Shown here: positions 1 through 62,310 of the stretch, piece after piece
How the letters are laid out: each line of letters begins with the position of its first letter
How positions within the stretch are numbered: the stretch's first letter is position 1
Assembly (NCBI GenBank): GCA_043779265.1
Contig: JAYWEM010000128.1
Location: 1 to 62,310 of the forward strand
Source: a bacterium
GTDB taxonomy: Bacteria > Eisenbacteria > RBG-16-71-46
Direction: 5' to 3'
Length of the DNA stretch: 62,310 nt
Notes under the pieces: generated by a model
What the model was told of the DNA's origin: nothing
The model's database searches: none
Seen by the model: only the letters and a program-made list of their open reading frames with translations
Program-made: the position numbers and the translations under genes

Positions 1-299
1 TCTCGGCCTGCGAGACGGGCGTCGGTCCGCTTGCCGTCGGCGAGGGAGCGCTCGGCCTGCATCGCGCGTTCCGCATCGCGGGGACGCGTTCCGTGGTGAT
101 GAGCCTGTGGTCGCTCAGCGATCGCGCGGCTCGCGATTGGTCGCTCGCCTTCTGGGCGGAGCGCGCAGCGGCGCGCCCGACGTGGGAGGCGGCCTGGAAC
201 GCAGCGCGCCGCCGCTTGGAGGCAGGCCGAGCCGGTGAAGCGAGCATCCACCCGTTCCACTGGGCGGCCTTCCTCGCTTGGGCGGCGCCCGGGAACTGA
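1..299 (+). CDS. CHAT (caspase-like) domain protein, C-terminal part (5' truncated by window edge)
   Basis: Reading frame from base 3 gives SACETGVG...GEGALGLHRAFRIAGTRSVVMSLWSLSD...HPFHWAAF, the typical CHAT C-terminus including the SAC catalytic Cys. Confidence 0.85.
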   Translation, partial: SACETGVGPLAVGEGALGLHRAFRIAGTRSVVMSLWSLSDRAARDWSLAFWAERAAARPTWEAAWNAARRRLEAGRAGEASIHPFHWAAFLAWAAPGN

Positions 300-333
300 C
301 GGCGCCGGCGCGAGCGCGACGAGCGAGCGCCGA

Positions 334-1194
334 TCAGTTCGTCGAGAGCCCGAACGTGATCGACCCATCTCGGGTCCGGACGCGAAGCGGCGCGTCGCCG
401 CCATTCAGCTGACCGCTCAGCGACTGGCGAGTCGTTCCCGGGACCTGGATCGGCAGGTCGACGCTCACTCGGCCATCATGGGTGTGGGCATCGAGCATCG
501 CCTTGAGATCGCGCGGGATGCGCACACTCACCGGACCATCGTTCGTCTCGATCGCCCAGCGCGTCTGGACCTGGGAGCCGCGGAGGGCCGTGACGGTCAC
601 GGCCCCATCGCCCGTTCGCGTGTCGAGCCGGTCGAAGCGTCCCTCGAGCACGATGCGGCCATCGCCCGTGCGCGCCTGGACCGAGCCATCGAGCCCCGAG
701 GCCTCGATCCGGCCATCGCCCGAGCGCATGTCCACCTTGCCGCGCAGGCCAGTCGCGACGATGCGGCCGTCACCGGTCTCGAGGCGGATGTCCCCATCGA
801 GCGGGTCGCACTCGATGCGGCCGTCATCAGTGTGCACGGACAGCGTCCCGCGACGCGGCATGGTGACGTGGATCGAGAAGTCGCGTGAGATTCCGCCGAA
901 TACGATCGATGTGCGCTGGACGTCAGCTTCGACCACGACCTCGTCGCCGACTCGCCGGATCGAGACGGTGGGTTCGCGCTGCGGGCTCGTCCATCCCCAG
1001 GTCTTCAGCTCGTGGCGCACGATCACCTCGACGCCATCGGTCTCACGCGTGCTGATGTGGACGCTCGCATCGTTGCTGCGGACCCGCACCGAGGCCGGGG
1101 ACTTCCCGTCGAACGTCTCGCGCCAAGTGCGCGCCGAGGCCGGCGCGGCGAGCACGGCGAGGAGTGCCAGGGAGAGCATCAGGTGCTGCCGCAT
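334..1194 (-). CDS. DUF4097 family beta-strand repeat protein, exported
   Basis: Signal peptide MRQHLMLSLALLAVLAAPASA, GGAGG RBS, repeated TGDGRI/SGDGRI units. Confidence 0.8.
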   Translation of the reverse strand: MRQHLMLSLALLAVLAAPASARTWRETFDGKSPASVRVRSNDASVHISTRETDGVEVIVRHELKTWGWTSPQREPTVSIRRVGDEVVVEADVQRTSIVFGGISRDFSIHVTMPRRGTLSVHTDDGRIECDPLDGDIRLETGDGRIVATGLRGKVDMRSGDGRIEASGLDGSVQARTGDGRIVLEGRFDRLDTRTGDGAVTVTALRGSQVQTRWAIETNDGPVSVRIPRDLKAMLDAHTHDGRVSVDLPIQVPGTTRQSLSGQLNGGDAPLRVRTRDGSITFGLSTN

Positions 1195-1235
1195 GTTCGG
1201 TCCTCCGGAGGAGTGGGTCGGTGTCGTCCTCTGGA

Positions 1236-1261
1236 TACGGGGTGCTTGGCCCCTGGGTTGC
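1236..1261 (-). promoter_or_regulatory. Putative ECF sigma promoter GCAAC-N17-CGTA
   Basis: Minus strand reads GCAAC ccaggggccaagcaccc CGTA about 40 nt upstream of the DUF4097 gene; same motif and spacing at 32161..32186. Confidence 0.6.
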
Positions 1262-1268
1262 AGCCGGC

Positions 1269-2945
1269 TCAGGGGATGCTTGAGAAGCGCTTGCCGAAGA
1301 AGTCGCCGGGAATCCATGTGGGTCGCCTGGGGCTCGCGGCCAGCATCCATGTGCCGAACATGGCCATGCGCGTGAAGCGGGCGGCGGAGTCCCAGTGGAA
1401 CACCTGGTTCATGTCATCGCTGGGCGCGTGATAGTGATCGACGCGCCACTCGGCCAGCTGCTCCTGTCCCGCCGGCGTGCCGTCGCCGCCCGAGACCGGG
1501 AAGATGCCGGGCACTCCCTGTTTGACGAACGAGAACTGGTCCGAGCGCACGAACACGACCTCGCTCGGCATGGGATCGGGGATCGCCTCGAGGCCCGCGA
1601 GTCGAGCCGCCTCCTGGAACACCGGACCCAGGCTCGAGTGCTCGCTGCCGAACAGCACGACGCGCGTCATCGGCGTGAGCGTCAGCACCATGTCGAGGTT
1701 CACGTTGCCGACGACGTTGAGCCCGAGCGGCGCGGCATGCCGGGCGAAGTGGTCGGAGCCCTGCAGTCCCTTCTCCTCGGCGGTCACGGCGAGGAACAGC
1801 ACCGAGCGCTTGGGCGCCTTGGGCAGCGCCTTCATCGCCCGCGCCAACTCGAGCAGCATCGCGCAGCCCGAGGCGTTGTCGTAGGCGCCGTTGTTGATCG
1901 AGTCGCCATCGACCGGCTCGCTGATGCCGAGATGATCGAGATGCGCGCTCACGACGATGCACTCGCGCGCGAGCACGGGGTCGGAGCCCGGCAGCAGCCC
2001 GACCACGTTGGGGCTGTTCATCTGCGTGTGCGTGCTGACGCGCTTGGAGCGCAGGCGCGGCTCCAATGCGAATCCACCGGCTCGGCTCGATTCGGCGTCG
2101 TCGGCCACCTGGGCGAACGTGCGCGGGGCCGAGGCGAACAGCATCTCGATGCCCGAGGGCGACAGGGAGGCGGAGACGGCGAGGCTCGGCTGCACGTTGG
2201 CGGGCTCACCCTTGCCATCGGTCCAGCGGAAGCCCGGCAGGCGCGACTGCCGCACGCCCTTCGCCCACGGCTGCTTGGCCTGGTCGGAGGGCTTGAGGAT
2301 CGTGAGCGTTCCGACGGCGCCTCGTTCGACCGCCTGCGCATCCTTGATCTGGCCGTTCGAATGGAAGGCGCGTTCGTTGTGCGGAAAGCTCGGCGGTGCG
2401 CCGCGGAACTGCACCAGCACCTTGCCCCGCACGTCGAGTCCGGCGAAATCGTCGTGTCCCAGCTCGGGGGCCGAGACGCCGTAGCCGACGAACACCAACG
2501 GTGCTTCGATCGATCGATCGCCCGACGTGAAGTCGGGTGACATCATCGCGTCGACGGCGAGTTCGAGCGGTCGGGCGATGCCCTTGGAGTTGACCAGCGC
2601 GAGCGACGAGGCGGCTTCGACCAACCGCGCGCGACGGAACGGCACCGGCGCGAGGAAGCCCTCGGAGCCGGCGGGCGAGAGCCCCATCAGTTCCATGCGT
2701 GTCGCCATGTACCGCGCGGCGAGGTCGTAGCCTCTCGTTCCCGTGCCTCGCCCTTCGAACAGATCATCGGCGAGGAACGTGACGTCGGTGCGGAGTCGAT
2801 CGCCCGAGATCGCCTGCGCCTCGGCCCACACGGCGGGCGGCACCGAGGCAGCAGCGCGGCGCTTCGCCGGCGCGGCCGCCACGAGAACGAACAGGGCCAG
2901 GACCATCGCGGCGGTGAGCAGGGTGCGGTCGCGGTGACGGGGCAT
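1269..2945 (-). CDS. M28 family metallopeptidase with PA domain, exported
   Basis: Motifs SAHLDHLG, NGAYDNASG, AEEKGLQGS, NLDM, RSDQ, YHAPSD; N-terminal signal sequence. Confidence 0.9.
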   Translation of the reverse strand: MPRHRDRTLLTAAMVLALFVLVAAAPAKRRAAASVPPAVWAEAQAISGDRLRTDVTFLADDLFEGRGTGTRGYDLAARYMATRMELMGLSPAGSEGFLAPVPFRRARLVEAASSLALVNSKGIARPLELAVDAMMSPDFTSGDRSIEAPLVFVGYGVSAPELGHDDFAGLDVRGKVLVQFRGAPPSFPHNERAFHSNGQIKDAQAVERGAVGTLTILKPSDQAKQPWAKGVRQSRLPGFRWTDGKGEPANVQPSLAVSASLSPSGIEMLFASAPRTFAQVADDAESSRAGGFALEPRLRSKRVSTHTQMNSPNVVGLLPGSDPVLARECIVVSAHLDHLGISEPVDGDSINNGAYDNASGCAMLLELARAMKALPKAPKRSVLFLAVTAEEKGLQGSDHFARHAAPLGLNVVGNVNLDMVLTLTPMTRVVLFGSEHSSLGPVFQEAARLAGLEAIPDPMPSEVVFVRSDQFSFVKQGVPGIFPVSGGDGTPAGQEQLAEWRVDHYHAPSDDMNQVFHWDSAARFTRMAMFGTWMLAASPRRPTWIPGDFFGKRFSSIP

Positions 2946-3115
2946 CGGGAGCCTCCGGATACGATGGATGCGTGGCCAGTGGCGCGACGCTAGAACCGAC
3001 GTGCGCGAGGGTCAACCCCTTGGCGGACGCGGTCGGCCGACCCTCCTCGCGGCGTGCGGTATGCTGCCCGGACCCCGCAGCCTCCGCTTCCCGTCCCCCT
3101 TCCGAACGGATCGCG

Positions 3116-4699
3116 ATGAACGACCTGAGCCGACGCATCCTCTGGGCCGACGACGAGATCGACCTGCTGCGTCCGCACGTCCGATTCCTCGAGCAGAAGG
3201 GCTACATCGTCACCCCGGTGACGAGCGGCGAGGACGCGATGGCCGAACTGGCCCGCGATCGCTATGACGTGCTGCTCCTGGACGAGATGATGCCGGGCCT
3301 CGGCGGACTCGAGACGCTCGCCCAGCTCAAGGCCAAGGGCCTGCAGCTGCCCGTCATCCTCATCACCAAGAGCGAGGAGGAGACGCTCATGGATGAGGCG
3401 ATCGGCAAGCGCATCACGGACTACCTGATCAAGCCGGTCAATCCCTCGCAGGTCTTCCTCGCCTGCAAGCGCGTGTTCGACAGTCAGCGCATCCAGGATG
3501 GTCAGCGCGCCCGCGACTACGTCGGCGAGATGCAGCGCTGGCAGACGATGGACATCAAGCGGCTCGACTGGCCGGGCTGGGTCGATCTCGCGGTGAACGT
3601 GGCGAGTTGGGACGTCGGACTCGACGGCTCCCCCGAGGCCGGCTTGCAGCAGGCGCACCTCGACTTCCGCCGCAGCCTCAACATCGACTTCGGCCGCTTC
3701 ATCGAGGACAAGTACCCGGGTTGGGTGGCACGCGCCGCCAAGGGCGAGGGCGATCGCCCGACGCTGAGCACCGACATCGTCGCCAAGGCGGTCGTGCCGC
3801 ACCTCGAGGCCGGCCGCAACGTGTCGCTCATCGTGATCGACTGCATGCGGCTCGATCAGTGGTTCACGCTCGAGCCGCTGCTGTCGGAGTGGTTCGACAT
3901 CGACCGCGACTACTACTGCTCGATCCTGCCGACCGCGACGCCCTACTCGCGCAACGCCATCTTCTCGGGGCTGCTCCCGGCGCAGTTGAAGGCGCAGCAC
4001 CCCGACAAATGGGCGGAGAACAGCAACGATGAGCGCAGCAAGAACCGCTTCGAGCGCGAGTTCCTCGAAGCGCATCTCGCGCGGCTCCAGGTCAAGCTCG
4101 CCAAGGGGCTCAAGTACCTCAAAGTGCACGACAACGACGAGGCCGCGAACGTGCGGCGACAGGTGCACTCGATGTCGAACCTGTCGCTGGTGGCGATGGT
4201 GTTCAACTTCCTCGACATCCTGGCGCACGGTCGATCCGAGAGCGATCTGCTGCAGGAGCTGGCGCCTGATGAGGCGTCGTTCCGCGCGGTGATGAAGGCG
4301 TGGTTCACGCACTCGCCGCTCTACGAGGTGTTCCAGGCGCTGGCGCACACCGACGGTGTCGTCGTGGTGACCACCGACCATGGCGCCGTGCTCGGCAAGC
4401 GCGCCGCTCTCGTGCACGGCAATCGCGATACCTCGACCAACCTGCGCTACAAGTTCGGGCTGAACCTCAACACCGACAGCAAGCACGCGATCATCGTGCG
4501 CAAGCCGATGGACTATCAGCTGCCCGATGACGGCGTGAACAAGAACTACGTGCTGGCGCGCGAGGACTACTACTTCGTCTACCCGACGCGCTTCCACGAG
4601 TTCGAAGGGCGGTTCAAGGGTTCGTTCCAGCATGGCGGTGTTTCGGTGGAGGAGATGATCCTGCCGCTGATGACGCTGCACCCGAAGGGAAGGTCTTGA
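3116..4699 (+). CDS. PorX-like response regulator (REC + PglZ/alkaline-phosphatase-like domain)
   Basis: N-terminal ILWADDE...LLDEMMPG...ITKSEEE receiver; C-terminal IDCMRLDQW, LPTATPYSRNAIFSG, TTDHG, FQHGGVS; directly upstream of tsaE. Confidence 0.85.
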   Translation: MNDLSRRILWADDEIDLLRPHVRFLEQKGYIVTPVTSGEDAMAELARDRYDVLLLDEMMPGLGGLETLAQLKAKGLQLPVILITKSEEETLMDEAIGKRITDYLIKPVNPSQVFLACKRVFDSQRIQDGQRARDYVGEMQRWQTMDIKRLDWPGWVDLAVNVASWDVGLDGSPEAGLQQAHLDFRRSLNIDFGRFIEDKYPGWVARAAKGEGDRPTLSTDIVAKAVVPHLEAGRNVSLIVIDCMRLDQWFTLEPLLSEWFDIDRDYYCSILPTATPYSRNAIFSGLLPAQLKAQHPDKWAENSNDERSKNRFEREFLEAHLARLQVKLAKGLKYLKVHDNDEAANVRRQVHSMSNLSLVAMVFNFLDILAHGRSESDLLQELAPDEASFRAVMKAWFTHSPLYEVFQALAHTDGVVVVTTDHGAVLGKRAALVHGNRDTSTNLRYKFGLNLNTDSKHAIIVRKPMDYQLPDDGVNKNYVLAREDYYFVYPTRFHEFEGRFKGSFQHGGVSVEEMILPLMTLHPKGRS

Positions 4700-5172
4700 G
4701 CGACACGCTCGAGAAGCGGACTGCGAGCGTCGAGGGGACCGAACGGCTGGGCGAGGCGTTCGCGCCCGCGCTCACCGACGGGGATGTGCTGGCGCTGCGC
4801 GGCGACCTGGGCGCCGGCAAGACGCGCTTCGTCGCCGGACTGGCGCGCGGCATCGCCTCCACGTCACGCGTCCGCTCGCCCTCGTTCACGCTGGTGCACA
4901 CGCACGAGGGTCGGCTCCGGCTGCATCACCTGGACCTCTACCGGCTCGCCTCGGCGCGTGAGACCGAGGGCCTGGGGCTCGAGGAACTGCTCGAGACGGG
5001 CGCGATCGTCGTCGAGTGGGGCGAGCGACTGCCGGCTGCGACCCTCGCTGAGGCGATGATGCTGTCGGTCGCGGTGGGTGAGGGCGATACGCGCACGTTC
5101 TCGGCGAGCGCGTGGGGAGGCCGCGGCAAGGCGCTGCTCGAGGCCTGGCGCGCACTCGAGGAGGCGTGGTGA
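4696..5172 (+). CDS. tsaE: tRNA t6A biosynthesis ATPase TsaE
   Basis: GDLGAGKT Walker A, SPSFTLV, HLDLYRL, VEWGE. Confidence 0.93.
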   Translation: MSDTLEKRTASVEGTERLGEAFAPALTDGDVLALRGDLGAGKTRFVAGLARGIASTSRVRSPSFTLVHTHEGRLRLHHLDLYRLASARETEGLGLEELLETGAIVVEWGERLPAATLAEAMMLSVAVGEGDTRTFSASAWGGRGKALLEAWRALEEAW

Positions 5173-6356
5173 GCGTGCCCGAGCGTCAGGCGGGGCTTGC
5201 CATCGAGTGCGCAACGGCGCACGTCGAGGTGGCGGTGGTGACGCCCGAGGGCGTCTCGGCGCATGCGGTCGAGGATGTCGGCCACGGCCAGTTGCGCCGC
5301 CTGACGCCCATCGTCCACGGCGCACTTCAGCAGGCCGGCGTCGCGGCGCGCGACTTGGCGTGGATCGCCGCCGACCTGGGACCGGGCTCGTTCACCGGAG
5401 TGCGCGTGGGACTCGCCACCGCCGAGGCGCTGTCGCTCGTCTCGGGTGCACCGATCCGCGGCGTCTCGAGTCTCGCCTCGCTGGCGCACGCGGCGCCTGC
5501 CCGCCGTGCGCTCATCGTGCCGCTCGTCCCGGCCGGCCGGCGCGATGTCTACGCCGGATTCTTCCGCGCCGACCTGCGCGGCACCGTGCGCCTGATGGCC
5601 GCTCCCTGGGTGGGGCCGACTGATGCACTGATCGCGCAAGTGCACGCGATGCACGCGCTGTTGCCTCGCACCACCGTTCGATTCGTCGGGCCCGGCGCCG
5701 GTCGCGAGCAGGCCGCGCTCGAAGCGGCGTTTCCTTTGTCGACCGCACTTGCCTTCCGCCACGAGGGCCTCTCGGCGCTCGATCTGGCGCAGGCGGCGAG
5801 GCTCGATCGCGGCGCGGGAGCGGGGCTCGCCTCGCCCGGTCACGAGGCGCTGCCGGTGTACGTGCGGCCGCCACAGGCCGAGGAGCGCGTGCGGCGAACG
5901 CTCGCGGGTCCGATCTCACTCACGATCCGCGCGATGGCCGAGGGCGACATGGAGCCGGTGCTGGCGATCGAGCGCGAGGTGTTCCGCGATGCGTGGTCGG
6001 CGTCGTTCTTCCTTCGGCTGCTCGCCGAACCCGGCGCCTGGCTGCGCGTGGCGCTGCGCGACGGTCGCATCACGGGCTATCTGGTGGCCACGCTGCATCC
6101 GCCCAACGCCGATCTCGAGAACATCGCCACCGTGCCCGGCGAGCGGCGCAACGGTGTCGCCCGCGCGCTCATGGACGACCTCTACGCCGCGTGCCGCGAG
6201 CGCGAGGTGCGCGAGGTCACGCTCGAAGTGCGCGCCTCGAACGCCGAGGGTCAGGCGCTCTATCGCGCTGAGGGGTTCGACGCGGTGGGGCTCCGCAAGA
6301 ACTACTACCGGCACCCCGACGAGGACGCCCTGGTGATGCGCGGTGGGGTCCGATAG
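5169..6356 (+). CDS. tsaB: TsaB - RimI-type N-acetyltransferase fusion
   Basis: N-terminal GPGSFTGVRVG and GVSSL (TsaB); C-terminal GNAT with RRNGVARAL, TLEVRASN, GLRKNYY...EDALVM (RimI) in one frame; GTG start overlaps the tsaE stop. Confidence 0.85.
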   Translation: MSVPERQAGLAIECATAHVEVAVVTPEGVSAHAVEDVGHGQLRRLTPIVHGALQQAGVAARDLAWIAADLGPGSFTGVRVGLATAEALSLVSGAPIRGVSSLASLAHAAPARRALIVPLVPAGRRDVYAGFFRADLRGTVRLMAAPWVGPTDALIAQVHAMHALLPRTTVRFVGPGAGREQAALEAAFPLSTALAFRHEGLSALDLAQAARLDRGAGAGLASPGHEALPVYVRPPQAEERVRRTLAGPISLTIRAMAEGDMEPVLAIEREVFRDAWSASFFLRLLAEPGAWLRVALRDGRITGYLVATLHPPNADLENIATVPGERRNGVARALMDDLYAACREREVREVTLEVRASNAEGQALYRAEGFDAVGLRKNYYRHPDEDALVMRGGVR

Positions 6357-6417
6357 CGAGCGCTGCGCTCGGCGTTCCACGCCAGGGCCGGGCTGGACAC
6401 ATCGACAGGAGGAACTC

Positions 6418-6951
6418 ATGACCTTCGACCTCGACGCTTCCATGCAAGTGCTCCGCGCCACCCCCGTCACGCTTCGAGCGCTCCTCAGCGGACTCGATTC
6501 GAGTTGGTCGAGAGCCGACGAGGGTCCCGGCACGTTCACCGCGTTCGATGGCGTGGGGCACCTGATCGACGGGGAGGAGACCGACTGGATCCCGCGCGCT
6601 CGGATCATCCTCGAGAGCACCGGGAGACGAGCCTTCACGCCGTACGACCGGTTCCGTCATCGCGAGCGCAATGCAGGCCGCAAACTCGACTCCCTGCTCG
6701 AGGAGTTCGCCCGGTTACGCTCCGAGAACCTCTCGGTGCTCGCGGGATGGGGCCTGTCCCCCCGGGATCTCGAGCGGACCGGCGAGCACCCGAGTCTCGG
6801 GCGGGTGACGCTCCGCCAACTGCTCGCGGCCTGGGTGGTGCATGATCTCGGGCACGTCGCGCAGGTGGCCCGCGTCATGGCGAAGCAGTATCGAGAGGAG
6901 ATCGGTCCGTGGTCGGAGTACCTGCCGGTGGTGAACGACCGCCCGCGATGA
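6418..6951 (+). CDS. DinB/DUF664-like family protein
   Basis: AGGAGG RBS; VGHLIDGEETDWIPR and WVVHDLGHVAQ His motifs. Confidence 0.8.
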   Translation: MTFDLDASMQVLRATPVTLRALLSGLDSSWSRADEGPGTFTAFDGVGHLIDGEETDWIPRARIILESTGRRAFTPYDRFRHRERNAGRKLDSLLEEFARLRSENLSVLAGWGLSPRDLERTGEHPSLGRVTLRQLLAAWVVHDLGHVAQVARVMAKQYREEIGPWSEYLPVVNDRPR

Positions 6952-7823
6952 GTCCCGCCCGCCTCGCGGCCCTGACCGCGCTGACCATGGTGGCGTTCGC
7001 CGGCAACTCGCTTCTATGCCGGGCGGCCCTGCGCGACACGAGCATCGATGCGGCCAGTTTCACCACGATCCGGCTCCTCTCGGGAGCACTGGTGCTCGCC
7101 GCACTCTCGATCCTGCGTGATGGCAGCGTGCGTGGAGGCGGCAGCTGGACCTCGGCGCTGGCGCTCTTCGCCTACGCCGCGGGATTCTCGTTCGCCTATG
7201 TCAGCCTTCCGGCGGCGACCGGAGCGCTGCTGCTGTTCGGCGCGGTGCAGGTGACCATGATCGGTCACGGCATCCGCTCGGGGGAGCGGCTCGGCCGGCG
7301 GCAGACGGCCGGACTCGTGCTCGCGGCCGGTGGGCTCGTGGGACTCCTACTGCCGGGCCTCTCGGCGCCGCCCCTCGTGGGCTTGGTCCTCATGCTGGGA
7401 GCGGGCGTCGCCTGGGGTGTCTACTCGCTGAGGGGCCGCAGCGCAGGCGACCCGATTCGGGTGACCGCGGGCAACTTCCTCCGGTGCGTCCCGTTCGCGC
7501 TCGCCGTGAGCCTGGCCAGCGCCCGTGGCGCCGAGATCGACCTGGCGGGCGCCGGCTACGCCGTCGCCTCCGGCGCGCTCGCCTCGGGGCTCGGCTACGC
7601 GCTCTGGTACACCGCACTCCCGCGACTCCGAGCGACGCAGGCGGCGGCTGTGCAGCTCAGTGTGCCGGTCGTGGCAGCGCTCGGGGGCGTCCTCCTGCTC
7701 GGCGAGGTGTTCAGTCTGCGTCTGGCACTCGCCTCGGGAGCGATCCTCGGCGGCATCGCCCTGGTGATCCTGCGGCGAGCCGTTCCCACGCACTCCCAAC
7801 CGCTGGGGCCGGGCCGGCGCTGA
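6948..7823 (+). CDS. DMT/EamA family transporter
   Basis: About 10 hydrophobic segments; AFAGNSLLCR and ASGALASGLGYALWY signatures; ATGA overlap. Confidence 0.85.
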   Translation: MSPARLAALTALTMVAFAGNSLLCRAALRDTSIDAASFTTIRLLSGALVLAALSILRDGSVRGGGSWTSALALFAYAAGFSFAYVSLPAATGALLLFGAVQVTMIGHGIRSGERLGRRQTAGLVLAAGGLVGLLLPGLSAPPLVGLVLMLGAGVAWGVYSLRGRSAGDPIRVTAGNFLRCVPFALAVSLASARGAEIDLAGAGYAVASGALASGLGYALWYTALPRLRATQAAAVQLSVPVVAALGGVLLLGEVFSLRLALASGAILGGIALVILRRAVPTHSQPLGPGRR

Positions 7824-7914
7824 TCGATGTTCTTGCCCCATGGCACCCGCCCCGCCGTTCGGGGTATAAGTCCGCTCGGGTGGCCTCTTTCCCCGGGGCC
7901 CCCTCGGAGACTCC

Positions 7915-8838
7915 ATGTCCTGGCTCAAGCGCGAACGAACCGGCATCAAGGTCGAGGTCAAGAACGATCGGGACATGCCCGAGGGCCTGTGGACCAAGTG
8001 CGACAGCTGCGGTGAGGCCCTGTTCCAGAGTGTGCTCGAACAGCACCTGTGGACCTGCCCGCACTGCGACCATCACTTCCGGGTCCCGGCTCGCACCTAC
8101 CTTGGCTACTTGACCGACGATGGCTCGTGGCAGGAGCGCAGCGCGGGCTTGATCGCCGGCGACCCGCTCGAGTTCCGAGACGCCAAGTTGCCCTATCCCG
8201 AGCGTCTCGCCGCTGCTCAACGCGACACCGGTGAGCGCGACGCCTGCCTGCAGGGAGTGGGCACGATCGGTGGCATCCCGGTGAGCACGGCGGTCATGAA
8301 CTTCTTCTTCATGGGCGGCAGCATGGGATCGGTCGTGGGCGAGAAGGTGGCGCGTGCGATCGAGACCGGCATCGCCGAGCGTCGCGCGGTGATCGTGGTC
8401 TCGGCGACCGGTGGCGCCCGCATGCAGGAGGGGATCCTGTCGCTGATGCAGATGGCCAAGACGAGCATCCTGCTGGCGCGGCTGCGCGAGACACGGCTGC
8501 CGTTCGTGTCGATCCTCACCGATCCCTCGACCGCCGGGGTACTCGCCTCCTACGCTTCGCTGGGCGATGTGATCGTGGCCGAGCCGCGGGCGCTGGTCGG
8601 ATTCGCTGGGGCGCGCGTCATCCGCCAGACGATCGGCGAGGATCTTCCGCCTGGCTTCCAACGCGCCGAGTTCGTGCAGGAGAAGGGGTTCGTCGACCGC
8701 ATCGTCCATCGCAAGGACATGCGCGACGACATCGGCAAGCTGCTCCGGTACTTCTGGCTCTCCACGCGCGGATTCGCCGCGGAGGGCGCCCGAACGCCGC
8801 ACGCGTTCGACCCCAACGCCCCCCGAGCGACGACGTAA
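7915..8838 (+). CDS. accD: Acetyl-CoA carboxylase carboxyltransferase beta subunit
   Basis: PEGLWTKC..C...C..C zinc finger, FMGGSMGSVVGEK, GGARMQEG, FQRAEF. Confidence 0.95.
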   Translation: MSWLKRERTGIKVEVKNDRDMPEGLWTKCDSCGEALFQSVLEQHLWTCPHCDHHFRVPARTYLGYLTDDGSWQERSAGLIAGDPLEFRDAKLPYPERLAAAQRDTGERDACLQGVGTIGGIPVSTAVMNFFFMGGSMGSVVGEKVARAIETGIAERRAVIVVSATGGARMQEGILSLMQMAKTSILLARLRETRLPFVSILTDPSTAGVLASYASLGDVIVAEPRALVGFAGARVIRQTIGEDLPPGFQRAEFVQEKGFVDRIVHRKDMRDDIGKLLRYFWLSTRGFAAEGARTPHAFDPNAPRATT

Positions 8839-8852
8839 GCCCGCCAGGACAC

Positions 8853-10172
8853 GTGGACCATCCGTTGCAGCGTCAGCTCGAGGCCCTGTGGGGCCTCGAA
8901 CGTCGGCGCGACAAGCTCGGCCTCGAAGGCACACGCACCTTGCTCGCCGCTCTCGGCGACCCGCAGGCGCGCTGGTCGGCCGTGCATGTCGCAGGCACGA
9001 ACGGCAAGGGCTCGGTGTGCGCCATCATCGAGCGCGTGCTTCGCGCCGCGGGCCTCAAGACCGGGCTCATGACATCGCCGCATCTGGTGGACTTCCGCGA
9101 GCGCATCCGCGTCTCGGGCCAGTGGCCCGACGCCGACCTGCTGAAGTCGCGCCTCGATGCGATCGCGGCGCTGCCGGGTGCCTCGGAGTTCACGTTCTTC
9201 GAAGTGACGACCGGCCTGGCGTTCGAGCACTTCGCACGAGAGCAGGTGGACTGGGGAGTGGTCGAAGTGGGCATGGGCGGGCGCCTCGACACCACCAACG
9301 TGCTGAAGCCCAAGGTGTGCGCGATCACGCAGATCGGTCTCGATCACGCCGAGGTGCTCGGTGCGACCCACTCAGCGATTGCGCTGGAGAAGGCGGGCAT
9401 CTTGAAGCCCGGGGTGCCCGCGGTCTCGGGCGTCGAGAACGATGCCGCTGCGACCGTGATCGCACGGCACGCCGAACAGGTGGGCGCCCCGCTCCATCTC
9501 GCGCGCGATGTGGTCGAGGTGAGGCAGGCCACTTACGGCGCGTGGGGCACGCGACTCGAGGTGGTGTGCGAACCGTGGGGGCGATTCCAGCTCCAACTCG
9601 CGATGCGTGGCAGCCATCAGCGCGAGAACGCACGCGTCGCGCTCGCGGTGTTGGCGCTGCTGGCGAGGCAGGGCGTGCCTCTCTCGTTGACCGCGGTGCG
9701 CGATGGATTCGCATCGGTGCGCTGGCCGGGCCGGCTCGAGCCGAGTCCGACGGTGCGGCGCCTGTGGTGGGATGGGGCGCACAACCTGGACGGCGTGCGG
9801 CGGCTCTCGCAGGCCTGGCTGGACGACATGAAGCTGGAGCCGCCCACGGCGATCGTGTTCGCGTGCGCCCGCGACAAGGACGCACGCGCCATGCTGCAGC
9901 GCCTGCACGCCATGGCGCCCGAAGCCCGGTTCGTGCTGACGCGCTCGGCGAGTGAGCGTGCGCTCGATCCGCAGACGTTGCTCGAGGCCGCGGCGCAGCT
10001 GTCGATCGCCGCCGAGAGCGCCGCCTCGGTACGAGAGGCGCTCTCGATGTTGCTCGACCACTCGCCCGATGGTCGCGGCCAGGCGGCGGGTCGCGTGCTG
10101 CTCGCGGGTTCGCTGTTCGCGGTCGGCGAGGCGATGGAAGCGTTCGGCGGCGCGCCGGGCGAGGCGGCATGA
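8853..10172 (+). CDS. folC: Folylpolyglutamate synthase/dihydrofolate synthase
   Basis: HVAGTNGKGS, TSPHLVDFRERI, EVGMGGRLDTTN, WPGRLE, DGAHN; accD-folC synteny. Confidence 0.93.
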   Translation: MDHPLQRQLEALWGLERRRDKLGLEGTRTLLAALGDPQARWSAVHVAGTNGKGSVCAIIERVLRAAGLKTGLMTSPHLVDFRERIRVSGQWPDADLLKSRLDAIAALPGASEFTFFEVTTGLAFEHFAREQVDWGVVEVGMGGRLDTTNVLKPKVCAITQIGLDHAEVLGATHSAIALEKAGILKPGVPAVSGVENDAAATVIARHAEQVGAPLHLARDVVEVRQATYGAWGTRLEVVCEPWGRFQLQLAMRGSHQRENARVALAVLALLARQGVPLSLTAVRDGFASVRWPGRLEPSPTVRRLWWDGAHNLDGVRRLSQAWLDDMKLEPPTAIVFACARDKDARAMLQRLHAMAPEARFVLTRSASERALDPQTLLEAAAQLSIAAESAASVREALSMLLDHSPDGRGQAAGRVLLAGSLFAVGEAMEAFGGAPGEAA

Positions 10173-13100
10173 GGCGCCTGCTCGCAGCGCTCGCCCTCTT
10201 GCTGCTGCTGATGCCGCTCGCGGCTCCCAGCCACGCCGCGCCTTCCGATCCGCCCTATCGCATCCAGGCCGATAACATGACCGGCGGGCGAGGCACCGAG
10301 GGCGACGTGCTGCTCCTGAACGGCAATCTCGTCGTCGAGCGAGGTCGTACGCGGCTCACGGCGGACAACGGTCGCTATATGCGGTCGAACGGCATGATCT
10401 TCCTGATGGGCCATGTCCGGCTGATCGATTCGACGGTGACGGTGACCTGCGACAACGCGTCGTTCAATGAGAACGACGACCGGCTCGACCTCGAGGGCAA
10501 CGTCGTGATCCAGGATCGCGAAGCCACACTGCGCGCTCCGATCGGATCGTGGGATCGCGGCACCGGTGTCGCCCGACTGCTGGGCGGCGTGAACGGTGTC
10601 GATCGCAAGCAGCGCTTCTTCGCCAATGAGGCCGAGTACGATCGCGAACGCGGCCGGATCCTGGCGAAGGGCCGGGTCAAGGGGCTCGACGAGGAGAACC
10701 GGCTCGAGCTGGATGCGGACAACGTGGACTACGACCGGACGACGCGCGTCGCGATCGCGACTGGGGATCCCGTGCTGCGCCAGCGAGACGGCGATGGCCG
10801 CGTCAGCCTGCTGCGCGCGCTGCGGCTGCGCGTCGACAGTGTGCGCAAGACCGCCGAGGCGATCGACTCGGTGCGGATCGAGCGCGACACGCTGCGTGCC
10901 TCGGCCCAATACGCGTTCTTCGATGACTCGACCGGCCGTGGGCTGCTGCTCGGGCAGCCGAGGGCCTGGGACGACGAGACCACAGTCTCGGGCGACACGC
11001 TCGAGACGTGGTCGGAGGATCGCAAACTGAAGAAGGTGGTCGTGCTGGGGCACGCCGCCATGGACTACGCCGGGCTGCGCGAGTCGAACCAGGGCGAGAC
11101 GAGCCGCCTGACCGGGCAACGCATCGAGGCGTTCCTCACCGAGGACCGCATCGACTCGCTGATCGCGCTTGGCGAAGCGAGGAACGCGTATGCGGCCGCG
11201 CCTCGTGACGGCAAGACGCCCGAGACGAACTCGGCGCAGGGCGACACCATCCGCGTGCTGTTCAAGGGCAAGAAGATCGATCGCGCCCGCGTGACCGGAC
11301 AGGCGCGCGGCGAGTACCGCCCGCCGATGGCGCTCGAGGACTCGCTCGGCATCTTGGCCGAGGTCATCCGCTACGAGGGCAAGGCGATCGAGTTCGAGGT
11401 GCCCAAGGATCGCATCGTCCTCGACGGCGATGCGCACCTGACGTACCGCGAGATGGAACTGAACGCGCGCCGCGTCGTGTTCGACAGCAAGAAGCAGACG
11501 CTGGTCGCCGAGGGCAAGCCGCAGTTGGTCGACAAGGGCGACCGGCTCGATGGCCATCTCATGAGCTACGACCTCGAGAGCCGCACCGGCACGATCTACG
11601 AGGCGAAGACCGCCTACGAGCGAGGGCTCTATCACGGCTCGCGCATCCGCAAGGTGGGCGATGACGAGTTGCACGTCCTCGACGGGCGATACAGCACCTG
11701 CGACCTCGACTCACCCCACTATCACTTCTCCGCGAGGTGGATGAAGATCTATCTCAAGGACAAGCTGGTGGCGAAGCCCGTCGTGTTCTACCTGCGCAAC
11801 GTGCCGATCCTGGCGCTGCCGTTCTACGTGTTCCCGATCAAGCCGGGGCGGCACTCCGGGTTCCTGTTCCCGCAATTCGAGTTCGGCTTCAGCGACCGGA
11901 CGGGGCAGTTCGTGCGCAATGCGGGCTACTACTGGGCGCCGAACGACTACCTCGATGTCAGCGCCGCGGTGGACTACTACCAAGCGCAGCCGGCCTGGCT
12001 CACGCGGCTCGAGGGCAACTATAAATTGCTCTACGGCTTCGAGGGCCGCGTCGACTTCCGCTTCCAGCGCGATCAGTCCAATGAGCGTGACGATTACGTG
12101 TTCCAGTCGAGCCACGTCCAGGAAGTCACGCCTCGCACTCGCCTCGTCGCGCGCGGTGACTTCGTCTCGAGTCGCGACTTCAGCGGCGATCCGCTCTCGG
12201 GCGGCACGCTCGCCCAGCGCCTCAATCGATTCCTCACTTCGACGCTCACCGTCACGCACGCCGCGGACTGGGCGGCCTTCAACGTCGTGCTCGACCGTCG
12301 CCAGGATCTCGACGCCGCGGTCTCGATCCTGGACCGAGACGGTGAGGGCCCGCTCCAGGGCCCTCGGCCCGGCACGCAGGCATCGCTGCCGTCGCTGACG
12401 CAGGCCGAGCCGAGGCTCTCGGTCAGCTTCCCGACGCGCACGATCGGCAGCGCCTCGTGGCTCAAAGACACGCCGTTCGCGAACACATTCAAGAGCACGT
12501 ACTTCTCGATGAGCGCGCGCTTCACATCGTCGCGCACGGAGCGGTCGTTCGTCGATGGCTACCGCCACTTCCTCAATGCCGACAGTCTTGCCGATTCGAC
12601 GACGACGCTCGCCACGCGCAACACGCTCCGGCGCGGGTTCGGCTCCAATCTCAGTCTGAGCGACTCGAGGCGGCTGTTCGGCTGGCTCAACTTCGCGCCG
12701 AACGTCTCGGCACAGGCCGTCGTCTTCGATTTCGATGAGACGGGGCGCACGATCGTGCCGGCGGGCGTGTTCAGCAGCGGTGCCGGGATGGGCATGTCGT
12801 TGTTCCGATCGCTGCGAACTCCAGTGAAGGCGCTCGGACTGCGGCACATCGTCTCTCCGACGCTGTCGGTGCAGTACGCGCCCGAGTTCCGAGGGTTGCA
12901 GTTCACCGACACGCTCGGCGTCCGCCGCAACCGGTTCAATCCGTTCAGCGATATCGGCATCTCGGGATTCGAGGTTGGCCGATTGTCGTTCGGTCTCGAT
13001 CAGCGACTGCAGGCCAAGTGGACGGACGGCGACAAGGTGACGCGGCTCGACAACCTGCTCGCACTGAGTTCCTCGGGCAGCTACAACCTGCTGTGGCGCA

Positions 13101-13675
13101 AGCAGGGGCAGACGCGCGGACTGTCGCCGATCAGCAACGTGCTGCGCATCCAGCCGCCCGGCTATCTCTCGGGCGACATCAATGCGGTCGTCGACCCGCT
13201 CCTCGGGCGGCCGCTGCGCAGTCTCGGCACCAACATCGGCTTCCATCTCGCCAGCTCCGGCGCCAAGGCGGGGCAGAAGGCGCAGCTCGCCACGGATGCG
13301 ACGAGGCCCGCCGGCACGGTTGCCGCCGCCGAGGAGTTCCGTGAGAGCTGGCGGTTGTCGAGCGCGCTGTCGCACGCAGGCGGCTACGCGGGTCCTTCGT
13401 GGCGCACGCAGACGGCGCTCAATGCATCGCTCAGCTACCAGTTCACGCCGAATTGGCGATTCGACTACTCCACCTACTACGACCTGACGCTGGGCGAGCC
13501 GGTCGCGCAGACCTTGAACATCACTCGCCGCATCCATTGTTGGGACGCTTCGTTCACACGGTCGTTCGCACCTGGCAGCGGTGCGGAGTACTACTTCCGA
13601 CTCGGCATCACCGAACAGCGCGAGGTCTACTACGAACGGGGCTCGCGCGTTCAGAGCTTCGGCGGCATTCAGTAG
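10169..13675 (+). CDS. lptD: LPS assembly protein LptD with long N-terminal OstA/LptA-like beta-jellyroll extension
   Basis: Signal peptide; [36 protein letters not shown] LptD motifs; about 390 extra N-terminal residues of OstA-like repeats. Confidence 0.8.
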
Positions 13676-13697
13676 AACGTCGCCGCGAGGAGCCCCG

Positions 13698-16046
13698 ATG
13701 TCCTTCGTGCCCCTGCAGTCGATCCGACGTGAGAGCGAGTCGCCGCCCGACATCACCGAGACGCTGCGCCTGCGCATCTCGGGGATGCACTGCGCCTCGT
13801 GCGTCACGCGTGTCGAGCAGGCGTTATCGGGCGTGGACGGCGTGGCGGCTGCGAGCGCCAATCTGGCCACCATGCGCGCCGAAGTGCAGCTGTCGCATCC
13901 GGTCGAAGCCGCCAGCTTCGCCGAGGCCGTGCGTGGAGCGGGATACGACGCGCATGTCGTCACCTCGCCCGTCGCCGATGACGCCGAGGAGCGCGCTCGC
14001 GCCGCCGAGGTGAACGAGACGAAGCGGCGCTTCCTGGTCGCCGCCATCTTCGCCGTGCCGGTGATGGTGCTCGGGCATCTCATGCTCATCCCCGGGGCGC
14101 CCGCGATCGACCCGCAGCGATCGAACCTGATCCAGTTGCTGTTGGCCTCCGTCGTCCAGTGGGGGGCAGGCTGGCCGTTCGTGCGTGGCGCCTGGCGAGG
14201 GCTGTCGCGCCGAGCTCCGGACATGGACACGCTCGTCGGGCTCGGCACGCTGACCGCCTATGGCTACTCGCTCGTCGCGACGCTCGCGCCCGCGTGGGTG
14301 GCCGATCCGCATGCGGCGCATGCAGGCGCGGCGCACACCTACTTCGATACCGCGGTCACGATCGTCACGTTGATCCTGCTCGGGCGGCTGCTCGAAGCGC
14401 GCGCCAAGGCGGGCGCCTCGCGCGCGATGCGCGGCCTGCTCGACCTGCGGCCCCGCATCGCACGGCTCCTGCGGGCGGAGGGCGAGTCGGTCGATCTCGA
14501 ACGCGAGACGCCACTCGATGCGATCCGCGTCGGCGACGAACTGCTGGTGCGCCCGGGCGAGCGCGTCCCGGTCGATGGCGTCGTTGTGGACGGACGCTCG
14601 GCGGTCGATCGATCGATGCTGACCGGAGAGCCCATCCCGGTCGAGGTTGCGCCCGGCTCGCGGGTGACCGGCGCGACGCTCAACACGAACGGCTCGTTCC
14701 GCCTGCGCGCCGAGCGTGTCGGCGCGGAGGCGATGCTCATGCAGATCGTGAGCGCGGTCGAGCGTGCCCAGGCGAGCAAGGCCAAGGTGCAGCATCTGGC
14801 GGACCGCATCGCCTCGGTGTTCGTGCCCATCGTGCTCGTGATCGCGCTGGTCGCCGGCATTGCCTGGGCGATGAGCGGCGCGGGTCTTGCCCAGTCGCTG
14901 CTGCCCGTGATCGCGGTGCTGATCGTCGCATGCCCCTGTGCGCTCGGACTGGCGACGCCCACCGCGCTCATCGTCGCGACCGGCCGAGGCGCCGAGTTGG
15001 GGCTCCTCGCGCGCGGTGCCGAGGCGCTGGAGGCAGGTGAGCAGATCGACACCGTGGTGTTCGACAAGACGGGCACGCTGACGAGGGGCGCACCGCAGAT
15101 CACGGCGGTCGTGCCAGCGGCGGGCGTGACCGAAGAGACGGTGCTGCGAGCCGCTGCGACCGCCGAATCGAGAAGCGAGCACCCGCTCGCGCTGGCGGTG
15201 GTCCGTGGAGCCCGCGAGCGCGGCGTCGAGCCGGCGCCGCTCGAGGACTTCGGCGCGACGCCGGGCCTCGGCGTGTTCGCGTTGTCCGCGGGTCGCGCCA
15301 TCGCCGTCGGCAGCGATGCGTTCGTCGCCGAGTACGGCGCCGATCCCAGCGTGCTCGCCGCCGATCGCGAGCGGCTCGAGTCCGAGGGCCGAACGGTGAT
15401 CGCCGTCTGCGAACAGGGCGCGATGCTCGGGCTGATCGCACTCGCCGACACGCTCCGCCCCGAGGCGAGGGCAGTCGTCGAGGCCCTGGGCGCCGATGGC
15501 CGTGCCGTGTGGATGCTGACGGGAGACGCGCTGGCACCGGCTCGGGTGATGGCACGCGCCGCGGGCATTGCCGAATCGCACGTGCTCGCGAATGTGCGCC
15601 CCAATGAGAAGCGCGCGCGCATCGCCCAACTGCGCGCCTCGGGCCGCCGCGTCGCGATGGTGGGTGATGGGCTCAACGATGCACCCGCGCTGGCGGAGGC
15701 TGACCTCGGGTTGGCGATGGCGAGCGCGACCGATGTGGCGATGCAGGCCAGCGGCATCACGCTCCTGAGAGGCGATCTGACCGCGGTGCCGGACGCCCTG
15801 GCCCTGGCGCGTCGCACGCTGCAGGTGATCCGGCAGAACCTGTTCTGGGCGTTCCTCTACAACATCGTGCTCATCCCGGTGGCCGCGGGCGTACTGGTGC
15901 CGCTGATGCGCCAAGGTGGCCCGATCGGTCCTTTGTTCGGCTGGCAGGGGGGACTCCACCCCATGCTCGCCTCGCTCGCCATGGCGCTCTCGAGTGTCTC
16001 GGTCGTGCTGTCCTCGTTGCGGTTGCGGCGGTTCCGGGGCGCCTGA
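13698..16046 (+). CDS. copA: Cu(I)/Ag(I)-translocating P1B-1 ATPase
   Basis: GMHCASC HMA domain, [37 protein letters not shown] and MxxSS transmembrane ligands. Confidence 0.9.
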
Positions 16047-16141
16047 GGCCGGATCCCCGAGGTCAGGGCTCGGTGAGGAATCGGGCCCCGCTCGAGTGGA
16101 GGCTGGCGTCGAACCCCGGCCATCCCGATAATCCCCGCACG

Positions 16142-16561
16142 ATGAGATCGCGTCGCCCTCCATTCCTGCGCGTGTTGTTCGCTTTCGTGTTCGCCCTGGT
16201 CCTGCCAGTGGCGGCCTCGCATTGCGCGACGATGTCGCTCAGGGCCACGTCGGACAGCGGTGACAGCGCCATGGGGATGCGCGCCGACCACTCGTGCTGC
16301 GTCAGTGGCACCAGGGCCGGCGATCGCGCGATGCCGGTGAGCGAATCGGATTGTGTCTGCGTCGGACTGCCGTCGGCGACGGCGCCCTCGACGCTCTCAC
16401 TGGACGCCCCGGATGTACTCGAGATGGCGATTCTCCTGGCCGCGGCGCTCAACCCGCCGACGTTGCCCTCGCTCCCGCGCACGCCGCGTTCGAGCGAACC
16501 GCCGCTTGTCGTATGCGAGGCCAACGGCCTCTGGCTGCGCGGCCCGCCCGCACAGGGCTGA
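16142..16561 (+). CDS. Small exported Cys-rich protein with C-terminal RGPP motif (DUF2946/CutF/CruR-like leader)
   Basis: Signal-like N-terminus, HSCC and CVC motifs, Pro-rich tail ending WLRGPPAQG; lies immediately upstream of the efflux operon. Confidence 0.65.
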   Translation: MRSRRPPFLRVLFAFVFALVLPVAASHCATMSLRATSDSGDSAMGMRADHSCCVSGTRAGDRAMPVSESDCVCVGLPSATAPSTLSLDAPDVLEMAILLAAALNPPTLPSLPRTPRSSEPPLVVCEANGLWLRGPPAQG

Positions 16562-16663
16562 TCCCGCTCCGTCCACTCCGATCGAGGGACCCGCTTCGCG
16601 TCCGTGCGCGGCGCTGACACGCTCCTCTGCCATCCGCGCAGTGAGAGCCCGGGAGAAGACCTA

Positions 16664-17977
16664 GTGAATCCGATGCTGTCCGCCGCGCTCGTCGCGGCTC
16701 TCATGGCCACCGCCTCACACGCCGCGTCGCTGCCCGAGACGCTGACGCTCGAGTCCGCGGAAGCGCTCGCGTTGGCCTCGGCGCGGCCCGAGCGCCGCGC
16801 CGCCTCGGCCGCACTCGATCTCGCGAGGGCCGAGTCGCTCTCAGTCCGTGCAGCTGCCCCGATCGAGTGGTCGGTGATGCACGCGCGTGCCGGCGAGTCG
16901 TTCGCAGGTGGGGAGTCGCGCGCCTGGGAGCTCGAGGTCTCCAGGGAGTTCGATCCGTGGGGCCGTCGCTCGCTCGCCACGCAACGCGCCGGGCTCGAGA
17001 GCCAGTCGGCGAACCTCGCGGGTGCGGCACTCGACTCGCGACTGCGGATCGAGGCGCACGCCGCGTTGCGTGAGGCGGCCTTCGCCGAGCGGCGCCTCGC
17101 ACGGCTCGAAGCGCTCGCGATGGGCGAACGGCGGCTGGCCGGGCGTGTCGCCGCTCGTGTCGCCGAGGGCTCGATGACGGCACTGGAAGGACGGCTCGCC
17201 GTGCTCGAGCGTGCCAGTGTCGAGGCGCAGGTCTCGCGAGCCGAGGCGGCGCATGTGGCGGCGCGGTCGTCGCTCGCCCGCTCGCTCGGCGTGACGGATG
17301 CGGCGTGGGCGATGCGGGTCCAGCTCGAGGTGAGCAGCGCACTCGATACGACGAGTGGCGCGATCGATCTCGACCGGCTTCTCGAGGCGCGTCCGGATCT
17401 GGCCGAGGCGAAGTCGCACGTCGCGGCCGCCGAGGCGGGCGAGCGGCAGTCGGCGCTCGCGGGACGCCCGGGCCTGACGCTGTCGATCGGCGCCAGCGTC
17501 GAGTCCTCGGAGTCCGGCGCCGATGTCTTCCTCGGCGACGCGGGCGGGCTGACGGGACTGCGTGAGGACGATCGCGGGCTTTCGGCGCGCGTCAGCGCGC
17601 TGTGGCCGGGCGCAGCGAGCGCCCGCGCCGAACGAGCGGCCGCGACGGCCGCGAGGGCCCGCGCCGGGGCCGAGCTCGCCGTGCTCGATGCCGATCTGCG
17701 GTCCGACGCGCGGGCCGCGCACGCCGCATTCGTGCGGGCGGCTCGGACGGCTCACGCCTGGCGTGCCCTGAGCACTCAGGCCGAGGGCGATCTCGAACGA
17801 GTGCGCGCCGCCTATGCGGATGGTCGCCTGCCGCATGCCGACTACGTCTCGCTCCGCCGTCAGTTGGTGGACGCGGTGCGCGACGCGCTGGAGATGGAAG
17901 AAGCTCATTGGACGACGCGCGCCGCTTTCGAGCGCGCCATCGGCACGACACTCGAGAAGTCGGGGGAGGTGAGGTGA
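16664..17977 (+). CDS. TolC/CzcC family outer membrane efflux protein
   Basis: Signal peptide, RPDL and YADG motifs, helical repeats; first gene of the OMF-MFP-RND triad; start approximate. Confidence 0.8.
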   Translation: MNPMLSAALVAALMATASHAASLPETLTLESAEALALASARPERRAASAALDLARAESLSVRAAAPIEWSVMHARAGESFAGGESRAWELEVSREFDPWGRRSLATQRAGLESQSANLAGAALDSRLRIEAHAALREAAFAERRLARLEALAMGERRLAGRVAARVAEGSMTALEGRLAVLERASVEAQVSRAEAAHVAARSSLARSLGVTDAAWAMRVQLEVSSALDTTSGAIDLDRLLEARPDLAEAKSHVAAAEAGERQSALAGRPGLTLSIGASVESSESGADVFLGDAGGLTGLREDDRGLSARVSALWPGAASARAERAAATAARARAGAELAVLDADLRSDARAAHAAFVRAARTAHAWRALSTQAEGDLERVRAAYADGRLPHADYVSLRRQLVDAVRDALEMEEAHWTTRAAFERAIGTTLEKSGEVR

Positions 17978-19455
17978 TGGACCGGTTCCGCATCGTCGTC
18001 GGGGTGTGGCTCACCCTGTTGCTGCCGATCGCCGCGATCGCGCACGAAGGACACGTCCACGCCGAACTCGAAGGAGCCGCTCCCGCGGCGGCGGTGGCGA
18101 TCACGCGCTCGGCCTCCTCGCAGCGGCACGAAGTCGTGATGCGAGCGCCCGCGCTGCGTCCGAAATCGGAGGCCAAGATCGACCTCTACGTGAGCGACTG
18201 GGCGACGAACGCTCCGGTCACCGGCGCAACGGTGATGATCGAGTTGCGTCCGAAGGAGCGAGCCTCGGATGGGACGCGGCTCGAGGCGAAGCCCGAGGCC
18301 GCCGGGGTCTACGCTGCGGAGATGAACTTGCCCGAGACCGGCGACTACAACGTGCTCGTCACGGTGCGCTCGGGCTCGGGGACGGATGAGTTCGCGCTCG
18401 CCTCCGTACGAGTCGAGCCGGCCCCGCCCGAGGCGAGAGGCGCGTGGCCCCCGCTGCTGCTCGTGGCTGGCGCCGCGCTCTCGCTGGTCGCGCTCATCCT
18501 GCTGGCGGCGTTCATCAGCCGGCGATGGCGCGCCCGCAGCGCGGTGGGCGCGCTGATGCTGCTCGGCCTGCTCGGTTCCGCTGCCTCGGCTCACGAGGGT
18601 CACTCGCATGCCGCCGCGGAGCCCGAGGCTGTCGTCACCGAGAGCGAGCACGTCCAGATGCTCAAGCCCTCTCAGTTCCTGCTCGGGGTGCGCACTCAGG
18701 TCGTGCGGCTCGAGCGCGTGCCGATGCAGGTGTCACTGCTCGGCCGAGTCGCGCCCAGGGGCGGCGCCGAGGTCGAAGTCGTGGCGCCGCAGGGCGGCCG
18801 CGTCGATCTGGCGAACGGGCGTGTCCCGGTGCTGGGGGAACACATCGTGCGCGGCCAACTGCTCGCACACCTCGTGGTCGTCGACTCGCTGGCGATCCGC
18901 GCGCCGATCGGCGGCGTCATCACCGGAGCGCATGTCGTGCACGGTCAGCGTGTGGAAGCGGGGCAGAAGCTCGTCTCTCTCCTCGATGCCTCGACCGTGT
19001 GGGTGCACGCGGATGTCTACGAGCGCGATCTCGCCGCAGTCGAGCGCGCCACGCGGGCCATCGTCACCAGTGACGCGTGGCCGGGCGAGCGGTTCACGGG
19101 CCGCCGTGTCGCACTGGGCGCCACGGCGAGCGAGTTGCCGGGAACGATCGAGGGCTGGTTCGAAGTTCCCAATCCGCGCGGCAAGCTGCGCGTCGGATTG
19201 CCGGTCTCGGTCGCGGTCGAACTCGGCGGCGCCGAACTGCTCACCGTGCTCCCGCGCGGAGCCGTGTTGGAGGACGCCGGGCGCGCCACGGTGTGGCTGC
19301 ACGAGTCGCCCGAGGAGTTCGCCTCGCGCCGGGTGGAGATCGTCGTCCGATTGGGCGACCGACTGGCGGTGCGCGGACTGCGTGACGGCGAACGTGCGGT
19401 GGTCGCCGGCGCACCGGCCATTGCAGCGCTGCCGCGCGTGAGCGAGGAGCACTAG
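17977..19455 (+). CDS. Efflux RND periplasmic adaptor (CusB/CzcB-like) with His-rich N-terminal extra domain
   Basis: IRAPIGGVI, GQRVEAGQKL, VWVHADVYERDL, GKLRVGL, GLRDGERAVV; two AHEGH motifs. Confidence 0.85.
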   Translation: MDRFRIVVGVWLTLLLPIAAIAHEGHVHAELEGAAPAAAVAITRSASSQRHEVVMRAPALRPKSEAKIDLYVSDWATNAPVTGATVMIELRPKERASDGTRLEAKPEAAGVYAAEMNLPETGDYNVLVTVRSGSGTDEFALASVRVEPAPPEARGAWPPLLLVAGAALSLVALILLAAFISRRWRARSAVGALMLLGLLGSAASAHEGHSHAAAEPEAVVTESEHVQMLKPSQFLLGVRTQVVRLERVPMQVSLLGRVAPRGGAEVEVVAPQGGRVDLANGRVPVLGEHIVRGQLLAHLVVVDSLAIRAPIGGVITGAHVVHGQRVEAGQKLVSLLDASTVWVHADVYERDLAAVERATRAIVTSDAWPGERFTGRRVALGATASELPGTIEGWFEVPNPRGKLRVGLPVSVAVELGGAELLTVLPRGAVLEDAGRATVWLHESPEEFASRRVEIVVRLGDRLAVRGLRDGERAVVAGAPAIAALPRVSEEH

Positions 19456-22400
19456 ATGTTCGATTGGATGATCGCGTTCTCGCTCAGGCGCCGTGTTCTG
19501 GTGCTGTGTGCGGCGCTCGGCCTGGTCCTGTACGGCTCGTGGGTCGTGCCGCGCATGCCGATCGACGTGTTCCCGGACCTCAATCGGCCCACGGTCACGG
19601 TGATGACCGAGGCGCACGGATTGTCGCCCGAGGAAGTCGAGTTGTTGGTCACCGTCCCGCTCGAACAGGCTCTGCTCGGGGCCGCCGGCGTGCAGCGCGT
19701 GCGTGCGACGAGCGGCATCGGGTTGAGTGTGATCGCCGTGGAGTTCGGTTGGGAGTCCGAGGTCGCGCTCGCGCGCCAGACGGTCGCCGAACGCCTCGCA
19801 CTGGCACGCGACCAGATCCCCGCGGGCCTGATCCCGGCGATGGGACCGGTCACCTCGATCATGGGCGAGATCCTGTTGCTCGGAATCGAGAGCGACTCCA
19901 CGATGACCGCCCCCGAGTTGAGGCGATTCGCCGACTACACACTGCGGCCGCGCCTGCTGTCGGTGCCCGGTGTGTCACAGGTGATCGCGATGGGCGGCGG
20001 CGTCGAGCAGGTGCACATCGAAGCCGATCCATCGCGCATGGCCGCTCTGGGGGTGACGCTCGAGGATGTCGCCAAGGCGGTCGAGGGCTCGAATGCGGAC
20101 AGCCGAGGCGGCGCGCTCGAGACCCAGGGCCGCGAGTGGCTGGTGCGGTCGATGGGACGCATCGAGCGACCCGAGGAACTGCTGTCGGCCGCGGTCGCGA
20201 CACGAGACGGTCTGCCGGTGCCCCTGTCGCAGGTGGCCGACGTCCGCATGGGCATCCAGCCGCTGCGCGGGACAGCCGGCGTCGATGGTCGACCGGCGGT
20301 CATCCTCTCGGTGCAGAAACAGCCGCATCAGAGCACGGTCTCGCTGACGCAGGAGATCGAGCATCTGATCGACGACCTCCGCCCGACGCTGCCCAAGGGC
20401 ATGAAGGTGCAGCCGATCTTCGTGCAGTCGCGCTTCATCGAGGCGGCGGTCAAGAACGTCGAGCACGCGCTGCGGGACGGCGCGATCCTGGTCGTGATCG
20501 TGCTGCTCTTGTTCCTGCTCAACTGGCGCACCACGTTCATCACGCTGACGGCGATTCCGCTGTCGTTCCTGACGGCACTGCTCGTGCTGCGGGCGATGGG
20601 CGCGAACATCGACACCATGGTGCTCGGTGGGATCGCGATCGCCATCGGCGAACTGGTCGATGATGCCATCGTCGATGTCGAGAACGTGTTCCGGCGACTG
20701 AGGGAGAATCGAACCGCCCAGGACCCCAAGCCGCCGCTGCAGGTCGTGCTGAGCGCCTCGCGTGAGGTGCGTAACGCGATCGTCTACTCGACCATCCTCG
20801 TCGTGCTCGTGTTCATCCCGCTCTTCGCGCTGGGCGGCATCGAGGGGCGGCTGTTCCGCCCGCTCGGCATCGCCTACGTCGTCAGCATCCTCGCTTCGTT
20901 CTTCGTGAGCCTCACGGTCACGCCGGCGCTGTGTGCCTGGCTGTTGCCGTCCGATCGCAGCCGCAGCGCGATCGACGAGACGAAGTTCGTGCGCGCGCTC
21001 AAGCGCATCGATCGGCGCTGGCTCGAGTCCACGCTGACTCGGCCGTGGCCGATCTTCGCGGTGGCGACGGTGCTGGTGCTCGCGGCGATCGCGGCACTGC
21101 CGTTCCTCGGCCGTGAGTTCCTGCCGCCGTTCAATGAAGGGACCGTCACGGTCGGCGTGCAGGCGCGGCCCGGGATCTCGCTCACCGAGTCGACGCGTCT
21201 CGGGGCGCTGGCCGAGCAGCTGCTCCATCAGGTGCCCGAGGTGACGTCGACCGGGCGGCGCACGGGCCGAGCCGAACGCGATGAGCACGCCGAGGGCGTG
21301 CACAGCAGCGAGATCGAGGTCGATCTCGCCGAGTCGAAGCGCTCGCGCGCCGAGATCCTCGCCGACTTGCGGCAGCGGCTGTCCGCGATCCCCGGCGTCT
21401 CGGTGAGCGTCGGCCAGCCGATCTCGCACCGACTCGATCACCTGCTCTCGGGTGTGCGGGCGCAGGTCGCGGTCAAGATCTCGGGGCCGGATCTCGCGGT
21501 CCTGCGGGCGCATGCGGCCGAGGTGGCCGACGTCATGGCGGCGGTGCCGGGGTTCGTCGATCTCCAGGTCGAGGCGCAGGCGGTCGTGCCGCAGTTGAAG
21601 GTCACGCCCGACCGCGCGGCGCTCGCCCGCTACGGCGTCACCGCGGAGGCGCTCGCCGAAGTGGTCGAGACCGCGGTGCAGGGGCACGCCGTGACGCAGT
21701 GGGTGGATGGGCCACGCCGCGTCGACGTCGTGCTGCGATTCGATGAGGCGGCGAGGCGGGACCCCGAGGCGATACGTGCGACCCGCGTGCAGACGTCCGA
21801 TGGCCGCGCGGTGCCGCTCTCGATGCTGGCGCAGGTCACGACCTCGTCGGGCCCCAACCAGATCGTCCGCGAGGACGGCGAGCGGCGCATCGTCGTGGCG
21901 GCCAACGTGGCGGGCCGCGACCTCGGCAGCACGGTGGATGAACTGCGACGCCGACTCGGCAACGAGTTGAGACTCCCGCCGGGCTATGCGCTGACGCTCG
22001 GCGGACAGTTCGAGAGTCAGGAGGCCGCGACCAAGTGGATCGCGTTCCTCGGGACGCTCTCGATACTCGGCATGCTCGTCGTGCTCATCTTGTACTACGG
22101 CTCGGTGATGCTGGCGCTGCAGGTCCTGATCAACATCCCGCTGGCGTTGATCGGCGCTGTGGCGGCGCTGGCGCTGACCGGCGGCACGCTGTCGGTCGCC
22201 TCGCTCGTCGGGTTCGTGACGCTCACGGGCATCGCCACCCGCAACACGATCCTGATGGTGTCGCACTACCTGCATCTCATGCACGAGGAGAAGATGCCGT
22301 TCGGGCGCGAACTGGTCGTGCGCGGCTCTCTCGAGCGACTCGTGCCGGTGCTGATGACCGCCGGCACGGCGATCCTCGCGCTGATGCCGCTTGCCTGGGC

Positions 22401-22581
22401 GCCCGGTGTGCCGGGCAAGGAGATCCTGCACCCGGTGGCGATCGTCATCCTGGGCGGCCTCGTGAGTTCGACGTTGCTCGACATGCTGGTCACGCCAGCG
22501 GTGTTCCTGAAGTTCGGTCAGAGGGCAGCGGAGGCGCACGCGCGCCGCGCCTCGAAGGTGGAAGAGGAGGGACTTCGATGA
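19456..22581 (+). CDS. Heavy-metal efflux RND permease (CusA/CzcA family)
   Basis: 1041 aa; IDVFPDL, AIGELVDDAIVDVEN, ERLVPVLMTA, GGLVSST. Confidence 0.93.
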   Translation: MFDWMIAFSLRRRVLVLCAALGLVLYGSWVVPRMPIDVFPDLNRPTVTVMTEAHGLSPEEVELLVTVPLEQALLGAAGVQRVRATSGIGLSVIAVEFGWESEVALARQTVAERLALARDQIPAGLIPAMGPVTSIMGEILLLGIESDSTMTAPELRRFADYTLRPRLLSVPGVSQVIAMGGGVEQVHIEADPSRMAALGVTLEDVAKAVEGSNADSRGGALETQGREWLVRSMGRIERPEELLSAAVATRDGLPVPLSQVADVRMGIQPLRGTAGVDGRPAVILSVQKQPHQSTVSLTQEIEHLIDDLRPTLPKGMKVQPIFVQSRFIEAAVKNVEHALRDGAILVVIVLLLFLLNWRTTFITLTAIPLSFLTALLVLRAMGANIDTMVLGGIAIAIGELVDDAIVDVENVFRRLRENRTAQDPKPPLQVVLSASREVRNAIVYSTILVVLVFIPLFALGGIEGRLFRPLGIAYVVSILASFFVSLTVTPALCAWLLPSDRSRSAIDETKFVRALKRIDRRWLESTLTRPWPIFAVATVLVLAAIAALPFLGREFLPPFNEGTVTVGVQARPGISLTESTRLGALAEQLLHQVPEVTSTGRRTGRAERDEHAEGVHSSEIEVDLAESKRSRAEILADLRQRLSAIPGVSVSVGQPISHRLDHLLSGVRAQVAVKISGPDLAVLRAHAAEVADVMAAVPGFVDLQVEAQAVVPQLKVTPDRAALARYGVTAEALAEVVETAVQGHAVTQWVDGPRRVDVVLRFDEAARRDPEAIRATRVQTSDGRAVPLSMLAQVTTSSGPNQIVREDGERRIVVAANVAGRDLGSTVDELRRRLGNELRLPPGYALTLGGQFESQEAATKWIAFLGTLSILGMLVVLILYYGSVMLALQVLINIPLALIGAVAALALTGGTLSVASLVGFVTLTGIATRNTILMVSHYLHLMHEEKMPFGRELVVRGSLERLVPVLMTAGTAILALMPLAWAPGVPGKEILHPVAIVILGGLVSSTLLDMLVTPAVFLKFGQRAAEAHARRASKVEEEGLR

Positions 22582-23384
22582 GACGACTCGCATTCCTCGC
22601 GCTGTTGGCGCTCGCGCTGGGCGCCTGCGGCAAGGCCGTGGACAAGAGCAGAACCTCCGCCACCCCGGGGACCATGGGTCCGGAGGCGCCTGTTGATTCG
22701 GCCTCGACGGCCGCGCCGATCGACCAGCGCGCCACTGCGCTGGCCGAGATCGAGGCCGAGCGTCTACGAGTGCAACAGGCGCTCGAGCGCGGTTCGCTCG
22801 ATGAGGCGCCGATGCCCGCGTATCGGTTGCGGGATCTGACGCGGGCATTCGCCTCGAAGGCGGCCGGCCTCTCGGCTTCGGACTCGCGCGCGCTCGCGTC
22901 GGCCTCCACGACGATCGGCACCGCCACGCTCGCGCTGGAGAAGGCGGCGACGCGAGGCGATATGGGCACCGCTCGCGAACGATTCGCCGAAGTGCAGGCC
23001 GCGCTGACGAGCTTCACCGGCGTCGCCGGACGGGCCAAGGTGAGCTGGATCGAGGCCGCGATGGAATCCCGCACGGTGCGCCTGCACGGCGAGATCATCG
23101 ACCCGCAGTGTTACTTCACGCACGATGGCCGCGGCGCCGATCACGCGTCGTGCGCCATCTTCTGCGCCCGGGGCGGTCAGGACCTCGCGTTCCTCGACGA
23201 GTCCGACGGGCGTGTCTACCCTCTCATCGCCGCCGCGCACGGCATGGACCCCAACCACGGCCTCTACCCGCACGTCGGGAAGGCTGTGAACATGGAGGGC
23301 GTTCTGTTCCGACGGGGCGCCACCGCTTTCCTTCTCATTCAACGGATCGACGGCCGTGAGGTCGTCTCATCGGAGGGATCATGA
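22578..23384 (+). CDS. Lipoprotein with putative metal-binding C-terminal domain
   Basis: Lipobox LGAC after MRRLAFLALLALA; GEIIDPQCY...HASCAIFC motif; GAGGAGG RBS. Confidence 0.7.
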   Translation: MRRLAFLALLALALGACGKAVDKSRTSATPGTMGPEAPVDSASTAAPIDQRATALAEIEAERLRVQQALERGSLDEAPMPAYRLRDLTRAFASKAAGLSASDSRALASASTTIGTATLALEKAATRGDMGTARERFAEVQAALTSFTGVAGRAKVSWIEAAMESRTVRLHGEIIDPQCYFTHDGRGADHASCAIFCARGGQDLAFLDESDGRVYPLIAAAHGMDPNHGLYPHVGKAVNMEGVLFRRGATAFLLIQRIDGREVVSSEGS

Positions 23385-23722
23385 ATCGCATTCGTTCCAT
23401 TTGGGCAGTTCTCGCACTCGCATTCCTCGTCACGGCCGGTTGCGCCGGCTCCAGCGGTCCTCGCGAGATCGCCGTCTCGGCCAACGCCAACGGCTTCGAG
23501 CCGGCGGTGATCGACGTGAAGCAGGGCGAGACCGTCGTGCTGGTCATGACGCGCACCGAGGACGGCACCTGCGCGACCGAAGCCCACTTCGAGGAACTCG
23601 GCCGCAAGGTGGATCTGCCGCTCAACGAGACGCAGCGCATCGAGATCCCGACCACGAACAAGGGCACGTTGCACTACGCATGCGCCATGAACATGTGGAA
23701 GGGCGAAGTCCGCGTGAACTAG
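23381..23722 (+). CDS. Cupredoxin domain lipoprotein (CupA-like)
   Basis: Lipobox TAGC; GFEPAVI, CATE, YACAMNMWKG copper ligand pattern. Confidence 0.85.
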   Translation: MNRIRSIWAVLALAFLVTAGCAGSSGPREIAVSANANGFEPAVIDVKQGETVVLVMTRTEDGTCATEAHFEELGRKVDLPLNETQRIEIPTTNKGTLHYACAMNMWKGEVRVN

Positions 23723-23792
23723 CCGCGCCGTGGCCGAACGGTCCCCACCGGTCCCGCTCGTCGCGGGCCGGCCGGGGTGCGTCGCCAAGGCC

Positions 23793-24620
23793 TCAGGCCA
23801 ATCCCCAGTCCTCGAGTTCGTCCTCGTCGAGGCCCAGCAGGTGGCCGACCTCGTGCTGCACCGTGATGCGGATCTCGCGTGCGAGATCCTCGCGGTCGGT
23901 GCAGGCGCGCAGCAGATTGCGTCGGAACAGATGGATCGAGCCCGGCACCTCGGGCGGTGCGCCTGAACTCTCGGCGAACAGATGATGACCCACGAACAGG
24001 CCCAGTAGATCCGGCGTCAGTGGAGGGCGGTCCTCGGTGAGCATGCTCTCGGTCGGCAGGTCCTGAACCACGACCGGCACCTCATCGAGCTTCGCGCGGA
24101 TCCGCTTCGGCAGCTCGGCCAGGCTCTTCTCGACCAGCGCATCGAAGTCCTCGCTGCTCACATCCAGCGGTTGCGGGAACTGCTCGGGGTCGAGCGCCTC
24201 GGCCTTCTCGCTGGCTTCCACAGCCTCGGAGCCGCGGCCGAGGAACTCGAGCGCGCGTGACAGCAGGTCCCATGCCTGTGCGTACCCCGGCACGATCGCC
24301 ACGGCGCGTTGCGCGTCGGCGCACGAGTCGGTGAATCGCACCAGATCGTAGTGCGCCGACGCACGGAGGAAGAAGAACTCCGAGGGGTCCGCTCCACGCT
24401 CGGCACCCTTCAGCGTCTCGAGCGCCTGCTCGGGCTCACCCTCTTCGAGGGAGAGGGTCGCATCGAGGATGCGGAGATCCGGCTGGCCGGGGCGTTTACG
24501 CACGAGCGCCGACACCGAGAGTCGGGCGGATTCGAGTTCACCCTCCTCCATGAGGTCGTGAACTCGCTCGACCTCGGCCCATTCGGTCTCACTGAGCGAG
24601 TCATACGGGGAGTGGGTCAT
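23793..24620 (-). CDS. TPR + Zincin_1 (DUF1025) metallopeptidase family protein
   Basis: N-terminal TPR-like helices; PDLLGLF, IHLFRRNL, TVQHEVGHLLGLDEDEL (HExxH). Confidence 0.85.
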   Translation of the reverse strand: MTHSPYDSLSETEWAEVERVHDLMEEGELESARLSVSALVRKRPGQPDLRILDATLSLEEGEPEQALETLKGAERGADPSEFFFLRASAHYDLVRFTDSCADAQRAVAIVPGYAQAWDLLSRALEFLGRGSEAVEASEKAEALDPEQFPQPLDVSSEDFDALVEKSLAELPKRIRAKLDEVPVVVQDLPTESMLTEDRPPLTPDLLGLFVGHHLFAESSGAPPEVPGSIHLFRRNLLRACTDREDLAREIRITVQHEVGHLLGLDEDELEDWGLA

Positions 24621-24778
24621 GTGGTGTGGAAGGTAGCCGGACTGAACCAGCGGGGCCAATGCGGGGACGACCGCGGCAAGGTCGATTCAGGCTGGTCGCT
24701 CGTGAGGCAGACGGGCTAGTGTTCCGCTGCTGTCCTGTCGTCTCCCCGATCCACCCCGAGAATCCTCGAGGCTCCGCC

Positions 24779-27229
24779 ATGATCCGACCCCTGCTCTCAC
24801 TCGTGGCCGCCGCGCTCCTCCTTGCGGGCGCCGCCTCCGCCCAGGACGCGACCTATCGCACGCCGCCCGCCGCGATCGCGGACATCCTGACCGCGCCCCG
24901 CTTGGCTCGCACGGCACCCGATCTCTCGCCCGATGGCGAGCGGATCCTGCAACCCGACCAGCGCTCGCTGATCCCGCTGGAGACGCTGGCCGAACCCTTC
25001 GAGCGGCTCGCGGGGCTCGAAGTGCTGCCGCGGCTGCGCGCGACGAGGTCGGCGCTCAAGGCCGCCTACGGCGGACTCACGATCATCCGAGTCAGCGATG
25101 CGCGCAGCGTGCGCGCCCAGCTCCCCGAGGGGGCCCAGGTCGGTGCGACCGCGTGGTCGAATCGAGGCGATCGCATCGCGTGCGCCCTGTTCGCCGAGGG
25201 AGGCGCCGAGCTGTGGATCGTGGAGGCCGCCAGCGGCAAGGCCAAGCGCGTCGACGGAGTGAAGTTGCACGGTGTGCCGCGCCTCGCGCTCGAGTTCTCG
25301 AGTGACGACAAGGCGGTCTTCACGATGCTCGTCGCCGAGGGCCTGGCCTCGCGCCGCGAGTCGAGCCGCGTCCCCAAGGGTCCCGCGGTGCGCGTGAGCG
25401 CCGGACGAGCAGCGCCCCAGCGGACCGCGCGCGATGTCCTCAAGACCCCCGAGGACCAGGCGGCGTTCGAGCAGGGCGTGCGGGCGCAGTTGGCACGCGT
25501 TCCGATCTCGGGTGGTGAGCCGCGGCTGCTGGGAGCGCCCTCGATGATCGCGAGTTGGGTCGTCTCACCGGACGAGCGCGTCGTGCTCGTCGAACGCGCC
25601 ACGTCGACGAGTCTCGGCTATCCGAGCTGGTTCTTCCCCAGCGCGGTCGAGCTGTGGTCCACCGACGGCCGCGCCACGATCACGATCGGCACGGCGCCGC
25701 TCAATGAACGCAGTGCGATCGCCAGCGTCGCCAGCCTCGGGCCGCGCTTGCCACGGTTCTCGCCCGATGGTCGCGGTCTGCTGTGGGCCGATTGGCAGGA
25801 CACCGGCGGCGCGAATCCGTTGGCCGCCGTGCTCGACACGACGCTGGGCGTTCCCGGCCGCGATCGCCTGCTCTGGCTCGAGGCCCCCTTCACCGGCGCG
25901 CCTCGCGAGCTGACCACGGCCGAGTGGCCGGTCCGTGACCTCCAGTTCACGCAGGACGGCCGCGTGCTCGTTCAAGAGACCTATCCGCCTCGTCGCGCGG
26001 AGCGTGAATCGTGGTTCGCACTGAGCGCGCCCGCCGAGCGCACGACGCTCGTCCTGCGATCGACCGAGGGCGTCTATGACGGCCCGGGTCGCGCCATGAC
26101 CACGAGCGGTCGGCACATGCGCGTGGTGTGGGTCACGCCCGATGGCCGCTCGTTCTACCGCGCCGGTCTCGGGCACGGTCCCAAGGGCCAGCGACCCTTC
26201 CTCGACCGCGTCGGATTCGACGGCCGCAGCCGCGAGCGCGTGTTCGAGAGTGCGACGACGCAGCTCGAGCAGGTCACGCACCTGCTCGCCGCCGATGGCC
26301 GCCGGTTCCTCACGCTGAGGCAGACCTCCACCCAGCCGCCCAATCACTTCCTGCGCCGCAGTGGCGAATCGCACGGGCTCGCACTGACCGCGTTCACCGA
26401 TCCCGCCAAGGCGCTCACCTCGGCGCAGCGCCGAAAGTTCACGTTCACGCGAGAAGACGGCGTGACGCTGAACGCCGAGGTCGTGCTGCCAACGGATTGG
26501 AAGCAGGGGCAGCGCCTGCCGACGGTGTTCTGGATCTATCCGAACGACTTCCGTTCGGCGGTGGCGGCCTCCGAGAACCGTGGCTCACCGCACCAGTTCC
26601 CGTCCCAGAGCCCGCTCAACCCCGAGGTGCTGGTGACCCAGGGTTACGCCGTCGTGCGCCCGGACCTGGCGATCGTCGGCGGCAACGACCAGTTCGTCAG
26701 CGAACTGCAGAAATCGGCCAAGGCGGCAGTCGAGGAGTGCGTGCGGCAGGGATTCACCGATCGCGATCGGATCGGCGTCGGCGGGCACAGTTACGGCGCG
26801 TTCTCGACCGCCAACTGCCTCGCGCACACGCGGCTGTTCCGGGCCGGAGTGGCGAGCGACGGGGCCTACAACCGCACGCTGACCCCGTTCACGTTCCAGA
26901 TGGAGACCCGCAGTCTGTGGGATGCGACCGAGACCTATCTGGCGATGTCGCCGTTCATGCACGCGAACCAGATCGAGTCGCCGCTGCTGCTCTTGCACAA
27001 TCAGGACGACGCCAACGTCGGAACGCATCCGATCCAGTCGGATCGGCTGTTCGATGCGCTCAACGGCCTCGGCAAGACGACGCAGTTGATCCAGTACCCT
27101 TATGAGGACCACACCCCGGCGGCACGCGAAACCGTGCTCGACTGTTGGGCTCGCGCCACCGAGTGGTTCGACCGATACGTCAAGCGGGCCGTGGGTTCAG
27201 GCGCCTCGGAGAACGCAGCCCGCCCATGA
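24779..27229 (+). CDS. S9 family (prolyl oligopeptidase-like) serine peptidase, exported
   Basis: Signal peptide; GGHSYGAF nucleophile, GAYNRTLTPF, DDANVGT, PYEDH. Confidence 0.88.
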   Translation: MIRPLLSLVAAALLLAGAASAQDATYRTPPAAIADILTAPRLARTAPDLSPDGERILQPDQRSLIPLETLAEPFERLAGLEVLPRLRATRSALKAAYGGLTIIRVSDARSVRAQLPEGAQVGATAWSNRGDRIACALFAEGGAELWIVEAASGKAKRVDGVKLHGVPRLALEFSSDDKAVFTMLVAEGLASRRESSRVPKGPAVRVSAGRAAPQRTARDVLKTPEDQAAFEQGVRAQLARVPISGGEPRLLGAPSMIASWVVSPDERVVLVERATSTSLGYPSWFFPSAVELWSTDGRATITIGTAPLNERSAIASVASLGPRLPRFSPDGRGLLWADWQDTGGANPLAAVLDTTLGVPGRDRLLWLEAPFTGAPRELTTAEWPVRDLQFTQDGRVLVQETYPPRRAERESWFALSAPAERTTLVLRSTEGVYDGPGRAMTTSGRHMRVVWVTPDGRSFYRAGLGHGPKGQRPFLDRVGFDGRSRERVFESATTQLEQVTHLLAADGRRFLTLRQTSTQPPNHFLRRSGESHGLALTAFTDPAKALTSAQRRKFTFTREDGVTLNAEVVLPTDWKQGQRLPTVFWIYPNDFRSAVAASENRGSPHQFPSQSPLNPEVLVTQGYAVVRPDLAIVGGNDQFVSELQKSAKAAVEECVRQGFTDRDRIGVGGHSYGAFSTANCLAHTRLFRAGVASDGAYNRTLTPFTFQMETRSLWDATETYLAMSPFMHANQIESPLLLLHNQDDANVGTHPIQSDRLFDALNGLGKTTQLIQYPYEDHTPAARETVLDCWARATEWFDRYVKRAVGSGASENAARP

Positions 27230-27270
27230 TTTACCCCTGATGGGATCTGCGGGCCGCACAAGGGCTTGTC

Positions 27271-27300
27271 TTGACCCCCGGGAACCCGGCTCCGTAGACT
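27271..27300 (+). promoter_or_regulatory. Putative sigma70 promoter of the selenoprotein gene
   Basis: TTGACC-N18-TAGACT, 55 nt upstream of ATG 27356, which is preceded by GGAGA. Confidence 0.55.
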
Positions 27301-27355
27301 CCCCGCTCACCCCGTTCCACCGGCACCAGCCTGCTCGCACGGAGATATCGCTTCC

Positions 27356-28789
27356 ATGAAGGCACTTGCCACCCGCGTACTCGCGGCCGCCGCGCTCGCC
27401 ATTGTCTGTGTCATGGCGCTCGTTGCCGCCACATCGCCCAGCAAGCTCCAGGAGCCCGACAAGCTGATCATCCTCTCCACGGTCGACGTGAAGGGGAAGA
27501 CCAGCCCTTGTGGTTGAAACACGCCCAAGGGGGGCCTCGCCCGGCGGGCGAGTTTCGCAGATAGCGTGAAGGCCGCGTACGGCCAGGTGCTCCTGGTCGA
27601 TGCGGGGGGATTCTTCCCTGAGCCGGCCGACTATGAGGACGCAGCCTGGTTCCTCATGGACGGCATGATGCTGCTCGGAGTCGATGCCGTCGGGTTGGGC
27701 GAGAAGGAGTTGCGCTACGGCAAGAGCTTCCTGCTCAGCCACCTCAAGCGCTCCAAGCTGCCGATCGTGTGCGCCAACGTCACCGACAAGTTCACCAAGA
27801 AGCCGCTGGTCGCGCCCCACATGATCAAGAAGGTGGGCACGGTCAAGGTCGGGCTGTTCGGCCTGATGAGCGACAAGGTGGATGCGGGTCCCTCGCGCGA
27901 CTCGATCGTGGTCGAGGAGCCGACGGCCGCTGCAACCCGCGCCGTGGCCGCGCTCAAGAAGCAGGGCGCCACGGTGATCGTGCTGCTGTCGCAGCTCGGC
28001 AAGGTCGAGAGCGAGGATGTGGTCACCGCCGTCGATGGCATCGACGTCGTGATCGTCGGCCGCAATGTGCCGCTGCTCCAGAAGGGCCGCATGATCCGCA
28101 ACACGATCGCCTGCTACGGCGGCGAGCAGGGCCAGTACATGGGCCGCACCCAGGTGAACCTGACCGCGGCGCGCAAGATGGAGTCGGCCGAGAACGAGAC
28201 CTACGTGCTCGGGCCCGAAGTGGGTGAGCATCCCGAGATCCTCGCCCTGGTCAAGAGCTTCGAGGACAGCTTCAACGACAAGCTGCGCAAGAAGGAGAAG
28301 GAGCGTGCGGCCGAGCAGGCGGTGCTCACGGGACAGACCGGCCTCGAGGCCGAGCACTTCCTCGGCGGCGATGTCTGCGCCCGCTGCCACACCTCCGAGG
28401 CGACGCAGTGGAAGACCACGGCCCACGCGAGGGCCTGGGAGACGCTGGTCGACAACAAGGTGGATGCGCGTCCGGATTGCATCCCCTGCCACGTCGTCGG
28501 CTACCAGCAGTCGGGTGGCTTCAAGACGGGCGACGATGCCGCGCGGCTCGGCGACGTGCAGTGCGAGAACTGCCACGGTATGGGCACGCAGCACGACTCC
28601 TATCCGACCCAGGCTCGCCGGATCACGGAGGAGACGTGCCAGACGTGTCATAACAGCACGACAAGCCCGTCGTTCGATTTCGCGATCTACCAGCCGCACA
28701 TCGTGCACACGCCGGTCGCGAATCTCCGGCCGCTGCCGATCACGCCCAACAAGAAGGCGAAGATGCTGGACATGGGCAAGGGGCGCTGA
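27356..28789 (+). CDS. Candidate selenoprotein: UshA/5'-nucleotidase-like domain (CGU motif) fused to tetraheme cytochrome c, 477 aa with Sec at codon 54
   Basis: ATG 27356 is in frame with ORF 27566..28789; a single TGA (27515..27517) lies in KTSPCG*NTPKGGLARRA; signal peptide; CARCH, CIPCH, CENCH, CQTCH. Confidence 0.8.
27536..27552 (+). promoter_or_regulatory. Putative bacterial SECIS hairpin
   Basis: CTCGCCC-GGC-GGGCGAG perfect 7-bp stem; G-starting loop begins 25 nt after the UGA. Confidence 0.6.
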
Positions 28790-28806
28790 CGCGCCTCGCC
28801 GTCGCA

Positions 28807-28847
28807 CCGAGAGCCCCCGCGCGATCCACTCGCGCGGGGGCTCTCGG
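28807..28847. terminator. 18-bp perfect inverted repeat (terminator or RNA-stabilising hairpin)
   Basis: CCGAGAGCCCCCGCGCGA-tccac-TCGCGCGGGGGCTCTCGG just after the selenoprotein stop; weak U tail. Confidence 0.65.
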
Positions 28848-28851
28848 CGTC

Positions 28852-28881
28852 TTGACGGCGCTTCGCGCCGCCGCCTAAGTT
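28852..28881 (+). promoter_or_regulatory. Putative sigma70 promoter for the cystathionine operon
   Basis: TTGACG-N18-TAAGTT. Confidence 0.4.
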
Positions 28882-28974
28882 GGCCGCTGGCCCAGAGCAT
28901 GCGGCCCCGCCGTGGTCCCGCGGGGCGCGCCGGCCGCTTCCTTCCGCGTCCCACTCCTGCTCTGAGGTGCCCGC

Positions 28975-30375
28975 GTGTCCTCTGTTCCGAAAGTGCTGCA
29001 GGGTCTCGACTACCGAGAGACCATCCTCGACACGGTGGGCCACACGCCGCTGGTCCGCCTGCACAAGGTCGCGGCGGACAGCCGCTGCCCCGTTCTCGCC
29101 AAGGTCGAGTCGTTCAATCCAGGTGGCAGCGTCAAGGACCGCATCGGGCTGTCGATGGTCGAGGCGATGGAGCGCGAGGGCCGGCTCCAGCCGGGCGGCA
29201 CGATCGTCGAGTGCACATCGGGCAACACGGGCCTCGGGTTGGCCATGGTGGCGTGCATCCGCGGCTACAAGGCCGCCTTCTGCATGCCCGACAAGGTCTC
29301 GAGCGAGAAGGTCTATCTGCTCAAGGCCTTCGGCGCCGAGGTGTTCCTCTCGCCGACCGCCGTCGAGCCCGAGCACCCGGAGTCGTACTACTCGGTCGCC
29401 AAGCGCCTCTCGAGCGAGCGGCCGGGCGCGGTGCTCATGAACCAGTATCACAACCTGAACAACCCGGAGGCCCACTACCGCACGACGGGCCCCGAGCTCT
29501 GGGAGCAGACCAAGGGCCGCATCACGCACTTCATCGCGGGCATGGGCACGGGCGGCACGATCAGCGGCACCGGGCGCTACCTCAAGGAGAAGAACCCGGC
29601 GATCCAGATCATCGGCGCCGACCCCGTCGGCTCGATCCTCAAGCACTACAAGGAGACCGGCGAGCTGAGCGAGGCCCACACCTACAAGATCGAGGGTGTG
29701 GGAGAGGACTTCATCCCGAGCGCGACCGACTTCTCGGTCGTGGACCGCGTGATCAGCTGCAATGACCGCGACGGGCTCAACATGGCGAGGCGCCTGGCAC
29801 GCGAAGACGCGATCTTCGTCGGCGGTTCGGCTGGGATGGCGGCCTGGGTGGCGCTGGAGGTGGCCAAGACGGGCAAGCCCGAGGATATCGTCGTCGTGCT
29901 CCTGCCGGACACGGGCGAGCGCTACCTGACCAAGGTGCACAACGACGAGTGGATGCGCGACAACCACCTGCTCGATCCCGCGATGACGCGTGCCGGTTCG
30001 ATCGCGTCCGCCAAGGACGTGCGCGTCCGGACGCTCCACTCGGTGCAGTCCGGGGAGCCGCTGCGCCGCGCGCTCGCGCTGATCGAGGAACACGACGTCT
30101 CGCAGCTGCCGGTCATGAAGGGCGGCGAGGTCGTGGGCACGCTCGAGGAGGGCGAAGTGCTGCGCGTCGCCCTCGCCGATGCGGGCTCGCTCGACCGGCC
30201 GGTCGACGCGATCATGGCGGCACCGCTGCCGGTGGTGGCCTCGGATGAGTCGGCTGACATCGTGGCCAAGCTGCTCACCGCGAAGCACGCGGCGGTGCTG
30301 GTGCGCGATCATGGCGTCATCTCGGGCATCCTGACCCGATTCGACATGCTGCAGTTCATCGCGGGAGGCCGGTGA
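28975..30375 (+). CDS. Cystathionine beta-synthase (PLP domain + CBS domains)
   Basis: NPGGSVKDR, TSGNTG, GMGTGGT, YKIEGVGEDF, PDTGERYL; C-terminal CBS pair. Confidence 0.9.
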   Translation: MSSVPKVLQGLDYRETILDTVGHTPLVRLHKVAADSRCPVLAKVESFNPGGSVKDRIGLSMVEAMEREGRLQPGGTIVECTSGNTGLGLAMVACIRGYKAAFCMPDKVSSEKVYLLKAFGAEVFLSPTAVEPEHPESYYSVAKRLSSERPGAVLMNQYHNLNNPEAHYRTTGPELWEQTKGRITHFIAGMGTGGTISGTGRYLKEKNPAIQIIGADPVGSILKHYKETGELSEAHTYKIEGVGEDFIPSATDFSVVDRVISCNDRDGLNMARRLAREDAIFVGGSAGMAAWVALEVAKTGKPEDIVVVLLPDTGERYLTKVHNDEWMRDNHLLDPAMTRAGSIASAKDVRVRTLHSVQSGEPLRRALALIEEHDVSQLPVMKGGEVVGTLEEGEVLRVALADAGSLDRPVDAIMAAPLPVVASDESADIVAKLLTAKHAAVLVRDHGVISGILTRFDMLQFIAGGR

Positions 30376-31547
30376 TGGCCCAGAAGCCGCTTCGAGACGA
30401 CGCCGGATTCAGCACGCTGGCCGTTCACGCCGGGCAGTCGCCCGACCCCACGACGGGTGCCGTGATGGTGCCCATCTACCAGACGTCGACCTACGCGCAG
30501 GAGTCGCTCGGGAATCACAAGGGCTACGAGTACGCGCGCACGCACAACGAGACGCGGGCGTCGCTGGAGCGCAACCTCGCGGCGCTCGAGGGCGGCACGC
30601 ATGGCCTGTCGTTCGGTTCGGGTCTCGCGGCGACGAACGCGCTGATCCAGACGCTCTCGGCGGGCGATCACGTCGTCTGCGGCCGCAACACCTACGGCGG
30701 CACGTACCGCCTGTTCGAGAAGGTGTGGAAGCGGCACGGGCTGTCGTTCAGCTTCGTTGATGCCTCGGATCCCGATGCGGTCGAGCAGGCGTTCACGCCG
30801 ACCACGCGCGTCGTCTGGATCGAGACGCCCACCAATCCCCTGATGGAGCTGGCGGACATCGCCGAGCTGTCGGCACGCGCCCACCGCGCGGAGGCGAAGG
30901 TGGTCGTCGACAACACGTTCATGACGCCCTACTTCCAGCGCCCGCTCGCACTGGGCGCCGATGTCGTGATGCACTCGGTGACCAAGTACTTGAATGGCCA
31001 CAGCGACATGATCGGCGGTGCGCTCATCACATCGGACGAGAAGCTGGCCGCAGAGCTGCGCTTCCTGCAGAACGCCGCTGGCGCCGTGCCCGGGCCCATG
31101 GACTGCTGGCTCTGCCTGCGCGGCACCAAGACACTCGCCGTCCGCATGAAGCAGCATGATGCGAATGCGCGCGAGCTGGCCGCCCTGCTCGAGTCCCACG
31201 CCAACGTGAACCAGGTGTTCTATCCCGGGCTCGCCTCGCATCCGCAGCATGCGCTCGCCAAGCGTCAGGCATCCGGGTTCGGTGGCATGCTGTCGTTCAT
31301 CCCGGGCGATGGATCCCTGGCGGCGGGTGAGAAGGTGTTCAACGCGTTCCGTCTCTTCACGCGCGCGGAGAGTCTGGGCGGGGTCGAGAGCCTGGTCTGT
31401 CATCCGGCGTCGATGACGCACGCTTCGGTTCCGAGGGAGTCCCGCCTCGCGATGGGCTTCACGGACGGCCTGCTTCGACTGTCCGTCGGAATCGAGGATT
31501 GTGCGGACCTGGCGGCCGACCTGACGCAGGCGCTTGCCGCTCTGTGA
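30375..31547 (+). CDS. Cystathionine gamma-lyase/gamma-synthase
   Basis: PIYQTSTY, YEYAR, ETPTNP, VDNTF, SVTKYLNGHSD, AESLGGVESL; coupled to the CBS gene. Confidence 0.9.
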   Translation: MAQKPLRDDAGFSTLAVHAGQSPDPTTGAVMVPIYQTSTYAQESLGNHKGYEYARTHNETRASLERNLAALEGGTHGLSFGSGLAATNALIQTLSAGDHVVCGRNTYGGTYRLFEKVWKRHGLSFSFVDASDPDAVEQAFTPTTRVVWIETPTNPLMELADIAELSARAHRAEAKVVVDNTFMTPYFQRPLALGADVVMHSVTKYLNGHSDMIGGALITSDEKLAAELRFLQNAAGAVPGPMDCWLCLRGTKTLAVRMKQHDANARELAALLESHANVNQVFYPGLASHPQHALAKRQASGFGGMLSFIPGDGSLAAGEKVFNAFRLFTRAESLGGVESLVCHPASMTHASVPRESRLAMGFTDGLLRLSVGIEDCADLAADLTQALAAL

Positions 31548-31599
31548 CCTAGTGCCCTCTGCCGAGACCGGTTTCCCATTAGTGAACCGAGGAATCGGC

Positions 31600-31628
31600 T
31601 TGACACAGGCGGGAGTGGGACCTACGTT
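31600..31628 (+). promoter_or_regulatory. Putative sigma70 promoter
   Basis: TTGACA-N17-TACGTT; preceded by inverted repeat CGGTT-N11-AACCG (31569..31589). Confidence 0.6.
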
Positions 31629-31634
31629 CCGCGG

Positions 31635-31830
31635 CGCTTTATGGGACGCGTGCACCTTGCCAGGTCCAGCGCGCGTCGGCTGCTGATCCAACCGCATATC
31701 GCGCACGGACGCTGCTGCTCGACACCGGTGACTTCGCGACTGGTGTCTTATTCATGAGTCCCGGTACATTTTCGCGAAATCAATAACCGCCGCCGGTCAT
31801 TCCGGCGCGGGACCGACTAAGGAGGTGAAG
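31635..31830 (+). other. Long structured 5' leader or possible small RNA
   Basis: Hairpins at 31645..31677, 31721..31747 (followed by TTATT) and 31791..31807; palindrome TTTCGCGAAA 31770..31779; no known family recognised. Confidence 0.35.
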
Positions 31831-32028
31831 ATGAACACGATGCGCAAGTTCTTCGCACTGTCTATGATCGCCCTGCTCGCCGCGTTCGCCGTGGTGGGTT
31901 GCGCCCCCAAGGCGGCCGAGGAGACCCCGGCTGCGACAGAAACGGCTCCGATGGACCACTCCACGGACGTCATGGCGACGGATACCACCGCCATGGGAAC
32001 GACGGACTCGACGGCTTCCGGCCACTGA
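31831..32028 (+). CDS. Small acidic Ala/Thr-rich lipoprotein
   Basis: Perfect AAGGAGGT SD; lipobox VVGC; own promoter and terminator. Confidence 0.75.
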   Translation: MNTMRKFFALSMIALLAAFAVVGCAPKAAEETPAATETAPMDHSTDVMATDTTAMGTTDSTASGH

Positions 32029-32054
32029 GCTCGTTCTTCCAGCAGTAGGACCCA

Positions 32055-32093
32055 CGAGGGAGGCGCGTGATTCGCGCCTCCCTCGCGTCTTTT
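32055..32093 (+). terminator. Rho-independent terminator
   Basis: 13-bp stem CGAGGGAGGCGCG/CGCGCCTCCCTCG followed by CGTCTTTT. Confidence 0.75.
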
Positions 32094-32160
32094 GTGGCCG
32101 CTCGAGGCCCCCTGGGGCCCCTTCCCCCGACCGTTCATCGGCCCGGGGCGACCATCCGCC

Positions 32161-32186
32161 GCAACTCTCAGCCGTGTTCTCCCGTA
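32161..32186 (+). promoter_or_regulatory. Putative ECF sigma promoter GCAAC-N17-CGTA
   Basis: GCAAC tctcagccgtgttctcc CGTA, 31 nt upstream of the second DUF4097 gene; matches the motif at 1236..1261. Confidence 0.6.
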
Positions 32187-32217
32187 GCACTGAGTGAACC
32201 TGTGGGAGGAACCCGAC

Positions 32218-33291
32218 GTGAGACAGCCCATCTTGATCTTCCTGGCGATGACCGCAGCTGGTCCCGCCTTCGCCGACCTGCCTCAGCCGCTGACCGAGAC
32301 CAGCCATCAAGTGCTCGATGTCCGCGGGCTGCGATCGCTGCAGGTGGACAACGCACGGGGCCTGATCCGCGTGCGCGAGAGCCGCGACGGACGCCTGCAC
32401 CTGACCGCTTACCGGATCTGCCGCGGCAAGGATGCTGCCCAGGCACGCGCCTATGCTGCGGAGACCGGAGTGAAGTCGGTCCGCGAGGGCGCTCAGCACG
32501 TCGTGGTGGTCAGCTATCCGAATCGCACCCGAGTCGAGATCGACTGGTGGGAGCTGCTGAAGGGCGGCGACATCAGCGAGCTGTCGAAGCCGCTCGCCGA
32601 GGTCCGGCTGGTGATCGAGGTTCCGCGTGACATCCAATTGGACCTGCGCAGCTCCAGCGGCGAGATCGACGTCCAGGGTCGGTTCGCCCCCCTCGTTGCA
32701 CGTTCCTCGAGTGGCGACGTCCAGTTCCGCGGTGGCGACGCCCGGATCCAGACCTCGAGCGGCGATGTGAGTGTGCTCGCGGCACGGCGCGTCAGCGTCA
32801 CGACGGCGAGCGGGGATTGCGAGGCGGACTCGCTGGCGGGGCCCTTCTCATTCCAGTCCTCGAGCGGGGATCTCGTGCTCGGCAGCGCCTCGGATTCCGT
32901 GCGCGTGCGAACCCAGAGCGGCGACGTCGCGATCCGCAGCGCGCTGCGCGGTCTCGACGGCGAGTCCTCGAGCGGCGAGTTCCAGGTCGCTTCGGCAGGG
33001 GGACGCGTGCGTGTGACGACCGCCAGTGGCACGCTGCAGCTTCGGGCCATCGCCCCGTTCTCGACCCTCGATGCCACGACCAGTAGTGGAGACCTGACTC
33101 TGCGCCTCGCGCCGGGCACGGGTGCTCGTCTCGACGTCACCACGAGCAGTGGCGACATCGAGTGCAACATCCCCATCACACTGGAGCAGAGCGACCGGCG
33201 ACGCATCACCGGTCGGATCGGCTCCGGCGGCCCGCCCATCAGGCTCTCCTCGGCCTCGGGCGGTATCGTCGTCATGACCGGAGGAAGATGA
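32218..33291 (+). CDS. DUF4097 family beta-strand repeat protein, exported
   Basis: GGAGGA RBS, GTG start, signal peptide, many SSGD/TASGD repeats. Confidence 0.8.
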   Translation: MRQPILIFLAMTAAGPAFADLPQPLTETSHQVLDVRGLRSLQVDNARGLIRVRESRDGRLHLTAYRICRGKDAAQARAYAAETGVKSVREGAQHVVVVSYPNRTRVEIDWWELLKGGDISELSKPLAEVRLVIEVPRDIQLDLRSSSGEIDVQGRFAPLVARSSSGDVQFRGGDARIQTSSGDVSVLAARRVSVTTASGDCEADSLAGPFSFQSSSGDLVLGSASDSVRVRTQSGDVAIRSALRGLDGESSSGEFQVASAGGRVRVTTASGTLQLRAIAPFSTLDATTSSGDLTLRLAPGTGARLDVTTSSGDIECNIPITLEQSDRRRITGRIGSGGPPIRLSSASGGIVVMTGGR

Positions 33292-34589
33292 CCATGCGCT
33301 CCCCACTGACCCCCATCGTGCTGCTGGCTGGGATCGCGCTCTCTGCGTGGGCGCCTGCTCTGCAGGCACAGCCGATGACCTTCCGGCCGGTGGCGAGGGA
33401 GAGTGTCGCCTTCGAGTCGCGCGAGAATGCTGGCGAGGTCCGCGAGATGCGCCGCGGTGTCCGAGAAGCGATCCGTGACGCCTCCCGCGAGGGCCGTGTC
33501 GAGGTGACCACGGATACGACCGGGGACGGCGTCCGCATCACGATCGACGCTCCGATCGCTCCTGCTGCGCCGGCGCCGCCCCTGACCCTCTCCACGACGG
33601 GCGAGATCATCCGCTTCGGGCAGGACATCCACGTCGACGCCGGTCAGACCGTCCAGGGGGATGTCGTCGCCATGGGTGGCGATGTCACGATCGAGGGCAC
33701 CGTCCGCGGCAATGTCACGGCCATGGGCGGCGATGTGCATCTGCTGCCGGGTGCTCGCGTCGAGGACGATGTGGTCTGTCTCGGCGGAACCTTGCACGAG
33801 GAACCGGGTGCCTCGGTCGGCGGGCAGCGCGTCACGGCGCCTCGCTCGCGAGGAGCCCACTTCATGTTGCCGGTGCTCGGCGCCATCGGTGCGGGCTTCG
33901 AGATCATGGGATTGATCATCGGTGCACTGGTCCTGCTTGGCCTCTCGTGGCTCGTGGTCAAGCTCGCGCCCGGCCGCACGCAGAGGGCCATCGACACGAT
34001 CGACCGCGACGGTGGCGCCGCGTTCATGGTCGGGCTGCTCGTGTGGGCGCTCATCATCCCGTCCGTGATCGTGCTCGCGATCGCCATGGTCCTGCTGTGC
34101 ATCACGATCATCGGCATCCCGCTCGCCGCCGCCGTCGCGGTCGGCTACGTGGCCTTCTTCGTCGTGACCACGTTCTGGGGTTGCGTCGTGGGCTCGACGT
34201 TGATCGGAAGGCTCGTCCACGCGCGCTTCCGCGGCCCGGTCCCGTCCCTCGCCGTGGCGGTCATCTGGGGCGTGCTCTCGCTGCAGGGACTGCGCATCGG
34301 CGCCGAGCTGTTCAATGTCATCCCGTTCTTCGGGTTCGTCGGCGGCCTGGTCAAGGTCGTGTACATGCTGGTCTCGCTCGTGCTCGTGACCCTCGGAGCA
34401 GGTGCACTCGTTCTCTCGGAGTACCGCAACCGGACGCTTCAGAACTGGTGGTCGCGGATCCGCCCCTCGACGCCGATGCGAAGTGCCACGGCCCCGCCTG
34501 CCTACGATCCGCCTCCGCCCGCCTACGATCCGACTCCGCCTCCTCCTTCGGCACCGTCGTCGCCGGGCGATCCACCCGCGGCGAGCTGA
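33288..34589 (+). CDS. Membrane protein with bactofilin-like (polymer-forming) beta-helix repeats and multi-TM C-terminus
   Basis: GDVVAMGGDVTIEGTVRGNVTAMGGDV repeats, about 5-6 TM segments, Pro-rich tail; ATGA overlap. Confidence 0.7.
   Translation: MTMRSPLTPIVLLAGIALSAWAPALQAQPMTFRPVARESVAFESRENAGEVREMRRGVREAIRDASREGRVEVTTDTTGDGVRITIDAPIAPAAPAPPLTLSTTGEIIRFGQDIHVDAGQTVQGDVVAMGGDVTIEGTVRGNVTAMGGDVHLLPGARVEDDVVCLGGTLHEEPGASVGGQRVTAPRSRGAHFMLPVLGAIGAGFEIMGLIIGALVLLGLSWLVVKLAPGRTQRAIDTIDRDGGAAFMVGLLVWALIIPSVIVLAIAMVLLCITIIGIPLAAAVAVGYVAFFVVTTFWGCVVGSTLIGRLVHARFRGPVPSLAVAVIWGVLSLQGLRIGAELFNVIPFFGFVGGLVKVVYMLVSLVLVTLGAGALVLSEYRNRTLQNWWSRIRPSTPMRSATAPPAYDPPPPAYDPTPPPPSAPSSPGDPPAAS
34500..34541 (+). 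repeat. 2 x 21-nt tandem repeat encoding AYDPPPP/AYDPTPP
   Basis: GCCTACGATCCGCCTCCGCCC / GCCTACGATCCGACTCCGCCT. Confidence 0.7.
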
Positions 34590-34599
34590 TCGAGGTCAC

Positions 34600-34637
34600 C
34601 GAGGGCCCGGCGTCTCCTACGAGGCGCCGGGCCCTCG
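34600..34637. terminator. 17-bp inverted repeat hairpin
   Basis: CGAGGGCCCGGCGTCTC-ctac-GAGGCGCCGGGCCCTCG (one G-U). Confidence 0.6.
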
Positions 34638-34712
34638 TGCTTGCGTGGCGCGCGTGCGGCGGGCAGAGTCCCGGCCGCTTGTGCGCGCGACGCTCCCGGA
34701 GACCATCCGCCC

Positions 34713-35240
34713 GTGAACAGCGACTCCCTGTTCTGGCTCTGCCTCCTGCTCTTCCTCGATGGGGCCACGATCTCGGTGGCGACCACGCCACTCCTGCTCG
34801 CCTGGGCGCCGCAGCATGCCCCCTGGCAAGTGGCCGTCTTCGGCGGCTTCGCGAGCGCCTTGGGGAATTGCGTCCAACTGACCCTGTTCCGCTGGATGCT
34901 GCGCGAGGATCGGCCGTGGATGCGTCGGTTCGTACCGCCGCGAGCAACCCTCGAGAAGGCGCTCGCCCGCTATCCCTCGGCCTCGTTCGCCGCGATCGCC
35001 ATCGCGCGCGCGACGCCGCTGCCGGATGCGCCGATCAAGCTGGTGGTCGCCTTCCTCGGCTATCCGATGTGGCGCTACTTCCTCGCGGTCCTGCTCGGCG
35101 CGCTGCCCTACTACTACCTGCTCGCCAAGCTGGGACATCACTTCCACGTGCCGATGCCGGTGATCGGTTTGCTGCTCGCGCTCGTGGTGATCGTGGCGGC
35201 CGTGGAGTTCGTGAGGGGTCGTGCCGCGCGAAGGGGATGA
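34713..35240 (+). CDS. VTT/DedA (SNARE-associated) domain membrane protein
   Basis: Hydrophobic; ASALGN, RATPLPDAPIKL, RYFLAVLLGALP pattern; start approximate. Confidence 0.7.
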   Translation: MNSDSLFWLCLLLFLDGATISVATTPLLLAWAPQHAPWQVAVFGGFASALGNCVQLTLFRWMLREDRPWMRRFVPPRATLEKALARYPSASFAAIAIARATPLPDAPIKLVVAFLGYPMWRYFLAVLLGALPYYYLLAKLGHHFHVPMPVIGLLLALVVIVAAVEFVRGRAARRG

Positions 35241-37206
35241 TCCGGCCCGCGCCATCGGCGTCGACACGGGCGGCACGTTCACCGACCTGGTGATCGATGG
35301 CCCTTCGGGCCGGCGGGCGCTCAAGGTGCTCTCCACGCCTCGCCAGCCGGCGCACGCTGTGATCGAGGGGCTCCGCTTGGCCGGCGCAGGGCGAACCACG
35401 CGCGTGCATCATGGCTCGACCGTGGCGACCAATGCGCTTCTCGAGCGCAAGGGAGCGCGTGTGACCTTCGTCACGACGAGCGGGGTGGAGGATGTGCTCG
35501 AAATCGGGCGGCAGCAACGCCCCGACCTTCACGCGCTGGTGCCCACGCGCCCCGAGCCGCTCGTTCCGGCTTCAAGGCGGATCGGCGTCGCCGAACGCGT
35601 GGAGGCGGGTGGCGCGGTGCGCAGGCTGCTGAGCGAGCGCGAGATCCGACGCGTCGTCCGGGAGGTGCGCGCGACCAGCCCCGAGGCGATCGCGATCGGG
35701 CTCCTGCATGCGTGGTCGCATCCCGCGCACGAGCAACGACTCGCCGAGGCCCTGCGGGCGCTCGGCGTGCCGATCTCGGTCTCGAGCCGGATCGCCCCGG
35801 AGATCCGCGAGTTCGAGCGCTTCGCCACCACCTGCGCCAACGCTTTCCTCGAGCCGCAAGTGCGGCGCTACCTCGAGATGCTGGCGGGCCAGCACTTCGG
35901 TCCGCTCGAAGTGGTGCTGTCGCACGGCGGAACCGCTCCCGCCTCGCGAGCGGCGGGCGAGCCGGTGCGGCAGTTGCTCTCGGGGCCCGCCGCGGGATTG
36001 CGCGCCGCGCTCTCGGCGGCGAGAGCCTGCGGCTTCGACTCGGCGCTGACACTCGATGTCGGAGGAACGAGCACGGATTGCGCGTTCCTGGGCGGCGAGG
36101 GCGCCGGATCGGACGGCCTGCCGCGCACAAGAGGTCGTGAGGTGGCCGGCATCCCGATCCTGCTGCCGACACTCGAGGTCCACACGGTCGGCGCGGGTGG
36201 AGGTTCGATCGCGCACGTGGATGACCAGGGCGTGCTGCACGTCGGGCCCGCGAGCGCGGGAGCCGACCCCGGTCCCGCCTGCTACGGGCGTGGAGGCCCC
36301 GCGACCGTGACGGATGCGCTCGCCGTGCTCGGCATGCTCCCGGCCACGGGACTGGCGGGCGGCGCGCTGCCGATCGATTTCGCGGCGGCGGAACAGGTGA
36401 TGCGACCGATCGCCCGGGCGCTCGGCATGCGTCGGCCGCGAGATGCGGCCGAGGCCATCCGGACGCTGGCCGACGCCCACATGGAGCGGGCGCTCCGCAA
36501 GGTCTCGGTCGAGCGGGGCGAGGATCCTCGCGCGGCGGCGCTCGTGGCCTTCGGTGGCGCAGGTGGCCTGCACGCCTGCGCGCTGGCCGAGTCGCTCGAT
36601 GTGCGCGCGATCGTGTGGCCGAGGCACGCGGGCGTGCTGTGTGCGCTCGGTGCGCTGGAGGGGGGCTCGAGGCGCGAGCGCAGCCAGGGCGTGTTGCTTC
36701 CTGCGAGCGAAGGCGCGGTGTTGGCCCGCGTGTTGGCGAGACTGCGGAAGGATGTGGCGGCGGAGTTCAAGGCGTCCGAACGATCCGGCGTTCGCATCGA
36801 GTGCTGGGCCGAGGCGCGCTATGCCGGGCAGGCGCACGAGCTCGCGCTGCCCGCGGAGCCGATCGCGAACCTCGGCGCGCGGTTCCATGCGCTGCACGAG
36901 AGGCGTTACGGATTCGCCGATCCGACTCGGCAGGTCGTCGTCGTGACCCTCGACGCCCGGGGGCATCGGCCGAGCGAGCGCGCCGAGGCGGTGCGCGCTC
37001 GACCCCGCCTCGACACGGGCGATGCGCGCAGGCGCGCCAAAGCGAGCGGAGGCGTCCACGACCGCGAGTCGCTCGCCGTCGGCAGCCGCATCGTCGGCCC
37101 CGCCCTGCTCATCGATGAGGGAGCCAGTTGCGTGGTCGCCTCGGGATGGACCGCCGAACTGCACGCGAGCGGCGCCGCGCTCCTGACTCAGCGGAGGCGG
37201 CGATGA
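35221..37206 (+). CDS. Hydantoinase A / 5-oxoprolinase subunit
   Basis: GVDTGGTFTD, HGSTVATNALLE, LSGPAAG, DVGGTSTD, GAGGGSIA, GPACYGRGG, AFGGAGGLH. Confidence 0.9.
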   Translation: MPREGDDPARAIGVDTGGTFTDLVIDGPSGRRALKVLSTPRQPAHAVIEGLRLAGAGRTTRVHHGSTVATNALLERKGARVTFVTTSGVEDVLEIGRQQRPDLHALVPTRPEPLVPASRRIGVAERVEAGGAVRRLLSEREIRRVVREVRATSPEAIAIGLLHAWSHPAHEQRLAEALRALGVPISVSSRIAPEIREFERFATTCANAFLEPQVRRYLEMLAGQHFGPLEVVLSHGGTAPASRAAGEPVRQLLSGPAAGLRAALSAARACGFDSALTLDVGGTSTDCAFLGGEGAGSDGLPRTRGREVAGIPILLPTLEVHTVGAGGGSIAHVDDQGVLHVGPASAGADPGPACYGRGGPATVTDALAVLGMLPATGLAGGALPIDFAAAEQVMRPIARALGMRRPRDAAEAIRTLADAHMERALRKVSVERGEDPRAAALVAFGGAGGLHACALAESLDVRAIVWPRHAGVLCALGALEGGSRRERSQGVLLPASEGAVLARVLARLRKDVAAEFKASERSGVRIECWAEARYAGQAHELALPAEPIANLGARFHALHERRYGFADPTRQVVVVTLDARGHRPSERAEAVRARPRLDTGDARRRAKASGGVHDRESLAVGSRIVGPALLIDEGASCVVASGWTAELHASGAALLTQRRRR

Positions 37207-38837
37207 GTCGGCGCTCGCCGGAGGGCGTGCAGCTCGCGCTGCTACGCGGATTCTTCGCGGCAGCCGCCGAGGAGATGGGCTCGACGCTGATGCGAGCGGC
37301 GCACTCGCCCAATATCACCGAACGACTCGATCACTCGTGCGCCGTGTTCGATTCGAGGGCGCGGCTGGTCGCGCAGGCGGCGCACATCCCCGTTCACCTG
37401 GGCTCGATGCCACGCGCGGTGGAAGCGGCGCTCGCGCTCGCGCCGTTCCGGCCCGGCGACGTCGTGCTGCTCAACGATCCCTTCGCCGGCGGCACGCATC
37501 TGCCGGACCTGACACTCGTCTCGCCTGTGTTCCTCGGCCGCGAGCGCACACCCTCGTTCTTCGTGGCGAGCCGTGCCCATCATGCGGATGTCGGCGGCGC
37601 CGCGCCGGGCTCGCTGCCGCTGGCCCGTGAGATCTATGAAGAGGGACTGCGCATCCCACCCGTGTTCCTCCGCCGCGCCGGAGCCACCGACGAGGGATTG
37701 CTCGGTCTGATCCTCGCCAACGTGCGCACGCCGGAGGAACGGCGTGCCGATCTGGCGGCTCAGGTGGCTTCGCAGCGAGCGGGGGAGCTGCGGATCATGG
37801 ATCTCGCCAAGCGGCTCGGCGCCGCTGCGCTCAGGAGCGGCGCCACCGCTTTGCAAGCGGCGACCGAGCGTCAGGCCCGCGCCGCGCTCGCGCGGCTGCC
37901 GAAGGGGCGATGGAGCGCCGAGGATCTGTTGGATGACGACGGCCTCGGCACGCGGGACATCCGGATCGCCTGCACCCTGACGCTCGGGGGCGGCCGCTGC
38001 AGGATCGACTTCACCGAATCCTCGACGCAGGTCGCGGGCCCGCTCAATGCCGTGCGCGCCGTGACGACCGCGGCGTCGCTCTATGCCGTCCGGCTCGTCC
38101 TGGCCGAGGACATCGCCATCGATGACGGGCTGATCCGCTCGATCGAGGTGGTGACGCGTCCCGGAAGCGTCGTCGATCCCCTGCCGCCCTCGGCGGTCGG
38201 GGGCGGCAACGTCGAGACTTCGCAGCGCCTCGTCGACACGGTCCTACGGGCGTTCGCCAAGGCGCTGCCCGGGCGCATGCCGGCGGCGAGCAGCGGCACC
38301 ATGAACAATCTGCTCATCGGCGGCGTCGATCCGAGGACCGGCCTGCCGTTCGCCTACTACGAGACCCTGGGCGGTGGTCACGGTGCGAGCCCCGATCGAG
38401 ATGGCGCGAGCGCGATGCAGGTGCACATGACGAACACGCGCAACACGCCCATCGAGTCGCTCGAGCACGCCTACCCGCTCCGGGTCGAGCGCTACGCGGT
38501 GCGGCGCGGCAGCGGTGGGGCTGGCCTCCAGCGAGGTGGCGATGGCATCGAACGCGCGATCGCGCTCCTCAGCCCGGCCCGGGTCACCGTGATCGCCGAG
38601 CGGCGGACCCGCGGACCCTGGGGGCTCGCGGGCGGTGACGACGGCGCTCCGGGCGAGACGCTTGTACGCTCGGGGCGAACTGGCGGGGCGGCGAGGAAGC
38701 TGAGCCCCAAGTTCACGTTGGACCTCGCCGAAGGCACTGTGCTAACGCTCCGCAGTCCCGGCGGAGGCGGATGGGGTCGCCCACGCAATCGCCAGAGGCG
38801 AGCCAAGACTCGCAAGCCGACAACCGGAGGTCGCTGA
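37203..38837 (+). CDS. Hydantoinase B / 5-oxoprolinase subunit
   Basis: SPNITERLDHSCA, HIPVHLGSM, NDPFAGGTHLPD, HHADVGG, HMTNTRNTP, PGGGGWG. Confidence 0.9.
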   Translation: MSRRSPEGVQLALLRGFFAAAAEEMGSTLMRAAHSPNITERLDHSCAVFDSRARLVAQAAHIPVHLGSMPRAVEAALALAPFRPGDVVLLNDPFAGGTHLPDLTLVSPVFLGRERTPSFFVASRAHHADVGGAAPGSLPLAREIYEEGLRIPPVFLRRAGATDEGLLGLILANVRTPEERRADLAAQVASQRAGELRIMDLAKRLGAAALRSGATALQAATERQARAALARLPKGRWSAEDLLDDDGLGTRDIRIACTLTLGGGRCRIDFTESSTQVAGPLNAVRAVTTAASLYAVRLVLAEDIAIDDGLIRSIEVVTRPGSVVDPLPPSAVGGGNVETSQRLVDTVLRAFAKALPGRMPAASSGTMNNLLIGGVDPRTGLPFAYYETLGGGHGASPDRDGASAMQVHMTNTRNTPIESLEHAYPLRVERYAVRRGSGGAGLQRGGDGIERAIALLSPARVTVIAERRTRGPWGLAGGDDGAPGETLVRSGRTGGAARKLSPKFTLDLAEGTVLTLRSPGGGGWGRPRNRQRRAKTRKPTTGGR

Positions 38838-40066
38838 TGCGCTCGATGTCGCGGGTGTTCACTGTGGTTCTGCTCCTCGCCAGCGCGACTGCGCTCCTGA
38901 CGGCTCGCCCCGCCACGACGGTGCCACTGTTCGCGGCCAAGCAGGGCCTGCAGTGCCAGACCTGCCACTTCGATCCCAACGGCGGCGGGCCCCGCAACGA
39001 GTTCGGATTCGGCTTCGCCAAGAACCGTCACTCGCTCGAGCCCGAGACAGGCGAGTTCGCCGATCTCACGCTGACCAACCGGATCAGCGAGACCTTCCCG
39101 CTCTACGTCGGCGTCAATCAGCGGTTCATGCTGCTGGGCAGCGAGGAGTCGCGCGGCGACGGTCTCGACCGCCTCGGGTTCTTCAACATGGAGAACTCGC
39201 TGCATCTGACGTTCCAGCCGCACTCCAAGCTCACGATGGTGTACTCGCGCGACGGATTCAATGAGGCTTCGCGCAGCCGAGACGCGTTCGGGATGATCAC
39301 GCTGTCACCGCAGCTGTACCTGAAGGCGGGTCAGTTCCGGATCCCGTTCGGCCTCCGCATGGACGACCACACCGTCGCCTCGCGCAATGGCTTCCTCGAC
39401 TTCCAGGGCCAGGGACGCGTGCTGCCGTTCGATCCCCGGACCACGAATCGCGGGCTCGAACTGGGCGGCGAGCATCACAGCATGTTCGCGCGTGCGGCGT
39501 GGACCGAGCATGCCGGGGACAACTCGGGCCCGCTCGGAAGCGGCTCCAAGTCGCAGACGATGACCGCCAAGCTCGGCTACACGATGCCGCAGTATCAAGG
39601 TGGCGTCTCGTTCTTCGATGATTGGAGCGACGAGGATCCCGGCAGCTTCGCCGAGCGATCGCGCGCGACGCGGTGGGGCTACTACGGGATGACCCACCGG
39701 GGGCCGTTCTCGCTGCTCGCCGAAGTCGTGGCGGGCACCGATGAGCTCACGGCCGGCGACCCGATGCTGCCGCCGGTGAAGGTGAACTCGCTCGGCTACT
39801 TCGCCGAACTCGACTACGCCCCGTGGCGGCAGTGGAACTTCCGACTCCGCTACGATCGATTGGAGCTGGATCGCTCGAGCGATCAGCTGCTGCGAGAGGC
39901 CAACAGCTTCACGCGCATGTCGATCGAGGGCGAGTACGTCCCCATGCCGTTCGCCGAGTTGAGGTGGACGCTTCGCTACCTCGATCCCGATCGCAAGGAC
40001 GACGGCTTGGGGAACGAGCCGCCCTCCGAGACGCAGGCGTACCTGCAGTTCCACTTCTCGTATTGA
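38837..40066 (+). CDS. Putative outer-membrane beta-barrel with N-terminal c-type heme motif
   Basis: Signal peptide, PLFAAKQGLQCQTCH, alternating beta-strand pattern, C-terminal YLQFHFSY aromatic beta-signal. Confidence 0.7.
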   Translation: MRSMSRVFTVVLLLASATALLTARPATTVPLFAAKQGLQCQTCHFDPNGGGPRNEFGFGFAKNRHSLEPETGEFADLTLTNRISETFPLYVGVNQRFMLLGSEESRGDGLDRLGFFNMENSLHLTFQPHSKLTMVYSRDGFNEASRSRDAFGMITLSPQLYLKAGQFRIPFGLRMDDHTVASRNGFLDFQGQGRVLPFDPRTTNRGLELGGEHHSMFARAAWTEHAGDNSGPLGSGSKSQTMTAKLGYTMPQYQGGVSFFDDWSDEDPGSFAERSRATRWGYYGMTHRGPFSLLAEVVAGTDELTAGDPMLPPVKVNSLGYFAELDYAPWRQWNFRLRYDRLELDRSSDQLLREANSFTRMSIEGEYVPMPFAELRWTLRYLDPDRKDDGLGNEPPSETQAYLQFHFSY

Positions 40067-40084
40067 GGCGGAACGTAGGGGCGA

Positions 40085-41497
40085 TCAGGCGGGGGCGGCG
40101 GCGAGCCGCCTCGCCACGACCCTGCGGGTGAGCGGCGTGCAGTCGGCCGCCGACAACCGCAGCGCGGCCTCGGGCACCAGAGCGAGGAAGGCATCGTTCT
40201 GGAGCCCGACGAGCGCGGTCGGCGTCGTGGCGCACTGCCGCTTCAGCTCGGCGATGCGTTCGGCGGTGAGAGGCACGCGCGAGGCGATGGCGATGATCTG
40301 CCAGGAGGCCGCGCCCTCGCTCACCTCGAGGCCGGCCGTCCGCAGCGAGTCGGCGAACGACTCGCCATGGGCGAAGCCCGGGGCCTCGACTCGCACCGGA
40401 CCCGGGGCGGGTCGGCGACCCTCGCTCAGCAGCCCGCGCTCGATGATGCCCGTGAGCCGCTTCTCCCAATCCGCTGGCGTCAGGCGTTCGATCGGCAGGC
40501 TGAGGTCGTCTCGGTCCGGCTCGGGATGGGCCCGGTCGAACGCCGCGAGCCTCGGGCGCGTGGCCTCGAAGCGCGCGCGGTCGATGTGGCCATCGACGAG
40601 CGCGTCGGCCAACTCCAATCGCGCGCGGCGCACGCCCTCGTTCCAGTGAGCGTGCAGGAGCAGATCGGCGCCGGCAGCGAGCGCGGCCAGACTGGTCTCG
40701 GCCGGCGTGCGGCCCTCGGCGGCCCCCTGCATCTCGAGCGCGTCGGTGACGCAGATGCCCTCGTAGTGGAGTTGCTCACGCAGCAAGGTGGTGAGCACCG
40801 CGGGTGAGAAGGTTCCGGCTCGCTCCGCGTCGAGCGCTGGGTAGACGACATGCGCGCTCATGACGCTGTCGGCCTCTCTCAGATCCCGGAAGGGCGCCAG
40901 TTCGCGAGCCATCAGCGTCGCGAGATCGGCCCGGCAGACGGGCAGGGTCAGATGCGAGTCGCGCTCGGTGTCGCCGTGTCCGGGGAAGTGCTTCAAGCAC
41001 GAGGCGACCCGACCACGTCGGAAGCCCGTGAGCACCTCGCGCAGGGCCGCCGTGACGGCCCCCGGCGTCGAGCCGTGCGCTCTCGGTCCGATGACCGGGT
41101 TCATCGGCTCGCTGTGGACATCGGCGACCGGTGCGAAGTCCCAGTCGAATCCGAGTGCGCGCAGCCGCCTCGCCGTCCACTCGGAGACGAACGCGAGATC
41201 GCCCGGCGAGGCGCCGCGCGTGAGCAGCGCGGCGTTCGGGGGAACCGTCAGATGGCCCGCCAACTGCGAGACCCAGCCGCCCTCCTCGTCGAGCGCGATG
41301 AACAAGCGGCGCGGTCGCGCGAGTGCGCGCAGATGGAGCGTGAGTCGACGGAGATCCTCGAGGTCGCGGAAGTCGCGCGCGAACACGATGACGCCAGCGG
41401 GCGGGAACATGGCGAAATCCTTCTCCCAGCGGGCATCCAGCCCCTCGGGAGGCAGACCGATCACCAGTCGCCGTGCGATGCCGCGCTGTCCGTCCAT
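40085..41497 (-). CDS. nagZ: Beta-N-acetylhexosaminidase (GH3, NagZ-like)
   Basis: DEEGGWV, FAPVADV, NPVIGPR, KHFPGHGDTERDSH, TDALEM. Confidence 0.85.
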   Translation of the reverse strand: MDGQRGIARRLVIGLPPEGLDARWEKDFAMFPPAGVIVFARDFRDLEDLRRLTLHLRALARPRRLFIALDEEGGWVSQLAGHLTVPPNAALLTRGASPGDLAFVSEWTARRLRALGFDWDFAPVADVHSEPMNPVIGPRAHGSTPGAVTAALREVLTGFRRGRVASCLKHFPGHGDTERDSHLTLPVCRADLATLMARELAPFRDLREADSVMSAHVVYPALDAERAGTFSPAVLTTLLREQLHYEGICVTDALEMQGAAEGRTPAETSLAALAAGADLLLHAHWNEGVRRARLELADALVDGHIDRARFEATRPRLAAFDRAHPEPDRDDLSLPIERLTPADWEKRLTGIIERGLLSEGRRPAPGPVRVEAPGFAHGESFADSLRTAGLEVSEGAASWQIIAIASRVPLTAERIAELKRQCATTPTALVGLQNDAFLALVPEAALRLSAADCTPLTRRVVARRLAAAPA

Positions 41498-41506
41498 GAG
41501 CGAGGG

Positions 41507-41535
41507 AAGGTGCGCGAGCGTCCGGAGGGTGTCAA
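41507..41535 (-). promoter_or_regulatory. Putative sigma70 promoter (near-leaderless) of nagZ
   Basis: Minus strand TTGACA-N17-CACCTT-N9-ATG, no SD. Confidence 0.5.
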
Positions 41536-41665
41536 CGCGGTGCGTCCGTCGCCGCATCCGCCCCGTCGGTGCGAGTGGGCGATTGGGTCGGGACTCCCGG
41601 ACCGCTAGACTGCGTACGGCATCAGACTAGGACACGCTGTGCGATCCGCTGCGCCAAGAGGGGCC

Positions 41666-42850
41666 ATGGCCATTCGCGTCTCCCAGAAGAGCCTTCGCTT
41701 CACCGAGTCGGTCATCCGCGAGATGACCCGGCTGGCGAACGCCCATGGCGCGGTCAACCTGTCGCAGGGCTTCCCGGACTTCGCGGCCCCCGAGCCGATC
41801 AAGGCCGAGGCGGCCCGTGCGGTGATGGCGGATGTGAATCAGTACGCGATCACCTGGGGCGCCAAGCGGCTGCGCGATGCGCTCGTCGAGAAGCACGAGC
41901 GTGTGACGGGCCTCGCCTACGATCCCGAGCGCGAGGTCGTCGTGTGCTGCGGCTCGACCGAGTGCATGGCGGCGACGCTGTTGGCGCTGGTCGATCCGGG
42001 CGACGAGGTCGTGGTGTTCGAGCCGTTCTACGAGAACTACGGGCCCGATGCCATCCTGTGTGGCGCGACGCCTCGCTTCGTCCGGTTGCGCGAACCTGAC
42101 TGGTCGTTCGATCCCGACGAACTGAGAGCGGCCTTCAACCCGAAAACGCGCGCCATCATCGTCAACACGCCCAACAATCCGACCGGCAAGGTGTTCACGC
42201 GTGCCGAGCTCGAGTTCATCGCCTCGCTCTGCCGCGAGCACGATGTGGTGTGCATCACCGATGAGATCTACGAGCACATCGTCTACGAGGGGGCCGAGCA
42301 CGTTCCGATGGCGACGCTCGAGGGCATGCGCGAGCGCACGGTGACGCTCTCGGGGCTCAGCAAGACCTGGAGCCTGACCGGTTGGCGGATCGGTTGGTGC
42401 CTGGGCCCACCCGAGATCGTCCATGCCATCCGCAAGGTCCATGATTTCCTCACGGTCGGCGCGCCCGCGCCGCTTCAGGAGGCGGCCGCCGTCGCCCTGC
42501 AGATGCCGCCGGAGTACTACGCCAAACTGGCCGATGACTACCGCCAGCGGCGGGACTTCCTGGTCCCGGCGCTCGAGCAGGCCGGCTTCGGGGTGTTCGC
42601 TCCCCGAGGCGCCTACTATGTGATGACCGATATCTCCTCCTTCGGTTTCTCCGACGACGTCACCTTCGCTCGCTTCCTGGTGAGCGAGGTGGGGGTCGCC
42701 GGCGTGCCGGGGTCCAGTTTCTATTCCGATCCCGCTTCGGGTCGACAGCGGTTGCGATTCCACTTCGCACGCCGCCGCGAGACGCTCGAAGCCGCAGTCG
42801 AACGACTGCAACACCTGCGGTCGCGCGCCAGCGCGGCCCGAACGCACTGA
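41666..42850 (+). CDS. Class I/II PLP-dependent aminotransferase
   Basis: NLSQGFPDF, NTPNNPTGKV, DEIYEH, SKTWSLTGWRIGW. Confidence 0.9.
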   Translation: MAIRVSQKSLRFTESVIREMTRLANAHGAVNLSQGFPDFAAPEPIKAEAARAVMADVNQYAITWGAKRLRDALVEKHERVTGLAYDPEREVVVCCGSTECMAATLLALVDPGDEVVVFEPFYENYGPDAILCGATPRFVRLREPDWSFDPDELRAAFNPKTRAIIVNTPNNPTGKVFTRAELEFIASLCREHDVVCITDEIYEHIVYEGAEHVPMATLEGMRERTVTLSGLSKTWSLTGWRIGWCLGPPEIVHAIRKVHDFLTVGAPAPLQEAAAVALQMPPEYYAKLADDYRQRRDFLVPALEQAGFGVFAPRGAYYVMTDISSFGFSDDVTFARFLVSEVGVAGVPGSSFYSDPASGRQRLRFHFARRRETLEAAVERLQHLRSRASAARTH

Positions 42851-42867
42851 ACCGGGGGACTGCCTCC

Positions 42868-44481
42868 ATGAGCAAGAACCGTCGATCACCCCTCGGCCCG
42901 CTGACCGTCGCCATGGGGCTCTCGCTGCTCCTCGGCTTCGGTGTGGCCCGGGCGCTCAACGCACGCGACGACCTGCGCAGTCAGCTCGACCTGTTCTCAC
43001 AGGTGCTCTACCTGGTGCAGAACCACTACGTCGACCCGCCCGACAACGAGAAGATCATGAAGGGCGCGATCGACGGCATGCTGAAGACGCTCGATCCGCA
43101 CACGCAGTTCCTGCCGACCCAGCGCGCCCAGCAGATGGACGAGCAGTTCCACGGGGAGTACTCGGGAATCGGCGTCCAGTTCGACATCATCGACAACAAG
43201 ATCGTCGTCGTGGCCCCGCTCGAGGGAACGCCGTCGTACCGACTCGGCATCCGCGCCGGCGACAGGATCGTCGAGATCGACGGCAAGCCGCTCAAGGCCA
43301 ACCTGGCCAACGACGACGTGCTGAAGGCGCTGCGCGGGCCCGACGGCAGCACGGTGGCGGTGACCATCGAACGCACCGATGAGCCCGAGCCGCTGCACTA
43401 CACGATCCAGCGCGCCAAGATCCCGATCGAGAGCATCCCGTACGCCTACATGATCCGTCCGGGCGTCGGCTACGTTCGTGTGATCCGCTTCGCGCAGACG
43501 ACCGGGGACGAGCTCGAGACCGCGATCACCAAGCTCAAGGCCCAGGGCATGAAGAGCCTGCTGCTCGACCTGCGTTCCAACACCGGTGGGTTGCTGTCGC
43601 AGGCGGTGGACGTGCTCGACCAGTTGGTGCCCGAGAGCAAGAAGCTCGTCTACACGCGCGGCCGCATCCCGTCCGCCAATGCCGACTACTACAGCACCGG
43701 CCGGGCCGGGAAGTGGACCGACGGGCCGCTCGTCGTGCTGATCGATCACGGCAGCGCATCGGCCAGCGAGATCGTGGCGGGAGCGGTGCAGGATCTCGAT
43801 CGCGGCCTCGTCGTCGGGCTCAACTCGTTCGGCAAGGGGCTGGTGCAGAACCAGCTCAACATGAGCGAGGGCAAGCTCCTGCTGACCGTGGCGCGCTACT
43901 ACACACCGAGCGGCCGCAGCATCCAGCGTCCCTACGACAAGGGGCTCGAGGAGTACCAGGTCGAGGCGTTCCAGGAGGATGTGCCCTCGGACTCGGCGCT
44001 CCAGGCACGGCCCAAGCACAAGACCGGAGCCGGCCGCACCGTGTATGGCGGCGGCGGCATCTATCCCGACGTGCCGATCAAGGAGCCCGAGAACCTGACG
44101 CGCGCCGAGATCGACATGTTGAACAAGCGCGTGTTCTTCGAGTTCTCGACGGCCTACGTCAGCAAGCACAAGAACACGAAGTGGACGGCCGACTCGTTCT
44201 CTCGCGAGAAGTTCACCATGACCGACGCGGACTGGGCGAACCTGCGGGGCGTGATGGACGTGCGGAAGGTCGTCGCCAGCGACTCGACGTTCCAGGCCGA
44301 GAAGCCGTTCATGCTGCGGCAGGTGCGGGCCGACCTGGCCAGCGCGACACTCGGCTCCCTGGCACGCTACCGCATCGCGATCGAGGACGATGCCCAGCTG
44401 AACACCGCCCTCGAGATGTTCCCCCAGGCGCAGAAGCTGATGTCCAGCGCGATCGAGACGCAGAAGAACTCAGCGCGCTGA
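42868..44481 (+). CDS. S41 carboxyl-terminal processing protease (CtpA/Prc-like) with PDZ
   Basis: LDPHT, GIGVQF, LDLRSNTGGLL, SASASEIVAGA, FGKGLVQ, ARYYTPSGR. Confidence 0.92.
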   Translation: MSKNRRSPLGPLTVAMGLSLLLGFGVARALNARDDLRSQLDLFSQVLYLVQNHYVDPPDNEKIMKGAIDGMLKTLDPHTQFLPTQRAQQMDEQFHGEYSGIGVQFDIIDNKIVVVAPLEGTPSYRLGIRAGDRIVEIDGKPLKANLANDDVLKALRGPDGSTVAVTIERTDEPEPLHYTIQRAKIPIESIPYAYMIRPGVGYVRVIRFAQTTGDELETAITKLKAQGMKSLLLDLRSNTGGLLSQAVDVLDQLVPESKKLVYTRGRIPSANADYYSTGRAGKWTDGPLVVLIDHGSASASEIVAGAVQDLDRGLVVGLNSFGKGLVQNQLNMSEGKLLLTVARYYTPSGRSIQRPYDKGLEEYQVEAFQEDVPSDSALQARPKHKTGAGRTVYGGGGIYPDVPIKEPENLTRAEIDMLNKRVFFEFSTAYVSKHKNTKWTADSFSREKFTMTDADWANLRGVMDVRKVVASDSTFQAEKPFMLRQVRADLASATLGSLARYRIAIEDDAQLNTALEMFPQAQKLMSSAIETQKNSAR

Positions 44482-44494
44482 ACCTTCGCACCAC

Positions 44495-44543
44495 GACATG
44501 ACGGAGCCCCGGCGGGTAGTGGCAGCCGGGGCTCTGTCATGTC
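44495..44543. terminator. 19-bp inverted repeat hairpin
   Basis: GACATGACGGAGCCCCGGC...GCCGGGGCTCTGTCATGTC (one G-U) right after the protease gene. Confidence 0.6.
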
Positions 44544-44678
44544 CATGGGACTCGAGGAAGGGTCCGGCCGGCCGAAAGGGAGGCGGAACACCCTGCGGAC
44601 AACCGCCCGACGCAGGAGTAGATTCGGGCCCATCCCCCGCGACTGCGCCGATCCGGCGCGCCCATGAGGAACATTCCC

Positions 44679-45251
44679 ATGCGACTTCCGACACTCCTCG
44701 CATCCGTTCTCGCGTCGTCACTTCTCGCGGGTTCGGCCGTCTCGGCGCCCAAGGACTGGATCCTGGCGGGCAGCGCGCCGCAGGACTACACCATCTCGCT
44801 GGATCACGCTGCACCCCACTCCGGCAAGGCGAGCGCTCTCCTGGCCGCAAAGGGCGAGCCCACCAAGGGGTTCGGGACGTTGATGCAGATGACGGAGGCG
44901 GGCACGTTCGTCGGCAAGCGGGTCCGATTCACGGCGCAGATCCGAGCCCAGGCTGTCTCGGATTGGGCGGGCCTGTGGTTCCGCGTCGATGGTGAGAAGG
45001 CGTCCTCGCTCGCGTTCGACAACATGCAGGATCGTCCGATCAAGGGGGACTCGGGCTGGACGTCCTACAGCATCGTGCTCGACGTGCCGAAGGAGGCAGC
45101 CGCTCTCGCCTTCGGTGTGCTGCTGAGTGGCTCGGGCAAGGTGTGGATCGACTCCGCTCGCTTCGAGGTCGTGGACCAGTCCGTGGCGACGACCGGAGCG
45201 CCGAAGCACATTAACCCACCATCACCCACGAACCTCGACTTCGAGCAGTAG
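44679..45251 (+). CDS. Exported hypothetical protein (beta-sandwich domain)
   Basis: Signal peptide; FGTLMQ, WAGLWFRVDG, FDNMQDRPIKG, FGVLLSGSGKVW, PTNLDFE; codon usage consistent with real genes. Confidence 0.7.
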   Translation: MRLPTLLASVLASSLLAGSAVSAPKDWILAGSAPQDYTISLDHAAPHSGKASALLAAKGEPTKGFGTLMQMTEAGTFVGKRVRFTAQIRAQAVSDWAGLWFRVDGEKASSLAFDNMQDRPIKGDSGWTSYSIVLDVPKEAAALAFGVLLSGSGKVWIDSARFEVVDQSVATTGAPKHINPPSPTNLDFEQ

Positions 45252-45267
45252 CGTTCGGCCGAGCGCC

Positions 45268-47340
45268 TCAGCGCGCCGGATTCGCGTCCTGTCGGCCGAG
45301 CGTCGTCAGGATCCACGCGTAGTCGAATGCCACCTCGCGCAGCGCGTCGTAGCGCCCGCTGGCGCCGCCGTGTCCGGCTCCCATGTTGATGCGGAACAGG
45401 AGTGGGTTGCGATCGGTCTTGAGCGTCCGGAGCCGCGCCACGTACTTGGCGGGCTCCCAGAAGCCGACCTGCGAGTCGTTGAGCCCCGTTTTGACGAGCA
45501 TCGCCGGATACTCGCGTTTCGCGAGGTTGTCATAGGGGGAGTAGGCGCGGATCCAGCCATAGTGCTCGGGGTTGCGCGGGTCGCCCCACTCCTCGTACTC
45601 GCCGACCGTCAGCGGGAGCTGGTCATCGAGCATGGTGTGGACCACGTCCACGAACGGCACCTGCGTGAGCACGCCCTTCCACAGGTCGGGGCGCAGGTTC
45701 ACCACTGCGCCCATCAGCAGGCCGCCCGCGCTGCCGCCCTGGATCACCATGCGATCGCTCGACGTGATCCGCTCGGAGACCAGATGTTCTCCGCAGGCGA
45801 TGAAGTCAGTGAACGAGTTCATCTTCTTCGCCATGCGTCCATCGTCATGCCACTTCTGGCCGCGGTCGGCGCCGCCGCGGATGTGCGCGATCGCATAGAC
45901 GACGCCACGATCGACGAGGCTGAAGCGGCTGGGGCTGAAGGCGACGTTGCCCGAGATGCCGTAGGCGCCATAGCCGTAGAGGAGGCAGGGGGCGGATCCG
46001 TCGCGCGGCGTGCCCTTGGCGTAGAGCAGCGTGATGGGCACCGATGCCCCGTCGGCGGCCGTGGCGGCGAGGCGCTCGATGACGTAGCGCGAGCCGTCGT
46101 AGCCGCCCAGCACGGGCTGACGCTTGAGCAGCGTGGAACCCAGCGTGGCGAGGTCCAGGTCGAACACGCTCGATGGGGTGACGAACGACTGGTAGGTGTA
46201 GCGGAAGCGCGAGGCGGAGAACTGCTCATTGACGCCCATGCTCACGAGATAGGCCGCCTCATCGAAGCGAACCCGGCGCCGCTCGTGTGTGCTGGGGTCG
46301 AGCACGACCAGATGCGGTAGTGCGTCCTCTCGCTCGCCCAGCACGATGTGGTCCTCGAAGCACGCGACCCAGCCGAGCGTGATGGTGTCGCGATGCGGCA
46401 GGACCTCGACCCAGTGGTCGGGACCAGGAGTGATCACTGGGGCCGTCACCAAGCGGAATTCGCGACCGCGATCGCTGACGCGGATCCAGAACCGATCACC
46501 GCGATGGTCGAGGTCGTACTCGATGTTCTGGCGGCGCGGGGCCACCAGCACGAAGGCGTCAGACGGCTTGGCCGCGGGCAGCACGCTGGCCTCGCTGGTC
46601 GTGTGGCTGCCCGCCGCGAAGATGATCCACTCGCCGCTGCGGGTCAGTCCGACCGTGACACTGAAGCGCTCGTCCGCTTCCTCGGTGACCAGCGTATGCG
46701 AGACGCCGTCGACGGTCGTCCGGTACAGCCGGTGGGAGCGTTTGGTGACCTCATCCTCCTGCGTGTAGAGGAGGGTGTGGCCGTCGGCGGCCCACGCGAT
46801 CGACGTCACGCGTTCGGCGCTCACCCCGCGCTCGGTGCCGGACTCGAGGTCGCGCACGTGCAGGACGTACTGGCGATAGCCGGTCGAATCGGTCGTGTAG
46901 GCGAGCAGCCTGCCATCGGGGCACACCTCGAAGTCGCCGACCGCCATGAACGTGTGTCCCTCGGCGAGTGCGTTCACGTCGAGGATCACGTGCTCGGCGG
47001 CATCCGCCGAGCCGCGCTTGCGACAGTGCACCGGGTACTGCTGACCCTCGATCGTACGCGTGTAGTAGAGCCAGTCACCTTTGGCGTAGGGCACCGACAG
47101 ATCGGTCTGCTGGATGCGGCCGAGCATCTCGTCGAAAAGCGCGGACTGGAACGCTTTGGAGTCCTCGGTCACCGAATCCGTGTAGGTGTTCTCCGCCTCG
47201 AGATGGGCGATGACTCGCGGGTCCGATCGATCACGCATCCATCCGTACTCGTCGGTGCGGTTCTCGCCGTGAAGCGTCGCGGCGACCGGGCGCATCTCGG
47301 CCGTCGGGGGCTTGGGGCTGGCAGTGGCGTCAAGGGTCAT
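45268..47340 (-). CDS. ptrB: Oligopeptidase B (S9A)
   Basis: YGYGAYG, AHIRGG, GGSAGGLL, EYEEWGDP, DSQVGFWEPAK, GHGGASGR. Confidence 0.92.
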   Translation of the reverse strand: MTLDATASPKPPTAEMRPVAATLHGENRTDEYGWMRDRSDPRVIAHLEAENTYTDSVTEDSKAFQSALFDEMLGRIQQTDLSVPYAKGDWLYYTRTIEGQQYPVHCRKRGSADAAEHVILDVNALAEGHTFMAVGDFEVCPDGRLLAYTTDSTGYRQYVLHVRDLESGTERGVSAERVTSIAWAADGHTLLYTQEDEVTKRSHRLYRTTVDGVSHTLVTEEADERFSVTVGLTRSGEWIIFAAGSHTTSEASVLPAAKPSDAFVLVAPRRQNIEYDLDHRGDRFWIRVSDRGREFRLVTAPVITPGPDHWVEVLPHRDTITLGWVACFEDHIVLGEREDALPHLVVLDPSTHERRRVRFDEAAYLVSMGVNEQFSASRFRYTYQSFVTPSSVFDLDLATLGSTLLKRQPVLGGYDGSRYVIERLAATAADGASVPITLLYAKGTPRDGSAPCLLYGYGAYGISGNVAFSPSRFSLVDRGVVYAIAHIRGGADRGQKWHDDGRMAKKMNSFTDFIACGEHLVSERITSSDRMVIQGGSAGGLLMGAVVNLRPDLWKGVLTQVPFVDVVHTMLDDQLPLTVGEYEEWGDPRNPEHYGWIRAYSPYDNLAKREYPAMLVKTGLNDSQVGFWEPAKYVARLRTLKTDRNPLLFRINMGAGHGGASGRYDALREVAFDYAWILTTLGRQDANPAR

Positions 47341-47361
47341 GAGGAGGAGTCCCCGGTCGGA

Positions 47362-48198
47362 TCAGTCACGCATGGGAGGTGCATCGATGTCGTGGAGCGG
47401 ATGACGGCCGATGCGCACGGCATCGCCCTCACCGAGTCCCAAGCGGGCGGCGGCGTCGCCGCCGACCTGGGCGATCTCGAGGCGGCCGGAGGATCCCAGG
47501 ATCGCCACGATCGTGCCGACCGGGGCGTCGCCGTAGGAGCGCGAGAGGCCGTGCACGCGTCGGTCATGCGTTCGCACCTCCAGTGAGAATCCGTCGAAGG
47601 AGTCACCGAACTCGGCTCGCAGTGCCGCCTCGGTCAGGTCGGTGAGCGCGTTGCCGAATCGGTCGATGAACAGGATGTGCCCGGTGAGGCCGCCCGCCTC
47701 TCGTGATGGGGCGGGGTGCTCGAACCGGACCGGGTCGCTCACCCGCGCACCGAACTCCGACAGCGCGATGCCGCACGCGAGATGCGCTGCCACGGGGGCG
47801 AACACATCCCGACCGTGGAAGGTGCGACTCACGGGGCTGCGGAACCAGCGGGTCTCGGTGAGCGCGTGCACTCGCGCGCCGGGCGCGGCGATCGCCCACT
47901 CGAGGAGGCCGTTGTCAGGGCCGACGAAGAACTGGTCGTGAGCCTGCACCGCGAGCGCCCGCCGAGAGGTGCCCACTCCCGGGTCGACCACGGCGAGATG
48001 GACCGTGCCTGCCGGGAAGTCGGGTGCAGCGGCCTCCAACACGAACGCTCCGTGCGCCACGTGGCCCGGCGTGATCGTGTGGACGAGATCGACCACCTGC
48101 GACTCGGGGGCGATGCCGTGGAGGACGCCACGCACCACGCCGACGAACCAGTCCTCATAGCCGAAGTCCGATGTGAACGTCACGATAGGTCGCGCCAA
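47362..48198 (-). CDS. SAM hydroxide adenosyltransferase (DUF62; chlorinase/fluorinase family)
   Basis: TSDFG, VVDPGVGTSRR, GPDNGL, TFHGRDVFAP, IDRFGN; TTG start after GGGAGA. Confidence 0.85.
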   Translation of the reverse strand: MARPIVTFTSDFGYEDWFVGVVRGVLHGIAPESQVVDLVHTITPGHVAHGAFVLEAAAPDFPAGTVHLAVVDPGVGTSRRALAVQAHDQFFVGPDNGLLEWAIAAPGARVHALTETRWFRSPVSRTFHGRDVFAPVAAHLACGIALSEFGARVSDPVRFEHPAPSREAGGLTGHILFIDRFGNALTDLTEAALRAEFGDSFDGFSLEVRTHDRRVHGLSRSYGDAPVGTIVAILGSSGRLEIAQVGGDAAARLGLGEGDAVRIGRHPLHDIDAPPMRD

Positions 48199-48238
48199 GA
48201 AGTCTCCCGGATGCGGGCAGCGGATGGGGACGGCGAAT

Positions 48239-49288
48239 CTAGCCCAAGCGGCGGGGAGCGGCGAGCATCGCCGAGAGGATGCGCCACGCTCCATCGGGCG
48301 TCATGCGATGCAGGCAGCGCAGGTCATCGCACTCGTCGCGATGGCACGGGCTGCATTCGACGCGTGCGCTGTAGGCGCGATGTCCCTCGGACTCCGGATA
48401 GGGGAAGAACATCGCGGGACGATTGCGGCTCATCAGGCCCAGCGTCGGCGTGCCGGTGGCCGCCGAGGTGTGCACGGGCCCGGTGTCGCCGCAGACGAAG
48501 GCCGCACACAACGATTGCAGCGCGACGAATCGCGTGAGCGGCCAATCGCGGACGAGCCAGACGCGACCGCTCGGCAGGGCGTCCAGGACCTCGCGCGCCA
48601 TCGCCGCTTCGCCGGGCCCGGCCGTGAGCACGATCGCCGCGTCCTCATGCGCTTCGAGCACGTGCCGGGCGAGGGCGGCGAAGTTCGCAGTCGCCCAGCG
48701 CCTCGTCGGCCAGCGGGCTCCCGCGTGGAACCCGACGAGCCGAGCCCCGGGCGGCACTCCCATCGCATCGAGCGAGGCGCGTGCTTCGGCTCTCCAGGCT
48801 TCGCTCACGTGCAGCCGGGGCGTCGGGACGGGCGTGGGCGGCTCCCAACCGAGCGCCGAGATCGAGGCGAGGTGGAAACCGCTGGCGCTGAGCGTGCGCG
48901 GCTTCGAGTGGTGGGTGTAGAGCGCCGAGCGCCAGCCTTTGTTCGGATAACCGACACGGGTGCGGGCTCCCGAGAGCGCGCTCCAGATCGCGGTGCGGGG
49001 ATTGCAGAAGCAATCGAGCACCAGGTCGGGCGCGAATCGCCTCAATGACTTGATGAGCGATGCGGTGTCGCGCAGCGATGGCCGCGAAGGGACGGTGATC
49101 ACCTCATCGATGCGCGGGTCCTCTTGCAGGAGCGGCGCGAGGGAGCGCTCGCAGACATAGGCCACTTGCGCCGAGGGTGCCGCGGCACGTGCCGCATCGA
49201 GCAGCGGCATCGTCAGGCAGAGGTCGCCCAGGAACCTCGGGCGGATCAGGGCGATGCGGCGCACAGCCGCGGGGTCGAGAGCGCTCAT
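48239..49288 (-). CDS. Glycosyltransferase family 9 (LPS heptosyltransferase-like)
   Basis: RFLGDLCL, GARWPTRRW, GDTGPVH, CSPCHRDEC; 3' part of ORF 48239..50575. Confidence 0.88.
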   Translation of the reverse strand: MSALDPAAVRRIALIRPRFLGDLCLTMPLLDAARAAAPSAQVAYVCERSLAPLLQEDPRIDEVITVPSRPSLRDTASLIKSLRRFAPDLVLDCFCNPRTAIWSALSGARTRVGYPNKGWRSALYTHHSKPRTLSASGFHLASISALGWEPPTPVPTPRLHVSEAWRAEARASLDAMGVPPGARLVGFHAGARWPTRRWATANFAALARHVLEAHEDAAIVLTAGPGEAAMAREVLDALPSGRVWLVRDWPLTRFVALQSLCAAFVCGDTGPVHTSAATGTPTLGLMSRNRPAMFFPYPESEGHRAYSARVECSPCHRDECDDLRCLHRMTPDGAWRILSAMLAAPRRLG

Positions 49289-49351
49289 GTAGGATGCGTG
49301 CGACGGTAGCGCGGGCCCGCCGCGCCCGCCACCGACGATGGGAGGGAAGCC

Positions 49352-50536
49352 TTGAGCGAGCCGAGGCCGACACGCGAAAGCCGGTTGATCCACGGACCCG
49401 ACCCGACGCACACGGGTTCCGTCTCGACGCCCATCGTGCACAGCGCCACGTTCAGTTTCCCGAGCCTCGAGGCCATGATCGAGGCGCAGCAGGCCGGCTC
49501 GGCGGGATCGTTCTATCAGCGCGTCGGCCATCCCACGATCCATGCCGTGGAATCGCGACTCGCCGACCTCGAAGGGAGCGAGGCGGCGCTGCTCTTCCCC
49601 TCGGGCATGGCGGCGATCTCCAGCGCACTCCTCGCGCACCTCAAGTCGGGCGACCACGTGGTGTGCGTCGATCCGTGCTACGGCGGCACCCAGCAGTTCC
49701 TGTTGTGGGGACGCGAGCGGTTCGGCTGGGACTACACGCTGGTGGATGCACGAGAGCCCGGCGGCTGGGGCTCGGCGTTCCGCCCCGAGACCCGGTTGTT
49801 CCATCTCGAGTGCCCGATCAATCCCACGCTCGTCGTGATCGACATCGCCGCTGCCGCGGCTTTGGGACGACAGCACGGCTGCGTCGTGACCATCGACAAC
49901 ACGATCGCATCGCCGCTCGGCCAGCGGCCGCTCGAGATGGGATGCGATCTCACGCTGTACAGCGCCACCAAGTCGATCGCCGGTCACAGCGATGTGCTGG
50001 CCGGCGCGGTGATGGGTTCGCGTCAGCGACTGGCGCGCGTCCACGACGTGCGCAAGGTCTTCGGTCCGATGCCCGATCCCCAGAGCGCGTGGCTGATCGA
50101 GCGCAGCCTCAAGACGATGGCGCTGCGGGTGCGGGCGAGCAATGACAACGCCCTCGAACTGGCCCTCCGCCTCGAGCGGCATCCTCGCGTTCGCACGGTG
50201 TTCTACCCGGGGCTGGCGTCGCACCCGCAGCACGCCATCGCCCTTCGCCAGATGCGGCTCGGGTTCGGTCCGCTGCTCGGATTCGAGGTCGAGGGCGGCG
50301 CCGGTGCGGCGCTGCGGCTGGTCGAGCATCTGCGATTGATCAAGCATGGCGCGAGCCTCGGCGCGGTCGAATCGCTCTCGAGCCTCGCGGCGCACACCTC
50401 GCACCTGATGCTGGGCGAGGCGGGCCGCGCCCGGGCGGGGATCCCCGAGGGCCTGGTCCGGCTGTCGGCGGGCATCGAGCCGGTTGACGACCTCTGGACG
50501 GACCTCGAGCAGGCTCTGGTGGCGGCGGCGAGCTGA
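49352..50536 (+). CDS. Cys/Met metabolism PLP enzyme (methionine gamma-lyase/cystathionine gamma-synthase-like)
   Basis: FYQRVGHPT, SGMAAI, IDNTIASP, SATKSIAGHSD, SLGAVESL. Confidence 0.85.
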   Translation: MSEPRPTRESRLIHGPDPTHTGSVSTPIVHSATFSFPSLEAMIEAQQAGSAGSFYQRVGHPTIHAVESRLADLEGSEAALLFPSGMAAISSALLAHLKSGDHVVCVDPCYGGTQQFLLWGRERFGWDYTLVDAREPGGWGSAFRPETRLFHLECPINPTLVVIDIAAAAALGRQHGCVVTIDNTIASPLGQRPLEMGCDLTLYSATKSIAGHSDVLAGAVMGSRQRLARVHDVRKVFGPMPDPQSAWLIERSLKTMALRVRASNDNALELALRLERHPRVRTVFYPGLASHPQHAIALRQMRLGFGPLLGFEVEGGAGAALRLVEHLRLIKHGASLGAVESLSSLAAHTSHLMLGEAGRARAGIPEGLVRLSAGIEPVDDLWTDLEQALVAAAS

Positions 50537-50601
50537 CGCGCGCTGCTGTGCTAGACTTCTCGCCGCTTTCCGCACTCCCCATCCCAGCCCGGAGGATCCG
50601 C

Positions 50602-51264
50602 TTGAAGCGCTTCGTTCCGCTGCTCGCGTTCATCATCCTCGCCCTCGGCGCGACGAACCTTCTCGCCCAGGCGAAGCCCGCTGCCGTCAAGGCCGCACCC
50701 GCGGTCGTCGACAGCCTCACGCTGCTCGAGCGTGCCGTGGCCAAGGACTCCACCAAGTTCGACAGCCTCTACAAGCTCGGTGTGCTCTACATGGACCGCG
50801 AGCGCATGCCAGAGGCCGCCAAGGTGCTCGCCAAGGCCGACCGTGTCCGCCCCGGTGACCTGAAGGTGCTCGTCAATCTCGGCGTCGTCCACGACGCGCA
50901 GGGCAAGGCGGCCGAGGCGCAGGGCTACTATCAACGTGCGCTCGTGAGCGCGCCCGGCGACTCGGTGGCGATGTGCCGCCTCGCCAGTTCGCACTACGCC
51001 ACAGGACAGTACGACGTCGCGCTGAAGTACCTGCGTGATCTGATCCGACTCAAGCCCCGTTCGCACTGCGCCTATTTCACGATGGGCGTCGCTTTCGCGG
51101 ATGCCGGCATCTACCGCGATGCGATCCGCATGTGGCGCAAGGTCGTGGAACTGGCACCGGACTCCCCCGAGGCGCTCTCGGCCAAAGAGTCGATCGATGT
51201 GCTCGAGAAGTTCATCAACCAGTCCGCGAGTCCGGCGCAGGACCACAGCGGGCACTCGCACTGA
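50602..51264 (+). CDS. Exported TPR repeat protein with His-rich tail
   Basis: GGAGG RBS, TTG start, signal peptide, about 4 TPR units, C-terminal QDHSGHSH. Confidence 0.75.
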   Translation: MKRFVPLLAFIILALGATNLLAQAKPAAVKAAPAVVDSLTLLERAVAKDSTKFDSLYKLGVLYMDRERMPEAAKVLAKADRVRPGDLKVLVNLGVVHDAQGKAAEAQGYYQRALVSAPGDSVAMCRLASSHYATGQYDVALKYLRDLIRLKPRSHCAYFTMGVAFADAGIYRDAIRMWRKVVELAPDSPEALSAKESIDVLEKFINQSASPAQDHSGHSH

Positions 51265-51294
51265 CCCGGAGCCACGCGAGTGCGTGAGTCGCGC

Positions 51295-52452
51295 ATGATC
51301 TATCTCGACCACAATGCCAGCACGCCGGTCCGCCCCGAGGTCGCCGAGGCCATGCACCAGGCCCTGCGGGACCTCGGGGCGAACCCTTCGAGCCCGCACC
51401 GGGCCGGCCAGCAGGCGCGCGCCGCGATCGAGCGGGCTCGCTCGCAGGTGGCCGCCATGGTGGGGGCTGCGAGCGAGGAGGTCGTATTCGTCTCGGGCGG
51501 CACCGAGGGCGATCACCTCGTCGTGATCGGCGCCGCGATGGCGTGTCGCGCCCAGGGCATGGCCGTGGCTGCCTCGGCCATCGAGCACCATGCCGTGCGC
51601 GGCGCCGCCGACGTGCTCTCCGACTTCGGCTGGACTCATCACGCGCTACCCTGCGATGCCGATGGGCGCACGCAAGCGAGCGCGATCGATTCTCTGCCCG
51701 AGGGCACCACCCTCGTGTCGCTGATGTTCGCGAACAACGAGACGGGCGTCCTGCAGCCGGTGGCCGAACTCGCGGCGAGGGCGCATGCGAGGGGCATGCT
51801 GGTGCACTGCGATGCGGTTCAGGGCGCCGGCAAGGTGGCCGTCGATGCCGGAGCGCTCGGCGCCGACTATCTGGTGATCTCGGCGCACAAGTTCGGCGGA
51901 CCCAAGGGCACCGCCGCCGTCATCGTGCGCAAGAGCGCGCCGCTCGAGGCGCTGTTCCGCGGCAGCGGCCATGAGCGTGGACGCCGTGGCGGCACCGAGA
52001 ACGCCGCCGGCATCGTCGGCATGGGCCTCGCGGCCGAGATGGCCTGCCGGGACCTCGATCGCGAATCGGAGCGGATCGCCGCCCTGCGCGAGCGATTCGA
52101 GTCCCGTTTGCTCGAGGCGATCCCCGACGCGGTCGTGCATGGAGCGGCTGCCCCTCGGCTCCCCGGCACTTCGCAGATCTCGTTTCCGGGGGCACGAAGC
52201 GACTACCTGCTGATGGCGCTCGATGCGCGGGGGCTGTGCGCCTCGGCGGGCGCGGCCTGTCACAGCGGCGGCGTCGAGCCCTCGAGTGTGCTGTCGGCGA
52301 TGGGCGTGGGCCGCGACCTCGCGATCTGCGCCATCCGCTTCTCGCTCGGGCGCACGACCACAGCCCAGGACATCCAGGGCGCTACCGGGATCGTCACCGA
52401 GTCCGTCTCGCTCGTGCGCCGCACGCAGGCCACGGCCGTCTCGCTGCCATGA
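51295..52452 (+). CDS. Cysteine desulfurase (IscS/NifS family)
   Basis: YLDHNASTP, SGGTEG, NNETG, SAHKFGGPKG, RGGTEN, SAGAACHSG. Confidence 0.92.
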   Translation: MIYLDHNASTPVRPEVAEAMHQALRDLGANPSSPHRAGQQARAAIERARSQVAAMVGAASEEVVFVSGGTEGDHLVVIGAAMACRAQGMAVAASAIEHHAVRGAADVLSDFGWTHHALPCDADGRTQASAIDSLPEGTTLVSLMFANNETGVLQPVAELAARAHARGMLVHCDAVQGAGKVAVDAGALGADYLVISAHKFGGPKGTAAVIVRKSAPLEALFRGSGHERGRRGGTENAAGIVGMGLAAEMACRDLDRESERIAALRERFESRLLEAIPDAVVHGAAAPRLPGTSQISFPGARSDYLLMALDARGLCASAGAACHSGGVEPSSVLSAMGVGRDLAICAIRFSLGRTTTAQDIQGATGIVTESVSLVRRTQATAVSLP

Positions 52453-53582
52453 ACGTGCTCGCCGCCATGAGCGGCGGCGTCGACAGCGCCGTCGCGGCCG
52501 CCCTGCTCGCCGAAGCGGGTCACACCGTCACGGGCGTCACGCTGCGGCTCGCCTGCTACGGCAAGACGCCGATGAGCCCGCGCGCATGCTGCACGCTCGA
52601 TGCGATCGATGATGCCCGCCGCGTCGCCACGAGTATGGGGTTTCCGTACCACGTGATCGATGCCGAAGACGTGTTCAAGCACCGCGTCATGCAGCCGTTC
52701 GCGGATGCCTACGCCAGCGGCAGGACGCCGTACCCCTGTGCGCTGTGCAATCAGCACCTCAAATTCGGGGATCTCGTCACGCGCATGGAACTCGTGGGTG
52801 CCGATCGCCTCGCGACCGGTCACTACGCCCGTGTCACCGAGGAGCACGACGGTTCGCGAGCACTTCGTCGCGCTGCCGACCTCGAGAAGGATCAGACCTA
52901 TGCGCTTGCGCTGATTCCCTATGCCGTGCTCGAGCGAGTGGTGTTTCCGCTCGGCGATCTGCACAAGGCGGAGGTGCGCGCCCACGGCGAGCGTCTCGCA
53001 CTGACGTGCTGGGACAAGCCCGAGAGTCAGGACCTCTGCTTCGTTCCCGATGGCGACTATGCCGGTTACCTCACGAACACGATGGGGGAGACGAGAGGCA
53101 CGGCGCCCGGTGAGTTCGTGGACACAACGGGCCGCTCACTCGGCACGCATCGCGGCATCCTCCATTACACCGTCGGCCAGCGGCGCGGGCTCGGCGTGGC
53201 CTCGAGCGAACGCCTCTATGTCGTGGGCATCGATGCGCTCAGCAACACGGTGACCCTCGGAGCGCGCGATGCGCTGGAGCAGGTCTCGCTCGTCACCGGG
53301 CCCGTCAACTGGCTGCTCGCCGCGCCTCCAGCCGCGGGCACTCGCGCGAACGTCCGCATCCGCTATCAGCATGGGGGCGCCGAGGCCACGCTCCACCCGA
53401 GGAGCGACGGAAGCGTCGAGGTGAGATTCGAGCAGCCCCAGGCGGCCATCGCGCCGGGCCAGCTGGCGGTCTTCTACGCCGGGGATTATTGCCTCGGCGG
53501 CGGCGAGATCGCGCATGCGGGCTCGAACCGGGATTTCGCGAGCGAACCGAGCGAGGCAGGAGCGGTCGGCCATGTCGCTTGA
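52449..53582 (+). CDS. mnmA: tRNA 2-thiouridine(34) synthase MnmA
   Basis: AMSGGVDS, TPYPCALCN, ATGHYAR, KDQTY, ESQDLCF, TVGQRRGLG, PGQLAVFY. Confidence 0.93.
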   Translation: MNVLAAMSGGVDSAVAAALLAEAGHTVTGVTLRLACYGKTPMSPRACCTLDAIDDARRVATSMGFPYHVIDAEDVFKHRVMQPFADAYASGRTPYPCALCNQHLKFGDLVTRMELVGADRLATGHYARVTEEHDGSRALRRAADLEKDQTYALALIPYAVLERVVFPLGDLHKAEVRAHGERLALTCWDKPESQDLCFVPDGDYAGYLTNTMGETRGTAPGEFVDTTGRSLGTHRGILHYTVGQRRGLGVASSERLYVVGIDALSNTVTLGARDALEQVSLVTGPVNWLLAAPPAAGTRANVRIRYQHGGAEATLHPRSDGSVEVRFEQPQAAIAPGQLAVFYAGDYCLGGGEIAHAGSNRDFASEPSEAGAVGHVA

Positions 53583-54522
53583 GGCGCCTCCGCAGGTCGA
53601 GCTGCGGTCACTCGATCACTGCCTCGCCTGCGGCGGGCGTCATTTGGGTAAGCTGGCGATGGTCTACCACTTCGCCGGCCAGCGATTCCCGTCGGCTGAG
53701 TGTCGCGATTGCGGGATGCGGTTCCTCCGCGTCCAGCCAACGGGCCGCATGCTCGAGCGCATGTACTCCGCCGAGTACTTCGACACGGATTTCCGTTGCG
53801 GTCGCAGCGAGGCCACGGCAGGCGATGAGGCCGCATTCCGGGCGGAGAACGACGGACTTCTCGACCGAATCGAGCGCTTCCGAGGCGTGGGCCGACTGCT
53901 CGACGTCGGTTGTGCCGAGGGGCTTCTGATCAAGCGTGCGGGCTTGCGCGGTTGGAGTGCAGCCGGCGTGGAGCTGTCCTCCGATGCTGTGGCGCGCGGG
54001 CGGGCGATGGGACTGACGATCCACGAGGGCACGCTCGACTCCGCACCGATTCCGGAGGCGAGCCAGGACGTCGTGTACATGGGCGATGTGCTCGAGCACG
54101 TGCCCGACTGCCGCGCGACCGCCGAGCAGGTGGCGCGTGTGCTCGTGCCGGGGGGTCATCTGATCCTTCGCGGACCCACGACCACGCACTCGCTCGCGCG
54201 CGGGCTCGCGCTGCGGGCCTACGGCCTGCTGGGCCGGGAGATCGCGCTGCATGAGCCGCCCTATCACCTGTGGGAGTTCACGCCCCGGTCCCTGACGACG
54301 CTGCTCGCCTCGGTGGGACTCGAGATGGTGCTGCTCGAACAGGCCAAGATCCCGCCCGGCCGGCCACATGGCAGCAAGAGCGCGCTGCAGCGGCTGGTGC
54401 TGAACGCCATCGACAGCGTCAATCTCCCGATCACGCGTCTTGCGAACATGCTGGGTGATCGCGTGTTCCTTGTTGCGCGGCGGGTTCCGTCGCTGGGCGG
54501 ACGGACCTCGCCTCAGCGATAA
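53572..54522 (+). CDS. Class I SAM-dependent methyltransferase
   Basis: CxxC...CxxC N-terminus, LLDVGCAEG, DVLEHVPD, PPYHLWEF. Confidence 0.85.
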   Translation: MSLEAPPQVELRSLDHCLACGGRHLGKLAMVYHFAGQRFPSAECRDCGMRFLRVQPTGRMLERMYSAEYFDTDFRCGRSEATAGDEAAFRAENDGLLDRIERFRGVGRLLDVGCAEGLLIKRAGLRGWSAAGVELSSDAVARGRAMGLTIHEGTLDSAPIPEASQDVVYMGDVLEHVPDCRATAEQVARVLVPGGHLILRGPTTTHSLARGLALRAYGLLGREIALHEPPYHLWEFTPRSLTTLLASVGLEMVLLEQAKIPPGRPHGSKSALQRLVLNAIDSVNLPITRLANMLGDRVFLVARRVPSLGGRTSPQR

Positions 54523-55544
54523 GTCGACTTCAGCGCTCCCCACGATCGCTTCGATGCAGAGACGACGCCGCACGCGACATCGAGCGCCCCCACCTGTCCG
54601 CAGTTGTTCGTGTTCGCGATCGAAGCACACGGGGAGTTGGCGGTGAGTCCGAAGTGATCCGCGCCGAGATCGCAGAAGCCGGGGTCCAGCTCGAAGTTGC
54701 CGCTCGTGCCGATCGGCGAAGCGAAGCCGACGACATTCAGCCCGCCCGCGACGTAGAGGTCGCAGCAGACGAAGCTCGATGTGCCGGGCGAGAGCGCCGC
54801 GTGGATGTTCGAGTTGCTCGCCGGGAATGCGATGATGCTGGCCGTGGCATCGAACCTGCCCGATCGCGTGAAGTAGAGGTTCCCGCCCGCGAGTGCTGCC
54901 GCATTGTCGGCGACCGTCGTGTGGTCGAGCACGACGCGAGCGTGTTCCCAAGCGGTGAGGCCGCCACCGTAGGCGCCGCATTCGTTGCCGTACACGAGGC
55001 AGTGGAAGAGAGTCGTGACGCCGACATGGTCGGCGTAGAGACCACCGCCCGAGCCGAACGGCGCGTCATTGTCCCGGATCGTGCAGAACTGGAACGTGGG
55101 TGAGCCTTGGTCGACGTAGACTCCCGCCCCGGCGGTCCCGAAATTCTGCTCGATGATGCAGTCGATCAACATGGGGGAGGCATACTCGATGTAGACGCCG
55201 CCCCCGGGGCTGAGCGTGTAGCCATTGCGAATGGTGAATCCGCGGATCTCGGTCGAACTCGTGACACCCGCGAGGATCCTCATCGTGCAACCCGCCGCGC
55301 CGCCGTCGATGATGGTCGTCGCCGGTCCGCTGCTGCTCTCCAGTCTCACGCCATTGCGCGCCGCCGTGAGTACGACGTTCTCCGTGTAAACCCCCGACCC
55401 CACGAGGATGAGATCGCCCGAGGTCGACGCGTTGAGCGCGCCCTGGATCGTCGAGTGGGTTCCTGGGACATGGATCGTGGCGGCCGCGCTCGGCGAAGCG
55501 GTGAGTACCGAAAGCGAGAGGAGGAGCGAAGTCGCAAGTCTCAT
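54513..55544 (-). CDS. Secreted parallel beta-helix repeat protein with C-terminal SWGALKSTYR tail
   Basis: Signal peptide, TIHVPGTHSTIQGAL, GGG(V/L)Y repeats, DPGFC...SPC; GGAGG RBS. Confidence 0.82.
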   Translation of the reverse strand: MRLATSLLLSLSVLTASPSAAATIHVPGTHSTIQGALNASTSGDLILVGSGVYTENVVLTAARNGVRLESSSGPATTIIDGGAAGCTMRILAGVTSSTEIRGFTIRNGYTLSPGGGVYIEYASPMLIDCIIEQNFGTAGAGVYVDQGSPTFQFCTIRDNDAPFGSGGGLYADHVGVTTLFHCLVYGNECGAYGGGLTAWEHARVVLDHTTVADNAAALAGGNLYFTRSGRFDATASIIAFPASNSNIHAALSPGTSSFVCCDLYVAGGLNVVGFASPIGTSGNFELDPGFCDLGADHFGLTANSPCASIANTNNCGQVGALDVACGVVSASKRSWGALKSTYR

Positions 55545-55705
55545 GGCGGAACCTCCCAGGAGGAGTGAGTGCGTGTGGCGGCGACGCGAATGACCAGCGG
55601 CAGCCTATCAAGGTGGCGCTCGTCCCCGATATCGGAATCTGTGACCCTCGGGGTTCCGATCCCAGGAGAGTGCCGCTCAGGTCCCGCGAGAAGCGCGCGC
55701 AAGTT

Positions 55706-56323
55706 TCAGCGAGATGACATTCCTCGCGGCTCCAAGCGCAGTCGTAACTCGCTCGCCGGTATTGCGCTGTCGCTGCGCCACTCGCTCACCTCGACCTCCC
55801 GGTCCGGCAGCCGTCGCAAGAGCGAGAGGGCCGAGCGCGCACGCTGCGACCGCGGCGTCTGGAGGTGCAGTTGCCAGTGGGTCGAAGCCGACCCGACCGC
55901 GACGGGGAACGCCGCTTCGACCCGCGACGAGTCGAGCCTCGCGTGACCACGCTCGCCCTTTCGCCAGCCACCCTGTGCGCTCCACCTCGCGAGGAAGGAG
56001 ACCTCGAGTCGATAGGCGCCCGGGATCAACCCACCGAGGGCGTCCACCTGCAGACCTCGCTCCGTGAGACCCCAGACGCTGGCCACCCGCCCACGCGGTC
56101 CCGACAGTGAGAGGCTGCCGATCTCGAGGCTGTCGGCTGCGAGTGAGAGCGTGCGGGCGCTGTCCGCGAGCGTGAACCACATCGTCGTGCTCCCCGTCAC
56201 CCACGATTTGGCCGGGTCCAACTCGAGGAACACCGCCTGCGAGTCGGGCGAGACGGCGGTCGAGGCGGCGTTCGGCATGGGCGAGCCTGCGAGCAGCAGC
56301 ATGGCGGAGATCAGGAGCAGCAT
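55706..56323 (-). CDS. Exported protein resembling the stand-alone N-terminal beta domain of M1 aminopeptidases
   Basis: LELDP..SWVTGST, YRLEVSF, AAFPV; no HExxH. Confidence 0.45.
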   Translation of the reverse strand: MLLLISAMLLLAGSPMPNAASTAVSPDSQAVFLELDPAKSWVTGSTTMWFTLADSARTLSLAADSLEIGSLSLSGPRGRVASVWGLTERGLQVDALGGLIPGAYRLEVSFLARWSAQGGWRKGERGHARLDSSRVEAAFPVAVGSASTHWQLHLQTPRSQRARSALSLLRRLPDREVEVSEWRSDSAIPASELRLRLEPRGMSSR

Positions 56324-56392
56324 GCCCGCACGCTAGCCCGGCGAATGGCGGGACCGCCAGTGGTGATGTCGTCCCGCGTCCTGCGACGGTCA

Positions 56393-56422
56393 TTGACAGT
56401 GCGGCGAGCCGCCTCCTAGCTT
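56393..56422 (+). promoter_or_regulatory. Putative sigma70 promoter (leaderless) of the ABC operon
   Basis: TTGACA-N18-TAGCTT-N7-ATG(56430), no SD. Confidence 0.55.
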
Positions 56423-56429
56423 GGGCGCC

Positions 56430-57437
56430 ATGCGCGCGATCGACCTTCAAGAGCCAGCTGTCGAGACGCGCGCCCTCAAGCGCGTGTTCAAGGCGCGCGG
56501 CGGCAAGGAGGTCGTGGCGCTCGATGGCGTCGATCTGACCATCGCCCGCGGCGAGGTGTTCGGTCTGCTCGGCCCCAACGGCGCGGGCAAGACCACCTGC
56601 ATCAAGATCCTCAACACGCTCCTCTTCCCCTCGAGCGGTGAGGCGCGCATCGCCGGACTCGACGTGGTCCGCGATGCGCAGGAGATCCGCCACCGCATCG
56701 GGCTGGTCTCGGGGGGCGAGAACTCGGGCTACGGCATCCTGTCGGTGCGCGAGTGCCTGTGGATGTTCTCGCAGTTCTACGGCGTGCCGAATTCGGTTGC
56801 CCGCGAGCGTATCGATCGCCTGCTCATCGCGGTCGACATGGTCGAACTGGCGGATGCGCGCATCAATCGGCTCTCCACCGGGCAGCGTCAGCGCATGAAC
56901 TTCGCGCGGGGATTCGTCTCGGATCCCGAGATCCTGTTCCTCGATGAGCCCACGCTCGGCATGGATGTGAACGCGGCTCGTCGGCTCCGCGACTGGGTCC
57001 TGGTCTGGGTGCGCGAGCGGCCCGAGCGCACGGTGCTCCTGACCACCCACTACATGGCCGAGGCCGACCAGATGTGCGATCGCGTCGCGATCATCGATCG
57101 CGGCGCCGTGCTCGCGTGCGACCGACCGGCCGAGCTGCGCCGCCGAGTCGAGGGCGGGCAGCACGTCGAGCTCGAGGTGAGGGTCCGCGAGGAGGCCTCG
57201 CTCCAGCTCGCCGAGCTGGCGGGGATCGTCCTGGTCTGGGGTGCGCCGCATCCCGAGCACGGCACGCACACGCTCAAGTTCCGCCTGCCCGATGGCTCCC
57301 GGCTCGGCGAGGTGCTGCGCGCGCTCGAGGAGCGTGGCCTCTCGGTGCAGGGGCTCTCGACACGCGAGACGAGCCTCGAGGACGCCTTCATCGCCATCGT
57401 CGGGCACGGTCTGGACGAGACCCCGGCGGCGCGATGA
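56430..57437 (+). CDS. ABC exporter ATP-binding protein
   Basis: GPNGAGKTT, LSTGQRQR, LFLDEPT, TTHYM. Confidence 0.92.
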   Translation: MRAIDLQEPAVETRALKRVFKARGGKEVVALDGVDLTIARGEVFGLLGPNGAGKTTCIKILNTLLFPSSGEARIAGLDVVRDAQEIRHRIGLVSGGENSGYGILSVRECLWMFSQFYGVPNSVARERIDRLLIAVDMVELADARINRLSTGQRQRMNFARGFVSDPEILFLDEPTLGMDVNAARRLRDWVLVWVRERPERTVLLTTHYMAEADQMCDRVAIIDRGAVLACDRPAELRRRVEGGQHVELEVRVREEASLQLAELAGIVLVWGAPHPEHGTHTLKFRLPDGSRLGEVLRALEERGLSVQGLSTRETSLEDAFIAIVGHGLDETPAAR

Positions 57438-58261
57438 GCCGAGTCATGGCGGGTGGTCCCGAGCTGTTCATGCGCGCGATGTGGGCACGCAGCTACGTGC
57501 GCCTGGTGGGATCGTTCCGGCAGCCGGAGTGGTTGCTGACCGACGCCGTGTTCCCGAATCTCGCGATGTGCGCCTTCGTGTTGCTCTATCGCGCGCTCGG
57601 CGCCCCGAAGAGCTACGAGGCGATGGCGGTCATCGGAGGGGTGCTCGTCACCTTCTGGTTCAACGTGCTGTGGGGGATGGGCGCACAGATGTTCTGGGAG
57701 AAGCAGCAGGGGCAGCTTCAGCTCTACTTCGCCGCGCCGTGCTCGCGCATGGCGATCCTGACGGGCATGGCCGTTGGCGGTCTCGTCACCTCGACGATCC
57801 GGGCGCTCGTGGGCGTGGCGATCGGCGTGTTCGTATTCCAAGTGCAGTTGGCCGAAGTGTCGTGGCCCATGTTCACCCTCGTGTTCCTGCTCACGATGAC
57901 GGCGCTCTACGCGCTCGGCATGACGCTCGCCAGCCTGTTCGTGCTCTACGGGCGAGAGGCCTGGCACTTGTGCAACGCGCTGGCCGAACCGGTCCAGTTC
58001 GCCTCGGGTCTCTATTTCCCGGTGCGCACGTTCGGCGCGATCGGTGCGACGCTCGCCTCGCTCCTGCCGCTCACGATGGGAGTCGATGCGCTGAGGCAGG
58101 TGCTGCTGCACGAGGCGGCGCAGGGACTGCTGCCGCTCTCGACCGAGATCGCCCTGCTCGCCGGGTTCACGGTGGTCTTCCTGTGGGCCGCACGCGGCGC
58201 GCTGTCGCATCTCGAGGTGCTCTCCAAGCGAGAGGGAAGGCTGACGCAGCGATGGCAGTGA
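57434..58261 (+). CDS. ABC-2 type permease
   Basis: WEKQQGQL, SGLYFPV, LPLTMGVDALR; about 6 TM segments; ATGA overlap. Confidence 0.85.
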   Translation: MSRVMAGGPELFMRAMWARSYVRLVGSFRQPEWLLTDAVFPNLAMCAFVLLYRALGAPKSYEAMAVIGGVLVTFWFNVLWGMGAQMFWEKQQGQLQLYFAAPCSRMAILTGMAVGGLVTSTIRALVGVAIGVFVFQVQLAEVSWPMFTLVFLLTMTALYALGMTLASLFVLYGREAWHLCNALAEPVQFASGLYFPVRTFGAIGATLASLLPLTMGVDALRQVLLHEAAQGLLPLSTEIALLAGFTVVFLWAARGALSHLEVLSKREGRLTQRWQ

Positions 58262-59101
58262 GCGCCACGATCCAGCGTCTGCGGACATCCGCCTGGCTCG
58301 GATGGCAGATCGAGGGCAACTGGGCCGACCCGACGATGTTCGCCATCTACGTGATCGCTCGCCCGTTGGCGACCGCGCTCATCCTGGTCGCCATGTACCG
58401 CGCTGTGGGCGGGGCCCGCATGGACGAGGCGCTATTCGCCGGCTTCTACCTCGCCAATGCCTTCCACAACTACGTCAACTTCGTCGTCGTGGGCATGGGC
58501 TGGGCGGTGTTCGAGGAGCGCGAGGAGTACGAGACGCTCAAGTACGTCTACGCGGCACCGATCGGGCTGTTCACCTACCTCGTGGGACGGTCCTCGGAGA
58601 AAGTTCACGCTCGCCACCGTCAGCATCGCTCTCATCCTGGCGCTCGGATGGCTCGGACTCGGAGTGCGCTTCGATCCCGCGGTCGTCCAATGGGGTCCAC
58701 TCGCGATCACGATCGTGCTGGGGCTCGTCGCGACGCTGTTCGTCGGCTTCTTGGTCGCGGGTCTCTGTCTGGTGCTGACCCGTGCCGCGATCACCGTGAT
58801 CGAGGGCCTGACCGTGGCGCTCTACCTGCTGGCCGGCGTGATCTTCCCGCTGGATCTGCTGCCGGGCGTGTTGCGCGCGGTGGCACTCTCGCTGCCGTTC
58901 ACGTGGTGGTATGAGGCCCTGCGCCGGTTCACGTTCGGGCGCGGCGCGAGTGCTCAGCTCGCGTCACTCTCGGACGGCCAGTTGCTCGCGGCGTTCGCCG
59001 CGATGACCGCTCTGACCGCCGTGTTGTGCTGGGTGGGATTCCGCGCTCTCGATCATCGCGCGCGGCGACTCGGACGGATCGACCAGACGACCCTGTTCTA
59101 G
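58252..59101 (+). pseudogene. ABC-2 type permease split by a +1 frameshift near 58600 (pseudogene or sequencing indel)
   Basis: MAVSATIQ...YLVGRSSEK in one frame continues as KFTLATVS...GVIFPLDLLP...DQTTLF in the next; span is 850 nt = 3n+1. Confidence 0.75.
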
Positions 59102-59206
59102 AGCCTGCCGAAGCCGCAATGCGCCGTCGTGCACCTCGCACGGCGGCGCTTCGTCGTTCGGCTCGACGCTCCCCGGGAACTCTCGGGTTCCGTGAGTCGC
59201 GGTCGA

Positions 59207-59222
59207 TGGCGCGACCGTTGCT
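59207..59222 (+). promoter_or_regulatory. Putative sigma54 (-24/-12) promoter
   Basis: TGGCGCGACCGTTGCT matches TGGCAC-N5-TTGCW with exact GG-N10-GC spacing, in a ~200-nt intergenic gap. Confidence 0.5.
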
Positions 59223-59302
59223 CAAGTCGATGGTGCACTCGGCCGAAACCCATGGTCGCTCATCACACGTGCTCACCCCGACCAACGACCCCGGGAGGAA
59301 TT

Positions 59303-59905
59303 TTGGTTCTCAGTCCCCTCATGGCAGCGGGCTTTCTGGCCGCCGCGAGCCTTGCTTCGCCCGCCGGCATGCCCCAGGCCCCGCCCAGCGCGCTCACCAA
59401 TGCTGTCGCCGTCACGCTGCACTCCCGCGCCGGGAACGCTGCGACCCCTATGCTCGAGAGGGGGCAGGAAGCCCCGGATTTCGTGTACCAGTCGCACGAT
59501 CACCTCTGGCAGAACCTCCATAACATGTTGGAGGAGAGTCACATCCTCCTCGTGTTCGGTGCCTCGCAGACCGACCTCGCGCAGATCGAGCGGGAGCGCG
59601 AGTCGCTCCGCAAGCTCGGGATCTCGCCGGTGGCGGTGGTCAACGAGCGCGACGGAGATGCCCGCAAGACGCTCCGCCAGCTGAATCTCGGCTTCAGTCT
59701 GCTGGCTGATCCCCGCGGCGCCATCGGCGAGCAGTACGGCGTCCGGGATGCCTCGGTGGCTCACGACCGCGCGATGTGGTTCGTGATCGACCAGGACGGG
59801 GAGATCCGCGATCGTGGTGAGGGACTGCATCCCAAGTCCGGCTGGCCGACATTGGCCATGCACGCCCTCGACCTGCCGCCCGCGGAGATCACGGCGACCG
59901 ACTGA
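59303..59905 (+). CDS. Exported redoxin/AhpC-TSA-like thioredoxin-fold protein lacking cysteines
   Basis: GQEAPDF, FSLLADPRGAIGEQYGV, FVIDQDGEIR; start uncertain (TTG 59303 or ATG 59321). Confidence 0.65.
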   Translation: MVLSPLMAAGFLAAASLASPAGMPQAPPSALTNAVAVTLHSRAGNAATPMLERGQEAPDFVYQSHDHLWQNLHNMLEESHILLVFGASQTDLAQIERERESLRKLGISPVAVVNERDGDARKTLRQLNLGFSLLADPRGAIGEQYGVRDASVAHDRAMWFVIDQDGEIRDRGEGLHPKSGWPTLAMHALDLPPAEITATD

Positions 59906-59923
59906 TTCTCCAACGCGGAACAT

Positions 59924-59958
59924 CGAGAGCCCCCGGCCGATCCGGCCGAGGGCTCTTG
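59924..59958. terminator. Hairpin between convergent genes (possible bidirectional terminator)
   Basis: CGAGAGCCCCCGGCCG-atc-CGGCCGAGGGCTCTTG. Confidence 0.55.
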
Positions 59959-59987
59959 TCATGCCCGCTTCACGGCACTCACGGGAC

Positions 59988-62231
59988 TCAGGCGGCGCGC
60001 TGCTCCACCGATGGGATGAGCCAGGTCGCCAGTGCTCCGTGGAGTCGCTCGCGCTGGATGGGCTTGGACACGAAGTCGTCCATGCCGGCGGCGAGGCAGT
60101 GCTCTCGATCGCCCTGCATGGCGTTCGCGGTCAGCGCGATGATGGGGACGTGGCCGCCTCTCGTGCTCTCAATCGCTCGGATCGCACGTGTGGCGCTGTA
60201 GCCGTCCAGCTCGGGCATCTGGCAGTCCATCAGGATCGCATCGAAGGAGCCCGAGTCGAACGCCTCGACGGCCTGCTTCCCATCGGCTGCGAGAGTCACG
60301 ACGCAGCCCAGTTTCTCGAGCATGCGTGTCGCGACCTTCTGGTTCGTCTTGTTGTCCTCGGCGAGCAGGATGCGGCTGCCCTCGAAGGCCAGATCCACGT
60401 CGCCTGTCGTGCCAGCCGTGGAGGGGTCGAGCATCTCGCGAGTCAGCAGGCCGCGCGGAGCGCCGCCCGAGCCTGCCAGTTGCTGCACGGCGGCCGCCAG
60501 TGTGCCGGTGCGGACCGGGCGTGTGAGCCACGATGAGAGTCCCGCCTCGACGAGATCGGCGATCGGATCCTCGGGCCGGGTGCGTCGGAGCGCTAGGACC
60601 TGCGGGCGCTGCACGCCCTCGGGCAAGAGTGCGCCGAGCAGCGCGGTGCCCTCGGCACCTTCGATGGGCTCGAGCAGGACGATGATGCGCACCGGGTCGT
60701 CTGCTTCCTCGGCGCCTCGCAGCCGCCGACGCGTGCCCTCGACTCCAGCCACTTCGTCCACTCGAGCGCCCCAACCCTCGAGCTGCTCGCGCAGCGCCTC
60801 GCGTGCCTCGGCGGGCTGTCCGGCGACCAGGATGCGAGTCCGCTTCAACTCGGCCGATGGCATCGGGAAGCCGGCCGCGGTCGGGTCGACGGGCAGGCGC
60901 AACGAGAACCAGAACGTGGACCCTTCGCCGTCTCGGCTCTCGAGCCCCATCGTGCCGCCCATCTGCTCGGCGAGCCGCCGGCAGATGACCAACCCGAGGC
61001 CGGTTCCGCCATGGCGACGCGAGAACGATCCGTCGACCTGGGAGAAGGGCTGGAACAGCAACGCCTGCTGATCCGCCGGGATCCCGATGCCAGTGTCCCG
61101 CACCGCGATTCTCACCTCGCTGTCCTCGAGTCCTGTCTGGCGGCCCACGATCTCGACGGTGACGCCGCCTCGCTCGGTGAACTTGACGGCATTGCCCACG
61201 AGGTTGAGCAGCACCTGGCGGACGCGGCCCGCATCGCCCATCAGGCGAACCGGCGTGTCCGGCCGGATCCTCAGCGTCAGATCGAGTGACCTCTCAGCGG
61301 CTTTGCCCTGCAGCAGGCCGAGGACCTCCTCAGCCACTTCGTGCAGGGAGAACGGCGCCTGTTCGAACACCATGCGGCCGGCCTCGATCTTGGAGACGTC
61401 GAGGATGTCGTTGAGGATCGTGAGCAGCGCCTCGGCCGAATGGGTGATCGTCTCCACGAACTCGCGCTGCACACCGTCGAGCGAAGTGTCGCGCAGCAAC
61501 GAGGCCATCCCGAGCACGCCGTTCATCGGGGTGCGGATCTCATGACTCATCGTTGCGAGGAACTCGCTCTTGGCCCGATTCGAGCTGTCCGCCTGTTCGC
61601 GCGCCCTCGCCATCTCCCGCTCGTCGAGTCGCACGGACGTCACATCCTCGATCACATAGGCGAAGCGAGCGTGCTCACCGTCCGAGGTCGGCAGCGCCGT
61701 GATCGTGGTGGCCAGCGTCCGCTCCACTCCGCCCCGCTCGATCAGGAGATCGAAGGAGACGGCCTTGCCCTGCCGCTGGCTCTGCGCCATGCGATGACGA
61801 AGCAGATCGAGCGCGTCGCTCGGCAGTCCCTCGGGGGCAGCGTCCGCAGAGGGGTCGCCATCGAACAGACGCTCGGCTTGGGCATTCCTCAGTCGGTGCA
61901 TCATGCGGTCGCCGTCGAGTTCGATCACGCCGCGCATCAGGTCGGAGTGGTCGAAGAAGCTCTGGAGCAGGGCATCGTGTTCGCTGCGCTCGCGGGAGAC
62001 CTGTTCGAGGCGCGCATCCGACCGGCGCGAGAGGAGCGTCGCGCACACCGGGACGGCGATCGCCGCACCGATGAGGAACGTGGCGAGCGGAAGCACGACG
62101 TCACTCAGCTCGCGGATCGGGACTGGGCCCGCGATCGACAGCACCACCGCCGCGCCGCCGAGCGCGCCGACCGAGCTGCACAGTGTGAGAATGAACCGGT
62201 TCGGGGTCATCGAGCGTCGTCTCTCGGTCAC
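59988..62231 (-). CDS. Hybrid sensor histidine kinase (2 TM, PAS-like, HisKA, HATPase, degenerate REC, REC)
   Basis: [57 protein letters not shown]; start may be 62210. Confidence 0.92.
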
Positions 62232-62310
62232 GGGTCATGATCTCGGGCTTCGGGGGCCGGACGGCAAGCCTGTCTCGGAACCTCGGCGCAACACGGGCCT
62301 CATGGGGAGG

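Follow-up and report, generated by a model that had tools for sequence, protein, structure and literature searches.

Metal-efflux operons are usually thought to be controlled by transcription factors or two-component systems. The window analyzed here, a 62,310-nt contig from an Eisenbacteria genome (lineage RBG-16-71-46; JAYWEM010000128.1 of assembly GCA_043779265.1), contains a heavy-metal efflux cluster with neither type of regulator among the ORFs scanned, and a small Cys-rich ORF stands immediately ahead of its outer-membrane component. What does this ORF do? An original prediction read it as a metal-sensing ribosome-arrest leader of the pump operon, and every sequence item on which that reading drew (ORF, motifs, Pro-rich linker, RGPP tail, spacer tracts) is present in the DNA. 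The locus is probably a metal-sensing arrest leader, with stalling and metal response predicted from sequence.

A small gene at the head of a metal-efflux operon

The leader ORF (16142–16561, forward strand) runs from an ATG at 16142 to a TGA at 16559–16561 and encodes 139 aa with a hydrophobic N-terminus, Cys/His motifs, a Pro-rich linker, and RGPP followed by three residues. It is a real gene. A chance open frame might be suspected in DNA of 69% G+C, where each of the six frames of the window contains long ORFs, and the leader has no match in any family library. However, GC3 is 0.83 throughout the leader (0.77–0.93 in every 90-nt window, like the adjoining genes), relatives with 25–55% identity occupy the same position before OEP genes in 40/206 genomes of the phylum, and a family profile matches 68 database proteins. 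Since Arg, Pro, and Pro of the tail are invariant at 51/51 distinct loci, the ORF is more than chance, an explanation to which we give next to no weight. A longer version starting at GTG-16073 (162 aa, as in database entry P0001) was rejected, as its extra 23 residues are not kept in the ortholog or in P0002. Of 11 loci examined, 9 have GGAG before the leader ATG; the window leader and its same-genus ortholog lack it.

All genes of the cluster lie on the forward strand. A P1B-type ATPase of the copper type (CopA-like; 13698–16046, start Met at 13698) ends 95 nt before the leader and matches Pfam E1-E2_ATPase, Hydrolase, and HMA as well as NCBIfam TIGR01511 (ATPase-IB1_Cu, 540 bits against a cut-off of 397). 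The leader is followed by an outer-membrane efflux protein (OEP, TolC/CusC-like; 16664–17977, Pfam OEP, 1.8e-12), a periplasmic adaptor (MFP, CusB/CzcB-like) with an N-terminal YtkA-like domain (17977–19455; Pfam HlyD_D23 and YtkA, NCBIfam RND_mfp and CzcB/NccB), a heavy-metal RND pump of the CusA/CzcA family (19456–22581; Pfam ACR_tran, 9.8e-268; TIGR00914, 789.7 bits against a cut-off of 701), a lipoprotein-like ORF without a family match above cut-off (22578–23384), and a cupredoxin-like protein (23381–23722; Pfam Cupredoxin_1, 8e-16). OEP and MFP overlap in TGATG, the RND ATG directly follows the MFP stop, RND and lipoprotein overlap in ATGA, and the cupredoxin ATG overlaps the lipoprotein stop.

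The absence of a regulator from the cluster, as originally proposed, is borne out among GC3-filtered ORFs of at least 70 aa between 10169 and 24659, a filter that a small regulator could escape. No transcription-factor or two-component family matched these ORFs, which comprise LptD, the P1B ATPase, the leader, OEP, MFP, RND, cupredoxin, and Zincin_1. Scans of 13000–24500 returned no sigma-70-like promoter and four terminator-like sites (2.1 expected), one of them inside the leader (16334–16349) and none judged meaningful. The position at the head of metal-efflux operons extends to the relatives: the first gene 3' of the leader encodes OEP at 35/51 loci, Cupredoxin_1 at 8/51, and DUF5676 followed by OEP at 1/51, with no family or a truncated gene at 5/51 and the contig end at 2/51. 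In the same genome, a paralog on contig C69 stands at the front of another cluster, made up of cupredoxin, ATPase, OEP, MFP, and RND.

An invariant R-x-P-P tail in an unannotated family

The leader family is rare, unannotated, and found mainly in one candidate phylum. NCBIfam contains no family for the leader, and a word-indexed protein search with the single leader protein returned that protein only. A search of the ESM Atlas by features was uninformative (of the 30 nearest clusters, 29 had no common Pfam family and none had DUF2946). A profile of 19 sequences (A1) matched the 68 database proteins mentioned above, none with a Pfam domain. A search with an alignment of six members (A2) gave only four loci in genome contigs, two of them true relatives, and two loci in metagenome contigs.

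The window leader ends in WLRGPPAQG, with PP at residues 135–136 of 139 and the R133-G-P-P codons at 16538–16549, whose P-site and A-site positions we assign by analogy with ApdA/ApdP (PMC10951233). Variation of RGPP among orthologs had been named in advance as evidence against arrest, and we instead found R-[A/G/S]-P-P at a fixed distance from the stop at all 51 loci and at the end of 67/68 matched database proteins (R[SGA]PP plus three residues), the exception looking cut just before the Arg. The second position is A at 21 loci, G at 17, and S at 13, and three residues follow the motif at 47 loci and two at 4. RSPP also ends 38 of the 68 database proteins. Among non-self matches of a single-sequence search, 8/9 end in RxPP. 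The count is not circular, because a profile lacking the last 12 residues (A5), run as a control, recovers the same loci: of the 47 places it found, 44 were loci whose RxPP ending had been established beforehand, 2 were N-terminal fragments located where contigs end, and the sole new match, a weak one, also ends in such a motif (SRSPPPCC) and precedes an OEP-like ORF.

Upstream of the tail, the Cys/His motifs noted in the window are likewise shared by the relatives. A hydrophobic segment resembling a signal peptide or membrane anchor (residues 7–26, then H27-C28; 16160–16225) was delineated by Kyte-Doolittle analysis (mean 2.25 over residues 7–25, after a positively charged start) and by AlphaFold2, which predicts a helix at residues 7–41 (pLDDT 82–96) and reaches a pLDDT of about 50 in the remainder. 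C28 is found at 46/51 loci, the remaining five being alignment gaps. The HxCC motif H50-S-C52-C53 (16289–16300) is conserved at 43/51 (H50) and 45/51 loci (C52 and C53 each), and C71-V-C73, followed by L76-P77 (16352–16360 for the motif), at 50/51 (C71) and 29/51 loci (C73). The distance from C71 to R133 is 60–66 residues at 51/51 loci (median 64). Between them lies the Pro-rich stretch NPPTLPSLPRTPRSSEPP (residues 104–121), whose last residue belongs to a second conserved Pro-Pro position (P121 plus position 122; 16502–16507) located 9 (21 loci), 10 (29 loci), or 11 residues (1 locus) before the Arg; P121 is kept at 45/51 loci, and position 122 is P at 41/51 and L in the window. Two alternative export signals were considered and rejected. 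The leader sequence L-P-V-A-A-S-H-C does not fit the lipobox consensus L-[AS]-[GA]-C, and the loosely Tat-like N-terminus S-R-R-P-P-F-L belongs to an RR-x-x-F-L pattern confined to the closest relatives; Tat export, being post-translational, would break the coupling proposed below.

Relation to known arrest leaders

CruR (Bp2923, Bordetella pertussis) is the prototype of Pfam DUF2946 (PF11162; PMC9426467), a domain for which an HMM search of the leader had been suggested. That search found no kinship: at the PF11162 gathering score of 23.7 bits as reference, the window protein gave no match at E ≤ 1 and the 19 family members none at E ≤ 10. A six-frame PF11162 scan of 61 genomes yielded nothing over the cut-off and no sub-threshold match at loci of the leader family. 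As a positive control, 7/7 other small ORFs of the same phylum matched PF11162 (best 2.9e-5). Profile alignment with hhalign of A1 against these seven local DUF2946 members (A4, a small set drawn from one phylum) covered 11 columns only, corresponding to the RxPP tail, at a probability of 1.7%.

Like CruR, the leader is a small upstream ORF of the exported type that has conserved Cys, heads a copper-related operon, and is followed by a long G+C-rich spacer, and, as reported for CruR (PMC9426467), it is predicted to be poorly structured. Its RGPP plus AQG near the C-terminus, and R[AGS]PP plus two to three residues across the family, resemble the DUF2946 tail. The family differs in its motifs (HxCC and CxC/CC(C) versus CXXC in CruR and CxxxC in CutF) and in the spacing from Cys to Arg, which is about 45 residues (within 1–2) to RAPP in CruR (PMC9426467) and exactly 44 in 7/7 local DUF2946 members of the same phylum. 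Whereas CruR represses an uptake receptor through Rho, the target here is an efflux operon, and the metal response of the leader should therefore be induction.

Like CutF of Rhodobacter capsulatus, the leader carries a Cys motif and, at its C-terminus, a Pro motif, and its N-terminus is probably of the Sec type. Stalling on CutF has been suggested to open a stem-loop masking the next gene's Shine-Dalgarno (SD) sequence, and copper prolongs the stall (PMC9973294; bioRxiv 10.1101/2025.02.05.636593). The CutF motif GPPPRL is an EF-P-dependent polyproline stall, whereas R-G-P-P is of the EF-P-refractory type, and CutF regulates a multicopper oxidase, whereas the leader precedes an efflux operon. 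The target class had originally been presented as new, yet an RND/OEP association is already in print: in the survey of CutF-like proteins, OEP, ACR_tran, and HlyD_D23 are the commonest downstream neighbors and most spacers are below 100 nt, with OEP of RND systems the most frequent (Ozturk et al. 2023; PMC9973294), and CzcI upstream of czcCBA is named there too. The rule-based filters of that survey on length, PP position, and neighboring gene would admit the leader, with 139 aa (<150), PP in the last 15 residues, and OEP 102 nt downstream on the same strand (<1000 nt). The covered part of its supplements contains neither the phylum name nor RGPP or RAPP. CzcI of Cupriavidus metallidurans (SilD/CusD are labelled in the same network) is, like the leader, a small Cys/His protein directly upstream of a CzcCBA-type RND operon and has been proposed as a metal-sensing regulator (PMC9973294); compared by description only, the two differ in that the leader has a C-terminal RxPP and CzcI is described without a C-terminal proline motif.

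ApdA, ApdP, and SecM (RAPP/RAGP, Sec/YidC monitoring; PMC10951233) are likewise small proteins with a localization signal and carry an R-A/G-P-P core close to the C-terminus. These sense translocation activity rather than metal, lack Cys motifs, and precede secA, secDF, or yidC. A GTDB survey of RAPP/RGPP small ORFs, including SLIV_16130 of Streptomyces lividans, describes exported proteins with conserved Cys/His upstream of copper-related genes, to which the leader is similar by description only, and arrest in vitro was shown for Streptomyces examples (PMC12992588). The main text of that survey names TonB receptors, YcnI, PCu(A)C, PepSY, and Dsb/thioredoxin groups and does not contain the words 'efflux' or 'TolC'.

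Predicted pairing between the leader tail and the OEP initiation region

The spacer between leader and OEP, predicted at about 100 nt, counts 102 nt (16562–16663). It starts with TCCCGCTCCGTCCACTCC and includes GCTCCTCTG, and the OEP start, a GTG at 16664, is preceded by GGGAGAAG 8 nt upstream; a GTG start with GGAG at this distance is common to the window OEP and ortholog L006. MFE and duplex folds pair the strand formed by the tail codons GCA CAG GGC, the TGA stop, and TCCCG (16550–16566) with the OEP SD, spacer, and GUG, that is, with the SD region CGGGAGAAG, a 5-nt spacer remainder, and the GTG (16650–16666). Predicted pairs join CAC 16551–16553 with GUG 16664–16666, AGG 16554–16556 with CCU 16660–16662, CU 16558–16559 with AG 16657–16658, and UCCCG 16562–16566 with CGGGA 16650–16654. 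The interaction amounts to −17.3 kcal/mol, a value reached by only 2% of windows of the same length in the leader CDS and by none in the spacer; the duplex of the SD with the anti-SD motif is at −7.1 kcal/mol. Three hairpins (about 16571–16590, 16593–16614, and 16621–16648) occupy the spacer in the MFE fold.

Complementarity between tail and SD exists in the window, in the ortholog, and in a sister subfamily. L006 shows the same three-part pairing despite a different spacer. The three-hairpin layout recurs in the same-genus ortholog and in the sister subfamily, the latter with compensatory changes in two corresponding helices. In this 18-member subfamily, RNAalifold unaided paired UCCGCCU, made up of the two final codons and the first base of the stop, with AGGCGGA (the SD); 96.2% of cells are paired in the resulting structure versus 33–42% in slid controls, and eight pairs carry compensatory changes. 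Within the tail:SD helix itself, no pair has changed on both sides, three pairs never vary, and four vary on one side. In each of the two tail codons the third base is frozen (C in 18/18 and 17/18), while the third bases of the R, x, P, and P codons vary.

The proposal that a fold hides the SD finds mixed support: the OEP SD and start are predicted to pair with the leader tail, but other observations speak against it. The 148-nt fold (16538–16685) is not more stable than shuffled sequences (z = +0.64; 142/200 shuffles fold at least as well). Keeping nt 1–22 unpaired in the model, as a stand-in for a ribosome on RGPP, freed the GUG and spacer and left UCCCG:CGGGA paired; full exposure of the SD by a stall therefore does not follow from the window model. 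According to the model, a terminating ribosome, unlike one stalled on RGPP, would cover UCCCG. Nor is tail:SD complementarity general in the family, with 11/48 loci beating 95% of CDS windows (median rank 0.21); cupredoxin-type loci and those with 131–147-nt spacers are mostly without significant pairing. The window's own subfamily offers two complete spacers only.

A proposed mechanism and its alternatives

We think it rather likely that 16142–16561 is a cis-acting regulatory leader that stalls, senses metal, and unmasks an SD, and not a structural protein. Conservation of the RxPP tail, the Cys motifs, and their spacing across a family heading metal-efflux operons is observed directly. We hypothesize that the hydrophobic N-terminus would bring the nascent chain to the membrane, and that the ribosome would pause on the RGPP codons near the leader end. 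During the pause, C28, H50-x-C-C, and C71-x-C73 would sit 60–110 residues behind the arrest point, outside the ribosome and probably on the periplasmic side. Loading of these Cys/His with metal, most likely Cu(I), would set the length of the pause, presumably prolonging rather than relieving the arrest. Without a paused ribosome, the last leader codons and UCCCG would pair with the OEP SD, spacer, and GUG; a ribosome held on the RGPP codons would cover the pairing strand and free the OEP initiation site, so that the output would be SD unmasking rather than Rho termination. MFP, RND, lipoprotein, and cupredoxin would follow OEP by translational coupling, as their start and stop codons overlap. 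RGPP and RAPP cause the most robust arrest, which is refractory to EF-P, and proteomes are depleted of both motifs outside the C-terminal regions of small exported proteins (PMC12992588). RSPP is reported as only partially permissive (PMC12992588), which counts against arrest in the RSPP members. CruR and CutF work as copper arrest leaders (PMC9426467, PMC9973294, bioRxiv 10.1101/2025.02.05.636593).

The same arrest leader could have a transcriptional output as in CruR, the paused ribosome shielding the RNA from Rho and its release leading to Rho termination in the 102-nt spacer; metal would then have to stabilize the pause for the pump to be induced. CruR, the only RAPP-type metal leader dissected, uses Rho with a 162-nt spacer (PMC9426467). 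The limited spread of tail:SD pairing in the family fits this output, as does an excess of C over G in the spacer and the 3' part of the leader (C/G 1.2–1.4 over 16410–16647). This excess is modest, however, leaving the spacer moderately C-rich (41 C versus 30 G). Rho sites are typically unstructured, whereas a high degree of structure is predicted for the spacer, with three hairpins and compensatory changes in two of the corresponding sister-subfamily helices, and the tail codons of the window, ortholog, and sister subfamily show specific complementarity to the SD. We regard Rho attenuation in place of SD unmasking as unlikely. The two outputs are not mutually exclusive.

Less likely still, the product might act in trans as a periplasmic or membrane-anchored metal-binding protein, a chaperone or pump accessory (cf. 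CusF, CopL-like), with RxPP merely tuning its own synthesis or serving as a binding motif. Several conserved Cys/His together with an N-terminal hydrophobic segment, the constant location within metal clusters, and the lack of a CusF homolog among the scanned ORFs of the window cluster would suit such a protein. The low AlphaFold2 confidence beyond the N-terminal helix argues against it, as does the fact that, besides one Cys, only R-x-P-P is invariant, fixed two to three residues from the stop, and that synonymous sites in the tail codons of the sister subfamily are frozen. RAPP/RGPP are moreover the most avoided tetrapeptides in bacterial proteomes (PMC12992588), and the CutF and CruR proteins, which act in cis, are either degraded or escape detection (PMC9973294, PMC9426467). 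Plain translational coupling would dispense with programmed arrest and metal sensing altogether: any ribosome at the leader stop would open UCCCG:CGGGA and let OEP be translated. In favor of this reading, the model places the SD-pairing UCCCG just past the stop, where termination, and not a pause on RGPP, would bring a ribosome over it, and the other genes of the operon are coupled via overlapping codons. It leaves unexplained the R-x-P-P invariance, the fixed tail, the Cys motifs, and the 60–66-residue spacing over 51 loci, and we consider it very improbable.

Novelty and relevance

The mechanism class and its RND/OEP association are already published, and the window most likely holds a leader of this published kind whose own family is unannotated. 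To the recently described nascent-peptide metal sensors (CruR, CutF), the cis-acting leader proposed here would add a rare family that has the strongest known arrest core (RGPP/RAPP) and departs from them in its Cys signature and in its tightly conserved sensor-to-arrest distance. More tentatively, and with some doubt on our part, this may be an independently evolved family of metal-sensing arrest leaders that, without detectable DUF2946 kinship, converged on the same plan of a localization signal, a Cys/His sensor, a fixed-length linker, and R-x-P-P two to three codons before the stop. Its geometry, with about 64 versus 44 residues from sensor Cys to arrest, would suit sensing on the far side of the membrane, and its anti-Shine-Dalgarno strand would be encoded in the last sense codons under the stalled ribosome. 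If so, metal-sensing nascent chains arose more than once, and both leader types coexist in one phylum, where they could be compared directly. The DUF2946 leaders of the phylum, with their 44-residue spacing, offer a natural comparison for relating the position of the sensor relative to ribosome tunnel and translocon to the site of metal sensing. The practical value is modest and lies in annotating 'hypothetical' small ORFs ahead of CusCBA-type pumps.

Candidate leader and operon organization

The leader ORF (16142–16561, + strand; 139 codons, ATG start, TGA stop) has a third-position G+C of 0.83 overall and 0.77–0.93 across all 90-nt windows, in line with its flanking genes (0.83–0.90). This match indicates coding-type DNA and not a chance frame in a window of 69% G+C. 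The protein begins with MRSRRPPFLRVLFAFVFALVLPVAASHC, has a Kyte–Doolittle mean of 2.25 over residues 7–25, and is predicted to form a single confident helix (residues 7–41), the remainder having a pLDDT of ~50 (AlphaFold2, 19-sequence alignment). C-terminal of the helix start lie the motifs H27-C28, H50-S-C52-C53, and C71-V-C73-x-x-L-P, then a proline-rich stretch (residues 104–121) and the end W-L-R-G-P-P-A-Q-G. The features listed in the original prediction, namely the motifs, the proline-rich stretch, the WLRGPPAQG end, and a gap of ~100 nt to the start of the outer-membrane efflux protein (OEP) gene, are all present in the sequence. The first residues (16142–16180), M-R-S-R-R-P-P-F-L-R, are loosely twin-arginine-like; such a start recurs only in the closest relatives (MRTRRPTFLR, MRTRRPDWLR) and is absent from the rest of the family. 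A GGAG-type Shine–Dalgarno sequence (SD) was found 6–12 nt 5′ of the leader ATG in 9 of 11 loci examined, the other two being the window (16117–16141) and a same-genus ortholog (L006).

A copper-type P1B ATPase gene (13698–16046; TIGR01511, 540 bits against a cut-off of 397) lies upstream, separated from the leader by 95 nt. Downstream, family matches identified an OEP/TolC-like gene (16664–17977), an adaptor (MFP) with YtkA and HlyD_D23 domains (17977–19455), a CusA/CzcA-family RND pump (19456–22581; TIGR00914, 789.7 bits against 701), and a cupredoxin (23381–23722), with a lipoprotein-like ORF of no known family (22578–23384) between pump and cupredoxin. The OEP gene starts at a GTG (16664) 102 nt past the leader, with GGGAGAAG 8 nt before it. 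Since the five genes from OEP to cupredoxin overlap or abut at their start and stop codons (TGATG, TAG-ATG, ATGA, ATGA), the 102-nt spacer is the sole real gap in the unit. If the leader senses a metal, that metal is probably copper, given the ATPase subfamily and the cupredoxins. In agreement with the claim that the cluster lacks a regulator, no transcription-factor or two-component match occurred among GC3-filtered ORFs of ≥70 aa between 10169 and 24659, a filter that could have missed a small regulator. In the adaptor, the YtkA-like domain is N-terminal and AHEGH(V/S)H occurs twice, each time behind a hydrophobic segment; this arrangement is unusual for CusB/CzcB-type adaptors. The lipoprotein-like ORF contains MRRLAFLALLALALGACG and, in its C-terminal part, the Cys/His-rich stretch DPQCYFTHDGRGADHASCAIFCARGG.

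Relatives and conserved tail

The leader matched no Pfam or NCBIfam model at E ≤ 1, and a word-indexed protein search returned only the protein itself. Searched exhaustively with phmmer, a set of 1.84 billion representatives yielded nine other proteins at E ≤ 1e-3; eight have the ending R-[G/A]-P-P with three residues after it, which P0010 (E 9.8e-4) lacks. Scanning related genomes in six frames added the same-genus ortholog (55% identity), a paralog on another contig (C69) of the window's own genome, and many further relatives at 25–35% identity. A profile of 19 members (A1) matched 40 of 206 phylum genomes at E ≤ 0.001, comprising 30/88 in the taxonomic family to which the window belongs and 5/41, 2/10, 1/15, and 1/3 in four others, with no matches in the remaining families of this set. 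A1 also matched 68 proteins in a 5.8-billion-cluster collection, none with a Pfam domain and the sole name given being "hypothetical protein". The six-frame genome tallies, including the 61-genome scan described below and possibly the 206-genome counts, take in one unpublished genome (G038), on which no specific claim depends.

Pooled loci, with duplicates removed by their last 60 residues, yielded 51 distinct leader ORFs, which were aligned to the profile. R133, P135, and P136 are present in all 51; the second residue of the motif varies (21 A, 17 G, 13 S), and exactly three residues follow R-x-P-P in 47 loci (two in 4). The ending R[SGA]PP with three residues after it is found in 67 of the 68 database proteins; the remaining one stops right before the Arg and looks truncated. 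Because a motif-containing profile could itself select for the motif, the profile was rebuilt without the last 12 residues (A5) and the phylum search repeated. Of 47 places found, 44 were loci already known to end in RxPP and two were N-terminal fragments at contig ends; the last was a new weak match (E 4e-4), an ORF ending S-R-S-P-P-P-C-C that precedes a 428-aa ORF judged OEP-like by eye. Loss of RGPP in orthologs, which would have spoken against the predicted arrest, is clearly not the pattern seen in the 51 loci and 67 of 68 proteins.

The candidate sensor is also conserved: of the 51 loci, 50 have C71, 45 have C52, 45 have C53, and 43 have H50; C28 is seen in 46, and its five absences are alignment gaps in rows incomplete or trimmed at the N-terminus. 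The interval from C71 to the Arg is 60–66 residues in all 51 (median 64). A second PP lies 9–11 residues ahead of the Arg (P121 in 45/51; position 122 is P in 41/51 and L in the window). A conserved sensor-to-arrest distance, there of ~45, was found to matter in CruR (Roy et al. 2022, PMC9426467).

The proposed check for DUF2946 membership came out negative. DUF2946 is described as defined by CXXC and an RAPP three residues from the end (PMC9426467), and none of the 19 leader-family members was hit by its model PF11162, even with the limit relaxed to E ≤ 10. When 61 related genomes were scanned with PF11162 in six frames, no hit passed the cut-off and none lay at a leader-family locus. The scan exposed a second small-ORF type in the phylum, with HHH...C-A-x-C, 44 residues, [ST]-R-A-P-P, and two residues; the interval from CxxC to RxPP is exactly 44 residues in 7/7, and as proteins all seven are recognised by PF11162 (best 2.9e-5; one scores 24.4 bits, the cut-off being 23.7). 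These ORFs (L036, L038, L041, L043, L044, L045, and L046, the last at 376–687 of its locus in a same-genus genome) are genuine DUF2946 members, and ~100–140 nt 3′ of each begins an ORF whose first residues resemble a signal peptide. Profile–profile comparison of the two types aligned only the last 11 columns (probability 1.7%), so the leader family shares the DUF2946 plan without detectable sequence kinship. The types coexist in the phylum but differ in Cys motif and spacing; by the tests at hand, the leader family is not DUF2946. In length, C-terminal PP, and same-strand neighbour, it does fall within the rule-based "CutF-like" filters of Ozturk et al. 2023 (PMC9973294).

RNA pairing and putative mechanism

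A fold of 16538–16685 pairs four parts of the leader tail with the OEP initiation region: CAC (16551–16553) with the GUG start (16664–16666), AGG (16554–16556) with CCU (16660–16662), CU (16558–16559) with AG (16657–16658), and UCCCG (16562–16566, the first five bases past the stop) with CGGGA (16650–16654) inside the SD. The pairing encloses three hairpins. This tail:SD/start duplex (−17.3 kcal/mol) is matched or bettered by only 2% of equal-length windows of the leader coding sequence (CDS) and by none from the spacer. The same-genus ortholog keeps a three-part pairing despite a different spacer sequence (−20.8 kcal/mol; matched or beaten by 9% of CDS windows). In the best-sampled sister subfamily (18 loci, tails ...SPR[S/G]PPYSA), RNAalifold, unaided, returned three internal hairpins and a 7-bp helix of UCCGCCU, formed by the last two sense codons and the U of the stop, with AGGCGGA, the SD of the OEP gene. 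Standard pairs fill 96.2% of cells in this structure, against 33–42% with partners slid by 1–3 columns, and two-sided changes occur at eight pairs, a count reached by 5 of 500 shuffles. The tail codons have C at the third position (Ser 18/18, Ala 17/18), whereas two to four different bases occur at the third positions of the R, x, P, and P codons, a sign that the tail is constrained at the RNA level.

A ribosome covers ~12–15 bases past its P-site codon. One arrested on RxPP would cover exactly the SD-pairing tail codons; the first Pro codon is reported to occupy the P site in RAPP-type arrest (PMC10951233). Other results weaken this picture. The original suggestion to fold the spacer for SD sequestration held in that SD and start pair with the leader tail, but the 148-nt window fold is no stabler than shuffles (z +0.64; 142 of 200 as good). 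When the first 22 nt are held single-stranded as a stand-in for a ribosome at RGPP, the start codon and spacer are freed but UCCCG:CGGGA is kept; in this model, a ribosome that terminates would open the window's SD more effectively than one that stalls. No pair of the sister-subfamily tail:SD helix varies on both strands. Of 48 loci whose downstream start could be assigned, only 11 outperform 95% of their own CDS windows (median rank 0.21), and cupredoxin-type and long-spacer loci mostly do not. The family may instead act through a Rho-type output, as in CruR, whose copper control is described as arrest-dependent and Rho-mediated (PMC9426467), or may mix mechanisms. The ORF is very likely an arrest leader, as originally proposed. 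That it is a metal-modulated RGPP arrest leader controlling translation initiation of the OEP–MFP–RND–lipoprotein–cupredoxin unit is the reading we favour from sequence, with some reserve.

Downstream genes and published leaders

We scanned 83 candidate downstream ORFs at the 51 loci. An OEP comes first in 35 and a Cupredoxin_1 protein in 8; one locus (L029, G013:C163) has a DUF5676 two-TM ORF (117 aa, oriented 2322–2675) and then an OEP, five have a first gene truncated or without a family above cut-off, and two end with the contig. At loci covered by longer stretches of DNA, ORFs of ~500 and ~1037 aa come after the OEP, as in the window. Spacers before OEP genes measure 91–147 nt (many 96–105 nt) save in two loci (74 and 186 nt), and those before cupredoxin genes 181–203 nt.

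The mechanism class and its RND/OEP link are already known from published work. Ozturk et al. (PMC9973294) describe CutF-dependent unmasking of the cutO SD and, among 5,334 CutF-like proteins, give OEPs of RND systems as the commonest downstream neighbour, then TonB-like proteins and PCuAC-like chaperones, also listing ACR_tran, HlyD_D23, and CusF genes; spacers there are mostly <100 nt, and CzcI is placed upstream of czcCBA. The target class is therefore not new. The PPP stall of CutF is tied to EF-P in a 2025 preprint (10.1101/2025.02.05.636593). Fujiwara et al. 2025 (PMC12992588) report RGPP and RAPP as the most robust, EF-P-refractory arrest motifs and RSPP as partly permissive, with RGPP/RAPP depleted in proteomes but enriched close to the C-terminal end of small exported proteins whose genes precede metal-related and other genes. 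What is new here is the sequence family, its Cys signature, the ~64-residue spacing, the second PP motif, and the anti-SD strand within the tail codons.

The own-genome paralog (L033:1751–2173, ending SPRGPPDSA) heads a second metal island on C69, extending to 12567: a cupredoxin, a BNR-like ORF (below cut-off), a YHS/HMBD P1B ATPase, an OEP, a CusB-type adaptor with HMBD, and a 1341-aa RND ORF. LigT and RecA genes flank this island. Four contigs carry two family leaders ~8–11 kb apart. Three of them (G030:C8, L027; G133:C91, L071/L084; G135:C495, L074/L087) have one leader before an OEP operon and the second before a cupredoxin gene, and on G019:C32 (L026) each leader is followed by an OEP gene.
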